Source: Gammaproteobacteria bacterium | GTDB taxonomy: Bacteria; Pseudomonadota; Gammaproteobacteria; Pseudomonadales; Azotimanducaceae | DNA: 64,000 bases | Assembly: GCA_009839505.1 (NCBI GenBank) | Contig: VXPO01000013.1 | Span: 43,300-107,299, forward strand | Reading direction: 5' to 3' | In this document: in pieces, positions 1-64,000 of the stretch | How the letters are laid out: the number at the start of each line of letters is the position of its first letter | Numbering within the stretch: the first letter of the stretch is position 1 | Notes under the pieces: generated by a model | Told to the model about the DNA's origin: nothing | Databases searched by the model: none | The model's input: the letters and a program-made list of their open reading frames with translations, nothing else | Program-made: the position numbers and the translations under genes

Positions 1-1971
<1,971 letters not shown>

Positions 1972-2056
1972 CCTGATTCAGTCGCAGATTCCGTGGTCGG
2001 GCGATTCTACTCCTTCCGTGGAACAAGCGCGCTTGTTGCCTGGCGGTCGAACTGCG

Positions 2057-2713
2057 TCAGAACACGGAGTCGAACACGCGTATCTCCTTTTCGCGTTCGC
2101 TAGCCCGCCTCTCCAGACGAACTGAGCCGTTGACGAAGTCAATCCTGACGACCGGATAGAAGTGAGTTCCCAGTTCCACAACGTTGCTGCGCACCGGTCG
2201 CCCATCGTCGTCGATTTCGATGATCACGAGCCTCGATGTCAACGGGGCCAGGAACCAGCACTCCCGCCAGCCGGTTGGCCGCTGGCATCGCAGCGAAGTC
2301 GTACAGCAGAGTCACGTGATAGGCGAACTGTCGCGGTGCCGTGCGCGGAAAGAAGCGCTCGAAAGCGGCCAAGCGGCCCGATGGCGACAGGGTCAAGTCC
2401 CGACACAGGATGACGTCCAACAGATCGAGCGATGCCGCGTCGTAGATGGCTAGCAGGTCGCTGCGTTGATTCGTTCTGCCAACCACGAGAATCTTGCCGG
2501 CGTCGAACGGACATCGTCCACATGCTGGAACGAGAGCGACAGAGGGCGTGTGACCGGATCGCCATCTTCGCTCGCGGCTCTGAGATGGAGCCTGCTCAAT
2601 TCGGGGTTCGCGGCGACTTCCGCAATCACCTCGACCGGCGAGTTTTTGAACTCAACTCGCTTCCCTGGGCGTGACTTGGCGCCGCGACCCGATACCTCGC
2701 CGTTGCGCCAAGT
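2057..2713 (-). pseudogene. Decayed or frameshifted ORF of unknown function; coding-like translation is spread over three minus-strand frames
   Basis: Hand translation. The frame in phase with the 2714 stop reads ...VEFKNSPVEVIAEVAANPELSRLHLRAASEDGDPVTRPLSLSFQHVDDVRSTPARFSWLAE and then hits TAG at 2450-2452. The 2139..2486 frame continues RSDLLAIYDAASLDLLDVILCRDLTLSPSGRLAAFERFFPRTAPRQFAYHVTLLYDFAAMPAANRLAGVLVPGP and then turns Arg-rich. The 2057..2242 frame continues SRLVIIEIDDDGRPVRSNVVELGTHFYPVVRIDFVNGSVRLE. No canonical start codon was found. Confidence 0.4.
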
Positions 2714-3445
2714 TCACTCCGGTCGCAATCGATCTCCTGGGTCGTGCTCGAAATCCGCGACGCGGAGCGACAGCCCGTCCCACTCGAACCGGATGCTGAC
2801 CGTGCCCCCGGTCGGGCAGCAGTCGCCGTCGCCATCGCGCGCCACGTCGCCGGACACGTACCTCAGCGTCTGCAGCGCGTCTCGGAGGTCGCCGATGCCC
2901 TTCAGGCTGAAGCCGGACGGCATTCGCTCCCGCGTCGGGTAGAGCCAGCCATGGACGTCCAACGCAACCAGGGATCCCGACCGCCAGAGCCAGTACTCGT
3001 CGTACTGGAACTGAAAGCTCCCGTCGCCCGAACCGTATCCTTGGAGGTAGAAAACCGGACCCAGGTCCGTCCGGAGTAGCTCCGGGGCACGGTACGCCCT
3101 CTGGCCGTATTCGCGGTCGGGCTTTCGAACATGGAGGACGATGGCCGTCTGCAAGTCGGGTCGTTCCGCTCTGAAAAGCACCACGGCGTTGGCTTGCCTC
3201 GACCATGAAGTCGCCCAATCCGGAACGGGCGCGGATCGGTCGTCATACACGGCGAAATAGAACGTCGAGCCGTCCAGCTCCGCGACTTCGCCGAACTCCG
3301 CGACCGTGCAATCGGAATTCGGCACGTCGCCCCATAGCGGGATGCAACGCGTTCGGAACTCGTCCAGCGCCCAACGGAGTGGTTCCGCCTCCTGGCCGTG
3401 GCTCAGCCCGCCCACCGCAACGATGATCAGCAGCGTCCGTCGCAT
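2714..3445 (-). CDS. Hypothetical exported protein (243 aa)
   Basis: The ORF has a signal-peptide-like N-terminus, MRRTLLIIVAVGGLSHGQEA. Its composition is balanced, unlike the overlapping Arg/Pro-rich frames. I do not recognise a family. Confidence 0.6.
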   Translation of the reverse strand: MRRTLLIIVAVGGLSHGQEAEPLRWALDEFRTRCIPLWGDVPNSDCTVAEFGEVAELDGSTFYFAVYDDRSAPVPDWATSWSRQANAVVLFRAERPDLQTAIVLHVRKPDREYGQRAYRAPELLRTDLGPVFYLQGYGSGDGSFQFQYDEYWLWRSGSLVALDVHGWLYPTRERMPSGFSLKGIGDLRDALQTLRYVSGDVARDGDGDCCPTGGTVSIRFEWDGLSLRVADFEHDPGDRLRPE

Positions 3446-3620
3446 GGCGATCAGACCTTGAAGGGTTCACCGTACCCAATGTAGCGCTCGACGAGACCAT
3501 TGTCACAGGCATCGACATGGAATCAGGTCGTTGCGTGACGTTCGCGCTGCCTGTGTCGTCCCAATTGTCCGGCTGCGCCGCTTGGCGTAGCATCGCGCCA
3601 CCTCCACGCGCCCCCATCCG

Positions 3621-5462
3621 ATGGACGAGCCGTTCCGTCCGCAGGACGTGAAACTGCGCCGCAAAGTGCGCGAAATCGTGCGGGTCGTACCCCGCGTCTA
3701 CCGCTTCCTGTGGGAAACGGCGCCCACGCTGTTCGTGTTCGCGTGCGCGCTCATGGTAGTGGTGGCACTCATACCACCGGCGATGATCTACCTGACCAAG
3801 ATCATCGTCGACGGCGTGGTGGACGCCGCCGCCCGCGGCGGCAGCTGGACAGAACTGATCACGCCGGTGGCCATCATGTTCGGCCTGTGGCTCGGCGAGA
3901 CGCTGCTCTCGGCGGTGTCGAACCCGGTGCAGAGCATCCTCTCGCAGCGGGTCTACTACGCCGCTCAGGAACGCGTCATCGAGAAGGCAGGCTCACTGGA
4001 CATCGCATTCTTCGAGTCGCCGAGGTTCTACGACCAGCTCCGCCACGCCCAGGATCAGCTCTACCAAGTCGAGAACGTCGTCTGGTCGACGATCTCGCTC
4101 GTGCGCAACGGCGTGGGGCTGACGGCGACCATGGGTCTGCTGACCATCCTGCATCCCTTCGCCATCGTCGTGCTGATCGCGACCGTGCTGCCGGCGCTGC
4201 TCATGCAGGGCTACTTCGCACGCAAGCACTTCGAATTCGACGCCGAATGGATTCGCAACAACCGCATGCTCAACTACCTCGTGCGGCTCATGACCTCGCG
4301 GGACAGCGCCAAGGAAATCCGCGTGTTCACCCTGGGGGACACGTTCTCCACTCGTTACAGGGCGTTTCGCGAACGTCACCTGCGCGCCCACATCAAGTTG
4401 CTGATCGACCTGTTCAAGGTGCGCACCGGCCTCGAAGTGGTCTCGCTTGCCGGCGTGGCCTCCATCTGGGCGTACGCCGTCCATCAGGCTGTGCTCGCAC
4501 GCATCACCATCGGCGATCTGACGCTGGTCTTCAACGCGGCGCAGCAGGGGCGCAGCCTGCTGATGGGGCTCGTGGGCACGGGTGGCCAGGTCTACGAAAA
4601 CGCCCTGTTCGTCACACGTTTCTTCGATCTCGTGGACATGGACCCGCAGTCGGTGGACGCCGCTCTTCGGCCCCCAGCGCGCACGCCGCTGCCCTTTCCG
4701 CAACGCATCGAGGAGGGCGTCGTGTTCCGCAACGTCTCGTTCAAGTACCCAGGGTCCGACGCCTGGGTGTTGCGCGACGTGTCCTTCGAGATTCCACCGC
4801 ACGCCAAGGTGGCCATTGTCGGCGAGAACGGTGCCGGCAAGACCACTCTCGTGAAGCTGCTGTCGAGGCTCTACGACCCTGTCGAAGGTGAGATCGTGCT
4901 CGACGGGCGCGACCTGCGCGACTACCACCTCGGCGAGGTCCGGCGTGAAGTGGCGGTGGTGTTCCAGGACTTCTTCCGCTACGACCTGTCGGCGGCCGAT
5001 AACATCGGCTTCGGTGAAGTTCGAGCCCTCGACGACCGCGAGCAGATTCGAACGGCAGCCACCCACGCGGGTGCGCACGAATCCATCGAAGGCCTGCCCA
5101 AGGGCTACGACACCGTCCTCGGCAAGACGTTCGACGAGGGCGTCGACCTCTCGGGCGGCGAATGGCAGCACCTCGCGATCTCGAGGGCGTTCATGAGTGA
5201 TGCGAAGATTCTCATCCTCGACGAACCCACGGCTGCTCTGGATGCGTTCCGCGAGCACCGCCTCTACGAGCAGGTGGCCGAATTCACGATGGACAAGACG
5301 GTGGTGTTCATCTCGCACCGCTTTTCCACCGTGCGCATGGCGGATCTGATCGTCGTCGTGGAACGCGGCCGACTCGTGGAAGTCGGCAGCCACGACGACC
5401 TCCTTGCCCGGGATGGCCGCTACGCCGCGATGTTCAATACCCAGGCGGCCCGCTACCGCTGA
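3621..5462 (+). CDS. Fused ABC exporter (transmembrane domain plus ATPase), MsbA/multidrug-type
   Basis: 613-aa ORF. N-terminal half is hydrophobic. Walker A GENGAGKTT, ABC signature LSGGEWQ, Walker B ILILDEPTAALD. Confidence 0.9.
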   Translation: MDEPFRPQDVKLRRKVREIVRVVPRVYRFLWETAPTLFVFACALMVVVALIPPAMIYLTKIIVDGVVDAAARGGSWTELITPVAIMFGLWLGETLLSAVSNPVQSILSQRVYYAAQERVIEKAGSLDIAFFESPRFYDQLRHAQDQLYQVENVVWSTISLVRNGVGLTATMGLLTILHPFAIVVLIATVLPALLMQGYFARKHFEFDAEWIRNNRMLNYLVRLMTSRDSAKEIRVFTLGDTFSTRYRAFRERHLRAHIKLLIDLFKVRTGLEVVSLAGVASIWAYAVHQAVLARITIGDLTLVFNAAQQGRSLLMGLVGTGGQVYENALFVTRFFDLVDMDPQSVDAALRPPARTPLPFPQRIEEGVVFRNVSFKYPGSDAWVLRDVSFEIPPHAKVAIVGENGAGKTTLVKLLSRLYDPVEGEIVLDGRDLRDYHLGEVRREVAVVFQDFFRYDLSAADNIGFGEVRALDDREQIRTAATHAGAHESIEGLPKGYDTVLGKTFDEGVDLSGGEWQHLAISRAFMSDAKILILDEPTAALDAFREHRLYEQVAEFTMDKTVVFISHRFSTVRMADLIVVVERGRLVEVGSHDDLLARDGRYAAMFNTQAARYR

Positions 5463-5544
5463 CGCACGTGCCGGGAAAGCTCCGAACACGCTGTCCTTCG
5501 CCAGAGGGATGGATCATGATGGGCAGATCGACCGTGGAGGCGGC

Positions 5545-5850
5545 ATGGCCCAACACACCGTCGGCGAGTTGCTGGAGGGGCGCCACCGGCCCAGGAACGC
5601 CTTGGAGCGGCTGATCAAGCGCGCCGCCTTGCGCGACTCGTGGACCGAGCAACTGCGTGCTGTACTGCCGCCGTCCATTGCACCGCACTGCCGCGTCGCC
5701 GATATCCGCGGCGAGCGGTTGACCATCCACGTCTCGGACTCTTCCTGGGCCACGCGGCTGCGCTTCGCCCTCCCTGAAGTGGAGAAGGCCTTGGGGTCGC
5801 TTCAGGACTTCGTTGGCGTCGAGGAAATCCGGATCCGCGTTGGGCCTTGA
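5545..5850 (+). CDS. DUF721 / DciA-like protein
   Basis: MAQHTVGELL...WTEQLRAVLPPSIAPHCRVADIRGERLTIHVSDSSWATRLRFALPEVEKAL fits the DUF721 pattern. GGAGG lies 4 nt upstream of the ATG at 5545. An alternative ATG is at 5509. Confidence 0.65.
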   Translation: MAQHTVGELLEGRHRPRNALERLIKRAALRDSWTEQLRAVLPPSIAPHCRVADIRGERLTIHVSDSSWATRLRFALPEVEKALGSLQDFVGVEEIRIRVGP

Positions 5851-5859
5851 GTCGGGCTG

Positions 5860-6129
5860 CTACTCGCCCTCGCCGAATCGATCCGCAAACAACGCGCACA
5901 CCGCCTCGAAAGCCGCGTCTTCGTCGTCGCCTTCGCAGACGAGTTCCAGCGTCGTGCCGACAACCGCCTCGAGCATCATCACCGCCATGATCCGCTTGGC
6001 GTCGACACTTTCCCCTCCCTTGGCCAGTTCGATGCGTGAGGCGAAATGCTTGGCCTGGTTGACGAGCTTCGACGCGGCGCGGGCATGCAGTCCAAGCTTG
6101 TTGACGATGTCGACCTTGCCCTTTCTCAC
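5860..6129 (-). CDS. ptsO: HPr-family phosphocarrier NPr (nitrogen PTS)
   Basis: VRKGKVDIVNKLGLHARAASKLV... with the GLHARAA active-site His context. About 89 aa from a GTG at 6129 that overlaps the rapZ stop (GTGA). The longer 195-aa ORF upstream part is Arg/Pro-rich and judged spurious. Confidence 0.85.
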   Translation of the reverse strand: MRKGKVDIVNKLGLHARAASKLVNQAKHFASRIELAKGGESVDAKRIMAVMMLEAVVGTTLELVCEGDDEDAAFEAVCALFADRFGEGE

Positions 6130-7031
6130 GGCGTTGTCCCGCGATCTCCACTGTCGTCGTCCAGCTCTTGGTGCCTGAGCAGGACAGTCAGCCGCGAGTC
6201 CCTGAAGTGCGCGGCAAGCCGATCCGCCACGTACACCGAACGGTGTCGGCCACCGGTGCAGCCGACGGCCACCGTGAGGTAGCGACGGTGGTTCGCTTCG
6301 AAACGCGGTATCCAGGACTCGAGGAATGCGCAGATGTCGGTGTACAGCGCTCCAACCTCGGGCTGCTCCGACAGGTACTCCATCACCGCATGGTCGAGCC
6401 CCGTCAAGTCGCGGAGGTCGTCGTGGTAATGAGGATTCGGCAGGCACCGGGCGTCGAACACGAAGTCCGCATCCACCGGCACACCCGACCGATACGCGAA
6501 TGACGTGAACAGCACCAGGAGCGCGTCTTCCTCCCTCGCGACCCGCGTCTTGACCGCCCTCACGAGCTCCTGCAGCGAGAGACTCGTGGTGTCGATGGTG
6601 AGGTCGGCCAGATCCTCTAGGGGCGCGAGCACGGCCCGTTCCTGATCGATGGCCTCGCGCAGCGTGGTATCGGCATCGGTCAGCGGATGACGGCGACGAG
6701 TCTCGCTGAAACGCTTGACCAGGGTCGGCGACGCCGCGTCCAGGTAGACGATCCGTCGGTCTATCTGCGGATGTCTGAGCGAGCGGGCGACCTCCTCGAA
6801 ACGATCCAGGTCTGCCGCCGGGTTGCGAGCATCAATGCAAACCGCCAAGCGCTCTTCGGCACCACCAAGCGCATCGTCGACGAGTTCGCCCAGCAACCGG
6901 ACCGGAAGGTTGTCGATGCAGTTGAAACCCTCGTCCTCCAGGGCGTTGAGTGCCGTGCTTTTGCCGGAACCCGAGCGCCCGGTGATGACGACGAGCTGGA
7001 GAGGCGAGTCCTGGTCACGACGGAGCGACAC
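6126..7031 (-). CDS. rapZ: RNase adapter protein RapZ (YhbJ)
   Basis: P-loop VVITGRSGSGKSTALNALEDEGFNCIDNLP, the C-terminal TVAVGCTGGRHRSV motif, and its position between ptsN and npr. Confidence 0.92.
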   Translation of the reverse strand: MSLRRDQDSPLQLVVITGRSGSGKSTALNALEDEGFNCIDNLPVRLLGELVDDALGGAEERLAVCIDARNPAADLDRFEEVARSLRHPQIDRRIVYLDAASPTLVKRFSETRRRHPLTDADTTLREAIDQERAVLAPLEDLADLTIDTTSLSLQELVRAVKTRVAREEDALLVLFTSFAYRSGVPVDADFVFDARCLPNPHYHDDLRDLTGLDHAVMEYLSEQPEVGALYTDICAFLESWIPRFEANHRRYLTVAVGCTGGRHRSVYVADRLAAHFRDSRLTVLLRHQELDDDSGDRGTTP

Positions 7032-7033
7032 GG

Positions 7034-7558
7034 CTACTCCTGCTGTGACAGGACTAGCTGGCGCTGAAGGACGTCGAACAGTTCGCGGTCCGTCGTTGCC
7101 CGGCGGAGCTGGACCAGATTGGCAGGATCATCGAACGCCCGCGCGAGAGCCCCCAGGATCTCCAGATGGGTCCGCTGTTCGTGCAGCGGCACAGCGAGGA
7201 CGAACAGCAGATCGACGGGCTGGTCATCCGGCCCGTCGAAATCGATACCCGAGCACGTTCTGAGGAAACAGGCCACCGGCTCGTCGCAGGTCTCGAATCG
7301 GCAGTGAGGAATGGCGACGCCCTCGCCCAATCCGGTGGAGCCGAGGCGCTCCCGATCCAGCAACCCCTCGAGAAGACGTCGCGGTTCGACGTCGTCGGGA
7401 AACTCGGCCGAGAGCCGCTCGCAAGCCTCTTCCAGCACGGCCTTTTTCGACCGGGCATCCACACCGACGCAGGTGCAGCCGGGCTTGAGGATCTTGTCGA
7501 ACTCAATCACGCGCGTGGGAACCGCCGACACTAGCTCCGGGAATCGAAACGGGAACAT
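7034..7558 (-). CDS. ptsN: PTS IIA-Ntr (nitrogen regulatory protein PtsN)
   Basis: SKKAVLEEACERL...RERLGSTGLGEGVAIPHCRF aligns with my memory of E. coli PtsN (SKKRALE...REKMGSTGIGNGIAIPHGKL). Sits in the conserved hpf-ptsN-rapZ order. Confidence 0.9.
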   Translation of the reverse strand: MFPFRFPELVSAVPTRVIEFDKILKPGCTCVGVDARSKKAVLEEACERLSAEFPDDVEPRRLLEGLLDRERLGSTGLGEGVAIPHCRFETCDEPVACFLRTCSGIDFDGPDDQPVDLLFVLAVPLHEQRTHLEILGALARAFDDPANLVQLRRATTDRELFDVLQRQLVLSQQE

Positions 7559-7594
7559 TGAGGGCGACGCACACCCTTACCGTGGCGGTGCGGG

Positions 7595-7891
7595 CTAGAC
7601 ACGGTGACTGGTGAGCTTCTCCTTGTGCCGGATGAGCTGGCGGTCGAGCTTGTCCGACAGCGCGTCGATCGCCTTGTACAGGTCGTCGGAGGCCGCGTCG
7701 GCGAAGATCTCGTGGCCGCCGCCCGCGTGGACGATGGCCTCGGCGTTCTGCTCGAGCTTGTCGACGGTGAGCACCACGCGGACGTTGGTGATGTGATCGC
7801 AATGCCGCTCCAGGCGGGTAATCTTGCTGGTGACATAGTCCTTCAAGGCGGCGGTGACGTTGAGATGGCGTCCGGTGATGTTCAACTGCAT
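7595..7891 (-). CDS. hpf: Ribosome hibernation promoting factor (short HPF/YhbH type)
   Basis: MQLNITGRHLNVTAALKDYVTSKITRLERH...; 98 aa. Confidence 0.92.
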   Translation of the reverse strand: MQLNITGRHLNVTAALKDYVTSKITRLERHCDHITNVRVVLTVDKLEQNAEAIVHAGGGHEIFADAASDDLYKAIDALSDKLDRQLIRHKEKLTSHRV

Positions 7892-7932
7892 ATTGTCGTC
7901 TCCATGGCTGTGTGCCCGATGACCATTCTATG

Positions 7933-9303
7933 TCAACTCACAGCTCCGCGACCGGCAAAGCGGACGCCGAACCGATGCCGGACGACCTCCTCCACCGGGG
8001 CGTCAGCGGCGATGACCGCGTCACCGGAACGGACCCGGTAGGCGCCCGGATCGACGGCCCCAAGTGGCGCCTTTCCGGCGGCAACATCCCGGGTGGCCTG
8101 TAGCACCATTTCGCGGAATCGCACGACGCCGAGGTCGGTCTGACACAGCATCTCTCGGGTGCGATCGGCGATCGGCCCCTGGCTGTCGGCGATAGCCTGA
8201 TCCTGTTCCGAGATCCCCACGATGCCGGTGTAGCTCTCGGTCTTCTGCAATTCGCGGTCGATGAGGTAGTCGTTCTCGCGCCGTCGGACCGGCACGAAGT
8301 GTTCGTCCGTCTCGGCGAAGATGCCCGAGCCCGCCACCAATCGGTGCCGTTCCTTGTCGCCGATCGGACGATCCGGGTGCCAGGCGTAGCAGAAAATCCA
8401 GCAGGAAGTGTCATCGATGGGCACCCAGGTGTTGGCGAGACTCAGATCCTCCGGAAAGTTGCCCGGCGTCAGCGAATGGTTCGGCATCAGGAACTGGGTC
8501 ATCCGCCAGTAGAGGCAGTCGTCGTCTGCGTGCCGTGCGGCGCACAGCAGCAGTCCCGCATCGTGGCTGAGCACGGAGAACCTGGGCGCGCCGTCCTCGA
8601 CCAGCCAGCGGAAGCGCGCCAAGCGAAGCGGTTCGCCGTTGCCGTCGCCCGGCGTTGTCGGGCGGCCCGCCTCGTGCAGACCCACCTTCCCGCCACCGCC
8701 GACACCGGCGTGGAGGTAGGAGAAGTGCGCGGTATCCAAGCCCCCCTCGCAGGCCTGAGCCCAATTGCACTGCTGGAGTTTCTTGCCCACGAAGCGGTGC
8801 TCCGGTGGTACCGCGGCGAATTCAAAGTCGGGCACACCTGGCAGTTCATCGGCATCACCCTCTGCGAAGTGTGCCCATACGACCTCCCCCGCCTCGGCAG
8901 TCTTCAGCGCGCGGACGGCGGCCCGCGGTCTTAGCCGCTCGGCGATGGTCGGCTCGACGTTGGGGACGTCCACGCAGCGCCCGTCGACATCGAATTTCCA
9001 GCCGTGGTACACGCAGCGCAGACCGCAATCCTCGTTGCGTCCGAAAAACAGGTCGGCTCCCCGATGGGGACAGCGCGGCTCGACGATGCCCACCTTGCCG
9101 GCGGAATCACGAAACGCAACGAAGTCCTCGCCGAGAAGCTTGATCCGGACCGGCGGACAGTCCGGCGCCGGCAACTCGCGACTCAACAACGCTGGCATCC
9201 AGTATTGGCGGAACACGTCGCCCATGGGTGTGCCCGATCCCGTGCGGGTGAGCGTCTCGTTTTCTTCGACGGTCAGCATGGGCGCTCCTCGATCGGCCGA
9301 CAC
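7933..9303 (-). CDS. Rieske [2Fe-2S] ring-hydroxylating oxygenase alpha subunit-like protein
   Basis: Rieske motif CPHRGADLFFGR...CVYHGWKF. An alternative ATG at 9279 gives MLTVEENETLTRTG. No reductase or ferredoxin partner is adjacent. Confidence 0.85.
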   Translation of the reverse strand: MSADRGAPMLTVEENETLTRTGSGTPMGDVFRQYWMPALLSRELPAPDCPPVRIKLLGEDFVAFRDSAGKVGIVEPRCPHRGADLFFGRNEDCGLRCVYHGWKFDVDGRCVDVPNVEPTIAERLRPRAAVRALKTAEAGEVVWAHFAEGDADELPGVPDFEFAAVPPEHRFVGKKLQQCNWAQACEGGLDTAHFSYLHAGVGGGGKVGLHEAGRPTTPGDGNGEPLRLARFRWLVEDGAPRFSVLSHDAGLLLCAARHADDDCLYWRMTQFLMPNHSLTPGNFPEDLSLANTWVPIDDTSCWIFCYAWHPDRPIGDKERHRLVAGSGIFAETDEHFVPVRRRENDYLIDRELQKTESYTGIVGISEQDQAIADSQGPIADRTREMLCQTDLGVVRFREMVLQATRDVAAGKAPLGAVDPGAYRVRSGDAVIAADAPVEEVVRHRFGVRFAGRGAVS

Positions 9304-9325
9304 GGGTTGACGTTATGATACGACC

Positions 9326-9412
9326 GTAGGGGCGACCCTTGTGGTCGCCCGTGTCAGCGTCCGCACTGCGTCGCTTGTCGCTCCAGCGGGCGACCACAAG
9401 GGTCGCCCCTAC
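9326..9412. repeat. REP-like palindromic unit pair: two perfect 25-nt inverted copies (9326-9350 and 9388-9412) separated by 37 nt
   Basis: GTAGGGGCGACCCTTGTGGTCGCCC at 9326-9350. Its exact reverse complement GGGCGACCACAAGGGTCGCCCCTAC is at 9388-9412. Each arm has an internal GGCGACC/GGTCGCC stem. Confidence 0.85.
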
Positions 9413-9428
9413 GACTCGAGGACCGCCC

Positions 9429-10112
9429 TTGGCACAACCCAGCGGCATCGGCGAGCTCAACGAGAGGTCCCTGCATCGGGCACTGAAGGCGCTCTACGCC
9501 GTACCCGGCAGCCTGACCGAACAATCCATCGACGGCTACGTTGCCGACATCGTGATCGGCGAACGCATCATCGAGATCCACACCGGCATCTTCTGGCCCC
9601 TGAAGAAAAAGCTGCCCCGCCTCCTCGCCAGCCACCCAGTCACGTTGGTGCACCCCATTGCCAAGGACCGCTACATCGTCAAGCCGGCGGCGGGGACGCG
9701 CCGCAAGTCGCCCAAGCACGGTTCGGTGTTCAGCGTCTTTGCAGCGATTGCGAGCATTCCGATGCTTCTCGGTCATCCCAATCTCACCCTCGAGGTCGTC
9801 ATCACGGTGGAGGAGGAAGTCCGGGTGCCGAACGAACGCCGCAACCGTCGGCGCGGCGGCTGGACCGCAGTCGACCGGCGCCTCGTGGAAGTGGTCGAGA
9901 TCCACCGAATCCGGTCCATGGGCGACCTTTTCGCCATGCTCGACCCGCGACTGTCGGACGAGTTCACGACCCGTGACCTAGCGGCAGCCATGGGGTCTTC
10001 CCGGCGCTTGGGCCAGCAGGCTGCCTTCTGCTTCCGCGAGGCGGGCGTCTGCAGGATCTGCGGCAAGGTCGGCAACGCGTTGGTGTACGAACGGGCAAAG
10101 CCCCGCGCTTGA
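9429..10112 (+). CDS. Hypothetical protein, possibly a PD-(D/E)xK/CoiA-like nuclease fold
   Basis: In the ORF 9339..10112 the first 25 codons are REP sequence. A TTG at 9429 has GAGGA 7 nt upstream. The segment GYVADIVIGERIIEIHTG resembles a D...E-x-(Q/H/K) nuclease core. The C-terminal part may be wHTH-like. Family not recognised with confidence. Confidence 0.5.
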   Translation: MAQPSGIGELNERSLHRALKALYAVPGSLTEQSIDGYVADIVIGERIIEIHTGIFWPLKKKLPRLLASHPVTLVHPIAKDRYIVKPAAGTRRKSPKHGSVFSVFAAIASIPMLLGHPNLTLEVVITVEEEVRVPNERRNRRRGGWTAVDRRLVEVVEIHRIRSMGDLFAMLDPRLSDEFTTRDLAAAMGSSRRLGQQAAFCFREAGVCRICGKVGNALVYERAKPRA

Positions 10113-10334
10113 GCCGTCCCATGGAACAAACGCGACCGGGCGCGGTTGGTCCGTGGGAGGTCGGTGTGGCTGGGCCGCAAGCGGCGCGACCCAGCGCACA
10201 GCGATAGCGAAGGTGCGTCGTTGCCGACGCGGTCGGGGACGGCCTTTGGGGCGCAACGTGTGCGACACTCTCACCGTCGCTCGCAAGCGGCACCGGCATG
10301 TACCCGCCGAAGAATTGACCTTGAGGAGACTCCC

Positions 10335-11720
10335 GTGCTTGATACCCGCGTGGCGCAATCCGCCATCGACCACGCCATCGCTCTCGGCGCTGACTTCGCC
10401 GAGGTGTTCGTGGAACGCAACCAGATTAACAACATCGCGACCCTGTCGAGCCAGGTGCGCGACATCGCGTCGGGCATCGACTTCGGCGTCGGCGTCCGCG
10501 TCGTGTACGGAACCAACGTGCTTTACGGCTACACCAACCGCACCGATCAAGAGGAACTGAAACGGATCGTCTCGGAACTCGCCGCCAAGGACCGGCGGGA
10601 TCCTGCAGCCGTATCCCAGGCGTTCGACTTCCGGGTCGCTGCGGACGCCCACCGTGCCGAGCGTACGCTCTCCAAGGATGCGGAGGTCGGCGACAAGGTG
10701 GCCTACCTGGTCGCCGCCGATCGAGCCGCACGCAAGGCGAGCAACCTCATTTCGCAGACCCAGGGCGCCTGTACCCAGCGTCAACAGGGGGTCGAGATAT
10801 TCAACAGCGAGGGTCTGCACATCCGCGACACGCGGCACTACGTCCGCGCCAGCCTGCGCGCCGTGGCCTCCAACGGAACCGAGCAGGCCACCGGTTCGAG
10901 AAACGACGGCGGCCTCTTGGGCTGGGAGATCGTCGAGACCCTCGATCCAGCGGAATGCGGGTCCGAAGCCGCTCGCCAGGCCCTGGTCAATCTGTCCGCC
11001 AAACCGTGCCCGTCGGGTCGAATGCCGGTGGTCATCGGCAACGGCTTCGGCGGCGTGATCTTCCACGAGGCCTGCGGGCATCTGCTGGAGACCACGTCGG
11101 TTGCCAAGCAGGCGTCAGTCTTCCACGACCGGCTCGGCGAGGTGGTCGCCAATCCTGTCGTGAACGCCGTGGACGACGGCACACTTCTCCGGGAATGGGG
11201 TTCGATCAACGTCGACGACGAAGGCATGGCGACGGAGCGAACACAGCTGATCAAGGACGGAGTACTCGTCAACTTTCTCGCCGACCGTGTCGGCGCGGCC
11301 CAGACCGGCCTTCCACGTACCGGCTCCGGGCGCCGGCAGAGCTACCAGTACGCACCCGCGTCGAGGATGCGCAACACCTTCATCGAATCGGGCGACGACA
11401 GCTTCGACGACATGATCGCGTCCATCGACCGGGGCCTGTACGCCTCGCACATGGGTGGCGGTTCGGTGCAACCCGGCACGGGCGAGTTCAACTTCGCGGT
11501 CGTCGAGGGCTACTACGTGGAGGACGGCAAGGTACGCTACCCGGTCAAGGCCGCGACGCTCATCAGCACCGGTCCCGACGTGTTGCGACGCATCTCCATG
11601 GTTGGACGCGATTTCGCCCTGGCCACCGGCATGTGCGGTTCGGTCTCGGGAATGGTACCCACCACCGTAGGCCAGGCCACGCTGAAGGTGGACGATATCC
11701 TCGTCGGGGGCAACGCCTGA
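10335..11720 (+). CDS. tldD: Metalloprotease TldD
   Basis: VLDTRVAQSAIDHAIALGADFAEVFVE... and the HEACGHLLE zinc motif. GTG at 10335 with GAGGAG 6 nt upstream. The longer N-terminal extension is Arg-rich. Confidence 0.92.
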   Translation: MLDTRVAQSAIDHAIALGADFAEVFVERNQINNIATLSSQVRDIASGIDFGVGVRVVYGTNVLYGYTNRTDQEELKRIVSELAAKDRRDPAAVSQAFDFRVAADAHRAERTLSKDAEVGDKVAYLVAADRAARKASNLISQTQGACTQRQQGVEIFNSEGLHIRDTRHYVRASLRAVASNGTEQATGSRNDGGLLGWEIVETLDPAECGSEAARQALVNLSAKPCPSGRMPVVIGNGFGGVIFHEACGHLLETTSVAKQASVFHDRLGEVVANPVVNAVDDGTLLREWGSINVDDEGMATERTQLIKDGVLVNFLADRVGAAQTGLPRTGSGRRQSYQYAPASRMRNTFIESGDDSFDDMIASIDRGLYASHMGGGSVQPGTGEFNFAVVEGYYVEDGKVRYPVKAATLISTGPDVLRRISMVGRDFALATGMCGSVSGMVPTTVGQATLKVDDILVGGNA

Positions 11721-13057
11721 TGGCGGCCAACGGTATCGAAAGCAACGCCCGCCACGTGCTCGACAGGGTCGTGAACGCCGGGGCGGCCGGCGACCTCGTT
11801 GTCCGCGAAGCGGCGTCGCTGTCGCTCAAGGCCCACGCTGGCCTGCTCGAAGAGCACAAGGTCACGTCCACGCGCGTCTACGGCGTCCGCGCGGTCAAGG
11901 ACGATCGCGCCGGCATCGCCTACAGCGAAGCGGACGATGCCGCGGCGCTGGACTCCATGGTCGACCAAGCCCTCGTCAACGCGGCGTTCGCCCGCGTCGA
12001 CCCCAACGAGGGAGTCGCTCCGGGCGACACCGCGTTGACCACCGACGACGCGATCTTGAGTCCGACCGACGCCACGACGGTGGAAGCCAAGATCGACACG
12101 GCACTCCACATCGAACGGGAACTCACCGCCCGCGACAAGGTTCGCAACCTACCCTACAACGGCGTCCAGGACATCACCGCCACGCGGTACGTGTTCTCCA
12201 CCACGGGACGCACGGCCCGTAGTCAGGGCCGCGTCTGCAGCGTCCATGCCTACGCGTTGGCCAGCGACGCCGGCAAGGACGCCCTCGAAGGCGTGCAGTG
12301 GCACGGGCGTCGTTTCGACGAGATCGACACCGAGTGGATCATCGAAGAGACCTACCGGCGCTGCCTTGCGATGCTCCAGGGCGAGGCCATCCCGAGCAGG
12401 CACTACGACGTGCTGTTCGACGCCGAGCACCAAGCCGACCTGTTCGCCGTGTTCGCCGACATGTTCTCGGCGAAGACCGCCCGGGACGGCATCAACCCAT
12501 TGCGCGACAAGGTCGGCGAGCAGGTCGCCGTGGAAGCGCTGACGATCCGCGATGCGCCGCTCGATGCGGACGGTCTCCGCTACGCCCTGTTCGACGACGA
12601 GGGACTGTCCACCGCAACTACCGATCTGATCGACGCGGGGGTGTTGAATACCCTTGCGCACAACAGCGCCACGGCGGCGCATTTCGATGTGCCCAATACG
12701 GGCAACGCCGAACGTTCGCCGCGCTCATCCCTCGGCGTCGGGCTGCACCAACTCGAGATTGCTCCAGGCGACGTGACGGAGAGCTCTCTGACGAGCGGTG
12801 AGTACCTCGAGATCGTCGATCTGGCAGGGCTTCACTCGGGTGCCAACACGGTATCAGGCGACTTCAGCTTCGGTGCCGCCGGATTCCTCTGCCGGGATGG
12901 TCAACGGCTGCGCCCGGTGCGCAACATCACCGTGGCGGGAAACTTCTACGAGATGCTGACGAAGATCGCCGCGATCGGCGACACGCAACACTGGAACCCC
13001 GAACGCTCGGCGCTGATGGCCCGTATCCGCTTCGCCGACGTGGCCATCTCCGGCTGA
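11720..13057 (+). CDS. pmbA: Metalloprotease PmbA (TldE)
   Basis: MAANGIESNARHVLDRVV... The start overlaps the tldD stop (TGATG). The C-terminal ...GDFSFGAAGFL...VAGNFYEMLTKI is typical of PmbA_TldD. Confidence 0.9.
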   Translation: MAANGIESNARHVLDRVVNAGAAGDLVVREAASLSLKAHAGLLEEHKVTSTRVYGVRAVKDDRAGIAYSEADDAAALDSMVDQALVNAAFARVDPNEGVAPGDTALTTDDAILSPTDATTVEAKIDTALHIERELTARDKVRNLPYNGVQDITATRYVFSTTGRTARSQGRVCSVHAYALASDAGKDALEGVQWHGRRFDEIDTEWIIEETYRRCLAMLQGEAIPSRHYDVLFDAEHQADLFAVFADMFSAKTARDGINPLRDKVGEQVAVEALTIRDAPLDADGLRYALFDDEGLSTATTDLIDAGVLNTLAHNSATAAHFDVPNTGNAERSPRSSLGVGLHQLEIAPGDVTESSLTSGEYLEIVDLAGLHSGANTVSGDFSFGAAGFLCRDGQRLRPVRNITVAGNFYEMLTKIAAIGDTQHWNPERSALMARIRFADVAISG

Positions 13058-13111
13058 TTCATGCAACCGGGGTGGCGACCCTCGTGGCCAGCACCACGAA
13101 CCGGTCCTCGG

Positions 13112-14149
13112 CTATGTCGGGGACACGCGGTAGTTCCATTGACCAATGAAGGCGTCGGGGACAACGGCAAGCGCCTCGAGCTGATCGTTGCTGATCGTCC
13201 TTCCGCTCGCGCGCTCGGATCTCGGAGGACGTGAGCGTTTCAGCCTTCCGCTCGCCTCGCCAAGCAGGTTGACGATGGCTTCGCGGCTGACGGTCGGTCG
13301 AATTCGGTCGTTTTCCACGACCCGGGCGGACATGCGGTGCTCGATCCGGCGCCACCGGCTCGTTGCCGGCGGGAAGTGGCACATGAAGGTAACCACTCCG
13401 AGGCTGTCCGCAAGTCGTTGGAGTTCGACCTTCCAGACTCGACTGACTTCGCTCGCCGCACCGCCGCAGTCGGTGGTGATCAGCAGGCGCGACGCGTTCG
13501 GGTAGGCAGCGCGGCCCATCTTCCGCCACCAACGGTCGACGATCTGCGCGGCGAACTCGGCCGTGTCCTGGTCGATTCCCACGTCCACCCAGCCCTTGAC
13601 CCTGTCCTCCACGTGCGCGGGCGTGGCCTCGCCCGATCCCGCCACCGCGAAGTCACTGATTCTCGTGGGTTCGGGCAACTCCCCGGAGCGCCAGCGCAAT
13701 CCGCCGATTCGGTAGGGACCGATCAACTGCTTGCGCGTGTCGACCCAGATCGCCGGTTGTCCCGCATCCTGGAAGTCAAGCACGCGCTGGCCGATGTATC
13801 GAAACTGGGCGTCGCGGTCGAAACGCCTGCGTCCTTCACGTGTCTGTCGGTTCGACCGGAGGCTGTACCCCAGTTCGTGCAGGAGCCCGCTCACCACGGC
13901 CGCGTTCGCGCTTCGACCTTGGGCGTGGAGGCGTTCCGTGAGCACCGCAATGCTGCTGCAGGTCCACCGGAGCGGACCCTCCGGCTCTTCTATTCCGGCA
14001 CGATCGAAGAGGCGTTCTACCGCCTTGGCAAGTCCCGGTCGCCGATCGGTCAATGGTCGCTCGCCACTGCTCGTCGACGCGTCCCCGTCGCGACCCGTTG
14101 CCGACGCCGTCCCGAATCCATCCATGACAGCATCGTAGACACCAGCCAT
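13112..14149 (-). mobile_element. ISAzo13-family (DDE_Tnp_ISAZ013) transposase, N-terminally truncated remnant
   Basis: PLRWTCSS...RDAQFRYIGQRV...DTAEFAAQIVDRWWRKMG...LLITTDCGGAASEVSRVWKVELQRLADSLG...CHFPPATSRWRRIEHRM...GQWNYRVSP matches recalled ISAzo13 transposase hallmarks. It is 345 aa against about 430-470 for intact copies, so the HTH region is missing. I found no terminal inverted repeats by eye. Confidence 0.8.
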
Positions 14150-14243
14150 GCCGGCGTATGTAGGAAATCAGCCCGATTGCGCGTGTGACTTCCGCCCGGC
14201 CGCTACACTCCCGACGGGGGGTCGAATAGTCGATGTCACATGG

Positions 14244-14259
14244 CGGGGCGCGCGCCCCG
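14244..14259 (-). terminator. Perfect GC palindrome downstream of ilvC (candidate terminator or REP-like hairpin)
   Basis: CGGGGCGCGCGCCCCG lies 15 nt beyond the ilvC stop. There is no T-tract, so intrinsic termination is uncertain. Confidence 0.3.
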
Positions 14260-14273
14260 AGAACGAGCCCGTT

Positions 14274-15809
<1,536 letters not shown>

Positions 15810-15810
<1 letters not shown>

Positions 15811-17588
15811 TAGAGATCCTCGCGGATGTCGTCGCGTCCGTCGACCCGTTCCAGGACCATGTCATTCATGGCACCGCCTTTGACGGCCATTGGGTAGACG
15901 TGTTCCTCGGGATCGATGTGGGCGTCGACGAACACCAAGTCGTCGGTGTGCTTCGGCCCGAAGACATCGGCCATGACGTCATCGAGTTCGGCTAGGGTGT
16001 CGATTCGGTAGGCGACGTGGCCAAACGACTCGGTCAGCGCCTTGAAGTCCGGCAGCGCATCTCGGTAGGTACTATGTGAGTGGCGTCCCCCGTACTGCAT
16101 GTCCTGCCACTGCTTGACCATGCCGAGGGCCTGGTTGTTGAGGTTGATGATCTTGATCGGCAGCGCGTACTGCATGCAGGTGGACAGTTCCTGCATGTTC
16201 ATCATGAAGCTGCCCTCGCCGGTGATGCACGCCACGGCGGCGGCCGGGTGCGCGAACTGCACGCCCATGGCAGCCGGCAGACCAAATCCCATGGTGCCGA
16301 GGCCACCGCTGTTGATCCATCGCCGCGGAGCGTCGAACTTGTAGTACTGGGCGGCGAACATCTGGTGTTGGCCGACATCGCTGGTCACGAACGCCTGGCC
16401 TTCCGTGGCCCGATACACGGCTTGGACGACCTGTTGTGGCAGGAGCGTGCCGTTCAGACCGCAACGATGACGCTGGTCATGGTCTAGCCCGTGGGCGTCC
16501 CGCCATTCGCGGATGCGCGTCCACCACGCTGCGAGCGCATCCCGGTCGAGGCGATCCGGGTCGGCCTCGAGCCGGCGCTCTACAACCGCGTCTATTTCGG
16601 CGAGCACCACCGCGGCCGGTCCGACGATGGGGATGTCGGCGTTGATGATCTTGGAGATGGACGCCGGATCGATGTCGAGGTGGACGATCTTGGCATCGGG
16701 TGCGAACTTGCCGGGGTTGTTGGTCACCCGATCGTCGAACCGTGCCCCCACGGCGAAGATGAGATCGGCGTGGTGCATGGCCATGTTCGCCTCGAAGGTG
16801 CCGTGCATGCCCAGCATGCCCAGGAACTGGTCGTCGTCCCCGGGGAATCCTCCCAACCCCATGAGCGTGTTGGTCACCGGAAACCCGAGCCGTCGGGCGA
16901 GTTGCGTGAGCGGAGCGGCGGCATCGCCCTGAATGACGCCACCGCCGGTGTAGATCACCGGCCGTTTGGCGCCGAGTAGAGCGTTCACCGCCTTCTTGAC
17001 CTGGCCGCTGTGGCCGCGTGTCGCCGGAGCGTACGAGCGCAGCGACACCGACGCGGGGTATTCGTAGTCGAACAGCATGTTGGGATCGGTGGTGTCCTTG
17101 GGCACGTCGATGACCACCGGCCCGGGGCGTCCGGAACGCGCTATGTAGAACGCCTCCTTGACGACCTGCGGCAGTTCCGAAGCATCCCTCACGAGATAGC
17201 TGTGCTTCACCACCGGCCGCGACACGCCGACCATGTCGGTCTCCTGGAACGCGTCCGTGCCGATGACCTCGTTCGGCACCTGTCCCGAAATCACGACGAT
17301 CGGGGTCGAGTCCATGTAGGCGGTGGCGATGCCGGTGACGGCATTGGTCGCACCGGGGCCCGATGTGACCAGCACGACGCCCGGTTTGCCCGTCGAGCGC
17401 GCGTAGCCGTCCGCCATGTGAGTGGCGGCTTGCTCGTGACGGACGAGGATGTGCTCGATGCGCTGCTGCTTGAAGATCGCGTCGTAGATGTGCAGCACGG
17501 CCCCACCGGGGTAGCCGAAGACGTGCTCGACACCCTCGTCCTGCAATGCGCGAATGAGCATCTCCCCGCCGGACAGGCGTTCGGACAT
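15810..17588 (-). CDS. ilvI: Acetolactate synthase large subunit (ThDP-dependent)
   Basis: MSERLSGGEMLIRALQDEGVEHVFGYPGGAVLHIYDA... and GGLGTMGFGLPAAMG. ATG at 17588; the track ORF extends to 17600. Confidence 0.95.
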
Positions 17589-17621
17589 CGGCAACAACAC
17601 TCCCCCGAAAAAAGGGCGCGT

Positions 17622-17627
17622 ACTATA
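17622..17627 (-). promoter_or_regulatory. Candidate -10 hexamer (TATAGT) upstream of ilvI
   Basis: The minus strand reads GGTATAGTACGCGCCCTTTTTTCGGGGGAG, 34 nt upstream of the ilvI ATG, in the only AT-rich patch of the 55-nt spacer. No convincing -35. Confidence 0.2.
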
Positions 17628-17643
17628 CCAGTCCCTATCCGCC

Positions 17644-18498
17644 CTACGGTTCGTCGGTGCGCTGCGGTCGGGGCAAAGGGATGAGCGCGAAGGTGGCAGC
17701 CTGGTAGTCGCGGTAGCCGGGGTACTTGGCGGCGGAGATCGCCTCCGTGATGCGGGTCGACCCGATTAGCAACGCCGTCAGCAGAACGACGCCGAACACG
17801 GTCCAGTTCAGCCACTGTCCCGAGGCCGCCACGGCGAACAGGTAGAAGACCCACCACATGCCGAGCTCGCAGAAATAGCTAGGATGTCGGCAGTAGCGGA
17901 ACAATCCCGTGGAGATGAACGGCTCCGTCACCGTCTCGCCGCCCGCGAGGCGCCTCTTCTTGTCCTGTTGGAACCTCCACATCTGTTCGTCCCCCGTGGC
18001 CTCGCCGACGAACAGGACAACGAACAGCGCTGCCGCGAGGAAGTCGAGCCAGCCAAGGGGTGTCTCCTGCCCCAGCCAGGCTTGGTGCACGGGAGACGTG
18101 AACAGCCAGATCAGGAGCATCTGGACCGGGGCGATGAAGGTGATGTTGAGCACCTGGAACCCGACCGGGCCGAGCTTCTCTCTCGTGTATGCCCAGCGGT
18201 AGTCCATGTTCCGGAGCCGATAACCGTCCTTGCGGGCGTGGTTGAACGTCAACCGAGCACTCCAGGCGATGACCAGAGCGGTCATCACGTTCACCCGCGC
18301 CGAGTCGAAGTCCGCGTGGGCCGCGACGATCAGGCAGTAGACCGGCGGCAAGAGGCTCCAAAGGTTGTCCACCAGTGAGTAGTCGCGGGTGAGCACCGAG
18401 AGCAGCCAAACCGCCACGGCGAGTATTAGGCACAGGTCAAGGGCCAACCCGAAGGGTGTGCCAGCGAGGGGATGTTCAATGAGGTTGAGAGCCGTCAT
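17644..18498 (-). CDS. DUF1295 / steroid-5-alpha-reductase-like polytopic membrane protein
   Basis: Multi-TM protein with the C-terminal motif GLFRYCRHPSYFCELGMWW. Confidence 0.8.
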   Translation of the reverse strand: MTALNLIEHPLAGTPFGLALDLCLILAVAVWLLSVLTRDYSLVDNLWSLLPPVYCLIVAAHADFDSARVNVMTALVIAWSARLTFNHARKDGYRLRNMDYRWAYTREKLGPVGFQVLNITFIAPVQMLLIWLFTSPVHQAWLGQETPLGWLDFLAAALFVVLFVGEATGDEQMWRFQQDKKRRLAGGETVTEPFISTGLFRYCRHPSYFCELGMWWVFYLFAVAASGQWLNWTVFGVVLLTALLIGSTRITEAISAAKYPGYRDYQAATFALIPLPRPQRTDEP

Positions 18499-19273
18499 GG
18501 ATCCTCCGTTCAGGCCCGCCTGTAGCGGGACGATGCCGCCAGATCAGTGTCGCGGAACGCCCGGTGAGACCGTCCCTACGGTAGGAGAAGAACCGTCCGT
18601 CGCAATGCGTACACAGACCCGAGTACTCGATGGCCCGGACGCCCGCACGCTGTAGACGGTGGCCGATCAGGGACGGCAAGTCCAGGCACCACTTGGATTG
18701 CTTGGGAGTGAGGACCACGGCACGTTCGTGGGCCTCCAGCCTATCCACCACATCCGCGCCGACCTCATAGCAACGTCCACAGATACCGGGTCCCAACCAG
18801 GCGGAGAGCCGTTGCGGCCGCACGGGCACCGCGTCGACCGTGGCTTCGACCACCCCGCCGACTGTCCCCCGCCAGCCGCAATGCGCTGCCGCCACGGCGC
18901 CTCCGCCAAGGTCAGCGAGCAGCAATGGCACGCAGTCGGCCGTCAGGATCGCCAGTCCCAGATTCTCGTCCGCGGTCCAGGCGGCGTCGGCCGTGGCAGG
19001 AGCACCGGCGGCAGTCGACACCGTAGCCGCGAGTACCGTGGTGCCATGTTCCTGATCGAGCCATTGAATGTCGCCGACGCCCATATGATCGATCAAGCTC
19101 CGTCTATTGCGATCCACCCGTTCGGGCTCGTCGCCAACGCCACGACCAAGGTTGAAGGTGTCGTAGGGTGGACGGCTGACACCGCCCAATCGGGTCGTGG
19201 CCAAGGCGCCGACGCCGTGGCAGTTCGCCCACGCGGGACGGATCAAGCCTCTTCCAGCGCGTGCAGCAGGCAC
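18476..19273 (-). CDS. pgeF: Peptidoglycan editing factor PgeF (YfiH, laccase-domain protein)
   Basis: TTRLGGVSRPPYDTFNLG..., ADCVPLLL, AAHCGWRG and CTHCDGRFFSYRRDG. Conserved position downstream of rluD. Confidence 0.88.
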   Translation of the reverse strand: MPAARAGRGLIRPAWANCHGVGALATTRLGGVSRPPYDTFNLGRGVGDEPERVDRNRRSLIDHMGVGDIQWLDQEHGTTVLAATVSTAAGAPATADAAWTADENLGLAILTADCVPLLLADLGGGAVAAAHCGWRGTVGGVVEATVDAVPVRPQRLSAWLGPGICGRCYEVGADVVDRLEAHERAVVLTPKQSKWCLDLPSLIGHRLQRAGVRAIEYSGLCTHCDGRFFSYRRDGLTGRSATLIWRHRPATGGPERRIHDGSQPH

Positions 19274-20241
19274 TTCACGTCCTCCGGCGGTTCCGATTCG
19301 AAGTCGACGCGCGCACCACCCACCGGATGGGGCAATGCCAATCGGCTCGCATGCAGGGCCTGGCGCGGAAACTCCTGGATCGTCCGGGCTTGGTCCGCCG
19401 ATGCTTCCGGCGGGACGATACGGCGCGCGCCGTAACGCCGATCACCCACCAGCGGATGGCCGATGGCGGCCAGATGTACCCTGACTTGGTGGGTGCGTCC
19501 CGTCTCCAAGCGGGCGTGAACGAGCGTGTGCGCCGCGAACCGCCGGCCAACGGCGATGTGGGTCACCGCCTCGCGGCCATCGTCGCGAACCGTCTGGCGC
19601 AGGCGATTCGTCGGATCGCGTCCGATGGGGAGATCAACGGTCTGATCGGCGATGACGACTCCCTCGGCTACGGCCAGGTAGTGTCGTTCGATCCGTCTCT
19701 CGCGCATTGCTTCGCCGAGCTTCAGCAGGCTTGTGGAATTGGCCGCCACGACCATGAGGCCGCTCGTGTCCTTGTCGAGCCGCTGAACCAAGCCAGCCCG
19801 GGGCAGGACGGCCAGGTCGGGCCTGAGTCCGAGAAGGCCGTTGACGAGCGTACCCCGAGGATTCCCGGCACCCGGGTGGACCACCAGGCCCCCTGGCTTG
19901 TCCACCACGATGATGTCGTCATCTTCGTATACCACCTGGAAGTCGAGAGACTCGGCCGACTGCCAGTCGAAACGGGCGGCGCGGGTTGCCTTGAGGCGCA
20001 GGCATTGTCCGCTCGCGACCGCCGTGCTCGGCTTGACGACGCGACCATCGAGGGTGAGTTCACCCGCCCGGATCCAGCGGGCCAGTTCCGAACGGGACAC
20101 CGCGACGTCGGCACCGGCATCCTCGGCGAACAACCGGGCCGCGGTACGATCCAAGCGTTCGCCGTTGAACTTCGGCGGCACGACAGCGTCCAATTCCACC
20201 AGCGCATTGTCGCTGGATTCGCCCACACACGCCCTCGTCAC
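19243..20241 (-). CDS. rluD: 23S rRNA pseudouridine synthase RluD
   Basis: S4 domain followed by VVHPGAGN, RLDKDTSGLMVVA and HQVRVHLAAIGHPLVGDRRYG. Confidence 0.92.
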   Translation of the reverse strand: MTRACVGESSDNALVELDAVVPPKFNGERLDRTAARLFAEDAGADVAVSRSELARWIRAGELTLDGRVVKPSTAVASGQCLRLKATRAARFDWQSAESLDFQVVYEDDDIIVVDKPGGLVVHPGAGNPRGTLVNGLLGLRPDLAVLPRAGLVQRLDKDTSGLMVVAANSTSLLKLGEAMRERRIERHYLAVAEGVVIADQTVDLPIGRDPTNRLRQTVRDDGREAVTHIAVGRRFAAHTLVHARLETGRTHQVRVHLAAIGHPLVGDRRYGARRIVPPEASADQARTIQEFPRQALHASRLALPHPVGGARVDFESEPPEDVKCLLHALEEA

Positions 20242-20369
20242 GACTGTGGGCCAAGCATAGCGTCGGTCGTGCGGCGACTGCTACGATAGACACCGAGCCC
20301 TAACCTCTCGTCGGGGTGGCTCAACGGATAGCGCGACAACGCGCCGAGGAACCAGTGGGGAGCTCGCAA

Positions 20370-21284
20370 ATGCCCAGTCGTCCCTGTCTTCTGACGGCCA
20401 GCGCAACATTCGCCCTAGCCATCACGGGATGTGCCTGGTTCGGTGGCGGCGACGAAGACGAGCAGGAAATCCCGGAGGGGAGCCAGCAGACCCTCTACGA
20501 GGAAGCCCAGCGCAGCCTGCGATCCGGCAACTACGCTAGCGGCATCCTTCGCCTGCAGCGGCTGGAAGCGCGCTTTCCGTTCGGCGACTACGCCGAGCAG
20601 GCGCAGCTGGAGATTATCCACGCGCACTACATGCTGTCCGACGAGGATGCGGCGCGTGCGGCCGCCGAACGGTTCATCCGTCTGCATCCCCAGCACCCGA
20701 ATGTGGACTACGCGTACTACATGCGCGGGCTCATCGCGTTGGCGAAGGGCCGGGGCGTGTTCACGAGGATCTTCGGCACGGACTTGGCGCTTCGCGACGT
20801 CACCCATCTCAAGCAGGCGTTCACCGACTTCGGCGACTTCGTCACGCTCTTTCCAGACAGCGAGTACGCCACCGACGCACGGCTGCGGATGATCTACCTG
20901 CGCGACGTCCTCGCCCGCGCGGAGCTCAAAGTCGCCACCTACTACCTGGGCCGGCGCGCCTACATCGGGGCCGCCAACCGAGCGCGCTACATCGTCGAGA
21001 ACTTCTCCCAAACTTCCGCAGCCCCCGATGCATTGGCGGTGCTCGTGGAGGCCAACTGGCAGCTTGGCCTGCACGAGGCCGCGGACGACGCACTCCAAGT
21101 CCTGGCCTTGAACTTTCCGGATTTCCACGCGTTCGACGACGACGGACGCCTCGTACTCGACGAGGTTATCGGCGACCGCGAGCGCTCCCTGCTGAACCTC
21201 GTGAGTCTCGGACTGCTCGGCCGACCCAAGCTTCCTCCACCGCTCAAGATCGAGCGCCCGGCCACCCAGACCGCATCGTCTTAG
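20370..21284 (+). CDS. bamD: Outer membrane protein assembly factor BamD (lipoprotein)
   Basis: Lipobox in MPSRPCLLTASATFALAITGC, then TPR-like YEEAQRSLRSGNYASGILRLQRLEARFPFGDYAEQAQLEIIHAHY. Divergent from rluD, as in E. coli. Confidence 0.9.
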   Translation: MPSRPCLLTASATFALAITGCAWFGGGDEDEQEIPEGSQQTLYEEAQRSLRSGNYASGILRLQRLEARFPFGDYAEQAQLEIIHAHYMLSDEDAARAAAERFIRLHPQHPNVDYAYYMRGLIALAKGRGVFTRIFGTDLALRDVTHLKQAFTDFGDFVTLFPDSEYATDARLRMIYLRDVLARAELKVATYYLGRRAYIGAANRARYIVENFSQTSAAPDALAVLVEANWQLGLHEAADDALQVLALNFPDFHAFDDDGRLVLDEVIGDRERSLLNLVSLGLLGRPKLPPPLKIERPATQTASS

Positions 21285-21416
21285 GGCCGGCTGCGCCTCC
21301 GTCAAGGCGGCGATCTCGCACAACGAAATCGGCCATTCGCCAATGGTGTGGCGCATGCCGTGAGCGCACACTCGGCGTCCCTAGGGGCAATCCGACAAGC
21401 GGCAAGAGGCGGGCTG

Positions 21417-22001
21417 ATGTGGAGAGCAGGCATTCCCCGCCGTCGAACGAATAGCGGACTCACCTTGGGCGAACTCCTGGCAGCCCTGGCGGTGGTCGCC
21501 GTGCTGGCGGCTTTCGCCGCACCGGGCATGTCTGGCCTGGTGGAGCGCAGGCAGACCGACGCGGTCACTGAACAGATGTTGCGCGCGGTGCACTACACGC
21601 GTGGCCTTGCGGTCACGCGACGAGTCACCGCAACGCTTTGCCCCGGGGCTGGCGAACATTGCGGGCCGCGAGACGGTTGGCACGAGGGGTCGTTCGTGTT
21701 CCTCGACCGGAATGGGGACGGTCGCCGTGCATCCGACGAACCCATCGCCCAGCGTCTGCCTCCGCTGCCGCAAGGCTACCGCGTGACGTGGCGCTCGTTC
21801 CGCAACCGGGTTTCGCTGTCCATGCGACCGAATGGCCTCACCGACTCGCAGTCCGGCAATCTGCTGATCTGTCCACCAGATCGGAATCCAGCGGGTGCGC
21901 GCCAACTGATCGTCAATGCCCAGGGGCGTGTGCGTCGTGCCCGCGACAGTGACGGTGACGGCATCGTGGAGAACGCCCGGGGCGAACCTGTATCGTGCTA
22001 G
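21417..22001 (+). CDS. fimT: GspH/FimT-family type IV minor pilin
   Basis: Prepilin leader plus hydrophobic helix: RRRTNSGLTLGELLAALAVVAVLAAFAAPGMSGLVERRQ. ATG at 21417. Confidence 0.75.
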   Translation: MWRAGIPRRRTNSGLTLGELLAALAVVAVLAAFAAPGMSGLVERRQTDAVTEQMLRAVHYTRGLAVTRRVTATLCPGAGEHCGPRDGWHEGSFVFLDRNGDGRRASDEPIAQRLPPLPQGYRVTWRSFRNRVSLSMRPNGLTDSQSGNLLICPPDRNPAGARQLIVNAQGRVRRARDSDGDGIVENARGEPVSC

Positions 22002-22025
22002 ACACGACCGCTTTGCTGCGTCGCT

Positions 22026-22067
22026 GCCGACCGCAAGCGGTCGGCCAAGAATTCGCTGCGCGAATTC
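22026..22067. terminator. Two tandem hairpins in the convergent fimT / pilX spacer
   Basis: GCCGACCGCAAGCGGTCGGC at 22026-22045 and GAATTCGCTGCGCGAATTC at 22049-22067. There are no T-tracts. Confidence 0.35.
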
Positions 22068-22194
22068 TCCCGGCAGCGAGCGCCGCTGACCGCCAGGCAA
22101 CAAACGGGATTTGTTCCATGGAAGCGCCCCATAGCCGGCCGGCACTTCGCTTCGCTGTGGGCCGGAGGCGAACCCCGGGGACGGCTTTGGGGCG

Positions 22195-22752
22195 CTACGG
22201 GAGTTCCGTCCACGACAGCCGGCGGGCCCTGCTACCGTCCTGGGCGCGGCCGAAAGTACTCTGCAGGGTCACCGTGACGCCCGCGGTCGCCCCGGTGCCG
22301 CGGGCGGTGACGCCGAAGACATCCATCGTCACCGGTTGCAGCGGGTTGTCCTTCGGCCCGGTGTCGGTAAGGGTTGTCAGCCACTCGATGAGGTAGCGAG
22401 GCTGCTGCTCGACGCCGGGCACCGACGATTCGGGAACACGGCCCTCTTTCCAGACGTCGGAGCGCCGCCATGGTGGCATCCCACCGTAGTCCGGACTGGT
22501 CGCCAAACCCCCGGTCCCCGCTGCCGTGAACGTGTCCACGGGGTCGCCGCCGCCTTCGACGAGCCACCGCTCCGCATCGACCAACGCCGCCTCGGCCGCA
22601 TGGAACGCCAGCACGGCATCCGTCGCGTTCCGCGCCATGCGCAGCTCCAAGGTCGTGGTTCTGGCCGCAGCCAGGGACCCGACGGTAAGAGCAAGCAGCA
22701 GTCCGAGAGCCACGACAAGGACGAAGCCGCGGGCGGGTCTACCTGCCATCAT
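22195..22752 (-). CDS. pilX: Type IV pilus minor pilin PilX (PilX N-terminal domain)
   Basis: GFVLVVALGLLLALTVGSLAAARTTTLELRMARNATDAVLAFHAAEAALVDAERW. Confidence 0.7.
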   Translation of the reverse strand: MMAGRPARGFVLVVALGLLLALTVGSLAAARTTTLELRMARNATDAVLAFHAAEAALVDAERWLVEGGGDPVDTFTAAGTGGLATSPDYGGMPPWRRSDVWKEGRVPESSVPGVEQQPRYLIEWLTTLTDTGPKDNPLQPVTMDVFGVTARGTGATAGVTVTLQSTFGRAQDGSRARRLSWTELP

Positions 22753-23819
22753 CGGTTACGCAACGCCAAGGTACGTGAGAAACGCCGCGACAGTGCCTGA
22801 CCATCGGTGGTGACGACGTCCACACTGGACACCACCAACGACACCCGTACGGTGCGCACGGGATCCGTGGTGTCCCCGGGTGGCACGTAGCGAGTCGGCG
22901 CGCGGGAACCATCGTCCGGGATGCCGTCGACGCCGAACATGATCTCCATGTCCTCGATGCCCTCGATGAGTTCCACGGCCCGACGCGTCGACGTCTTGCG
23001 CCACAGGGACCAGACAGCGTCGTGCCGGTTGTTGGTGCCACTCCCCTCGGCCACGAAGTAGATCTCGGTCACGACATGGGCGACCGCTGCGCCTGCAGGC
23101 TGGTCCTCGTCACCGAAGGGATCGAGGTCGACGAACACCGAGGCAGCGGGCCGATTGTCGAACGGACCACTCCCGCTGGTCCGCGTGAGCGTCGTCCTCC
23201 CAACGCCTCCGCCGGTATCGTCGATGCGCACCAGTGCCGCTTGTCGGCAGTCGGACACCAAGGCGAAGTCGCCCGTAAGGGAGGAGTCCTCGTCCAGCAT
23301 CACCGTGAGCGGGTCGGCGTCCGACCAAGGCGCGGCAAGTCGATGGAGCGGCGCTTCGACCCGGCGAAACACGACAACATCGCTACCCGGTTTCAGCCGC
23401 GCGGGGGCGATGCGGTTGCGGGACTTGAAAGCCTGTCCCGATCCATCCACGCCTCGCAGGGGCAAGGCGGACAGCGGCGGGTTCCAGTCTTCCGCACCGT
23501 TCCCCGCGCCAACGCCGTCGAAGCCATCCACGGCGACCGCGATCCCAACCTCGACGACTCGCTCCCAGGCGCCGTTGAGACCGTTGACGACGTCAACCCC
23601 GGACGAACAGCCGAGGTAGCCCGCGCCGCGTGCCGACCGGGCAAGGAATGCGAAGGCGTGACGAACCGACTCCTGCAGACCGGCCTCGCCCGAGAGCAGG
23701 ACGTTGCTTCTGCTCGAGGCGGCGAACAGCTGCACCAGCGCCGCCGCTACGACGACGCCCAGCGAGGCGGCGAGGAGGATCTCGAGGAGCGAGAATCCCC
23801 CAACGGATCGCCCGCTCAT
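22749..23819 (-). CDS. pilW: Type IV pilus minor pilin PilW
   Basis: GGFSLLEILLAASLGVVVAAALVQLFAASSRSN. About 356 aa. Sits between pilV and pilX with 4-nt overlaps. Confidence 0.8.
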   Translation of the reverse strand: MSGRSVGGFSLLEILLAASLGVVVAAALVQLFAASSRSNVLLSGEAGLQESVRHAFAFLARSARGAGYLGCSSGVDVVNGLNGAWERVVEVGIAVAVDGFDGVGAGNGAEDWNPPLSALPLRGVDGSGQAFKSRNRIAPARLKPGSDVVVFRRVEAPLHRLAAPWSDADPLTVMLDEDSSLTGDFALVSDCRQAALVRIDDTGGGVGRTTLTRTSGSGPFDNRPAASVFVDLDPFGDEDQPAGAAVAHVVTEIYFVAEGSGTNNRHDAVWSLWRKTSTRRAVELIEGIEDMEIMFGVDGIPDDGSRAPTRYVPPGDTTDPVRTVRVSLVVSSVDVVTTDGQALSRRFSRTLALRNR

Positions 23820-24316
23820 CCACGTCCTCCCCGGATCACGAGTTCTCGAGGTTCATGCCCCTGCCAGGTCACCGTCACCGAGAACGCGCCGTCGCCCGCC
23901 GAGTCGACGCCACCGTCGCCCCCTGGTAGTCCGGGCTGTTCCCGCGGGTCGCCCAGTAGGCCGGTGGCGCGAATCGCCGCACAGCTCGACTCGGCGTGCC
24001 AACGGCCCAGTGAACACTTCCACACCGCCAAGTCGAACGCCGCTAGTTCCGCCGCGTCGCAGTCGCGTGCGAGGCAGTCCACGAACGCCGGCGGCGGTGT
24101 GCCCGGTCCCGTGGTGTACGTTCCGGCGGTGTTCGCCTGGATGCGATCCGCCATGTCCTCCGCCAGCATAACCGCCAACGTGGTCTCAAGCGCCGTTCGG
24201 GCGTTGCGGGCACTCGCAAGCTGCAACCCCGCGACCCCCAACACGCCCACGGCGACGACCAGTATCGCAACGAGGAGTTCGATCAACGAGTAGCCGCGGC
24301 GCATCAGTCGGTCCAT
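23816..24316 (-). CDS. pilV: Type IV pilus minor pilin PilV
   Basis: RRGYSLIELLVAILVVAVGVLGVAGLQLASARNARTA. Confidence 0.8.
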   Translation of the reverse strand: MDRLMRRGYSLIELLVAILVVAVGVLGVAGLQLASARNARTALETTLAVMLAEDMADRIQANTAGTYTTGPGTPPPAFVDCLARDCDAAELAAFDLAVWKCSLGRWHAESSCAAIRATGLLGDPREQPGLPGGDGGVDSAGDGAFSVTVTWQGHEPRELVIRGGRG

Positions 24317-24759
24317 TGCTGCTCCCGGGCATCATCGAAGTCGCCGTCGCCATTGCGGTCCCAACGCCGAGCGCCAACGCTGTCCAGTTCGAGCACGCCT
24401 TCCGCGGCCGCCGCCCCGTCGCTGCGCGGGACAGCCCGCAACACGAAGCCGTTGGAATTCGAGGCCTGCAGGCGGATCTCGTAGACATCGGCCCTGACCG
24501 CGCACAGGTTCTCCGAGACCGGCCCCGTGGAAGCGTCTCCCACGCTGTCTCCATCGGTGTCCACCGCCATCGCGTAGCCCATGGTTTGTGTGGCGTGGCG
24601 TTCCAACCCTTGGGCACAGCGAAGCAGGTCGGCCTGAGCGTTGACCCGATGGGCGCGTAGGCCGTACGTCGTGTACACCGGCACCGCCACCGAGACGACG
24701 ATGGCGAGGATCGCCACCGCCACCAATAGTTCGAGAAGCGAGAACGCCCTATGAAGCAT
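24304..24759 (-). CDS. pilE: PilE-type type IV pilin-like protein
   Basis: HRAFSLLELLVAVAILAIVVSVAVPVYTTYGLRAHRVNAQADLLRCAQGLERH matches the COG4968-style pattern Y..Y..R..R..AQ..L...A..LER. Confidence 0.7.
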   Translation of the reverse strand: MLHRAFSLLELLVAVAILAIVVSVAVPVYTTYGLRAHRVNAQADLLRCAQGLERHATQTMGYAMAVDTDGDSVGDASTGPVSENLCAVRADVYEIRLQASNSNGFVLRAVPRSDGAAAAEGVLELDSVGARRWDRNGDGDFDDAREQQWTD

Positions 24760-24796
24760 GTACCACCCGTGACCGCAGCGGCGCGGACGGTTGGCG

Positions 24797-25270
24797 CTAC
24801 GGAATGGCGACCTTCAGTATGGTGACATCGAACACCAGATCGCGCCCGGCCAAGGGATGGTTGAAGTCCACCAAGACCGTCTCCGGACCCACCGAGCGCA
24901 CAACGCCCGGGACTTCGCCGCCCGCCGCCGCAAAGGCGATCATCATCCCCGGTTCGAGGTCCGAGGCGTTAGGGAAATCCGCCCGAGGCAGCGTGCGAAT
25001 GTTCTCCTTCTGGTGCAATCCAAAACCCTGGGCGGGCGGAATGGAGATTCGCTCGTCATCACCGGCGCGCAGGCCGAAGAGCGCACGTTCGAAACCGCCC
25101 GGCAGGTTGCCGTCGCCTACGATGAAGGTCGCCGGCTTGGAGCGCCGGGTCGTATCGATCTCTTCCCCCGATTCGAGATGGATCGAGAAGTGCAGCGTCA
25201 CCCGCGTGCCGGGACCGATGGCGATGTCGTCTGCGGAGCCCCTCCCCTCCCGTGCGATGAGCTGGTTCAC
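24797..25270 (-). CDS. fkpB: FKBP-type peptidyl-prolyl isomerase (FkpB/SlpA-like)
   Basis: GTRVTLHFSIHLESGEEIDTT...FIVGDGNLPGGFERALFGLRAGD...VDFNHPLAGRDLVFDVTILKV. The GTG at 25270 overlaps the lspA stop. The upstream part of the 301-aa track ORF overlaps lspA and is rejected. Confidence 0.85.
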   Translation of the reverse strand: MNQLIAREGRGSADDIAIGPGTRVTLHFSIHLESGEEIDTTRRSKPATFIVGDGNLPGGFERALFGLRAGDDERISIPPAQGFGLHQKENIRTLPRADFPNASDLEPGMMIAFAAAGGEVPGVVRSVGPETVLVDFNHPLAGRDLVFDVTILKVAIP

Positions 25271-25758
25271 TCGGGCGTTCCGTCGGATCCGGTGGCGGCG
25301 CGACGGCGCCGGGTCCGTATCACATCGGAGGCGATCAGCGCGATCCAGCCCGCAGCGCCCACCGTGATGGCGCTGTCCGCCACGTTGAACACCGGAAAGT
25401 TGAACCAGCCGTAGTGCACATGGACGAAGTCGACGACACAGCCGCGGATCAGCCGGTCCACGAGGTTGCCGACGGCACCGGCGAGGATGAGCGCATTGGA
25501 GACGCCTTCCAGGGACGTGGTGGTGTACCGCCAGATCGCCACGATCAGGTAGACCGAGACCAGTACGGCGGCGATGGCGAACAGCCAGCCGAGATCCTGG
25601 AACATGCTGAATGCCGCACCCGTGTTGCAGGTCAGCGTCCACGACAGGAACGGCAGCACATCGACGGATCGGCCGCCATCGAGCAGAGCGAGAGCGAGCC
25701 ATTTCGTCGCCTGATCAAGCGTCAGCACCACGACGGCCAGGCCGTACCAGCGCATCAT
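25267..25758 (-). CDS. lspA: Lipoprotein signal peptidase II
   Basis: ...NTGAAFS... and WFNFPVFNVADSAITVGA. Confidence 0.93.
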   Translation of the reverse strand: MMRWYGLAVVVLTLDQATKWLALALLDGGRSVDVLPFLSWTLTCNTGAAFSMFQDLGWLFAIAAVLVSVYLIVAIWRYTTTSLEGVSNALILAGAVGNLVDRLIRGCVVDFVHVHYGWFNFPVFNVADSAITVGAAGWIALIASDVIRTRRRRAATGSDGTPE

Positions 25759-26717
25759 CCCTTGCCGCTGTCCACGCCTTGCATGAGGGCCGGGCGTTGA
25801 GCGAAGTACTCCCGTATTCGTCGGATATCGCGTTCCATCTCGACGCGCAGCGCGTCCAGCGACGGGAATAGGCGCTCCTCGCGGATCTTGTGGTGCAACG
25901 TGACGGTCAACAGACGCCCGTAGATGTCCTCGTCAAAGTCGAGCACGTGAACTTCCAAGAGCGGTTCCTTGCCTCCCACCGTGGGCCGGACCCCTAGATT
26001 GGCCGCCCCCAGGCGGGTCGGGCCGATGCCGTCCACCGTCACCGCGAACACGCCTTCGAGGGCCGCCTTGTAGCGTTGCAGGCGGATGTTGGCCGTTGGC
26101 ACGCCCAGCTCCTGCCCGAGCCGGCAGCCATAGACCACGCGGCCCATGATGAAGTACGGACGCCCGAGAAGTTTTTCGGCGAGCCTGAAGTCGCCTGCCG
26201 CGAGAGCTTCGCGGATCCGGGTACTGCTGACCCGCTCGTGATCGAACGTCAGCGTACCCATATGACTAACGCCGAAGCCGAGACGGTCGCCGGCCCGCTT
26301 GAGCATCGCGTAGTCACCCTCGCGGTCGCGCCCGAACTGGAAGTCGTCCCCCACCACGAGGTAGCGCACGCCGAGCAGGTCGACCAGGAACCGTTCGATC
26401 ACCTCGTCGGCCGGGATCAGGCGGGTACGCTCGTTGAACGGGATGCACAGCACCCGGTCGATCCCCGACTCGCACAGCAGATGGATCTTCTCCCGGAACC
26501 GCGTCAGCCGCGCCGGCGCTGGCGTGTGCTGGAAGTACTCGCGCGGCTGCGGCTCGAAAGTGACCAGCACGCTTGGCGCACCCAATTCGCGACTCTTGGC
26601 TGTCAGATGCGCGAGCAGCATCTGGTGGCCGTAGTGCACACCGTCGAACGTGCCGATGGTCGCCACGCACCCCGCGTGACGGGGCCGGATGTTGTGCAGA
26701 CCGCGGATGATCTCCAT
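25755..26717 (-). CDS. ribF: Bifunctional riboflavin kinase / FAD synthetase
   Basis: CVATIGTFDGVHYGHQMLL and the C-terminal GRPYFIMGRVVYGCRLGQELGVPTANI. Confidence 0.93.
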   Translation of the reverse strand: MEIIRGLHNIRPRHAGCVATIGTFDGVHYGHQMLLAHLTAKSRELGAPSVLVTFEPQPREYFQHTPAPARLTRFREKIHLLCESGIDRVLCIPFNERTRLIPADEVIERFLVDLLGVRYLVVGDDFQFGRDREGDYAMLKRAGDRLGFGVSHMGTLTFDHERVSSTRIREALAAGDFRLAEKLLGRPYFIMGRVVYGCRLGQELGVPTANIRLQRYKAALEGVFAVTVDGIGPTRLGAANLGVRPTVGGKEPLLEVHVLDFDEDIYGRLLTVTLHHKIREERLFPSLDALRVEMERDIRRIREYFAQRPALMQGVDSGKG

Positions 26718-26849
26718 AGCGCGCGGAGTGTATTACACGACGGTCAGTGCGATGGCGTTCGTCGATGACGATTCGTCCCCAATGTTGGGGACGCGCGGCT
26801 CCCGGATCGTTGTCTACGCTTCACGACTCGGAGGTGGAGTCCACGCGCG

Positions 26850-29846
26850 ATGCCTGATCGCACAGTCAATGGGCCGAACGACCGGGATCCCAATCGCGCA
26901 CCCCCAGCCTGCGGGTCATCGCCGCCGACGCCGCAGGGATGGGGCATCCCTCATCTATCCGTCGCCCTGATGGTTGCCATCGGGCCATGGCAACTGGAAC
27001 ATTGCATCGCTGCGGAGCACGTGGTCCCGTTGTTCCTTTCCGCGTCCGACGGCGAACGAGAGAGCTTCGTTCGGGTCATCAATCGTTCGGAGGAAGGTGC
27101 CGACGTGCGAATCACCGCCACCGACGACTCGGGCTGGCGCCCGGGAGACCTCACGCTCACGGTCGGCGCGCGCGAGGCTGTGCACTTCAATTCGACGGAC
27201 TTCGAGCAGGGCAACTCCGAGAAAGGCTTGCAGAGTGCCGCGGGGGCACCCGTTGAAGGCGACTGGCGTCTTGTACTCGACAGCGGGTTGGACTTGGAGA
27301 TCCTGAGCTACATCCGCACCAGCGACGGCATGCTCAGCAGCATGCACGACACCGTGCCCCGCACCGAGTCCCGGCATCGCGTGTCGACTTTCAATCCGGG
27401 GTCCAACGTCAACCAGGTCAGCCGGTTGCGCTTGGTCAATCCGGGCGAGGAGGAAGTCGAGGTGGCGATCCGCGGCATCGACGACAGCGGCGCGTCCCCC
27501 GGAGCGGATACTCGATTGATGATTCGGCCCGGGGCTGCGGCGACGTTCACCGCGCAGGAACTCGAGGCGGGTTCCGCACCCGAGCTCGACGGCGGAATCG
27601 GCGACGGCTACGGCAAGTGGCAGCTGATCGTGACCGCGGATCAGCCCATCTGGGTGATGAGCCTTCTCGACAGCCCGACCGGTCACCTGACGAACCTGTC
27701 GACCCCAGGTTCGGAACACGGCCCATTCCACCGGGTGGATCTGTTCCCACAATCGTCCAATCCAGACCTGGAGGGATTCGTACGCGTGATCAATCACGGC
27801 GACGAATCTGGGATCGTGCGCGTCCGGGCACTCGACGGATCAGGCAGGGACTACGGGACAGTCGAACTCACGCTGGGGACAGGGCGGTCCGCTCACTTCA
27901 ACTCGACCGACCTGGAGGCCGGCAACGCCAACAAGGGGTTGCCGGTGGGCGTCGGCCCGGGCAACGGCCCGTGGCGGTTGGAACTGGAAACGGACCTCGA
28001 CATCGAGCTGCTGAGCTACATCCGAACGCCGGACGGGTTCCTGGCAGCCATGCATGACCACGTGCCGCCTGCGGTGAACCGACACCGCGTCTCGACCTTC
28101 AATCCAGCCAGGAACACGAACCAGGTGAGCCAACTACGGATGATCAATCCGGCAGACAAGCCGGTCGACGTGGCGATTCGGGGTCTCGATGGCAAAGGCG
28201 AGTCACCCGGTGACGAAGTGCGCCTCACCCTGCAGGCGCACGCCGCACGAACGCTGACGGCCCAGGACCTCGAGTCGGGCGAGGCAGACGGCCTGACGGG
28301 TGCACTCGCCACGGGCGCCGGCAAGTGGCAGTTGATCGTCGCGGCCGACCACCCTATCCGGCTGATGAGTCTGCTGGCGAGCCCCACCGGACATCTCTTG
28401 AACCTGTCGACGAGGCCGACCCGGAAGCACGTGGGCCCGATCACCGACCGCTTCGAGGCGTGGAACACGAGACTCGAACCCAAATCGTGGTGGAAGGAGT
28501 CCGCGCCATATTCCTGCCGCCCGACGGAGAATCCGAACTCGCCCTGGCTGAGCGCGGGTCTGCCGGATCTCGGCGGGAGCGATCCACTGTCGCTGATCCG
28601 CTACTACGGGAACGGCAGCTACGTGAGGTACGGAAACATGGGGTTCGCGGGTTGTACGCTCTTGTGGAAGTATCCACGCGCCACTTATTCCGACACGCCC
28701 GCCGACCCGACCTACTACACGCCCGAGGTGGACATCACGGTCGACATCGCGCGTGTTCCGCTCGACGCGCCGGGCTGGCCCAGCGAGGAACGGGTCGACG
28801 TGACGCTCGACGAGACGGTGGACCTGCTGAACCAGCACGTCACTCCCTACTACCACAAACTCTCCGAAGGCCAGTTCCGCGTCGCGTTCCACAAGGGGGT
28901 CGACTTCGAGGTTCCGGGGGATGGGTCCAAGGAAGCGCTGAAGGCGCGTCACCGCGAGATCCTCGGCCTGGATTGCACGGACTGGCCCTGCAGCGACTAC
29001 GATTCCGGCGCCGTCAATCGAATGCTGTTCGTGAACGTGCCGAGACTCGGTGCCGGTGCCTGGAACGGAAACGCGCAGATTGGCCTCGCGCACATCGAGC
29101 ATGCCAACATGCGGGTGATCGTGCACGAAATCGGGCATGCATGGCTCTTCTGGCCACACTCCTATGTGGAGATGCTCTGGCAACCGTATCCTGACGACGA
29201 GCTTGGAGACCCCAACCCGTACAGCAACCCCTACGACTTCATGTCGACGCTCAAAGAGAAAAACGGCTGGCGCCAGAGCATGCCGGCAACCCTTGCCATC
29301 AATCGCTACTCCGCAGGCTGGATACCACCAGAAAACGTGGCGCTGCATGTCACGGCCTCCGCGACCTATACGTTGCGCAGGCCGTACGACGGCGGCTACC
29401 AGTTCCTGGTGGTTCACTCGGGCCGCCCGTACGCCTTCACGACGCTGGAGGTGCCCGACCACCGCGATCCGGAATACCTGCGCGAGCACTGGGTCTACGA
29501 CCCGGACGCTCCCGACGAGCGTCGGTTGTTCCGCTACGACGGTGTACTCGTCAGTCGTTACGACCAATCGACGGGCACGGGCGTTCTAGCCCGGTTTGGC
29601 CCGGCCTTTTTCGACCGGCGCAACCCCAACTTCCAATCGGACGCAGGCTGGGGACGCGACGATCACTCGCTGCTCGTCGACGGCGAGACGCGCGACATCG
29701 GCGGTGTCGAGGTCGCGGTCGTCGGCAATGCGGACGGGAGCTACGACGTGACGCTAACGGGTGGCCGCATCGCCGAGTTCGAAACCTGGTGCAAGAAGCG
29801 ACTCGGAACGTTCGACACCGGTTGCGCGTTCGACGAGCCCCGTTGA
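26850..29846 (+). CDS. Large modular protein: duplicated unassigned N-terminal module plus a C-terminal HExxH metallopeptidase-like domain
   Basis: 998-aa ORF. Module A (aa about 57-286) and module B (aa about 294-522) are clearly homologous. HEIGH is at nt 29124-29138 (VIVHEIGHAWLFWPHSY). The start is uncertain (ATG 26850 or ATG 26969) and I see no clean signal peptide. Confidence 0.75.
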   Translation: MPDRTVNGPNDRDPNRAPPACGSSPPTPQGWGIPHLSVALMVAIGPWQLEHCIAAEHVVPLFLSASDGERESFVRVINRSEEGADVRITATDDSGWRPGDLTLTVGAREAVHFNSTDFEQGNSEKGLQSAAGAPVEGDWRLVLDSGLDLEILSYIRTSDGMLSSMHDTVPRTESRHRVSTFNPGSNVNQVSRLRLVNPGEEEVEVAIRGIDDSGASPGADTRLMIRPGAAATFTAQELEAGSAPELDGGIGDGYGKWQLIVTADQPIWVMSLLDSPTGHLTNLSTPGSEHGPFHRVDLFPQSSNPDLEGFVRVINHGDESGIVRVRALDGSGRDYGTVELTLGTGRSAHFNSTDLEAGNANKGLPVGVGPGNGPWRLELETDLDIELLSYIRTPDGFLAAMHDHVPPAVNRHRVSTFNPARNTNQVSQLRMINPADKPVDVAIRGLDGKGESPGDEVRLTLQAHAARTLTAQDLESGEADGLTGALATGAGKWQLIVAADHPIRLMSLLASPTGHLLNLSTRPTRKHVGPITDRFEAWNTRLEPKSWWKESAPYSCRPTENPNSPWLSAGLPDLGGSDPLSLIRYYGNGSYVRYGNMGFAGCTLLWKYPRATYSDTPADPTYYTPEVDITVDIARVPLDAPGWPSEERVDVTLDETVDLLNQHVTPYYHKLSEGQFRVAFHKGVDFEVPGDGSKEALKARHREILGLDCTDWPCSDYDSGAVNRMLFVNVPRLGAGAWNGNAQIGLAHIEHANMRVIVHEIGHAWLFWPHSYVEMLWQPYPDDELGDPNPYSNPYDFMSTLKEKNGWRQSMPATLAINRYSAGWIPPENVALHVTASATYTLRRPYDGGYQFLVVHSGRPYAFTTLEVPDHRDPEYLREHWVYDPDAPDERRLFRYDGVLVSRYDQSTGTGVLARFGPAFFDRRNPNFQSDAGWGRDDHSLLVDGETRDIGGVEVAVVGNADGSYDVTLTGGRIAEFETWCKKRLGTFDTGCAFDEPR

Positions 29847-29982
29847 GGTCGCACCGAGGGACGACCGCGCCGCCCGCTCGCGGGGCTACAATCCATGCTC
29901 CACTCGAACGTCGGGGAGCCGCGTGCGACTCGCAAAGGCAGCCGCCCGGCTAGAAAACGCCGTCTCGCCAAAGCTCGATACG

Positions 29983-31500
29983 ATGCTCCGCGTCGGCTGG
30001 GCAGTGGTCCTCGCCTGCTTCCTGATCCTGGCCATCGGATCACTCGTCGGAGTACTCAGCAAGGACGAGTCCGCATTCGCCTATGTCGCGAAGGGGTTCC
30101 TGAACGGCGAAATCCCCTACGTGGACCGTTGGGACCAGAAGGGGCCACTGACGTACGTCTTAAGCCTGATCGGTGTGTTGATAAACGACCTTTGGGGTAT
30201 CCGGGTTCTAGCAGGAGTCTTCCTGATCGGTTCGACCGTCGCCGCCTACAAGCTGATCCGTAACGGCTTCGGTCAATTGGCCGCGTTCTTTGCCACCACG
30301 ACACTACTGGTCTACTACGCCAGACTAGATCCAGGTGGCCTTACGGAACACTACGCACTCCTATTCCAGTTCTTGGCCCTGCACGCCTTCGTGCGAATTG
30401 AACGTCAGGCTGGCGCCGGGTTACCGCTCGCCTTCCTCGTGGGTGTACTTGGTGCAGCAGCTTTTCTGCTGCGTCCAAACCTGGTCGGTGTCTGGCTCGC
30501 GATGGGCATCTACTGGATCATCCGTGACCGGGGGATTCCCGTGCGGATGTGGGCGGCCGTTCTGGGAGGCTCAACGGCGCTGGTGGTCGTCGCCGGATTA
30601 CTCCTACTCGTAGGCGGTCTGTCGGCGTTCTGGGATGCCACCTTCACCTACAACTTCCATGCCTACGGCGAAGCTTCGAGCCCTGCCGACCGTCTTTGGA
30701 CACTTCGCCACGGCCGTTCAGTCCTGCTGCCAGTTGTTGTCATCTTCGTTTGTGCGTGGTTCGTCGCACTCTACGCCGTTGTGTTTCGGCCGGAATTGCC
30801 GGGCGGAGACCACCCGCTAGTCCGTCTCGCCGTAGTCCTTGCGCCCCTCGAACTTCTGTTGGTGTCCGTATCTGGGTACGGCTACGCCCACTACTACATC
30901 GCGTTGCTTCCCGCGATCCTTTTGTTGCTTTCGTTCGCAGTGTGGTTCGTCGTCGAACAGCGTCATGTTGCGGCAACGTTCCTCAGCGTGGTGCTTCTAA
31001 TCGGCAGTGCACACTACTACCGCGCCTACGACGCGGTACCCAAAACGATCAGCCGGGTGAAGTCGGACGTTGGTCGTGGTGACCTTCGCTATCAGTTCGC
31101 GGATCGCATCCGGCAGACGACATCCCCTGGGGACACTGTTCTTGTCTGGGGTTTCCAACCCCTCGTGCATCTCGTGGCCGAACGGGATTCCCCCACTCGC
31201 TATTTCTACCAGTTCCCGCTCATGATGCCCGGCTACACGAGCCGTGCACTTATCGACGGATTCACACAAGACGTTCGGGCGAAGGTCCCCGCGGCGATCC
31301 TCGACCAACGCGACCATAGGCTTCCGCCCTTGGACCACACCGCCCGTAGCCAATGGCGTGGCGCTCCCCGATACCTCGACGATGCGACGTTGTTCGACGC
31401 CCTCTTCGACTTCGTGGACGAGAACTACGAGGCCGTGGAGAAACGCTCCGATTGGGTGCTTTATGCGCTGAAGACACCGAACTCGGCAAGTAGCAGATGA
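29983..31500 (+). CDS. GT-C fold glycosyltransferase (ArnT/PMT_2, GT39/GT83-like)
   Basis: MLRVGWAVVLACFLILAIG...KDESAFAYVAKGFLNGEIPYVDRWDQKGPLTYVL shows the DE loop plus the WD-x-K-x-P motif typical of this family. More than 10 predicted TM helices. Confidence 0.8.
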   Translation: MLRVGWAVVLACFLILAIGSLVGVLSKDESAFAYVAKGFLNGEIPYVDRWDQKGPLTYVLSLIGVLINDLWGIRVLAGVFLIGSTVAAYKLIRNGFGQLAAFFATTTLLVYYARLDPGGLTEHYALLFQFLALHAFVRIERQAGAGLPLAFLVGVLGAAAFLLRPNLVGVWLAMGIYWIIRDRGIPVRMWAAVLGGSTALVVVAGLLLLVGGLSAFWDATFTYNFHAYGEASSPADRLWTLRHGRSVLLPVVVIFVCAWFVALYAVVFRPELPGGDHPLVRLAVVLAPLELLLVSVSGYGYAHYYIALLPAILLLLSFAVWFVVEQRHVAATFLSVVLLIGSAHYYRAYDAVPKTISRVKSDVGRGDLRYQFADRIRQTTSPGDTVLVWGFQPLVHLVAERDSPTRYFYQFPLMMPGYTSRALIDGFTQDVRAKVPAAILDQRDHRLPPLDHTARSQWRGAPRYLDDATLFDALFDFVDENYEAVEKRSDWVLYALKTPNSASSR

Positions 31501-31626
31501 TGGAACGCAATTCGACGCTGGCGCCACGATGGACGCCCCAACGGTAGGCCGTTCGACTTTCGGGGAAGCCCCGCATAGGATGCGGCGTTTGCAATAGGAG
31601 GTGCGCTGGCTTCGGCGCTGCCGCAA

Positions 31627-33396
31627 TTGGGTTTTTGGGGAAATCGGTCCGTGCACGGCGCGGTTGGCGAGGAGCGGTCTCGGCTCGCGGCCGGATCGGA
31701 AGGAGCGTACAAGCTCGCCTTTGCAGTGTTGGTGATCGTGGCCGCCCTCGGGTTCACCTATACGAGATCCGATGGCAACTTTCCTCCGTTCGAACTGCGC
31801 GATGTCCTTCTGCGCGTGCTGGTCTTCTGCGGCGTCCTACTCGTTGCGGCTCTCGCACTTCCACGGAGGAGCGTTTCGAACGCGGCGTTGGCCCTTGTTA
31901 CCCTGGCCGGCGTATTCACCGCGTACGTAGTCCACACGCAACTGTTCGATCCCTCGCACCGAGTCTGGATGATCATCGTGCTGGCCGCGTCGTTCTTCGC
32001 CCTCTTCACAGCCTTCCAGGTCATCGAGCAGCGCCGCTGGGCCGGGAACGTGCTCATGGGGGCCGCTGCCCTAGCTGGAGCCGCGGCCGCGTGGCCGGAA
32101 ATCGAACCGGAGCTGCGATCAGGTCTGAGCACCCCCGGTGGCCTGCTCGGTGTGCGCAATCCGGCAATGTGGGCCGTGGTGGCACTGGCGGGCATCAGCT
32201 CAGTGCTGGCGCCATACCTCTTGTCCAAGGTCGTGCGGCCTGTCCATTGGGGAGGACTCGCGTTGCTGGCTGTGGCGTCGGTGCTCGCAATGTTGATATT
32301 CGTGCTTGGATCGAAATTCGGCGAGGACGGCTCCGGCTACTACAGCGGTGGATGGGAGGACCATCCAAACGTACGGTCGGTAACATTCGAAGAGACCCCC
32401 AACATCTACTTCGTCGGGTTCGACTCGATCGCCCCTGAGGCCATCATGCGCAAGTACATGGGACTCGAAACGACCGATTTCCACGGAGTATTGGGAAGGG
32501 AGATGCGGCGACTCCGGAACCTGTTCGCCAATGGTGATCGCACGACGTTCTCGTTCAACGCCTTGATGGCGTTGGACCAGCGAATCTATCTCGAGAACAG
32601 GAACGCCGGTGGCCTGCCAAGCTATTTCGCCGGCCACGACCTCAGCCCGCTGATCTGGCTCTTAAGGTTGAACGGGTACGAAACCACGTCCATCTACCAA
32701 GACACCTTCTTCGGTCGCGAGCAAGGACCGCACATAGACAACTACGTGGTCAACAGAAGGAAAGCGCTCTGCTCGCTGTTGGACGAAGACGCAAGGGCAT
32801 TGGCATTCTGGGGCTACTGCTGGACCTTGGGAACACAACGCCTCCCTGCCACAGAACGAGTCCGTGCCGGAGACTTCCTAGTTCAGCAACTGTCCGCCAT
32901 CGACAGGGAGAGTCCTCAATTCGTGATCGCGCACTTCGGTTTACCTGGCCACACGCCGAAGATCTTCGACTACAACAACAAGAGCGACATGGAACGTTTT
33001 TTGCCGGAGTTTGTGAGAGGTTTCAACACGGCGGCCATCTACCTGGAGCAGATCATCGAACACCTCAGAGCCAATGATCCCGACGCCATCTTGTTTGTCT
33101 TTGGCGACCACGGCGCTTGGCTGTCGCGGGGGGTGGATGTCGAAGACAATCCGGCCTTCTTCCTGCAGGACCGGTTTGGGATTCTCGGCGGAGTGTACCC
33201 CCGCGACAGGTGCGCGGCGGAGTTGGACGCGGCCGAGGGGAAGGGCTACGCGACGTCTCTGGACGTAGTGCACGCGATAATCGAATGTCTGTCGGACGGG
33301 CAGAGCCCGCTTGTCGAGCCGAGGCGCGACAGGTTTTGGACTCCCGACCTTCCGGAGAACCACTCGTACGACTACAAGGAGTTCCTGTACGAGTAG
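31627..33396 (+). CDS. Membrane-anchored alkaline-phosphatase-superfamily (sulfatase / LtaS / EptA-like) protein
   Basis: N-terminal polytopic region, then a soluble domain with NIYFVGFDSIAPE, HFGLPGHTP and FVFGDHGAW (metal-ligand-like motifs). Confidence 0.6.
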   Translation: MGFWGNRSVHGAVGEERSRLAAGSEGAYKLAFAVLVIVAALGFTYTRSDGNFPPFELRDVLLRVLVFCGVLLVAALALPRRSVSNAALALVTLAGVFTAYVVHTQLFDPSHRVWMIIVLAASFFALFTAFQVIEQRRWAGNVLMGAAALAGAAAAWPEIEPELRSGLSTPGGLLGVRNPAMWAVVALAGISSVLAPYLLSKVVRPVHWGGLALLAVASVLAMLIFVLGSKFGEDGSGYYSGGWEDHPNVRSVTFEETPNIYFVGFDSIAPEAIMRKYMGLETTDFHGVLGREMRRLRNLFANGDRTTFSFNALMALDQRIYLENRNAGGLPSYFAGHDLSPLIWLLRLNGYETTSIYQDTFFGREQGPHIDNYVVNRRKALCSLLDEDARALAFWGYCWTLGTQRLPATERVRAGDFLVQQLSAIDRESPQFVIAHFGLPGHTPKIFDYNNKSDMERFLPEFVRGFNTAAIYLEQIIEHLRANDPDAILFVFGDHGAWLSRGVDVEDNPAFFLQDRFGILGGVYPRDRCAAELDAAEGKGYATSLDVVHAIIECLSDGQSPLVEPRRDRFWTPDLPENHSYDYKEFLYE

Positions 33397-33550
33397 ATGC
33401 CGGTCCCCCCATCAGTTGAGCGGCCGCGGGTAGCCGCTTAGCTACCTGGCATCCCCGGGTGCCGGAATCGCGTCTGCCGTCGCGGGCTTCCAGTTGCAGC
33501 GTGCCGCACATCGAGTGTAGTGAGCGTCCACGCGGTCGTCCGGTTGGCGC

Positions 33551-35086
33551 TCATGCGCGGTGGCGCAGGTCCTTCGGCCGGATGCCTGCGGCGAGGACGA
33601 GCGCCGAGTAGACGGCGAGCCCGGCGATGATCACGAGTGCGAGATGACCGGCACGCGACCAGCCCTCCGCTGTCGTCCAGTGGGCGTCGTGGGGAACCAG
33701 GAACCACAGGGCGGCGGCCATCGCTGCCGTAGCCATTAGGGACGTGGCGATCACGCGGGCCAGTGGTCGGCCAGGACGGTAGTGACCGCCGGCGATGAGC
33801 GTACCCACGAGGAGCCCCGCGTTGACGACCGCGGCCAGGCTCGTGGCGAGCGCAAGCCCGATGTGGCCCAGCCACCAGAACGTCCCGAGGCTCGCGGCGA
33901 CGTTGACGGCCACCGATGCGACGGCGAACTTGAGCGGCGTGGTCGCATCCTCCCGGGAGAAGTAGCCGGGTACGGCGATCTTGACCAGCACCAGGGGCAC
34001 AAGCCCGAGGGCGAAGGCGCGCAATGCCGCTGCCGCCATTTCCGCGTCCCGGGGCTGCATCTGGCCGTGGAGGAAGATCGTCGCCATCAGCGGATAGGCC
34101 AGCATCCACAGCGCAACCGCCGCCGGGATACCGAGGAGCAATCCGGTACGCATGCCCCAGTCGAGGGTGGCGTTGTACTTGGCGCGCTCTCCCTGCTGAT
34201 GGAGCCGCGACAGGTTGGGCAGTAGAACGGTGCCAAGGGCGACCGCGACAACGCCGATGGGCACTTCCCAAAGTCGGTCGGCGTAGTAAAGCCAAGCGGC
34301 GCTCCCCTGCTCGAGAAACGACGTGAGCACGGTCCCCACCAACGCGTTGACCTGGTAGGCCGAGCCCGCGAACACGGCCGGCAACAGCAACCGGAATACC
34401 TTGCCGACGCCCTCGTGGCGCCAGTTCGGCACCGGCGCCACCAATAGGCCGACACGTGCCACCGGCAGGCCGTGGAACAGGAGCTGGGCCACCCCACCGG
34501 CGAGTACGCCCCAAGCCAGCGCCCGTGCTGCGCCGACGACATCCGAGCCCGCACCGGCAGCCCACAGCGCCGCGACGATCAGTGAGACGTTGAGGAGCAC
34601 CGGGGTGAACGCCGGCACGGCGAACCGGTTGGCGCTGTTCAGGATCGCACCGGCAAAGGCGGTGAAGGAGATCAATCCGAGATAGGGGAACATGATTCGC
34701 GTCAGGTCGGTCGCCAGCGCGAACTGTTCGGGGTCGTCGATGAAACCCGGCATGAAGACCGCCGCGAGCAAGGACGCTCCGAGCGCTCCCGCCACCGAAA
34801 CGCCAATCAACACCACGCCAAGGTCGCCGGCAACAGCCGATACGAAAGCCCGCGCGCCAGCCTGGCTGCCCTTCTCGCGGTACTCGGTCAGGATCGGCAC
34901 GAAGGCCAGCGCGAAGGATGCCTCGGCGAACAGTCGGCGGAAGAAGTTGGGAACCCGGAACGCCAGGATGAACGTATCCGCCGCCTCGGACGCGCCCACC
35001 ACATGCGCAAGGACCCAGTCCCGTGCCAGCCCCGAGACACGGGACAGGACGGTCATCCCCGCGAAGCTGCCTCCCTGGGCGGCCAT
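33551..35086 (-). CDS. murJ: Lipid II flippase MurJ (MviN)
   Basis: [66 protein letters not shown]. The ATG at 35086 gives 511 aa; the track ORF extends to 35158. Confidence 0.9.
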
Positions 35087-35182
35087 GTCGCTGTCCGTGC
35101 CGCCGCCCGCCCCCACGGCGACCTGCCGGGTGTCCATCGGATCTATGCCGTTGCTCACGCTCTCCGATCGTCCATGGGCAGA

Positions 35183-35211
35183 TTGACACGCCCTGCGCCG
35201 ATGGGCATATT
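35183..35211 (+). promoter_or_regulatory. Candidate sigma70 promoter of rpsT
   Basis: TTGACA (35183-35188), 17 nt, then CATATT (35206-35211), 41 nt upstream of the rpsT TTG start. Confidence 0.5.
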
Positions 35212-35251
35212 ACGCCGCCTTCCGCTCACCGGATCGAGAAAAGGACGACTC

Positions 35252-35515
35252 TTGGCCAACAGCCCCCAGGCCCGCAAGCGCGCGCGCCAAGCCGTCAAAC
35301 GGCGAGCCCGCAACGCCAGCCACCGCTCGATGGTGCGCACCTACATCAAGAAGGTCGTCGCGGCGGTCGATGCCGGAGACAAGGCCGCGGCCACCACCGC
35401 CCTCGGCGACGCGATCCCCGTGATCGACCGGATGGCTGACAAGGGCATCATGCATCACAACAAGGCCGCCCGTCACAAGTCCCGCCTCGCCGCCAAGGTA
35501 AGCGCACTCTCGTAG
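35252..35515 (+). CDS. rpsT: 30S ribosomal protein S20
   Basis: (L/M)[34 protein letters not shown]... TTG start with AAGGA 6 nt upstream. As I recall, E. coli rpsT also uses UUG. Confidence 0.93.
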
Positions 35516-35560
35516 CGCCTCGCCCGTGTTCGTGCCGTGAAACGGCGTTGAACACCCACG

Positions 35561-36721
35561 TCAAAGGACCACCAGGTTGTCGCGATGGACGAGTTCGCGT
35601 TCGTCCACGTAGCCTAGGATCGACTCGATCTCGTCGGATTTGCGCCCGGCCAGCTTGCGCGTCTCGGCAACGTCGTAGTTCGCGAGACCCTTGGCCACCT
35701 CCTCGCCGTCCGGGCCGAGCACCCTAACCATGTCGCCACGTCGGAAACTGCCGTCGGCAGCGGCGACACCCGCCGGCAGAATGCTCACGCCGCGGTTGAC
35801 GATGGCCACCACGGCACCCGCGTCCACATGCAGCGCGCCCCGGGCGCGGAGTTGAGCGATCCAGCGCTTGCGGGCGTCGAGCGGAGCTACGTCCGCGGTC
35901 AACAACGTGCCCACGGGTTCACCGTGTGCCAAGGATCGAAGAATGTCCGGTGCGCCACCATCCGCGATCACCGTATGCGTACCGGAGAGCGCCGCCAGAC
36001 GTGCCGCGGCGAGCTTGGTCACCATGCCTCCTCGACCCAATCGACCCGTGCCACCACCGGCCATGGCGTCGAGGCTCGGATCCGCTGCAGCGGCCTCGGC
36101 GACGAGCGACGCCCCCGGCTCGAGGCGTGGATCCACCTCGTGCAGACCCTTCTGGTCGGTCAGCAGGACCAGGACATCGGCCGACAGCAGGCTCGCCACC
36201 ATGCCGGCCAAGGTATCGTTATCGCCGAGCTTGATTTCCTCCGTGGCGACCGAGTCGTTCTCATTGATTACCGGGACAACACCGAGGTCCAGCAACGTCG
36301 TCAACGTCGTCCGGGCGTTCAGGTAGCGCTGACGGTCGGAGAGATCGTCGTGGGTGAGCAGGACCAGGCCGATGTGTCGGCCACGTCGTCGAAACGCCTG
36401 CTCATAGGCTTCGCTTACACCCGACTGGCCAACGGCCGCAGCCGCCTGGAGATCGTGAATGGTCACCGGGCGCTCGTCGAAACCGAGCCGTCGGCAGCCC
36501 TCGGCCACCGCACCGCTCGACACCACCACCACGCGCCTGCCCTCGACGTGCAGGTCGGCGATCTGGCCACACCAGCGGTCGAGGGAGTCTGCATCGATAC
36601 CTTGGCCATCGCCGGTAAGCAGCGCACTGCCCACCTTGACCACCCAGACCTTCGCGGAGGCAAGCCCCGCGCGCACCGATCCGGATCTTGGGACCGGGTC
36701 GTGGCTTACTGCGGCTACCAC
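35561..36721 (-). CDS. proB: Glutamate 5-kinase
   Basis: VVKVGSALLTG..., NENDSVATEEIKLGDNDTLAGMVA and a C-terminal PUA domain. Confidence 0.93.
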   Translation of the reverse strand: MVAAVSHDPVPRSGSVRAGLASAKVWVVKVGSALLTGDGQGIDADSLDRWCGQIADLHVEGRRVVVVSSGAVAEGCRRLGFDERPVTIHDLQAAAAVGQSGVSEAYEQAFRRRGRHIGLVLLTHDDLSDRQRYLNARTTLTTLLDLGVVPVINENDSVATEEIKLGDNDTLAGMVASLLSADVLVLLTDQKGLHEVDPRLEPGASLVAEAAAADPSLDAMAGGGTGRLGRGGMVTKLAAARLAALSGTHTVIADGGAPDILRSLAHGEPVGTLLTADVAPLDARKRWIAQLRARGALHVDAGAVVAIVNRGVSILPAGVAAADGSFRRGDMVRVLGPDGEEVAKGLANYDVAETRKLAGRKSDEIESILGYVDERELVHRDNLVVL

Positions 36722-37851
36722 GCTTCCTCCCTTGCTGCGCGACGGGCACGCCTGGTCTCGGCGGCAGCCAACCCATGGCGCAGCACGTCGGCCGCGATCA
36801 GCTCGTCCAGATCGGCCTCGCTCCGCGCAAACCCGTCGTCCTGCGCAAGCCGTTCGCCGTACGCGTTGACGTACTGCATGACAGCACCCACAAGGTCGTC
36901 GACGCCCGTGCCCGTCACGGCTGAGATCGCGTGGCAGGGACGGTCCGGAATTGCCGCGGTCAACCGCTCGGGAATCGAGGCGGCCGTCGGCAGGTCCATT
37001 TTCGTAACCACGGTCCAGACAGGGCGTTGTCGAAAACCCTCGCTATAGGCGAAGAGTTCCGACTCGATGCGTCGGCAGTTCTCGACCGGATCGGTGCCGT
37101 CAACCGGAGCTCCATCCACCAGGTGCAACAGCAGATGCGTCCGCGAGAGATGCTTCAAGAAACGGAATCCTAAGCCCGCGCCTTTGGCCGCGCCCCCGAT
37201 CAACCCCGGGATGTCCGCCATAACGAAGCTCGCGTCCTGATCCACCCGCACCACGCCGAGATTGGGAGTCAGCGTAGTGAACGGATAGTCCGCGATCTTC
37301 GGTTTCGACGCGGACACCCGGCTTATTAGCGTCGACTTTCCCGCGTTGGGCATGCCGAGCAGCCCGACATCCGCGATGACCTTGAGTTCCAAGCGCAGAC
37401 GTCGGCAATCCCCCGACCGACCCGGCGTCGTCCGGCGCGGCGCGCGATTGGTACTCGACTTGAAGCGAGCGTTGCCCAAACCGTGTAGGCCGCCCCTGGC
37501 GACCGTCACCGTCTGGCCTCGGTCGGAGACGTCGCCGATCACCGTCCGCGTCTCGTCGTCGATTATTGTGGTGCCCACGGGTACGCGGACGCTCAGGATC
37601 CGGCCGCTGGCACCGGTCTTGTCCCGACCCCCGCCGGCTTGGCCGTCTTCGGCCTTGTAACGCGGCATGTAGCGGAAGTCCACGAGGGTGTTCAGCGACA
37701 AGTCGCCGACGATCTCCACGGCCCCGCCATCACCTCCGTCCCCGCCATCCGGTCCCCCCTTGGGCAGGTTGGGACCCCGGTGGAAACTCATGCAGCCGTC
37801 GCCGCCCTTGCCGGCTTCGACGTCGATCAGTGCCTCATCGACGAATTTCAT
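36715..37851 (-). CDS. obg: GTPase Obg/CgtA
   Basis: MKFVDEALIDVEAGKGGDGCMSFHR... and GLLGMPNAGKSTLI. Confidence 0.95.
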   Translation of the reverse strand: MKFVDEALIDVEAGKGGDGCMSFHRGPNLPKGGPDGGDGGDGGAVEIVGDLSLNTLVDFRYMPRYKAEDGQAGGGRDKTGASGRILSVRVPVGTTIIDDETRTVIGDVSDRGQTVTVARGGLHGLGNARFKSSTNRAPRRTTPGRSGDCRRLRLELKVIADVGLLGMPNAGKSTLISRVSASKPKIADYPFTTLTPNLGVVRVDQDASFVMADIPGLIGGAAKGAGLGFRFLKHLSRTHLLLHLVDGAPVDGTDPVENCRRIESELFAYSEGFRQRPVWTVVTKMDLPTAASIPERLTAAIPDRPCHAISAVTGTGVDDLVGAVMQYVNAYGERLAQDDGFARSEADLDELIAADVLRHGLAAAETRRARRAAREEAW

Positions 37852-37904
37852 GGTGGGCCCGCAATGCCATTAGCGACGACCGCTGGCGTTGGTCTGTCAG
37901 GGTT

Positions 37905-37945
37905 GGCGACCGCGCGCCCTTCGGGCGCGTTAGGGTCGCCCCTAC
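37905..37945 (-). repeat. REP-like element, 41 nt, long variant of the GTAGGGGCGACC family
   Basis: The reverse complement reads GTAGGGGCGACCCTAACGCGCCCGAAGGGCGCGCGGTCGCC. It has nested stems GGCGACC/GGTCGCC and CGCGCCC/GGGCGCG. It overlaps the rpmA stop codon. Confidence 0.85.
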
Positions 37946-38229
37946 GAGCGGGGTTGGTCCGCAGCGGCAGCGTCTGACGGCTCGACGCGAACGTACCTGC
38001 GCACGGGTGCCCCGCGCGACTCGAACTGAACTACGCCGTTGGCCGTGGCAAACAGCGTGTGATCGCGACCGCACCCGACGTTGTCACCCGGATGGAATTT
38101 CGTGCCACGCTGACGGACCAGGATGTTGCCCGCGAGCACCCGCTCGCCGCCGAATTTCTTCACGCCTAGGCGCTTCGATTCGGAGTCGCGTCCGTTGCGC
38201 GTGCTGCCACCTGCCTTCTTGTGTGCCAT
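37942..38229 (-). CDS. rpmA: 50S ribosomal protein L27
   Basis: [48 protein letters not shown]. 95 aa, with a tail of about 10 aa compared with E. coli. Confidence 0.96.
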
Positions 38230-38256
38230 AGCGGGTTCCTCGTGTTAGAGACCGTC

Positions 38257-38568
38257 TCAGCGGTTTATCGCGGTGATTCTCACATCCGTGAAGGCTTGGC
38301 GATGGCCTTTCTTGCGCAGGTAGTTCTTGCGCCGTTTGAACTTGATGACGCTGATCTTCTTCCCGCGTCCCTGGTTCACGACTTCGCCGGTCACGCGGCC
38401 ACCCTCGACGAGCGGCTCACCGATGGCGATGTCGTCGCCCTCGGCGATCATCAACACCCGATCGAAGACGATGTTGTCGCCGGGCTCGCCCTCCAAGCGC
38501 TCGAGGCGCACGACTTCGCCCTCGACAACCCGGTGTTGCTTGCCACCACTCTCGAATACCGCGAACAT
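38257..38568 (-). CDS. rplU: 50S ribosomal protein L21
   Basis: MFAVFESGGKQHRVVEGEVVRLERLEG... Confidence 0.96.
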   Translation of the reverse strand: MFAVFESGGKQHRVVEGEVVRLERLEGEPGDNIVFDRVLMIAEGDDIAIGEPLVEGGRVTGEVVNQGRGKKISVIKFKRRKNYLRKKGHRQAFTDVRITAINR

Positions 38569-38690
38569 GAATCCGTTCCTTACCGTCGCTCACGAGACCG
38601 ACCGCTCGGAGCCCGAACGTCATCCGACCGGCGCCAAAGGTGTACTACAATGCCGCCATTGGCCCGACGGTCGTACAAAAAGCGCGTCAT

Positions 38691-38718
38691 TCTATAGGAC
38701 TGCACGCGGCGATGACAA
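38691..38718 (-). promoter_or_regulatory. Candidate sigma70 promoter of rplU-rpmA
   Basis: The minus strand reads TTGTCA, 16 nt, then TATAGA, about 120 nt upstream of the rplU ATG. Confidence 0.4.
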
Positions 38719-38866
38719 CGCGGCAAGAGCACGCGCAACACTCGCTCCCACGACTCCTCGCGAGCACGGTTCAACGAGCACTTGCCAGCGCAAAAGACAC
38801 CGCCCGTCCACCATCATGGCCCCACACTCAGCCGCCGCCCAGACCGCTCTTCCGAGTCTCCCGAGA

Positions 38867-39850
38867 ATGGGGCTCTCCGCCATCTTCGGCCTCGTCGAAG
38901 CCGACTTTGAGCGCGTCAACCGATTGATTCCACGGCAATTATGCTCAGGCGTCGACCTGGTTGAAGAGATCGGCCGTTACATCGTCGAAGCAGGCGGCAA
39001 GCGCTTGAGGCCACTGATCGTTCTGTTGATCGTGCGCGCCTTCGCGAAGGCGTACCCTGGCGGACGGGCCGACGACCCCATCCGCTTGGCCACCATCATC
39101 GAGTTCCTGCACACCGCGACCCTGTTGCACGACGACGTGGTAGACAAGAGCGCTCGCCGCCGAGGCCGGGCCACGGCCAACGCCCTGTGGGGCAACGCGC
39201 CCAGCGTGCTGGTCGGCGACTTCCTCTATTCCCGGGGATTCCAGCTCATGGTGGAACTCGACAACATGGACATCATGGCGATCATCAGCGACGCCACGAA
39301 CGTCATCGCCGAGGGCGAGGTCATGCAACTGGCCAACGTCGGCCGAGCCGACGTGACCGAAGCGGAATACCTCGAGGTCGTGCGCCGCAAGACCGCGATG
39401 CTGTTCCAGGCGGCAGCGCACACAGGCGCGGTCCTGTGCTGCGATGACCCGGACCCAATCGACTCCCTGCGCCGGTACGGACTGCATTTCGGCATGGCCT
39501 ACCAACTCGTCGACGACTGGTTGGACTACGCCGGCGACGGTCGCGTGATGGGCAAGAATCCCGGCGACGATCTGGCCGAGGGCAAGGTGACCCTGCCGCT
39601 GATCCACACCATGGCTCACGGTCGGGCAACCGATGGCACGCTGGTGCGCCAAGCCATCGCGGGCCGCTCGGCCGGCGACTTCGCCCGGGTCGCCGACGCC
39701 GTGCAGCGCAGCGGCGGCCTCGCCTACACCAAGTCGCGCGCCTTGGAAGCAGCCGACCGGGCAATGGAGGAAGCCCTAGTCCTGCCGCCGAGCCCGTATC
39801 GGGACGCCTTGGAAGCGCTGGCGGAGTTCGCGGTTTCGCGGATGGCTTGA
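38867..39850 (+). CDS. ispB: Octaprenyl diphosphate synthase
   Basis: MGLSAIFGLVEADFERVNRLI...GGKRLRPLIVLL...LLHDDVVD...GDFLYSR...DDWLDY. The upstream part of the 507-aa track ORF overlaps rplU antisense and is rejected. Confidence 0.9.
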   Translation: MGLSAIFGLVEADFERVNRLIPRQLCSGVDLVEEIGRYIVEAGGKRLRPLIVLLIVRAFAKAYPGGRADDPIRLATIIEFLHTATLLHDDVVDKSARRRGRATANALWGNAPSVLVGDFLYSRGFQLMVELDNMDIMAIISDATNVIAEGEVMQLANVGRADVTEAEYLEVVRRKTAMLFQAAAHTGAVLCCDDPDPIDSLRRYGLHFGMAYQLVDDWLDYAGDGRVMGKNPGDDLAEGKVTLPLIHTMAHGRATDGTLVRQAIAGRSAGDFARVADAVQRSGGLAYTKSRALEAADRAMEEALVLPPSPYRDALEALAEFAVSRMA

Positions 39851-39875
39851 GCAACGCCCTGGGCTCCAGGTCTCC

Positions 39876-39916
39876 GTAGGGGCGACCCTAACGCGCCCGA
39901 AGGGCGCGCGGGCGCC
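39876..39916 (+). repeat. REP-like element, 41 nt, long variant; inverted partner of 37905-37945
   Basis: GTAGGGGCGACCCTAACGCGCCCGAAGGGCGCGCGGGCGCC is 40/41 identical to the reverse complement of 37905-37945. Confidence 0.85.
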
Positions 39917-39964
39917 CGGAACCCTTATGATTGTCGACGTGCCGAACAGCGCGAGTCCTACCTC

Positions 39965-40957
39965 TTGACCACTAGCTCCGAAGGATCAGAGCCGCACATG
40001 GATGCGTCCCACTACCCAGGAGGGAACTACTTCGACCAAATGCGGATCGACATAGCCGCGAGCCACGCCAGCCTCGACAACGTCAACGTGGCCAAGAGGA
40101 GCGTCAGGAAGCCCTGGTTAACCAACACATTCAGGCTCCTCCTCACAGGCTTTCTGATCCGGACCAACCTTTGGATGCCACTCGTCATGAACGGACTGGT
40201 CAGGAGGTGGTTCGATGACTTCGTGGCCTATTGGGGCGACGTTCTAGGTGGCAGACCAATCGCAACCGTGTCCGACTTCAATGCACTCCTGCACGACTAC
40301 CGAAAGGGCCAGCAGCACGTCGATGAACTGCAGTGGGCCGGCCCTGCGAAGCACGTCGAGAATTGGCAAGCGCCCCAATTCCTGTACCAGACGTTCCACA
40401 ACGCTCGGAAGCTGGCGTTGCGTCCCGTGATCGGACTACGGCTCTGGAGATACGTAACGCGTGGCTCTCGCATCCTAGAATATGGATGTTCCCTCGCACC
40501 CTACTACCACTGCTATCGAAGGTACTTCTCCCACCTACGTTGTTCTTTCGTGTTGGCGGATATCCCGAACTTTCCGTTTCACTACGCCAAGTACCTGTAC
40601 TGCCGCGACGACGAAGTCGAATTTGTAACGATCAACCCGACGATGTTCAGTGATCCTCTAGCCGACGTTCCCGGCCAAGATTCGCGGTTCGACGTCATTG
40701 TGATAACCGAGGTGTTCGAGCACCTTGACAACCCACTGTTCGTAGCAGGCTACCTACTGGAAAGGTTGAAGCCGAACGGACTGTTCGTCTTTGACTACAT
40801 CAAGTCCGAAGGACATGGTCTGGACCACCCTAACGCTCTTCGCACGCGCGAAGAGACTATTTCGGAAGTTCTAAAGACGACTAGGATCATCCACGGCGAG
40901 GCCAGCAACCCGAGAGAGAGCGTTGGGTTCTGCATCGCGCAGAAGGTCGAAGCCTGA
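39965..40957 (+). CDS. Class I SAM-dependent methyltransferase-like protein
   Basis: SRILEYGCSLAPY (motif I-like) and FDVIVITEVFEHLDNPLFVAGYLLERLKPNGLFVFDY. An alternative ATG is at 39998. Confidence 0.6.
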   Translation: MTTSSEGSEPHMDASHYPGGNYFDQMRIDIAASHASLDNVNVAKRSVRKPWLTNTFRLLLTGFLIRTNLWMPLVMNGLVRRWFDDFVAYWGDVLGGRPIATVSDFNALLHDYRKGQQHVDELQWAGPAKHVENWQAPQFLYQTFHNARKLALRPVIGLRLWRYVTRGSRILEYGCSLAPYYHCYRRYFSHLRCSFVLADIPNFPFHYAKYLYCRDDEVEFVTINPTMFSDPLADVPGQDSRFDVIVITEVFEHLDNPLFVAGYLLERLKPNGLFVFDYIKSEGHGLDHPNALRTREETISEVLKTTRIIHGEASNPRESVGFCIAQKVEA

Positions 40958-40983
40958 TAGCCCACGCACCGATCAGTTCGCCA

Positions 40984-41955
40984 TCACCCGTGCTTCTTCA
41001 CGTACTCATCGTGAATCCAGCGATACGTCAGTTCCAGCCCGTCCCGTAGCCGGATCGATGGCTCCCAACCCAGTTCGCGTTGGATCATTGTGTTGTCGCT
41101 GTTGCGGCCGTTGACACCCTTCGGGGCGTCGAGCTTGTAGTGCCGCCGAAGCTTCACCCCGGCGATGTCCTCCACCGCATCCACCAAGCCGTTGATCGTG
41201 ACCAACTCGCTGGAGCCTAGGTTTATGGGCTCCTCGATGCCACTCCGCATGATGTCCAGCGTGCCTTTTACGCAGTCGTCTATGTACATGAATGAGCGCG
41301 TCTGTCGGCCATCGCCCCAGATCTCGATGTCGAGCTCGCCGGTCGCCTTGGCATGGATGACCTTTCTGCATATGGCGGCCGGTGCCTTTTCACGGCCTCC
41401 TTCCCAAGTACCGTGGGGTCCGTAGACGTTGTGGTACCGGGCGATGCGCGTCACGATGCCGAAGTCCTCCCGGAAGTGTCGGCACATGCGTTCCGAGAAC
41501 AGCTTCTCCCAACCGTAGCCGTCTTCTGGCATCGCCGGATAGGCGTCTTCCTCCCGTAGCGGCACCACATCTTCGTGCTTTTGCCTATCGGCGTTGTATA
41601 CACATGCCGAGGACGCGTAGAAGAACCGCTGGAGACCGCGCTCCTTCGCTGCCAGCACCATGTGAGTGTTGATCAGCACGGAGAGCATGCACAGCGCCCG
41701 GTTGTTCTCGATGAATCCCATCCCGCCCATGTCCGCGGCGAGTTGGAAGCTCTCGTCCATCCCAGCGCATGCCGTCATTGAAGCATCGAGCCCCCGCAAG
41801 TCGGCGACCACATTCTCGGCGTTCTTGTGAACTTGGTACCAGCCCTCAAGGGGCTTGCAGTCGACACTGCGCACATGGTGGCCCTCGGCGAGCAGCGCGC
41901 CGACTAGATGCCCGCCTATGAAGCCGCCGCCGCCGGCTACGACGATGTTCCGCAC
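40984..41955 (-). CDS. GDP-mannose 3,5-epimerase homolog (extended SDR)
   Basis: GGGGFIGGHL, AADMGGMGFI, FYASSACVY, YGWEKL, GTWEGGREKAPAAICRK, WGDGRQTRSF and GRNSDN follow, block by block, my recollection of plant GME. Confidence 0.8.
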   Translation of the reverse strand: MRNIVVAGGGGFIGGHLVGALLAEGHHVRSVDCKPLEGWYQVHKNAENVVADLRGLDASMTACAGMDESFQLAADMGGMGFIENNRALCMLSVLINTHMVLAAKERGLQRFFYASSACVYNADRQKHEDVVPLREEDAYPAMPEDGYGWEKLFSERMCRHFREDFGIVTRIARYHNVYGPHGTWEGGREKAPAAICRKVIHAKATGELDIEIWGDGRQTRSFMYIDDCVKGTLDIMRSGIEEPINLGSSELVTINGLVDAVEDIAGVKLRRHYKLDAPKGVNGRNSDNTMIQRELGWEPSIRLRDGLELTYRWIHDEYVKKHG

Positions 41956-42056
41956 AGTCAGCTCGTTCTCCCTAGTGGGTGCCGATTACTCTACACAAGA
42001 GAGACGTCGATGGGCCAAGATCGACACTCTGCCTCGATCTGAAGTCGCCCCGGCCA

Positions 42057-42815
42057 TCAAAGTCGCAGGCGCATGAACTGTACGACCTTGCTCGCCACGC
42101 GTAGTGGAACGACCAGGTACGGCACAGGCATACGATGCTCGCGGCGCATGCGTATGGCTTCCAGGTTTCCACGGCAGATGCCGCCGATCGTACCCGAGTT
42201 GCCACCGGGCGCCATCTCGATCAACGCACGAGGCAGGTATCTCGTTGAAACACCATTTTGGAGCAGTAGCCGGAGCATGAAATCCTGGTCGGATGAGACC
42301 CGATAGCGGAGATCGAACATCCCGTGTTGGTTGTACACCGAACGACGCAAGAACAGCGTTAGGTGTGGAGGTAACCAGCCCCAATACAACTTGCGACGAC
42401 GAAAGTGACCTGCGTGCCAGCGCCGAACTAGCCGGCCTGCTTCGTTGACGTAGAGCAGGTCCCCATAGCACGCGTCCACCTCTGCGTCTTCAAGAAACGC
42501 ATCCGTCACGTCGCGCAACACGAACGGGTCCGCATAGCGGTCGTCCGCGCCAAGGTAATGAACAACATCCTCGGCATCGCCCGTTGTGCTTCTGATGCCC
42601 TTGTTCAGGCCATCGAAAATGCCGTTGTCTGGCTCACTGATGAGCACGGAAATGTCGTCCGCATACCCCATGACCACGTCCAGAGTCCCGTCCGTAGAGC
42701 CAGCGTCCACGACGATCAACTCCAAGGCGTGATCTAGTTGCTGCGACAGGATGGAGTCAAGTGCTCTGCCCACGCGGCGATCATTGTAAACCGGGACGAC
42801 GACGGAGACCTTCAT
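42057..42815 (-). CDS. Family 2 glycosyltransferase
   Basis: MKVSVVVPVYNDRRVGRALDSILSQ...ELIVVDAGSTDGT. The ATG at 42815 overlaps the upstream stop (ATGA). Confidence 0.85.
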   Translation of the reverse strand: MKVSVVVPVYNDRRVGRALDSILSQQLDHALELIVVDAGSTDGTLDVVMGYADDISVLISEPDNGIFDGLNKGIRSTTGDAEDVVHYLGADDRYADPFVLRDVTDAFLEDAEVDACYGDLLYVNEAGRLVRRWHAGHFRRRKLYWGWLPPHLTLFLRRSVYNQHGMFDLRYRVSSDQDFMLRLLLQNGVSTRYLPRALIEMAPGGNSGTIGGICRGNLEAIRMRREHRMPVPYLVVPLRVASKVVQFMRLRL

Positions 42816-43969
42816 TCGACGGGTTGCTCCAGCAAATCTCGATAAACGGAACACAATCGCTCGACGACGACGGCGTAGTCGTAGTCTCGCAATGCCTTGG
42901 CCCGATTGTGACTGCCCATCTGTTCACGCAAACACGGCGAGTCGAGCAAGCGACGCAAAGAACGCACATAGCCGTCGACATCATCCCACGGCACGAGGAA
43001 ACCGCCGTCGGGTACGTCAATCATCTCCGGGATCGCTCCCACCGGTGATGCCACGACAGGCAGTCCCACTGCCATCGCCTCGGCCAGGCTGTTAGGGAAA
43101 CCCTCCGTGGTCGACGGAAAGATGAACACGTCGCTCTCTGCCAGCATCTCCAGAACTCTACTTTGGGGCACAGGCCCAAGCACTGATACGCGACTCTCAA
43201 TCCCCAGAGCGCGGATTCGGTCGAGCAACGCCGCGCGCGAGTCGGGCGGTCCATCACCGACCATCGTGAAGTGTACGTCCTGAAGCCGCTCCGCAGCCGC
43301 GACGATCGTGCGGATTCCCTTGGCAGGGGTCAACGCACCGCTGAAAAGCACGCACACCGGCCCATCCTTACGTCGAACCACGGGCGGGATCCCCCGACCG
43401 TTAACGAAGTTCGGCATAAGTGGGGTCGTCTTGCCAGCGTATCGCCCCAACCGCAGTATGCCGCGATAGCTCGGTTCACCGAGGGCGAGGATCCAGGCCG
43501 CATGCCCGAACATCATCCGGTAGGCAATCCGATACAGCCGTGGGAGAACCCCTCTGCCCCTCGGCGGGTCGAATGTCGCGTGCAAATGAATTACGTACGG
43601 AACGCCCGCCGTACGCGCGATGAATGTGGACACGAGATTGCGAGGAGTCGCCGTATACGTCACCGCGCAGTTCAAGTGGATTAGTGAGAACCGTCGGGAA
43701 GAAAGAGCTCTTCGAATGGCCGCGAGGATATTGAAAAACCGTATCAACTCCACGCGATTTAGCCGAGGGGGGATGTCTTGGTGGCGGCGCGTTACCCTCG
43801 TGTCGACGACTTCGAACTCAAACGGTGCGGGCAGTCCGCGTTCCACGAGCATCTGCGTCCACGTCTGGATCCCTCCCGGTGGTGGGGGTAGCGGCGACAC
43901 CAACAGCACGCGAACGACGTCGGGAAAGCCGTCCACCGTGGGCGATGCGGGACTCTTCAGCTGCTCCAT
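42812..43969 (-). CDS. GT4 (GT-B) glycosyltransferase
   Basis: C-terminal IFPSTTEGFPNSLAEAMAVGLPVVASPVGAIPEMI (E-x7-E region). Confidence 0.85.
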   Translation of the reverse strand: MEQLKSPASPTVDGFPDVVRVLLVSPLPPPPGGIQTWTQMLVERGLPAPFEFEVVDTRVTRRHQDIPPRLNRVELIRFFNILAAIRRALSSRRFSLIHLNCAVTYTATPRNLVSTFIARTAGVPYVIHLHATFDPPRGRGVLPRLYRIAYRMMFGHAAWILALGEPSYRGILRLGRYAGKTTPLMPNFVNGRGIPPVVRRKDGPVCVLFSGALTPAKGIRTIVAAAERLQDVHFTMVGDGPPDSRAALLDRIRALGIESRVSVLGPVPQSRVLEMLAESDVFIFPSTTEGFPNSLAEAMAVGLPVVASPVGAIPEMIDVPDGGFLVPWDDVDGYVRSLRRLLDSPCLREQMGSHNRAKALRDYDYAVVVERLCSVYRDLLEQPVE

Positions 43970-45502
43970 TCAACCCTTTGGTCCGTTGCCGCTGCCCGAG
44001 AGACGGGGCAGCGTGAAGACCAATCCGATTAATATGAAGTGGTACCAGTCGCCGACGAAGGGGCCATTATTGTGTAACAAGCTGTTCAACGTGTAACCGA
44101 TCATCGCTGCCACCACGGCAGACACGAAAAACTCAGGTTTGACAGGTGCGCGCCTGAGCGAGCGCAAAATCGCCGGCCAGGCCGTTCGCACGATCTGCCA
44201 GTAGAAAGCCAGCAGGAGAATCAAGCCCGGGAACCCATAGTACACGAGGACGATAAGAAACTGATTGTGCGGCCCTTGCGACAACACTCGGTACTCTATG
44301 GTGGCATCGAGATCGACATCCAAATGCCGCTCCGACGGGAAGTACGTACCTGTTCCAAGGGGAAACTCCAGGGAGTATCGAATTGCCGCGGTCGCCATGT
44401 GTGGTCGGGGGCGCGTCGAGTCATCCACCAGCTTGAATAGACGGCTGTTGAACTCAAGCCTCTGATTGGACGCCAGCAGCGCTTCGTACGCCCGGGCCAA
44501 CTTCCATTCGAAACTCCCTCGAGGCGCGTCCTCGAGGACGCTTCGGTCTTCTACCGCAATGTGCGGTTCACTCGGGAAGATGGTTCTGTGGATCCCCAAT
44601 GACGGATTGAAGAAGACGGTTAGCCAAACGGCAATGAGAGACCACAAGACCCCCAATCGAGTGAGCGCGCGACCTTCGGCCACGTACATCACCGAGGCGG
44701 TTGCAGCAGCCAACGCTACCCCTAGGATCATTGACCGGCTGGAGTTTGCGACCATTGCCGTGATCATGACCATCAACACCATGCTCGAGAGCGCATCGAC
44801 TAGCCTTCGACACCTGACATGTCGTGGGCAGCCGAAGAGCACCAAGCAGAAGGCTAGTGGCGCGGCAACAGCCAGCTGATAGCTGAATGCAATGGGGTCG
44901 GGGCCCAGGCCCGCAAGGCGTTTGTAGGTGAGTACCTCGTAAAGGGTTTTCAAACGCACGTTGTCGGCGACTTGCAGCCAGATCGTCAGGAAGGGATCCC
45001 CGTAGAAGGCGATTGCGAACCCGAATATTGTCGAGACGAACGTCGCGAGCACGATGGCAAGTACCAGCGCGTACGCCCGGCGGGCGGTCGTCACGCAAAA
45101 GTAGACAGAGAACAACACGCCGAGACCCAGCAGCATCTGTGGTACGCGCTTGGGCAACAGGGTATCCGCCAAGACGTAGACGAACGTAGCCCAGACCGCA
45201 AGCAAGGAGCCAATCGCCAGCACCGGTACAACCGGCAGGAACGGTTCCAGCAAGGCCTTGGACATCCCATGGTGCCGGACACCAGCGTACGCGCATGCCA
45301 CAGACGCCAGGACCGTGAGTCCACCTGCATATACGTTCGGGCCACCGAACGGCAAGTCGGCACCAGCGGCCCATAGGTGCGCAGGCACAGTCAATAGCAG
45401 TAGCGAAAACGATGCTAGTAGAGCAAGCCCACTAGAGCGCCCTTGTTTGAGGGGCATCGATCCGAGAAGCACCGGTCTATGGCCAGCCAGCCGTCGCGGC
45501 AT
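43970..45502 (-). CDS. O-antigen polymerase/ligase-like (Wzy_C type) polytopic membrane protein
   Basis: At least 10 TM segments, a central ...ANSSRSMILGVALAA region and a large loop. The assignment rests on topology and context. Confidence 0.55.
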   Translation of the reverse strand: MPRRLAGHRPVLLGSMPLKQGRSSGLALLASFSLLLLTVPAHLWAAGADLPFGGPNVYAGGLTVLASVACAYAGVRHHGMSKALLEPFLPVVPVLAIGSLLAVWATFVYVLADTLLPKRVPQMLLGLGVLFSVYFCVTTARRAYALVLAIVLATFVSTIFGFAIAFYGDPFLTIWLQVADNVRLKTLYEVLTYKRLAGLGPDPIAFSYQLAVAAPLAFCLVLFGCPRHVRCRRLVDALSSMVLMVMITAMVANSSRSMILGVALAAATASVMYVAEGRALTRLGVLWSLIAVWLTVFFNPSLGIHRTIFPSEPHIAVEDRSVLEDAPRGSFEWKLARAYEALLASNQRLEFNSRLFKLVDDSTRPRPHMATAAIRYSLEFPLGTGTYFPSERHLDVDLDATIEYRVLSQGPHNQFLIVLVYYGFPGLILLLAFYWQIVRTAWPAILRSLRRAPVKPEFFVSAVVAAMIGYTLNSLLHNNGPFVGDWYHFILIGLVFTLPRLSGSGNGPKG

Positions 45503-45587
45503 TGTAACAACGCAGGTTGGTAGGCAAGCCGAATTCTCGGCGACAAGGGAACCCGACTCGCATTGAGAGTCGCATGCGACTCCGGCG

Positions 45588-46673
45588 CTATGACCCCTCG
45601 CTAGCTCCGTGGATCAGGCGCAGATACGCATCGATGGAAGACTCTGCGTTGTACTCACTTGCCCTCGCCACCAAGGTTCCCGGATCGGTCGGATGCTCCA
45701 ACACCTCGACGATCGCTGCGGCCATCGCCTCAACATCACCCACGGGAACCAGTGCTCCCCACTTACCGTCCTCTAGGATCTCGCGCGGGCCGCTGGGACA
45801 GTCAGTGCTAACCACCGACGTCCCGCAAGCCATTGCTTGAATCAGCACGTTGGGCGAACCCTCGTATCGAGATGACAGAACGACGACGTGCGCCTTCGAC
45901 ATGAACGCGAACGGATTGAGCACAAATCCTGCGAAATCAACGATCCTTCTCACACCAAGCCGACTCGCCAATCTGGTCAAGTCTCCTCGTTGCGGTCCCT
46001 CGCCAAGCACAACCAAGCGGGCGGGCCGGGACTTAGCGATGTCTGCAAACGCATGGAGGAGAGTCACGAGATCCTTCGGTGGTGCCAGTCGACCCACAGA
46101 CAGAACGACCGGTGTGCGAGGATCATTGAACCACTCGCCGTCGACCGGTAGCGCTGCCAGACGCTGGTGGTCGGCCCACACGACGGGGTTCGAAATAACA
46201 CTCACCAGATGCGAGATTGCTGGAACATGCTTCTTGAGATCCTCGGCTACTCCTGGGGAGTTGACGACAACAGCCCTCACTGTCGGCAGGAAAAGCCTCT
46301 CTATTCGGAGGGTCAGACGCATCTTCGCGTTCCCACTACCGTATTCCATCGAGAGATTCGATGCCCGACGAACGATTACTGGTACTCGGGTCGGACCGAA
46401 TGTGCAGGCCAGCATGGCCACTATGCTGGCTTCCGGCAGAGTGGCCAACATCACCGATGGGCGCCGCCTCCGTAAGTAGCGGATCAGCGGCATCAGGCAA
46501 GTCAACGCACGACGGGCACCCAGGTCGACGACGCCGACGTTCGAAGGCACATGCTCCACGAACGGGCCCTCGGCACGAATGAGCAAGAGCTCAACTGGCA
46601 AACCGCGCTCTGCGAGCCCGCGGGCGATATCCACCATGGCCCGCTCCGCGCCGCCCCCCCGGAGCGAAGGCAC
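45588..46673 (-). CDS. GT4 glycosyltransferase
   Basis: PSLRGGGAERAMVDIARGL... and LSSRYEGSPNVLIQAMACGTSVVSTDCPSGPREIL. The start codon is problematic (see findings). Confidence 0.85.
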   Translation of the reverse strand: MPSLRGGGAERAMVDIARGLAERGLPVELLLIRAEGPFVEHVPSNVGVVDLGARRALTCLMPLIRYLRRRRPSVMLATLPEASIVAMLACTFGPTRVPVIVRRASNLSMEYGSGNAKMRLTLRIERLFLPTVRAVVVNSPGVAEDLKKHVPAISHLVSVISNPVVWADHQRLAALPVDGEWFNDPRTPVVLSVGRLAPPKDLVTLLHAFADIAKSRPARLVVLGEGPQRGDLTRLASRLGVRRIVDFAGFVLNPFAFMSKAHVVVLSSRYEGSPNVLIQAMACGTSVVSTDCPSGPREILEDGKWGALVPVGDVEAMAAAIVEVLEHPTDPGTLVARASEYNAESSIDAYLRLIHGASEGS

Positions 46674-46693
46674 GAACAGCGCGACGGGTCCGT

Positions 46694-47860
46694 TTAGGGA
46701 GATGGGCTCGCCATCCGGACAACGGTATCAACGTAACGGCTCGGGGCGTGCTCCGTCCCAACAAGCTCGTGGCTGCGGCGGCCCATTTCGATGAGTACTT
46801 CCCTGTTGGCGACTACTCGATCTAGGCAAGACACCAAGTCATCCACATCGTCGGTACGGAATACGAAGCCGTTCTCCCCGGGACGGATATAGCAACTCGT
46901 CCCATTCGAGTCGCTGCAAACGACGGGTAGGCAGTGAGCCATTGCCTCAAGGGGTGATACGGCAGCCGGTTCGTCACGGCTGGCCAGGACAAACACGTCG
47001 TGATCAGAATAGTGGCGTCGCATGTCGGCAAACGCCACGTTGAGCTCCACTTGGACGTTGTCCTCCAATCCTAGCCTACGACACTGCTGCCTGACCTTGT
47101 GCAGCTCCTCGTAGTGCGCCTCCGTGCTGCACTCGCCGACTATTTTAGCCCGGACTCGGTAGCGTCGTGACAGCTCGGCCACTGCATCGACAAACAGGCA
47201 GTGGTTCTTGCGCGGCACGAACATCCCAATCGCAAGCAGATTCACGCAGTCTCCCGCATACCACTGCTTCTGCTCCGGCGATACTTGGGTTGGCATAACG
47301 AACGGCAAGTAGGCCACGGGACCATCACCAGCACCGTCGCCCCGCATTGGGCTGAACCAGCTGGCGTGCGTCACTCGGCGAAGCATGCGGACGAGCGCTC
47401 GGTTTGATGATTTCGGATCAACGTTCCTAGCAGACTGGCTGTAGAGAATCAGGTGAGCGCGAATGAGCTTCGCAACCAACATGGCCAAGAGCCCGTAGGC
47501 TGACCGGGGATCTCGCACCACCATTGCCGATGGCCGTCGGGCCCGTACTTCAGAGACGAAGCGAAGAATGGGCGGCAGCCCGCCGGTGTCCCAGTAGGCG
47601 ATTCCCGGAATCAACGACGCAACGCGGCGGAGCACATCGAAAACCGGGGAGCAACCGAGCACTACCGGTTCAAGCGCGTCGTAGGTCTCTGTCCTGCCAC
47701 GCCGAAGGACCAGAAACGTCACCTGATGACCCGCCTCGAGCAACGCGGTCACAGGGTAGTGTTGATTGGTATGGTACCTAGGTGCGGTGTAGAGGAAGTG
47801 CATCGAGATTGGAAGCAGATGTACGCGAAGCGGACTAATATCCGCAGCTCTTAACGACAT
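46694..47860 (-). CDS. GT4 glycosyltransferase
   Basis: VFVLASRDEPAAVSPLEAMAHCLPVVCSDSNGTSCYIRPGENGFVF. An alternative ATG is at 47803. Confidence 0.8.
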   Translation of the reverse strand: MSLRAADISPLRVHLLPISMHFLYTAPRYHTNQHYPVTALLEAGHQVTFLVLRRGRTETYDALEPVVLGCSPVFDVLRRVASLIPGIAYWDTGGLPPILRFVSEVRARRPSAMVVRDPRSAYGLLAMLVAKLIRAHLILYSQSARNVDPKSSNRALVRMLRRVTHASWFSPMRGDGAGDGPVAYLPFVMPTQVSPEQKQWYAGDCVNLLAIGMFVPRKNHCLFVDAVAELSRRYRVRAKIVGECSTEAHYEELHKVRQQCRRLGLEDNVQVELNVAFADMRRHYSDHDVFVLASRDEPAAVSPLEAMAHCLPVVCSDSNGTSCYIRPGENGFVFRTDDVDDLVSCLDRVVANREVLIEMGRRSHELVGTEHAPSRYVDTVVRMASPSP

Positions 47861-48602
47861 AGTAGAGATTGGTCACATCGGATTTAACTGGTTTCTCTAG
47901 GCGGTCTGCGAAGAACTCATCCACTGCTTGAGTTGCTCCGGGAAAGACTGGTTTTCGATACTCGTCGAACGCGACAATCCCTCCGGGAGCCAAGTAAGGC
48001 CAAAGCTCCCTGAGCGCTGTCTTGTACGACTCGTAGAAGTCGATGTCGAGGTGAAGGAGAGCGATAGGCACCCCGTCGTACTTCGGCAACGTGTCCTCGA
48101 ACAATCCTGGCTGGAAGGATATCTTCTTCTCAATGAAGGATTCAGATAGACCGTTGTGCTTAAGCAGTTCCACGACATTGTCCATTGAGTGGTGCCACCA
48201 GCCCGCCTTATGGGCACTCACTTCACCATCCTCAACGGTAGGCGGTGGTATCCCTTCGAACGTATCGAATCCAACGATCTCCCTCGGTCTAGTCAGGTAT
48301 TGGCTGATTACAGAAAATCCCAAGATTGACCGTCCGGGCCCGACTCCACACTCCACGATACGACCATCCACGTCTTCCAACTTCCGCAACATGATCTCGA
48401 AGTGCATCAGGCGCCGGGCAAAGGTGGCATTCATCTCGTAGTACCACAAATCGAACCGCCGTTCCTGAACTGTCGTGATGTGTAGCCCAAACCATTTCCT
48501 GGCATAGCGGTGGACCATACGTCGTCCCTTTGGACCAATCAGTCTCCGTAACATTGCAGCTGTTTCCTCATTCAGTACTTCCTGCCGAAGCGGCTGGGCC
48601 AT
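47835..48602 (-). CDS. TylF/MycF-family (Methyltransf_24) O-methyltransferase
   Basis: RIVECGVGPGRSI, GFDTFEGIPPP and LHLDIDFYESYKTALRELWPYLAPGGIVAFDEY. Confidence 0.8.
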   Translation of the reverse strand: MAQPLRQEVLNEETAAMLRRLIGPKGRRMVHRYARKWFGLHITTVQERRFDLWYYEMNATFARRLMHFEIMLRKLEDVDGRIVECGVGPGRSILGFSVISQYLTRPREIVGFDTFEGIPPPTVEDGEVSAHKAGWWHHSMDNVVELLKHNGLSESFIEKKISFQPGLFEDTLPKYDGVPIALLHLDIDFYESYKTALRELWPYLAPGGIVAFDEYRKPVFPGATQAVDEFFADRLEKPVKSDVTNLYYVVKSCGY

Positions 48603-48690
48603 GGCCCCGACGAGGTTGCGTCGGATCGTTGAGTTTCGTATGTCCCGCCCAGCACATCAGGGGCACGGGAGGTTCCGATGCGTCCACGAC

Positions 48691-49881
48691 TCAGACACGT
48701 TGCTCTGCGAATCCGCGATGGTAAACGGCCAAGTGGCGTTCCACGACCGATGAAATCGAGAAGCCCCTAACCGTCTCGCGAGCGTTGGACGTTAGACGGG
48801 AGCGGAGACTTGGCGCCCTGTAGAGTCGCGTGAGTGCTGATGCGATGTCCTGCGGATCGGATGCCGCCACCAGTAAGCCATTGCTCTCATGCTGAATGAA
48901 ATCTGCAGGCCCGCCCTCCTTCGTCGCTACGACAGCCGCGCCGAACTTCATGGCCTCGAGCGCAACGAGGCCGAATGCCTCGAAATGGGAAGCGAGGCAA
49001 TAGACCTCGCTGGCCTCGAAATAGGCGCGCTTCCTTGCACCCGTCAATTCGCCACAGAAGACAACGCGATCCGAGAGACCCTTGTCCCTAACGTGATGAA
49101 CGACAGACGCCGAGAGCGGGCCGGTGCACGCCAGTATGAGTTTCGACGACCCGAGACGGTCAGCGGTCAGTGACATTGCCTCGATCAGTCCTGAGAGATT
49201 CTTGACCCGTCGGCCGCTGGATAGCGAGAGGATGTAGATCCCTCCTCCCGGTAGCGGTGGCAGTTCGGCACTCACATCGACGGGGTCGCCACATTCGAAG
49301 TCGAGGTCGCCGGACATTGGCACCCCATTGTGAATGACCTCTACGCGATGCCGCGGCGTTCCCGCGTCAACAGCGCGGTTCACCATTGCCTTGCTCACAA
49401 CAACATGTGTCGACAATCGTCTGGTCACCTGGCGGGCGATCAGCCTGCCCCTGACTGTCCGCAACGAGCCATAGTTCATCTCAGGAAGGGAGACCAAGTC
49501 CTGACCGTGTGACGTGACCACAAGATCGATCGGAACGCCGAACATTCGGCTCGCCAAGAGTACACAGAGACCGTCCGGCGACACGGCGTGACAATGCACG
49601 ATCTCCGGTTTGATCTTCCTCAGGAGGCGGCCTATTCGAATGCTGAGCCTTGCCAATTCGGACCTACCACCACCGTGAAACACAAGGCTGTGAGTCTCGA
49701 TATTCTCGAACTGCACGTATTCGTGCGCTTCGGCGTTCGGATAAGCGAAGTGAACTTCAATGTCCTCAGTCCGAGCGAGCCTCCGATCCAGGTTGTCGAG
49801 AAACCACTTCAGAAAGTACTGCACTCCGCCAACGACGGGCAGGAAGGTGGTCGTGAGAATCAGGACACGCGGGTTACGCAT
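48691..49881 (-). CDS. GT4 glycosyltransferase
   Basis: MRNPRVLILTTTFLPVVGGVQYF... and CLASHFEAFGLVALEAMKFGAAVVATKEGGPADFI. Confidence 0.85.
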   Translation of the reverse strand: MRNPRVLILTTTFLPVVGGVQYFLKWFLDNLDRRLARTEDIEVHFAYPNAEAHEYVQFENIETHSLVFHGGGRSELARLSIRIGRLLRKIKPEIVHCHAVSPDGLCVLLASRMFGVPIDLVVTSHGQDLVSLPEMNYGSLRTVRGRLIARQVTRRLSTHVVVSKAMVNRAVDAGTPRHRVEVIHNGVPMSGDLDFECGDPVDVSAELPPLPGGGIYILSLSSGRRVKNLSGLIEAMSLTADRLGSSKLILACTGPLSASVVHHVRDKGLSDRVVFCGELTGARKRAYFEASEVYCLASHFEAFGLVALEAMKFGAAVVATKEGGPADFIQHESNGLLVAASDPQDIASALTRLYRAPSLRSRLTSNARETVRGFSISSVVERHLAVYHRGFAEQRV

Positions 49882-50894
49882 TAGTGCTTCGAAACCCGAG
49901 CAGACTGATGGCGAGCGACCGCTTCTCGAAACGCCGCGATGTACCCGTTCGCGGCCCGATCGACTAGGAATCGGCCTCGGTCTGCGCGGACACGTTCGAT
50001 GAACGCACCATAGTCCGCGGCTAGCGACCCCACCGTGTCGTGCAGGTTGTCCGTCAACGCGACACCACAGTCGCCGACGAGCTCGGCATTCCCCCCCGAG
50101 TCACGGAAGATGACCGGCAGTCCACACGCCATCGCTTCAACCACGGTGTTGGAACAAGGCTCATTCCATGCCGCATGAACCAGTGCACTTGCGGTTCTCA
50201 TCAGCTGTGCCAGTTCGACCGAAGTCAGCACGCCGACTAGCTCCACCCCCTCAGGCTCGATCTCCGGGCTCCAATTGCCCGCGAAAACGACCCGTACTCC
50301 CGCAATTCGCGAGAGCGCAGCCAATGTGGCAAACCCCTTGCGCCGATTGGGTGACCAAGACGCGGCCACGAGTCGGAGACCACCGTCGACCTTTGGGGGC
50401 ACCCTAGGAGGAAAGAAGACCCGCGGATCAACGCCGTTGTTGACAATAGACCACGTCGACGGAGTGCCTCCATGCTCCAGGAAGCTCTCCCGGCAGAACT
50501 CACTTTGGAAGATCGTGTGGTCGGCCAGGCGATTCACCGCTGGTTGGACGTCGTCCGCCGGAGTCCGGTGTCCTCGAGTTAACTCGGGTACACCATCAAC
50601 ACGGTGGACAAGAACGGGACCGCGCCTCCCCAGCGTCTCTAAGCACCACCTGGGCAGAACCCTCCCCACTGTGCTCATCCTTCCCAGGTGGCGAATCTCG
50701 GCGACTTGACCGACCCGCAACCGCCGCCCCGAGGCATAGTTGAACCCGTTCAGCAGAACAACGTCAGTGTCCTTTGTCGGCCTCGTCGAGACACCGTGTC
50801 CCATCCGCACAAACTGGCTGATCAAGGCTTTGAGGAACTGGTTGCCACCTCCAGTCGGCGAGTTGACCGTGTCGAACAGAACGCAGATGTTCAT
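49881..50894 (-). CDS. GT-B (GT4-like) glycosyltransferase
   Basis: MNICVLFDTVNSPTGGGNQF... and AAWNEPCSNTVVEAMACGLPVIFRDSGGNAELV. ATG at 50894; the track ORF starts at a TTG at 50930. Confidence 0.75.
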   Translation of the reverse strand: MNICVLFDTVNSPTGGGNQFLKALISQFVRMGHGVSTRPTKDTDVVLLNGFNYASGRRLRVGQVAEIRHLGRMSTVGRVLPRWCLETLGRRGPVLVHRVDGVPELTRGHRTPADDVQPAVNRLADHTIFQSEFCRESFLEHGGTPSTWSIVNNGVDPRVFFPPRVPPKVDGGLRLVAASWSPNRRKGFATLAALSRIAGVRVVFAGNWSPEIEPEGVELVGVLTSVELAQLMRTASALVHAAWNEPCSNTVVEAMACGLPVIFRDSGGNAELVGDCGVALTDNLHDTVGSLAADYGAFIERVRADRGRFLVDRAANGYIAAFREAVARHQSARVSKH

Positions 50895-50931
50895 GGAGAA
50901 GGAGCCCGTGGTCGACCGAACCAAGCGCAAG

Positions 50932-51633
50932 TCATTCGGTGTTCGGTCTAGCCGAGAACCAGATGCCCGAAGGCGATGCAGCAGGGTCTAGCGCCGACTC
51001 TCCCACAATACGCGTAGCTCCGGTGTAGACCAGTTGCGCAAGCAACGCAAGAGCCAACCCATAGACACGGAGCAGTCGGCCAATGAACCCGCCGCGGAGG
51101 TGAGGTCTGACAAGGTCGAAAGCTGACAGGAAGACATTTCCACAACACGCTATCCGGGTAGGCTCGAGACCCGACTCCAAGAGTAGCTGCTCCAACGAGC
51201 TGGGGGTATACCTAAAGTAGTCATTCGGCGCGGCGTGGACTCCAATAATGAACGGTACCCAGCCATGCAGAGCGCCGTCCCGCTTCAATACGCGGGCTAT
51301 TTCCGCCAGCGCCGCACGGTGATCGTAGATGTGCTCCAGAACGTTAAAGCACAACACCGTGTCGACACTGGCTCGATCCAACGGCATACACGTGGCCGAA
51401 GCAACTACATTGACGTCCGGTCCCGGCTCGATGTCGATCGTTACAACCCGCCTCGGCTCAGATCGTGCATGCCCAAGATAGGTCCGTCTCCGTCCTCCCC
51501 CTATGTCCAGAACAACCCCCCGCATTTCCAGGGTCTCCCTCACCTCCACGTGCATCAACGCACGCCCAACACTACTTCCCAAGTAGACTTCGCGAAACAG
51601 CATTGGCCATGCCGAGGGTGAGGGAGAGTTCAC
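50932..51633 (-). CDS. Class I SAM-dependent methyltransferase (Methyltransf_11-like)
   Basis: VLDIGGGRRRTY (motif I) and CFNVLEHIYDHRAALAEIARVLKRDGALHGWVPF. Confidence 0.75.
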   Translation of the reverse strand: MNSPSPSAWPMLFREVYLGSSVGRALMHVEVRETLEMRGVVLDIGGGRRRTYLGHARSEPRRVVTIDIEPGPDVNVVASATCMPLDRASVDTVLCFNVLEHIYDHRAALAEIARVLKRDGALHGWVPFIIGVHAAPNDYFRYTPSSLEQLLLESGLEPTRIACCGNVFLSAFDLVRPHLRGGFIGRLLRVYGLALALLAQLVYTGATRIVGESALDPAASPSGIWFSARPNTE

Positions 51634-51639
51634 GATTTC

Positions 51640-52938
51640 TCAGATCCGGTGACTGCGGCGCCAGATTTCCACAACGAAGGGGACCAGTACCACAACCGCC
51701 ACGATGGACGATGTCGTCTTGGCCCACGCAGCTCCTGTCGACAGGTAGAGCGGCACGAGCCACGCGATGCCGAGTACCGTAACGACGAGCCCGGCAAGCA
51801 TGGAAACGATCAAGGGTAGGATACGGCCGGTCGCAAGCGGCAGTCCGCTGAAAATCGACGTGCTTGCGACGAATGCACCCGGAATCAGTATCAATAGCAG
51901 TGGAGCGACATCGACGAAGTCCGGACCGAGCACGAGGACCGCGATTGGCTCCCGGAAGATCGCGAGCACGGAGAACCCCACGATCGCGATTAGGACGGAG
52001 TAGGTTGCGAAACGCACTAGGGTCCCGCGCAGCGCCGCACCATCACCCGTGAACCATTGCCGGCTCAGTACCGGTTGCGCGCTGGTTCTGATCAGGTGAA
52101 ATGGGCGCCTCGTCATGTCTATTATCTGCCGTGCTGCTCGATAGAGGCCCACGTCGGCAGTTCCGGCTATCTGGGCGACTAGGATGGTATCCACGTTCTC
52201 GGTGACGACCCCAATCGTGGTTCTACCGTACGTGCCTGCGTGAAAAGCTACCACGTCCCGAGGTACCCGAACCGATAGGGACCGAAACACCTCTGACAGG
52301 CCCGCCCGACGCGCGAAAATTCCAGCGACTACGAGCATACCCACCGAGCCTACAGCTGCTCCTGCTACCGTGGCTGAAACGACCGTGAGCAAGTCGCCTC
52401 CGGCAAACCAGGCAACGCCAAGCACTGCGAGTCGGGTTGCGTTGTCAGCAACGGAACACGCCAGATTTGCGCGCAAGCGATCCGCGAGCCGAAGCACGGC
52501 CAGCGTCTCCGTTCTTGTGGCGAGAAAGATGCCGACGAGACCGTACAACATCACCGCCCCCGCGTGCGACTCGTCGATCTTCAGAATCCCGCTCGCCGTC
52601 AGCGTCAGCAGGGCGATGGCCCCGTAGGCCACCAACGAAAGCCCAAAGGACACAGCCAATGAGAATCGCAGTATTGCGGCAGCCTCTTGGTGTCGCCCCT
52701 CAGTAATGCTTCGGGTTGCGAACGTGGTCAACGTGTCGCCCCCGGGGATCGCGATCAGACCGTGGATCAGCGTGGTTGTGGCAACAATGATGGCCAACGC
52801 CCCATATCCTTCCAGCCCCAAAAGACGGGCGGCCACGAAGACGTGAGCGACCGCACCGAGCACCTCCACCGCGGTGACGGTTCCCAACCACAGGGTCTGC
52901 CGCGTAATGAGCCGGTGGGACTCGGGAGAAACGGGCAA
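51640..52938 (-). CDS. wzx: Wzx-like oligosaccharide flippase (polysaccharide biosynthesis protein, MOP superfamily)
   Basis: 432 aa and about 12 TM helices. The N-terminus ...WLGTVTAVEVLGAVAHVFVAARLLGLEGYGALAII is typical of Polysacc_synt. Confidence 0.7.
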   Translation of the reverse strand: MPVSPESHRLITRQTLWLGTVTAVEVLGAVAHVFVAARLLGLEGYGALAIIVATTTLIHGLIAIPGGDTLTTFATRSITEGRHQEAAAILRFSLAVSFGLSLVAYGAIALLTLTASGILKIDESHAGAVMLYGLVGIFLATRTETLAVLRLADRLRANLACSVADNATRLAVLGVAWFAGGDLLTVVSATVAGAAVGSVGMLVVAGIFARRAGLSEVFRSLSVRVPRDVVAFHAGTYGRTTIGVVTENVDTILVAQIAGTADVGLYRAARQIIDMTRRPFHLIRTSAQPVLSRQWFTGDGAALRGTLVRFATYSVLIAIVGFSVLAIFREPIAVLVLGPDFVDVAPLLLILIPGAFVASTSIFSGLPLATGRILPLIVSMLAGLVVTVLGIAWLVPLYLSTGAAWAKTTSSIVAVVVLVPFVVEIWRRSHRI

Positions 52939-53052
52939 TCTCGGAATGATCAGGTTGCAGCCCCCATCTGTCGGTTCAGAACCATGCTCTCGGTGGACCG
53001 AACCGCGTTGAAGAACGCGGGACCTACCGAATCTGCGACACCCCGACCGTGG

Positions 53053-54456
53053 CTACTTCGTACCAATACGGTGCCGAGCTTCAGGGCGAGGAACACCGAT
53101 CCAGTCAGCCCCTCCATTGTTTCGCAGCGCCAGGACTACCACAACCAGCATCATCCAACAGAGCGCCATTGGTACGAACATGTACCGACCGACGAAGAGA
53201 CTGTGAGCGTTCGTGTGTTGCAGGAAAAACAACATTCGAGCTGCGACAATCAACCCTGCTGCCGCAACCACGATGACGCCCACCGGTAGGCGAATCCGCC
53301 ACTCCACGTACCACCTTCGGGCCAAGATCAATCCCGACACGCACAAACTCAGAAGAGCTGCTCCGACCAACACGAAGACGAACACCAAATTCCCGCCTAC
53401 GCCTACCTCGCGAAACCCGAACGAGAACGGACTAGCGAAGGCCATTCCCGCATCGACAAGCCTGGTTGCGTAATCTGACTCCGGCACCGACATGCGAAAT
53501 GCAAGTTGATCGAAAAACGCATCAAACACAGACGGACCAATCAACAAGGCCTTGCCAATCTGGTTCACCGCCACCGAAACGACGAATCCAACCGCGAACA
53601 TGCCGATGCAGCGAGCAGTTATTTGCACCCAGCCCGACAATGAGGAGCTCCGACGGTCGCCGTAGTAGAGCAGCACCACGGCCATCGGGAGCAACATCAG
53701 TAGGTGGCCATCAAGCAAGAACAAATACGATGAAATCATTCCTACTACGAAGAAGTACCTGCCCAGAACCAAGTTCCTGGCGCGGTTGTGCACGAGTGCT
53801 AGCAGTCCGAGCAATGCGAGCAACACGAACAGATAAGGTAGCGAATAGGCGAATCCACCGTAATACGGAATACCCGAATAGAAGAACCCTAGGAGGAGAA
53901 AGGGACTGAGTACCACGAGCAACTGTTTTGAACAGGAATACGCCACCAAGGCCAATAATCCGTACACAAAATAGGTCGCCACCTTGATTCCATTCGTTAG
54001 CACGAATACGTCGCTGATCGTCAATCCAATAGCCATCATGGCTCTTGTCCCATGCCAGTACCTCGTATTGAGTGGCTTCAGGTCATCGGGCTCGCCAATA
54101 CCGAACACAACATCATGAAGCCTTTGACAGTGGTCTTTGCCGTCGCCTCCGTACCTCCGAGGAGCGATTACGTCCCTCAGATCACGAGTCGTTGGAGCGA
54201 CAACACTGAGCAGCATTCGGCAGTCGGAGAACTGGTCCTGTCCGACCAGACTTTGAAGCGAACGGGTGCCAAAGGTTGTCATCGGATAGTCGGTGGACGC
54301 GATCAGATTGCCCCTCTGATACGCCTCTGCTATTCGCGAGTGCGACAGCCACTCGGGCATCTGATTCGCAAAGAAATGTAGAGCATAGAATAGGGACAGC
54401 ATTCCCGCTCCCAGCGCAACGACACGCACACACTCGAGGAACCAACGATGCGTCAT
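53053..54456 (-). CDS. Unassigned polytopic membrane protein (467 aa), candidate GtrC-like or GT-C transferase by context
   Basis: Many hydrophobic segments and one soluble loop near the N-terminus of about 110 aa. Immediately downstream of gtrB-gtrA. I recognise no family motif. Confidence 0.5.
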   Translation of the reverse strand: MTHRWFLECVRVVALGAGMLSLFYALHFFANQMPEWLSHSRIAEAYQRGNLIASTDYPMTTFGTRSLQSLVGQDQFSDCRMLLSVVAPTTRDLRDVIAPRRYGGDGKDHCQRLHDVVFGIGEPDDLKPLNTRYWHGTRAMMAIGLTISDVFVLTNGIKVATYFVYGLLALVAYSCSKQLLVVLSPFLLLGFFYSGIPYYGGFAYSLPYLFVLLALLGLLALVHNRARNLVLGRYFFVVGMISSYLFLLDGHLLMLLPMAVVLLYYGDRRSSSLSGWVQITARCIGMFAVGFVVSVAVNQIGKALLIGPSVFDAFFDQLAFRMSVPESDYATRLVDAGMAFASPFSFGFREVGVGGNLVFVFVLVGAALLSLCVSGLILARRWYVEWRIRLPVGVIVVAAAGLIVAARMLFFLQHTNAHSLFVGRYMFVPMALCWMMLVVVVLALRNNGGADWIGVPRPEARHRIGTK

Positions 54457-54520
54457 CGCCTACTCTTCGAATCCAGGAGAACGGTCCGCGTTCATCTCAC
54501 CCGCGTTCGCTTGACTCGGC

Positions 54521-54979
54521 TCAATTCGCAACACGAACATCGCGGCCTCCGACGACCGTGTGTTGCTTGGACGGATGCTCTCGGCTGCCTTGCGCGTCGA
54601 CGCGAGGCGATCGGAACACATAGCTACGGTAGACGAAAAACTTGACGACGATTGAACATACGAGGGCAGCAGCAACAGCAACTGCGTAATACAGGTCCAC
54701 GAGGGCGAACATCACCGTAAAGAAAGCAAACTCGAAGAACCGAAAAGCCGCCGCGGAAACCACATACCTCAGCAAGGTCCGCCACCCCGCATTCGCCCTG
54801 AAGACCCAAAGGGCGTTCGCGAAAAAGTGGTATGTGAAGGTGCAGGCCAAAGCAATGGCGACCGAGACCCGCTCCGACAGCTCGGCAAATTCGTGTGCAG
54901 CCACCACAATCACGAGCGTCAATACCATACCCGCGGCACCCACGGTCAGGAACCGGATCCACTGGCGCACAACGCTCAT
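54521..54979 (-). CDS. gtrA: GtrA-family membrane protein
   Basis: VRQWIRFLTVGAAGMVLTLVIVVAAHEF...TFTYHFFANALWVFR. Four TM helices, 152 aa. Confidence 0.8.
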   Translation of the reverse strand: MSVVRQWIRFLTVGAAGMVLTLVIVVAAHEFAELSERVSVAIALACTFTYHFFANALWVFRANAGWRTLLRYVVSAAAFRFFEFAFFTVMFALVDLYYAVAVAAALVCSIVVKFFVYRSYVFRSPRVDAQGSREHPSKQHTVVGGRDVRVAN

Positions 54980-55896
54980 GACCGGTGCCGAACCACTAGC
55001 TCCGCCAACACACCAAAATAGCCCGTGTTCACACCAAGTATCGTGAGCCCGAGCACAAGGTTGACGTGCTCAACTGGTTTCTCCCCAATCCCGTTCATCC
55101 ACAGGATCAGCTCGGTTACCACAACCAAGCCAGCACCTCCAAGGAAGACCGAGGCTATCGGGAGGAAGACTCTCAGTGGCCTAGCCAGTATTAGGGTCAT
55201 GACGATCTGGTAGAGCGCTAGGAAAGGGTACTTCATGGAGACAAACGAATGTCCACTCGTTCTCTCTTTGAATGCGACTGGCACCTGGTCGTAACGCATT
55301 CCTTTGTGATACGCGTCAACTAGAATCTGCTGCGTGTAGTTGTAGTCCCCAGCTATCGAAAACACCTGCAAATAGGTCTTACTTAAAGCGACAATTCCTG
55401 GCTGGGAGTCCACGATGTCCCACTGCGTCAGCTGTCGCATTAGCGACCGAAACAAAGCGTTCCCAATTCGACGAACGAGGGGCATCCGATACGTCATCCG
55501 TGGGAAACGATTGCCGTAGACCACATCGGCTTCATCATTGGCAATCGGATGGATCAGGTCGGGAATGTCCCGAGGATCGTGTTGCCCGTCCGCATCCAGC
55601 TTGACCACGATATCGTAGTCATGACTGCGACCACACTCGAGCCCGCTACGGACGGCCGCGCCAAGGCCCCTGTTCAGCCGGTGAGCGATTAGATGATCTA
55701 CTCCAACATGGCGAGCGACATCTGCGGTAGCGTCCGTGGAACCATCGTCGACCACGCAGATGTGGAGGTCGAAACCAAGGTCTTGGAGCCGTGGTCCACA
55801 GAACCTAGTTTCCTCGATCACACGTTCAATCGTGTCTTGCTCGTTGTACGCCGGTATGACGACAAGAATCGAAGGACTGAACTCCGATGCCTTCAC
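54976..55896 (-). CDS. gtrB: GT2 polyprenyl-phosphate glycosyltransferase (GtrB/ArnC/DPM1-like)
   Basis: ILVVIPAYNEQDTIERVIEE...VVDDGSTDATADVA...KLDADGQHDP, plus two C-terminal TM helices. 4-nt overlap with gtrA. Confidence 0.85.
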   Translation of the reverse strand: MKASEFSPSILVVIPAYNEQDTIERVIEETRFCGPRLQDLGFDLHICVVDDGSTDATADVARHVGVDHLIAHRLNRGLGAAVRSGLECGRSHDYDIVVKLDADGQHDPRDIPDLIHPIANDEADVVYGNRFPRMTYRMPLVRRIGNALFRSLMRQLTQWDIVDSQPGIVALSKTYLQVFSIAGDYNYTQQILVDAYHKGMRYDQVPVAFKERTSGHSFVSMKYPFLALYQIVMTLILARPLRVFLPIASVFLGGAGLVVVTELILWMNGIGEKPVEHVNLVLGLTILGVNTGYFGVLAELVVRHRS

Positions 55897-56173
55897 TGAT
55901 CAACCTATCCTTGTTGACATGCAGGTGCCGCAGGTTTCTGCTGCCGGGGATACGCTCTGCGAACCACATGGCGTGAGCTACCTCCTGCATTGTAACGCTC
56001 AAGGATGCCTTCGCGCCGCACCCACGCGATACGGAACGTTCCGCCGGCCTCGCTACAGCCCGTTGCTACGATGGCGAGTCCAAGCGCCCGTGAAGTGCAA
56101 CTCACGCACGGTGTCGTGCGATGGCGAAGGCTTCCACCAGTTCTGGATCCAGTCCATTCCAAGTCGCTGCCGG

Positions 56174-56202
56174 TGGCGAACGCCCTCCCCGGCCCTTACA
56201 AT
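56174..56202 (+). promoter_or_regulatory. Candidate promoter of tRNA-Pro
   Basis: TGGCGA, 17 nt, then TACAAT (56197-56202), 40 nt upstream of the mature tRNA 5' end. Confidence 0.3.
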
Positions 56203-56242
56203 ACGCGTCCCGCGAGTGGCAGCCACGCCATTCGTGACCGTT

Positions 56243-56319
56243 CGGAGTGTAGCTCAGTCTGGTAGAGCACCGTCTTCGGGAGGCGGGGGCCGCCGGTTCA
56301 AGTCCGGCCACTCCGACCA
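56243..56319 (+). tRNA. tRNA-Pro (anticodon CGG), CCA-encoded
   Basis: Hand-folded cloverleaf. Acceptor CGGAGTG/CACTCCG, D arm GCTC-AGTCTGGTA-GAGC, anticodon arm CCGTC-TTCGGGA-GGCGG, variable loop GGGCC, T arm GCCGG-TTCAAGT-CCGGC, then ACCA. Confidence 0.93.
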
Positions 56320-56424
56320 ATCGAATGGACCAGCGGCCCGTTTGAGACTTCACCTGTCGATTCGGGATTCGAGGGCCTGACGGAGATCTACTTCACCCGC
56401 GCGACGTTGTACTTGACGCGCACG

Positions 56425-59400
56425 TCAGAAGCTCGCGCGGATGCCCATTCGGAATTCTCGGCCGTTGAATGAGGCTTCGTCGAAGACCCGCCGCTCACGG
56501 CCGAGCGTCTGCAGGTCCGTCGGGTTGCGGCCCGTGTCGGTGACGTCAGGGATCTCCAGGTAGACACTGGTGCTCGCGGGTCCGATGTCCCTCTCGAAGT
56601 CGTACTCCATGTAGAAATCCCACTGCGTGTAGCGAGCGCTGTACTGGTCGAACCCGAAGTCGTCGACGGAGTCGAACGAACTGCTTTGATGCTGCGCCGA
56701 GAGGGCGACTTCGAGTCGGTCGCTCTCGTAGAACAACGTGACGTTCGCGCTCCAGGTCGGCGCGTTGAAGAAGTCGGTTTGCCGATAGAGACCATCTCCC
56801 TCGTCGGCGAATCCCAGCACCACGAGTGCCTCGTCGTCTTCCAGCCCCCCGTCGGGACTGGAGGTCGTTGCGGCCTCGACGACGGCGATCTCCGCCTCGC
56901 TGTCCGTGTACGCGACGTTGCCGCTGAGTCCCATCCGCGACAACCATCCCCTGGCCCATCCGAACTGGTGCTGGCCGGCAAACTCGAAGCCCGAAACTTC
57001 GGCCGTCCCGCCGTTGCGCGGCTGCCGTATATCCAGAACGTCGATCGCGTCCGCCCCTAGCACCGCTTCGAGGCCGCCGAGCTGCTCGACCAGTGACTGG
57101 CCGTCGGGCGAGAGCAGATCGCGGATCAGATCGAGATCGAGCCCGCCCGACACCGGCTCGGCGCCAACGAAGATGAAGTTCTCGATCTCCTTCACGAACA
57201 GACCGAGCGTGATCGCGGTTCCAGGCATTGGGTAGTACTCGATGCTCGCGTCGAGATTGCGCGATTTTGCGTTGTCGAGCGACGGGTTTCCGCTGCTGAC
57301 AAAGACGGCGATTTCCGTGAGCTGGTCGAGGCCGAGGCCCGCCGCCACCGCTTCAGCCGCGGTGGTCACTCCCGGTAGTACGGGGGCATCGCCCTCTTGA
57401 TCCGCCTCCGCCACCAGAACGAAGTCGATCGACGTCGCGTTTCCCAACTGATAGAAGCTCGGTCGGGCGATCGAATAGCCGGCGCCAATGCGCAATTGCA
57501 GGTCGTCCCCCAACTGGTAGAGGAGATTGAAACGCGGCAGAACCTCGGTGTTGGACGCGGAGGATCGTATGACATCGGCCGCGTCCCGGAGCCCGAGGTC
57601 GATGCGCTCCGCCACCGCGCTGTCCTCGTCGTTGGGATCTTCGAGATTCACCGTGATGAGCCGCGCGTCCAGCGCCAGCGGGGAGGAGAAACTTCCGCGG
57701 TAGTTTTCGACGCGGACACCGCCCACGACCCACAGCGGTCCGGCTTCGAACTCCGCCTGGACGTAGCCGGTCAGCAACGTCTCTTCCGCATCGAAGAAGA
57801 ACGTCTCGAAGGGTTCTCCGCCCAGCCTGGTGAACGACTCTTCGAACGTGGCAGCCAGTCGCCGGAACGTCCTCTCGTTCAGTATGGGGATGCCGTGGAG
57901 ACCGATCGACGCCAACGGGCTTCCCACGGGTTCGAGGCTGACGAACCCGCCGAACAGGCCTTCGAACCGCTCCAGCTCTTCGCCTTCCCCAGTACCTTCG
58001 AAATCCGGACTGAAGGTTCCATCCAGATTGAGCGCGTCGGCTTCGAAACTGACCAGGGTAACGTCTTCGTCGGCGATGACCGATCGTCCAAACTCCGCGC
58101 CCGCCCGGACCGAGACGATGTTGCCGCCAGCGAACGCCAGCCCGAGTTGGCGCTCCGCATCGAACTTCACCCCGATCCGGTCGTTGTCGCGCTCGTTCTT
58201 CGGGGTCATCGAGAAGTCGTCGAGAATCTGGGTCCCAACCGGGTTCATGATGGCATCGACGAAGTCCGGATCGGACGCGACGCCCGCGTTCGGTACCGGA
58301 AAATATTCGCCCACGAAGGAAAACGGCACGAACACCACGTCGTCCGCGTCGAGCAGGCTGCCGGTATCGAAGTCGATGTCCGTCTCCGGGGCGTCCCTGG
58401 CCGCCGTCGAATAACTCACCCGGTACGACAGGCTCGTGCGCTCGAGTTCGGTAGACGCGCTCAGGTAGACGCTGGCGTTCAGCGTCTGTTCGTCCTCGAT
58501 CTGCGACTCTAAGTCGAGTTCGGGATCGTCGAAGATCGTGTACAGCATGCCATCGATCTCCTCGAAGTCGTCGTCGTCGTTGTCGAACGCGATGGAGTTC
58601 TCGACGGCCAATGCCTCTTGGCGGTTGACGCGGGCGCTGAGCAGCAACCTCGTGGTCGGGGTCAGCTGCCACTCGAAGGCGCCCGAGAGCGACAACGTAT
58701 CGCGCTGCTGATCCTGGACTTCGTAGGTGTATTCCTCGAACGTGATCGCGTCCAGGGGAAAGAACCCCGGTGTCACGTTGTCGAAGCTGCTGCCGGGGTC
58801 GTCGAGTTCGTCCTGCACGAAGTCGTTGTCCACGGCGTTGCCAGCGGCGTCGACAAGCCGCGGCAGATACCTCAGGTTCGAGGAGGTCGAGTCGAGCTCG
58901 AAATTGCGGATCGTGCGCTGCCGCGAGGATACGGAGAAGCGATACGCGAAGTCCTCGCCGAGCCTGTTGAAGGACACCCGGCCCCGATAGCCCCATGCGT
59001 CGGCGAATTCCCCGTAGCGGCTCTCGAAAGTCGCGCTGGCATCGCTGTCGCGGTAGTCCAGGGGCTTGCGGGATACGAGATCCACCGCTCCTCCGATGCC
59101 TTCGCCCGCGTCCTGCGGCAGCAGCGACTTGACGACCCTGAGCTCCGCCAAGTCGTCAGTCGTGATGCCGTCGAGCGGCACGCGGCGACCCCCGCTCGAC
59201 AGACCGGACTTCACACCATCGAACGAGATGGAACTGAGCGCAGAATCCAGGCCGCGCACCGAAATGAAGTTGCCGTTGCCCGTCTCTCCGCTGCGGCGAA
59301 AGGAGACACCGGGAATGCGTCCGAGGGACTCGGCGACGTTGTTGTCCGGCAAACGGCTCGCTTGGTCGGCCGAAAGAACGTCGACGATCCGGTCGTCCTG

Positions 59401-59763
59401 ACGTTTCGCCTCGATCGACATCTCGGCGTCGCGCCGCCGGCCGAAGACAACGACCTCCTCGATCACCGCGTCCGGCGCCGCGACATCGGTGTTCCCCGTG
59501 GCAACCGCTGGCCTTTCCTCGTCCTTGCCGTTTCCGTCGTCCGCTGTTCGGACGGTGCCTCCGTCAACGGCACCCTCGCCTTGTGCCGGTGCCGACCACG
59601 CGGGCACTCCCAGCGTGAGCAACCCGATGCTCCCCAACGCCGCGAGGAGGCGAATCCCATGTCCGGCCAGACGACAACTTCCACATCCGGTCCGCAGGAG
59701 ATTCAGCCGTCGCGCATGGTCCCGCTCGTCCATCGCTGCACCTCCATCAGACGAGCCGGACAT
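56425..59763 (-). CDS. TonB-dependent outer-membrane receptor (1112 aa)
   Basis: Signal peptide ...LLTLGVPAWSAPA. Plug region EEVVVFGRR...VDVLSADQASRLPDNNVAESLGRIPGVSFRRSGETGNGNFISVRGL. The C-terminus ends ...FRMGIRASF. Confidence 0.9.
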   Translation of the reverse strand: MSGSSDGGAAMDERDHARRLNLLRTGCGSCRLAGHGIRLLAALGSIGLLTLGVPAWSAPAQGEGAVDGGTVRTADDGNGKDEERPAVATGNTDVAAPDAVIEEVVVFGRRRDAEMSIEAKRQDDRIVDVLSADQASRLPDNNVAESLGRIPGVSFRRSGETGNGNFISVRGLDSALSSISFDGVKSGLSSGGRRVPLDGITTDDLAELRVVKSLLPQDAGEGIGGAVDLVSRKPLDYRDSDASATFESRYGEFADAWGYRGRVSFNRLGEDFAYRFSVSSRQRTIRNFELDSTSSNLRYLPRLVDAAGNAVDNDFVQDELDDPGSSFDNVTPGFFPLDAITFEEYTYEVQDQQRDTLSLSGAFEWQLTPTTRLLLSARVNRQEALAVENSIAFDNDDDDFEEIDGMLYTIFDDPELDLESQIEDEQTLNASVYLSASTELERTSLSYRVSYSTAARDAPETDIDFDTGSLLDADDVVFVPFSFVGEYFPVPNAGVASDPDFVDAIMNPVGTQILDDFSMTPKNERDNDRIGVKFDAERQLGLAFAGGNIVSVRAGAEFGRSVIADEDVTLVSFEADALNLDGTFSPDFEGTGEGEELERFEGLFGGFVSLEPVGSPLASIGLHGIPILNERTFRRLAATFEESFTRLGGEPFETFFFDAEETLLTGYVQAEFEAGPLWVVGGVRVENYRGSFSSPLALDARLITVNLEDPNDEDSAVAERIDLGLRDAADVIRSSASNTEVLPRFNLLYQLGDDLQLRIGAGYSIARPSFYQLGNATSIDFVLVAEADQEGDAPVLPGVTTAAEAVAAGLGLDQLTEIAVFVSSGNPSLDNAKSRNLDASIEYYPMPGTAITLGLFVKEIENFIFVGAEPVSGGLDLDLIRDLLSPDGQSLVEQLGGLEAVLGADAIDVLDIRQPRNGGTAEVSGFEFAGQHQFGWARGWLSRMGLSGNVAYTDSEAEIAVVEAATTSSPDGGLEDDEALVVLGFADEGDGLYRQTDFFNAPTWSANVTLFYESDRLEVALSAQHQSSSFDSVDDFGFDQYSARYTQWDFYMEYDFERDIGPASTSVYLEIPDVTDTGRNPTDLQTLGRERRVFDEASFNGREFRMGIRASF

Positions 59764-59979
59764 TGCGTACTAGCCGGTCGTCATCGTGGACCTCCAGGCG
59801 CGACCGTCCGTACGAAAGAACTCGGGCGAGGAACCGGAACATCTTGCCCGATCGTTTCCGCCGTTGGCGGCCCGCAACCTGGATCCATAAGGATTGATGT
59901 TGCCCAAGGCACACTACCGCCAACCATGATCCCTTCGCGTCCCCAAACTTGGGGATAGTGGAAGGGCCTTTAGGCGGTC

Positions 59980-61506
59980 CTACGCCGTGCGCGTCACCTC
60001 GAGAACCACCCAGCCTTCGTTGTTCCCGTACCGGTCCGCCAAGGGCACGCGAGATTCGAAGTCGTTGGCGAGCGCCAATAGGCGTCCATCAAAGGGTGCC
60101 TCGAATTCCGCCTCGAGGCCCACGCGCAGCTTGTGCTCTTGGCCGTCGGCACCGCTCACGACGGCGACGAGTTCGAACCAGTCGGCATCGGCAACCACCC
60201 GGCCGCGCTGGAACATCCGAATCCCCATTCGCATCGGTTTCGCGAGGCGACCCAGAGCCGACTGCACCGCCGGATCGTCCTCGCGCCAGCCAGCGGCATC
60301 GCACGGAGGCAGCTCGCCGTCTTGCCAGCACTGGGTGGGGGACACCGAAAGCCGATAGCAAGCACCTCCCACTAGGTCGATGCCCGTGTCGTTGCGATGC
60401 TCGGGGGCGTTCACGATCGCGTGGGCGGATTCCCCGACGCCGAGTTCGGCCTGCGACGGCAGGTTCAACGAGCCGCGGCCATCCCGCGCTGCAGCGTCGA
60501 GGGCGGTACGCTGGCCCGCGTCCAAGCTCTCGCGGTAGTCCGCCAGGTCGTGGTATCGACCGACGGCGGACGGGTGGAAGTCCGGGTCGACACCCAGGAC
60601 ACGGTGCCCGCGTCCGTAGATCCGGCTCCGGTTGACGCTGAAGTAGATGTTTTGGTCCGGATCCGCAAGCTCGCGGAAGTCGGGATTCACGGCGAGACCC
60701 AATTCGCCGAGTTGTTCGATCATCCACTCCAACGCGATGCGCGACAGCGGCTCCTTGTGCTTCGTGCCGCCGCCGACACAGCCGTGGTCGCCCGCGAACC
60801 AAACCTCGCGGAGCGCCTGGTCGGGTGATCCCCGGTACATCGGCGTGTGTTCGAACTCCTTGCGCCGCTCGTCGATCGAGACCGCGTGAAGGGCCGTCCG
60901 AACGTGCTTGCCGAGCTTGAAGTCGAGCCACCGGTAACGGTCCGTGAACGCCTTGTCCAACGGGATTCGCGGCAGCTTGTTCGGGATTCCCAGCGCGCCG
61001 ACCGTGTCCCAGCACCCAAGAAGCGTGACTTCCGGAACCATCGTGTCATGTCTTGATCGGAACGCCAGAGCCTCGTCGCCGTTGGCAGATTTCTCCTTGC
61101 GATAGAGTTCATACGCTTCGGCCACGAAGTCCATCTGGTCGCGGCCGAGCAGCCCGGCGTAGCCGATCATGCCCGCGAGGCTTCGTACCGTATAGGCTCC
61201 GCGGCTGAACCCGAAGAGATAGATCTCGTCGCCCTCGGCGTGATTGTTGGCGATGAAGCGGTATGCCTCGCGCACGTTGGTGTCGAGTCCCTCGCCGAAC
61301 GCGCCGCCAACGAGGCGATTCATCCAGCCGCCGGTGCCGACGCCCTCGTCGTAGTAAAGCAGCTGTAGCAGCCCGTCCTCGCCCCGCGGCAGCACGTTGC
61401 CGGCGAGGCGAACTACGTTCGTCGGGCTCTCCATCTCGGGGGTGTTCCAAGTGCCGTCGCAGCAAACGACGAGACGCTTGGGTTTGGGCGTGTCTCCACT
61501 GGCCAT
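59980..61506 (-). CDS. DUF2235 alpha/beta-hydrolase (Tle1-like lipase fold) with an extra C-terminal domain
   Basis: RLVVCCDGTWNTPE, YYDEGVGTG and the nucleophile elbow LFGFSRGAYTVRSLAGMI. The last 150 aa or so are unassigned. Confidence 0.8.
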   Translation of the reverse strand: MASGDTPKPKRLVVCCDGTWNTPEMESPTNVVRLAGNVLPRGEDGLLQLLYYDEGVGTGGWMNRLVGGAFGEGLDTNVREAYRFIANNHAEGDEIYLFGFSRGAYTVRSLAGMIGYAGLLGRDQMDFVAEAYELYRKEKSANGDEALAFRSRHDTMVPEVTLLGCWDTVGALGIPNKLPRIPLDKAFTDRYRWLDFKLGKHVRTALHAVSIDERRKEFEHTPMYRGSPDQALREVWFAGDHGCVGGGTKHKEPLSRIALEWMIEQLGELGLAVNPDFRELADPDQNIYFSVNRSRIYGRGHRVLGVDPDFHPSAVGRYHDLADYRESLDAGQRTALDAAARDGRGSLNLPSQAELGVGESAHAIVNAPEHRNDTGIDLVGGACYRLSVSPTQCWQDGELPPCDAAGWREDDPAVQSALGRLAKPMRMGIRMFQRGRVVADADWFELVAVVSGADGQEHKLRVGLEAEFEAPFDGRLLALANDFESRVPLADRYGNNEGWVVLEVTRTA

Positions 61507-61537
61507 CCGACAACCTCCTTCCGGGTGACGAGTCGTT

Positions 61538-62437
61538 TTGCGCCACGCTTCGCGCTTTTGTGGACTGTATCATCTCAACGACCGATGGTCGGAGCCAACG
61601 GTGGATCCTGGAGAGGCCTTCCTCGCTGCATTCAGAGCCGGCGACATCGATGCCGCCCGCACGCTCATGGCCCGCGAGCCCGAAATCTCGTTGCAGGCCG
61701 ACTACGGAGTCCACCCGTTGCTAGCCGCATTCGTCGACGGCAACAACGGGCACTGCTACAAGGCGGGGCACCTAGCCATCGCCGACCTGCTTATTCCCCA
61801 AGCCGTGCGTTCGTTTCGGGATTCCGTGCTGGCGGACCAGCGGCAGGTCGTCCGGCGGCGACTGGGGGACGACCCGGCGCTCGTGTCCGCACCGTTCACG
61901 GCCGGACGGGGCATCGCCCAGCCGATCCACCACTGGCGATCAATCGAGGTGGCCGAACTCCTGCTCGACACCGGGGCGGACATTGATGCCCAGACCACGG
62001 TGCATTTCGACGGCGAGACCCCGCTCGCCATGAAACTCCGTTTCGGCACCATCGAGGAGGTGAGATTCCTGTTGGACCGTGGCGCAGATCCGAACCTGGG
62101 GCCCCTCAAGTTCATGCCCTCCTCGACGATGCCGACCCTCGTTCCGCTGCTGGTCGAACACGGCTGGAACATCGACGAGGGCGCCGGTGTGCGCACCCTT
62201 CTGCACCACGATGCGAACCACGGTCACGGCGCCAAGGTGCGGCTGCTCTTGGCCCACGGGGCCGATCCCAACGTGCGCGATGCCGCCGGCAGGACGCCAC
62301 TCCACCTCATCGCGGCCCGAGGCACCGGTCGCGAAGCGATCCAGGCGCTGGTCGATGCCGGTGCCGAGTTCGATGTCCGGGACAACGCTGGCCGGACGCC
62401 GGTGGACCTGGCGCGGCACGGGTTGATCAGAGCTTAG
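61538..62437 (+). CDS. Ankyrin-repeat protein
   Basis: Repeats such as GETPLAMKLRFGTIEEVRFLLDRGADPN, RTLLHHDANHGHGAKVRLLLAHGADPNVRDAAGRTPLHLIAARG and ...LVDAGAEFDVRDNAGRTPVDLA. The likely start is the GTG at 61601. Confidence 0.8.
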   Translation: MRHASRFCGLYHLNDRWSEPTVDPGEAFLAAFRAGDIDAARTLMAREPEISLQADYGVHPLLAAFVDGNNGHCYKAGHLAIADLLIPQAVRSFRDSVLADQRQVVRRRLGDDPALVSAPFTAGRGIAQPIHHWRSIEVAELLLDTGADIDAQTTVHFDGETPLAMKLRFGTIEEVRFLLDRGADPNLGPLKFMPSSTMPTLVPLLVEHGWNIDEGAGVRTLLHHDANHGHGAKVRLLLAHGADPNVRDAAGRTPLHLIAARGTGREAIQALVDAGAEFDVRDNAGRTPVDLARHGLIRA

Positions 62438-63615
62438 ACGAGGAGCCGCTCGCTTCCGTAGCGGCGTACCGTGGCCAATCCACAGAGGACACCCACCGTG
62501 ATCGTCGCCGCGGCGGAGACCAGGATGTGGAGCGCCTGCACGCCCTCGCCCTTAACCAGCTCGGTCACCAGGAGGTGCTGAGACAGGCTCGGTACGAGCA
62601 TCGACCCGAGGGTCGCCTGGACCGGGTTCAGGACCACGAGCACGATCGGCAATGTCGGCGCAACCATCGCGAGACCCGTGTAGGTCTGGGCCTCGCGGAA
62701 GGACTTGGTGTAGGACGCGACGATGGTCATCACGCCCGCGCCGAGAACCGCAAACGGCAGCATGACGACGTACATGACCGCACACACTTCGGGCGTGAAG
62801 TTCGCGGTCATGCCGACCTTCGCCAAGGGCAGGAAACGCACCGCGATGGCGAACGCCACGATGCTCACGCCGAGGGAGACGGCCATGAAGAAGAAGGTCG
62901 CCCCGAGCTTGCCCCAGACCACGCTCGCGCGCGCGGCGGGGAGCGTGAGCAGGGGCTCGAGCGATCCCCGCTCGCGTTCGCCCGCCGTAGTGTCGATGGC
63001 CACCTGGGTGCCGCCGATGAGCGTGGCGAACAGCAGGAAATACGTCATCATGCCGAGCAGCAGGATGGCGCGTCCCGAGGGCGTCGAGACGTCTTCGGTC
63101 AGCACCGCGATGGGACGCGCAACGCTCGGATCGATGCCCCGCAACTGCAGACGTTGAGTGCCGATGATCGAGCCGTACTCGACGAGCGCCGAACGCAGCC
63201 TCGACACGGCCGATCGGGCCGTATTGTTGGAAACGTCGGTAACGATCCACAGCCGCGCGGGCGAGCCATCGCGCAGTGCCGAGCCGAAGTCGGCGTCCAC
63301 CACGAGACCAACATCGGTGTCGCCGCGCCGGACCGACTCGCGCAAAGTCTCCAGTTCTGAAAACGCCTCGTGGTCGACGTCGATCAAGCGGCGATGCAAA
63401 TGTGCCATGAGATTACTGGCTTCGGCGCCGCCCACCACGGGAACCTCGATCGGCTTTTCGGCTTCGTCGAGCTGGATGCTGACGGCGTAGTTGGTGATGC
63501 CCGCGAACAGGATCGGGCCAAACATAGGGCCGAACAGCAACGCGGTGATCATGGCGCGCCGGTCGCGCAAACCCTCTCGGACTTCCTTGCGGAAGACTGT
63601 GGCGATACTGCGCAC
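62434..63615 (-). CDS. natB: ABC-2 type transporter permease (NatB-like)
   Basis: MRSIATVFRKEVREGLRDRRAMITALLFGP..., a large extracytoplasmic loop, then five C-terminal TM helices. Confidence 0.8.
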   Translation of the reverse strand: MRSIATVFRKEVREGLRDRRAMITALLFGPMFGPILFAGITNYAVSIQLDEAEKPIEVPVVGGAEASNLMAHLHRRLIDVDHEAFSELETLRESVRRGDTDVGLVVDADFGSALRDGSPARLWIVTDVSNNTARSAVSRLRSALVEYGSIIGTQRLQLRGIDPSVARPIAVLTEDVSTPSGRAILLLGMMTYFLLFATLIGGTQVAIDTTAGERERGSLEPLLTLPAARASVVWGKLGATFFFMAVSLGVSIVAFAIAVRFLPLAKVGMTANFTPEVCAVMYVVMLPFAVLGAGVMTIVASYTKSFREAQTYTGLAMVAPTLPIVLVVLNPVQATLGSMLVPSLSQHLLVTELVKGEGVQALHILVSAAATITVGVLCGLATVRRYGSERLLV

Positions 63616-63625
63616 GGGTCAGCCG

Positions 63626-64000
63626 TCAGACGTGGGCATCGACACGGGCGACCGCCTCCACGAAGGCGTCTTCGAGGTCGTCGCAACCCGTGTCGGTGCG
63701 GATCTGCTCGGTGGTGCCGGCCACCGCGACCGTGCCGGCGGCGATGATGACAATGCGGTCGCACAGCGCGGCCACTTCCTGCATGACGTGGCTGGAAAAC
63801 AGCACGCAGCAGCCCGCGTCGCGGCGTTCGCGGATCACCTCGCGCAACGCCCGGGTGGCCATGACGTCGAGGCCGTTGGTGGGCTCGTCGAGAATCAAGG
63901 TGTCGGGGTCGTGCACCATGGCGCGGGCCAAGGCGGTGCGGATGCGCTGCCCTTGAGAAAAGCCCTTGGCCCGCCGGTCCGCGAAGTCCTTTATGCCAAG
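63626..64000 (-). CDS. natA: ABC transporter ATP-binding protein (NatA-like), C-terminal part only
   Basis: The region translated by the track ORF 63626..63931 contains Walker B and the H-loop (LILDEPTNGLDV...VLFSSHVMQEV). The frame stays open to the window end. Confidence 0.85.
   Translation of the reverse strand, partial: LGIKDFADRRAKGFSQGQRIRTALARAMVHDPDTLILDEPTNGLDVMATRALREVIRERRDAGCCVLFSSHVMQEVAALCDRIVIIAAGTVAVAGTTEQIRTDTGCDDLEDAFVEAVARVDAHV

Follow-up and report, generated by a model that had tools for sequence, protein, structure and literature searches.

Many metzincins carry N-terminal pro-segments, as does the M6 peptidase InhA2, a secreted multi-domain enzyme. The M64 group is represented by the IgA peptidase of Thomasclavelia ramosa and by BF3526 of Bacteroides fragilis (PDB 9qdi). 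In the M64 igalysins, the motif HExxHxxxGxxD places the third ligand 11 residues after the first His, and a Tyr/Phe follows two residues after this ligand (PMC12237041).

Among non-catalytic modules, SLH domains, dockerins and CBMs are each found as one conserved unit at either end of unrelated extracellular passengers of a genome. S-layer proteins are typically Cys-free and acidic. Slr4 (PF19526) is a p4-lattice surface protein of marine Gammaproteobacteria that is exported through Sec and the T2SS (PMC7821379). For DUF5719 (PF18986), no paper was found by full-text literature search. In sponge symbionts, Robbins et al. 2021 (PMC8163846) report lateral transfer for eukaryotic-like and adhesion genes, and necessary secretion systems encoded by few lineages.

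The window, a stretch of 64,000 nucleotides from a gammaproteobacterial MAG, encodes a 998-aa protein for which these are the closest known systems. The protein is 100% identical to the 998-aa hypothetical protein F4X98_01465 (Gammaproteobacteria MAG) and comprises a repeated N-terminal block and a C-terminal metzincin-like module. Both halves are independently mobile, widely shuffled modules.

Gene, leader and domain organisation

The features of the locus are as follows, with positions numbered within the window.

26830-26839, + strand: Shine-Dalgarno-like GGAGGTGGAG, read directly from the sequence, 10-19 nt 5' of ATG 26850
26850-29846, + strand: whole ORF, 998 aa and a stop, the sole long ORF consistent with the homologues
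26850-27014, + strand: leader, aa 1-55, in which an N-extension of 35 aa adjoins the hydrophobic core LSVALMVAIGPW and signal peptidase may cut between CIAA and EH
27018-27707, + strand: module A, aa 57-286, delimited by BLASTP against module B
27018-27365, + strand: A1, type-1 beta-sandwich, aa 57-172 (FVRVIN...HFNSTDFEQGN...WRL...YIRTSDG...MHD)
27366-27707, + strand: A2, type-2 beta-sandwich, aa 173-286 (FNPGSN...LRLVNP...GKWQL...SPTGHLTNLST)
27729-28415, + strand: module B, aa 294-522, delimited by BLASTP against module A
27729-28073, + strand: B1, type 1, aa 294-408, 52% identical to A1 (E=7e-38)
28074-28415, + strand: B2, type 2, aa 409-522, 62% identical to A2 (E=2e-50)
28416-28712, + strand: pre-catalytic segment, aa 523-621, with two conserved Cys and many invariant alignment columns; pLDDT 36-58 over most of it
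28713-29330, + strand: metzincin-like catalytic core, aa 622-827, from the AF2 alpha/beta elements, Foldseek and the TIGR03296 match
29124-29159, + strand: predicted zinc-binding motif H759-E760-I-G-H763-A-W-L-F-W-P-H770 (HExxHx6H), its H, E, H and H invariant in 155/155 full-length family members
29241-29243, + strand: M798 (in DFMS), candidate Met-turn methionine, in a column conserved at >= 90% in the family alignment and near the invariant D796
29331-29843, + strand: C-terminal beta-rich sub-domain, aa 828-998, with AF2 strands (pLDDT mostly 85-98), ending with the conserved Cys981...Cys992

An alternative start at ATG 26969 was rejected, since no Shine-Dalgarno-like motif precedes it and the leader would then be too short. 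In orthologues P0002, P0003, P0004 and P0009 the Sec signal peptide is clear, and the leader of the 998-aa protein aligns with it. Signal peptides of the orthologues end in ...AAAE directly before an H, where the module starts at once (for example, MRLRKTGLFRVAIGLAVVFQGIPSAAAE followed by H). By analogy, the leader of the window copy would be cleaved between CIAA and EH. Its hydrophobic core reaches a maximum 10-residue Kyte-Doolittle value of 2.48, inside the range of the family leaders. However, the 35-aa N-extension is Pro-rich and presents no basic residue adjoining the core, resulting in an atypical n-region, and for this reason the export of the window copy appears less certain than that of its orthologues. 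The first-pass annotation had left the export route open; the route is less open than stated, given the signal peptides of the orthologues and a core of similar strength here. A paralogue from the same MAG, P0011, has no hydrophobic leader in its annotated form.

Between murJ and ribF there seems to be an insertion, and the gene lies within it. Four orthologues reside in unrelated contexts rich in transposons and toxin-antitoxin genes, and among the best 80 related loci there is no recurrent neighbour gene, nor any secretion or anchoring gene nearby. The neighbourhood is not conserved and there is no conserved operon. A link with the neighbouring GT-C and "sulfatase-like" genes, suggested earlier, thus finds no support.

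The N-terminal block and its family

Modules A and B are identical at 128 of 229 positions (56%), with a single gap (BLASTP, E=4e-87). Their DNA shows 62% nucleotide identity, with no identical stretch longer than 14 nt. Half-modules also resemble each other at 28-36% identity, with E-values of 5.7e-11 (A1-A2), 8e-17 (B1-B2), 5.5e-17 (A2-B1) and 6.9e-12 (A1-B2). These values put the four sub-domain copies proposed in the first-pass annotation far beyond chance. The beta-rich character that it had presumed is confirmed by the AF2 model of the block (pLDDT 93.3, pTM 0.90), made of four ~113-aa beta-sandwich units, each with ~8 strands and one short helix. The type-1 domains harbor a strongly conserved polar/aromatic set (HFNS, DLExGN, KGL, WRL, YxRTxDGF, MHD).

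The word "ancient", which had been applied to the duplication, holds in part. The duplication predates the close orthologues, since A-A and B-B identities to them (72-75%) exceed A-B identities (50-59%). Family-wide, however, sequence comparison does not split A and B into two lineages: between proteins, identity is 55.7% for A-A and 55.1% for A-B, and A-B identity inside one protein has a mean of 63.6% and a maximum of 97.8%.

In sponge-type MAGs the block forms a very large family of paralogues, with at least 3,657 representatives (50% identity clusters) at E<=1e-3 and 2,294 at E<=1e-30. It is found in MAGs of Gammaproteobacteria, Alphaproteobacteria and Acidobacteria. Every one of the best 80 related loci comes from a MAG, and many of these MAGs have bin names derived from sponges; nine of the loci lie on one Ca. 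Azophilus chromosome. Among 261 proteins, the block is N-terminal in 157, at the extreme C-terminus in 72, internal in 26 and alone in six, and the shuffling unit is, without exception, the whole four-domain block. Its non-peptidase partners are LRR, cadherin, fn3, Calx-beta, PKD, CARDB, FGE-sulfatase and CBM60 domains; it is also fused to six peptidase families, its peptidase partners including S8, C1, M9, M8 and reprolysin-like enzymes. Hydrophobic leaders occur in 127/162 proteins with an N-terminal block but in only 31/71 of those with a C-terminal one, many of which may be truncated gene calls. The block is Cys-free in 206/248 cases and acidic (pI 4.86 +/- 0.43).

The first-pass annotation could not place the module in a known family, and profile searches agree that it belongs to no characterised one. 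Against DUF5719, the window protein reaches 20.8 bits as a whole and 24.9 bits with the N-module alone, below the gathering cut-off of 26.2. Homologues of the block reach up to 47 bits, above this cut-off, and a match at E<=0.001 is seen for 14 of 30 members. A Pfam scan gave no Slr4 match for the window protein (gathering cut-off 25 bits), whereas two homologues, P0027 (42 bits) and P0031 (39.6 bits), exceed that cut-off, and three of 30 match at E<=0.001, over ~100 of the 370 profile positions (one sub-domain). The sub-domains are distant homologues of both families, with matches that span one or two of them, and the relationship to DUF5719 is at the superfamily level. The fixed four-domain arrangement, the SPTGHLTNLST ends and the promiscuous fusions are described for neither family. 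No Ig-like repeat profile (CARDB, Big, fn3, PKD) matches the block itself, and the CARDB, Big and fn3 matches of homologues fall within passenger regions. Pfam scans returned no CBM or lectin profile either. Foldseek retrieved only generic beta-sandwich arrays (TM <= 0.18) and no specific match; its lists include the GH32 beta-sandwich, CBM4, Bacteroides SGBP-B glycan-binding proteins, rhamnosidase and ConA-like proteins.

With SLH domains, dockerins and CBMs, the analogy is functional only: there is no sequence or fold relationship, and the block, about 465 aa long, is much larger. No mention of the block was found in the available portions of the sponge-symbiont literature.

The putative peptidase module at the C-terminus

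The AF2 model of the C-terminal domain (pLDDT 80.8, pTM 0.85) predicts an active-site helix at domain residues 232-244, where the HExxH lies. The HEIGH reported earlier at nt 29124-29138 is exact and corresponds to aa 759-763, within the 17-mer VIVHEIGHAWLFWPHSY (nt 29115-29165). H759, H763 and H770 are predicted as zinc ligands, and E760 as general base. M798, 28 residues after H770, is probably the Met-turn. The motif HE[IM]GH[GA]WMxWPHS[YF]xE is present in 155/155 full-length members of the C-domain family, and exactly six Cys in 153/155; these Cys probably form three disulfides. All the catalytic and Cys positions are retained in the window copy. The conserved pre-catalytic segment may be a pro-segment or serve as a latency element.

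The site departs from the canonical HExxHxxGxxH/D, since its third His lies at +11 and no Gly or Asn is found at +7. Pfam holds no model for the domain, and none of the curated peptidase models reaches its cut-off; TIGR03296 (M6 domain) gives 16.4-18.8 bits for the window protein vs a required 110.8. This profile matches aa 749-836 with E=0.006 in the whole protein and E=0.0012 with the C-domain alone, and a weak signal recurs in 31/46 family members (best E=1.2e-5). The leading Foldseek matches are M64 BF3526, M6 InhA2, ADAMTS-5 and TACE, with probabilities of 0.94-0.98 but E >= 5e-3 and TM <= 0.46. Eleven of the first 15 PDB matches are metzincins or the metzincin-like ADAM22 domain; ranks 6, 8 and 10 are Argonaute2 (probability 0.18-0.28). 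Together with the M6 profile signal, the M64, M6, ADAM and ADAMTS matches support the earlier description of a metzincin-like HExxH with a further His at atypical spacing. No annotated peptidase family matches the whole architecture.

BF3526 is the top Foldseek match (E=5e-3, probability 0.94), and it is this M64 metzincin fold to which the C-domain is likened. The +11 spacing of the third ligand is common to both, as is the Tyr/Phe two residues after it. However, the third ligand of the C-domain would be His and not Asp, the turn Gly is missing, the accessory domains differ and the structurally aligned residues are 14% identical. Pfam scans and PDB sequence/profile searches found no match to M64. 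Among peptidase profiles, TIGR03296 alone gives a sequence signal that recurs, and it covers the HExxH region. InhA2 (PDB 4yu6) yields the longest structural alignment (415 columns, probability 0.95), which extends into the beta-rich domain past the catalytic core; yet its TM is 0.31, its identity 11%, and its motif spacing differs. The module would represent a metzincin-type peptidase of an unclassified family.

The peptidase family also occurs in Chloroflexi MAGs, and 143 of its 155 members lack the N-terminal block. Among the stand-alone members, ~65/146 possess a lipobox followed by a Pro/Thr-rich linker. The presence of both modules in MAGs of more than one phylum fits the lateral transfer reported in PMC8163846.

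Role of the block and significance

The 998-aa protein is probably a metzincin-type peptidase that is exported and is carried by a shuffled beta-sandwich block without catalytic function. In a sponge-associated gammaproteobacterium, it would leave the cytoplasm through Sec and act outside it as a multi-domain zinc metallopeptidase. It is a fusion of two modules, each of which circulates on its own. The block (aa 57-522), with its sub-domains in the order type 1, 2, 1, 2, is Cys-free and acidic and probably rigid and non-catalytic. It may serve as a carrier at the protein terminus, holding its passenger on the cell surface or in the host matrix or directing it there. It would replace here the lipid anchor and Pro/Thr-rich linker common in stand-alone members. 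This substitution suggests a surface-tethered protease acting on extracellular proteins, host or microbial, in the sponge mesohyl. A role of the block specifically as self-anchor is offered more tentatively.

The same features can be read as those of a ligand-binding (lectin- or CBM-like) module that concentrates passengers on a glycan or protein of the sponge matrix, and not on the bacterial surface. The ~8 strands of each sub-domain, the polar/aromatic set of the type-1 domains, the CBM4, SGBP-B, GH32, rhamnosidase and ConA-like entries of the Foldseek lists, and a placement at either terminus that is typical of CBMs are consistent with this reading. It is nonetheless rather unlikely: none of the structural matches is more than generic (TM < 0.2), neither a CBM nor a lectin profile matches the module, and a second targeting module is less obviously needed by the many passengers that bind already (LRR, cadherin, CBM60). 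A self-assembling, S-layer-like lattice or docking unit, whose paralogues would co-assemble into a mosaic coat showing variable passengers, the peptidase included, is distinctly unlikely. Slr4 is reached by only three of 30 members over about one sub-domain and not by the window protein, and secretion or anchoring genes are missing nearby. On the other side stand the homologues that exceed the Pfam cut-off for this exported p4-lattice protein (PMC7821379), the Cys-free and acidic composition, the rigidity indicated by a pTM of 0.90, the many paralogues per genome (as on the Ca. Azophilus chromosome), the existence of module-only proteins and the homogenisation of A and B within proteins.

The window copy might also be a non-exported or decaying paralogue, cytoplasmic and non-functional owing to a degenerate leader. 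The long Pro-rich extension without a basic residue beside the core, the insertion between murJ and ribF, and the leaderless P0011 point in that direction. But an intact 998-codon ORF, the retention of every catalytic and Cys position, 72-75% identity to orthologues across both modules, a core hydropathy within the family range and a Shine-Dalgarno-like motif before ATG 26850 make such decay very improbable. The least credible reading of all makes the block a dedicated pro-domain, intramolecular chaperone or inhibitor of the peptidase. The block does lie N-terminal to the catalytic domain, like the pro-segments of InhA2 and many metzincins. Its distribution, however, already largely refutes this idea, because it is also fused to non-enzymes (LRR, cadherin, fn3), is C-terminal in 72/261 proteins and is absent from 143/155 peptidase-family members.

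A broader proposal, unlikely as it is, extends the docking idea: the 465-aa block would be an undescribed display system expanded in sponge symbionts, a shared docking or self-assembling (S-layer-like) module. If so, dozens of paralogues per genome would be surface-mounted, among them eukaryotic-like proteins with LRR, cadherin and fn3 domains and members of at least six protease families; the peptidase of the window would count as one such passenger. The proposal would account for the way in which symbionts with few dedicated secretion systems present these factors to the host.

Whatever the function of the block, many members of its family carry LRR, cadherin and fn3 domains, as do the eukaryotic-like and adhesion proteins of sponge symbionts covered by Robbins et al. 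2021, and many of the best 80 loci bear the sponge-derived bin prefixes of that study (PMC8163846). No genomic signature of sponge symbionts is better known than such proteins, and the question is how they arrive at the host interface and remain there. One conserved terminal module common to thousands of them and to several protease families provides a concrete, testable handle. Attached to thousands of exported proteins in such bacteria, the block is more interesting than the 998-aa protein itself. With the C-terminal domain comes an unclassified metzincin-like family whose HExxHx6H site is 100% conserved. Since PMC8163846 reports no collagenases in sponge MAGs, proteases that family-based annotation misses, like this one, may be overlooked in models of host-matrix turnover and immune evasion.

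Four-domain architecture and age of the repeats

For the 998-aa window protein, the preferred reading is that of an exported peptidase of metzincin type, either surface-tethered or matrix-targeted, whose family is unclassified and whose carrier is a block of four β-sandwiches shuffled widely among proteins. It is encoded by positions 26850-29846 of the plus strand. The ORF is judged real, and an identical hypothetical protein (F4X98_01465) is annotated in a Gammaproteobacteria metagenome-assembled genome (MAG), which we take from its locus-tag series to be sponge-derived. The protein is composed of an N-terminal block (the "N-module", residues 57-522) and a peptidase module (the "C-domain", residues 523-998). 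Within the N-module, module A (residues 57-286) and module B (residues 294-522) can be aligned over their full length with a single gap, at 56% amino-acid identity (E=4e-87) and 62% DNA identity. The half-modules are also related to each other (A1-A2, E=5.7e-11; B1-B2, E=8e-17; cross pairs, E 1e-12 to 1e-17). The internal repeats described in the first-pass annotation are therefore real: the N-module is built of four domains of ~113 aa each, in which type 1 and type 2 alternate twice, beginning with type 1. A tblastn search finds no further copies within the window.

Set against P0002 and P0003, two close orthologues, the window protein has 72% identity for A-A and 75% for B-B, against 50-59% for the cross comparisons, indicating that the A/B split is older than these orthologues. 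Across the whole family, A-A identity between proteins (55.7%) equals in practice that of A-B between different proteins (55.1%), and A-B identity within a single protein has a mean of 63.6% and a maximum of 97.8%. The fusion protein P0013, for example, has halves that are 80% identical, versus 56% in the window protein. This gap between within-protein and between-protein values points to repeated re-duplication or gene conversion, recent in P0013 and others. At 28-36% identity, the truly old event is the split between type 1 and type 2.

The AF2 model of residues 41-525, built from a 30-sequence alignment, reaches a pLDDT of 93.3 and a pTM of 0.90, and displays four units of ~8 strands and one short helix. 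The high pTM speaks for a fixed arrangement of the domains over one like beads on a string. With Foldseek, PDB and BFVD yield only generic β-sandwich or jelly-roll arrays (TM <= 0.18), among them the MG domains of complement and alpha-2-macroglobulin, Bacteroides SGBP-B, the GH32 β-sandwich, CBM4, and capsid jelly rolls; the fold class is thus clear, without a specific family. In Pfam, the window protein scores 20.8-24.9 bits on DUF5719, below the cut-off of 26.2, so that the earlier failure to place the module in a known family is upheld. Individual homologues exceed the gathering cut-offs, reaching 47 bits on DUF5719 and 42 bits on Slr4; at E<=0.001 these are matched by 14 and 3 of the 30 members scanned, respectively. 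In Pseudoalteromonas tunicata, Slr4 serves as the S-layer protein; it carries a Sec signal peptide, is encoded at a T2SS-linked locus, and forms a p4 lattice (PMC7821379). A literature search on DUF5719 found no paper. These matches place the sub-domains in one superfamily with an uncharacterised DUF and with a protein that forms a surface lattice, and outside every characterised repeat family. The N-module is acidic (pI 4.86 +/- 0.43), and is free of Cys in 206 of 248 proteins.

Passengers and distribution of the N-module

The whole protein as query yields more than 3,500 relatives, most of which cover just its N-terminal 47%. An exhaustive profile search with the N-module over 1.84 billion cluster representatives retrieves 3,657 proteins at E<=1e-3, 2,294 of them at E<=1e-30. 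In 261 retrieved proteins, the module is in every case complete with all four domains (HMM positions about 5-480). It is N-terminal in 157, at the extreme C-terminus in 72, internal in 26, and accompanied by little else in six; on this distribution a role as pro-domain was rejected as very unlikely. The C-terminal copies usually end in ...SPTGHLTNLSTAPxR, 0-7 residues before the stop. The passengers include binding or adhesion domains (LRR, cadherin, fn3, Calx-beta, PKD, CARDB, Spondin_N, TSP3), peptidases (S8, C1, M9 collagenase, M8, reprolysin-like), and others (FGE-sulfatase, PSCyt3/CBM60, YNCE/CBM_4_9). One homologue, P0049 (1601 aa), is a genuine M9 collagenase (Peptidase_M9, E=4.6e-100) that bears LRR repeats and, at its C-terminus, a copy of the N-module; no collagenases are reported for sponge MAGs by Robbins et al. 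2021 (PMC8163846). Two others of about 630 residues, P0020 and P0054, carry after the N-module a ~100-aa tail with a CxxCH haem-binding-like motif (SRCVACHVEGG...).

The best 80 N-module loci in GTDB species representatives are all located in MAGs. Many carry the bin prefixes RHO, COS, and IRC, which match the host species Rhopaloeides, Coscinoderma, and Ircinia of Robbins et al. 2021 (PMC8163846); further loci come from Pseudomonadales, Ca. Azotimanducaceae, and Ca. Azophilus. A single chromosome of Ca. Azophilus sp. (OZ244830.1) carries nine of the 80; on it the pairs L010/L013 and L011/L052 are just 7-9 kb apart, which points to local paralogue clusters. Named relatives also occur in Acidobacteria and Alphaproteobacteria MAGs and, for the peptidase domain, in Chloroflexi MAGs.

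The peptidase module

The C-domain defines a family of its own, with at least 236 clusters; their identity to the window protein is 50-57% throughout, and none carries a Pfam domain or a name. Look-ups of relatives return "hypothetical protein" or no name, and the few organism labels are Chloroflexi and Gammaproteobacteria MAGs. The domain is always C-terminal. Among 155 full-length members, a short leader is all that precedes it in 81, domains of other kinds such as PKD precede it in 62, and the N-module does so in 12. All 155 possess the motif HE[IM]GH[GA]WMxWPHS[YF]xE, and 153 have exactly six Cys. The MAG of the window protein encodes a second full-length two-module copy, P0011 (F4X98_04785), 54% identical to it.

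The AF2 model of residues 523-998 (46-sequence alignment; pLDDT 80.8, pTM 0.85) comprises three parts: a poorly modelled stretch of ~100 residues, an alpha/beta core with the HExxH helix, and a confident β-rich C-terminal sub-domain. The first of these, residues 523-621 (positions 28416-28712), is among the most conserved stretches of the family (WWRES.PYSC...DLGGSDPLSLIR..GNGSY.RYG.MGF.GC), yet its pLDDT is 36-58; a latency segment is one possible role, a metal-dependent loop region another. A T9SS C-terminal sorting domain was considered and rejected on the look of the visible tail, which belongs to the peptidase module as a conserved and probably disulfide-bearing portion.

Sequence and profile searches of the PDB with the whole protein and the C-domain profile give no meaningful match. 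By Foldseek, the top ranks in the PDB are mostly metzincins, with probabilities up to 0.98 but weak E-values (>= 5e-3): BF3526, an M64 IgA peptidase (PMC12402451), InhA2 (M6), ADAMTS-5, ADAM22, and TACE; ranks 6, 8, and 10 are Argonaute2 chains of low probability (0.18-0.28). The HEIGH motif lies where the first-pass annotation had put it (positions 29124-29138), and these matches, together with the third His, support its description as metzincin-like with atypical spacing. This His stands 11 residues past the first, one more than in the metzincin consensus, and the spacing equals that of the M64 igalysins (HExxHxxxGxxD; PMC12237041). The alignment with Bacillus anthracis InhA2 spans 415 columns. 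The M6 model TIGR03296 gives a weak match, far under its cut-off, in 31 of 46 family members (best E=1.2e-5). A near-invariant residue, M798, is a candidate Met-turn.

Genomic setting, export and tethering

The gene belongs to a stretch flanked by ribF and murJ.

22749-25702, minus strand: PilW-like type IV pilus assembly protein and FKBP-type isomerase, adjoining ribF on its 3' (downstream) side
25755-26717, minus strand: ribF, flank of the three-gene stretch
26850-33396, plus strand: three genes between ribF and murJ (this gene, a PMT_2/GT-C-like gene, a 589-aa ORF)
31627-33396, plus strand: 589-aa ORF, no Pfam match at E<=0.01
33551-35158, minus strand: murJ (MurJ, E=8e-122)

The stretch 26850-33396 looks like an insertion island, and GC is 0.59-0.62 over 30000-33500 versus 0.65-0.69 around. 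The usual gammaproteobacterial order has ileS and lspA between ribF and the FKBP gene; neither is seen there in the window. The PMT_2/GT-C-like match is weak, and the sulfatase-like or phospho-transfer function once proposed for the 589-aa ORF finds no Pfam counterpart. A promoter and terminator scan of 26600-30200 found none. The orthologues P0002, P0003, P0004, and P0009 reside in entirely different contexts (transposases, toxin-antitoxin pairs, giant Calx-beta/fn3/LRR proteins), and no neighbour recurs across 80 related loci, where the clusters of flanking ORFs are shadow ORFs and small orthologous groups only. A functional tie to the GT-C gene or to the envelope genes beside it is therefore rejected: the gene behaves as a stand-alone unit of flexible genome regions, with incidental envelope neighbours.

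The orthologues possess textbook Sec signal peptides (...AAAE↓H) immediately ahead of the N-module. A hydrophobic leader is found in 127 of 162 proteins with an N-terminal N-module; the annotated N-terminus of P0011 lacks it. As a check on whether C-terminal copies might act as a secretion signal in place of a leader, proteins of that kind were counted too: 31 of 71 have a leader, with many gene calls among them looking truncated. The window protein keeps the homologous hydrophobic core LSVALMVAIGPW (KD 2.48) and IAA↓E, preceded by an unusual 35-aa Pro-rich extension. The ATG at 26850 has GGAGGTGGAG upstream; that at 26969 is without a ribosome-binding motif. The first-pass annotation saw no clean signal peptide and left start and export open. 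The odd extension still agrees with that caution, against which stand the clear Sec peptides of the orthologues, the kept core, and the motif at 26850.

About 65 of 146 stand-alone members of the peptidase family have a lipobox and, behind it, a Pro/Thr-rich linker, which argues that the peptidase is usually membrane-tethered. By analogy, the N-module may have a tethering or targeting role, mainly because the β-sandwich block stands where the tether of these relatives stands. The block might anchor to the bacterial surface, bind host material, or self-assemble. The carrier module is more novel than the peptidase, a variant of the metzincin type, and deserves its own family definition.
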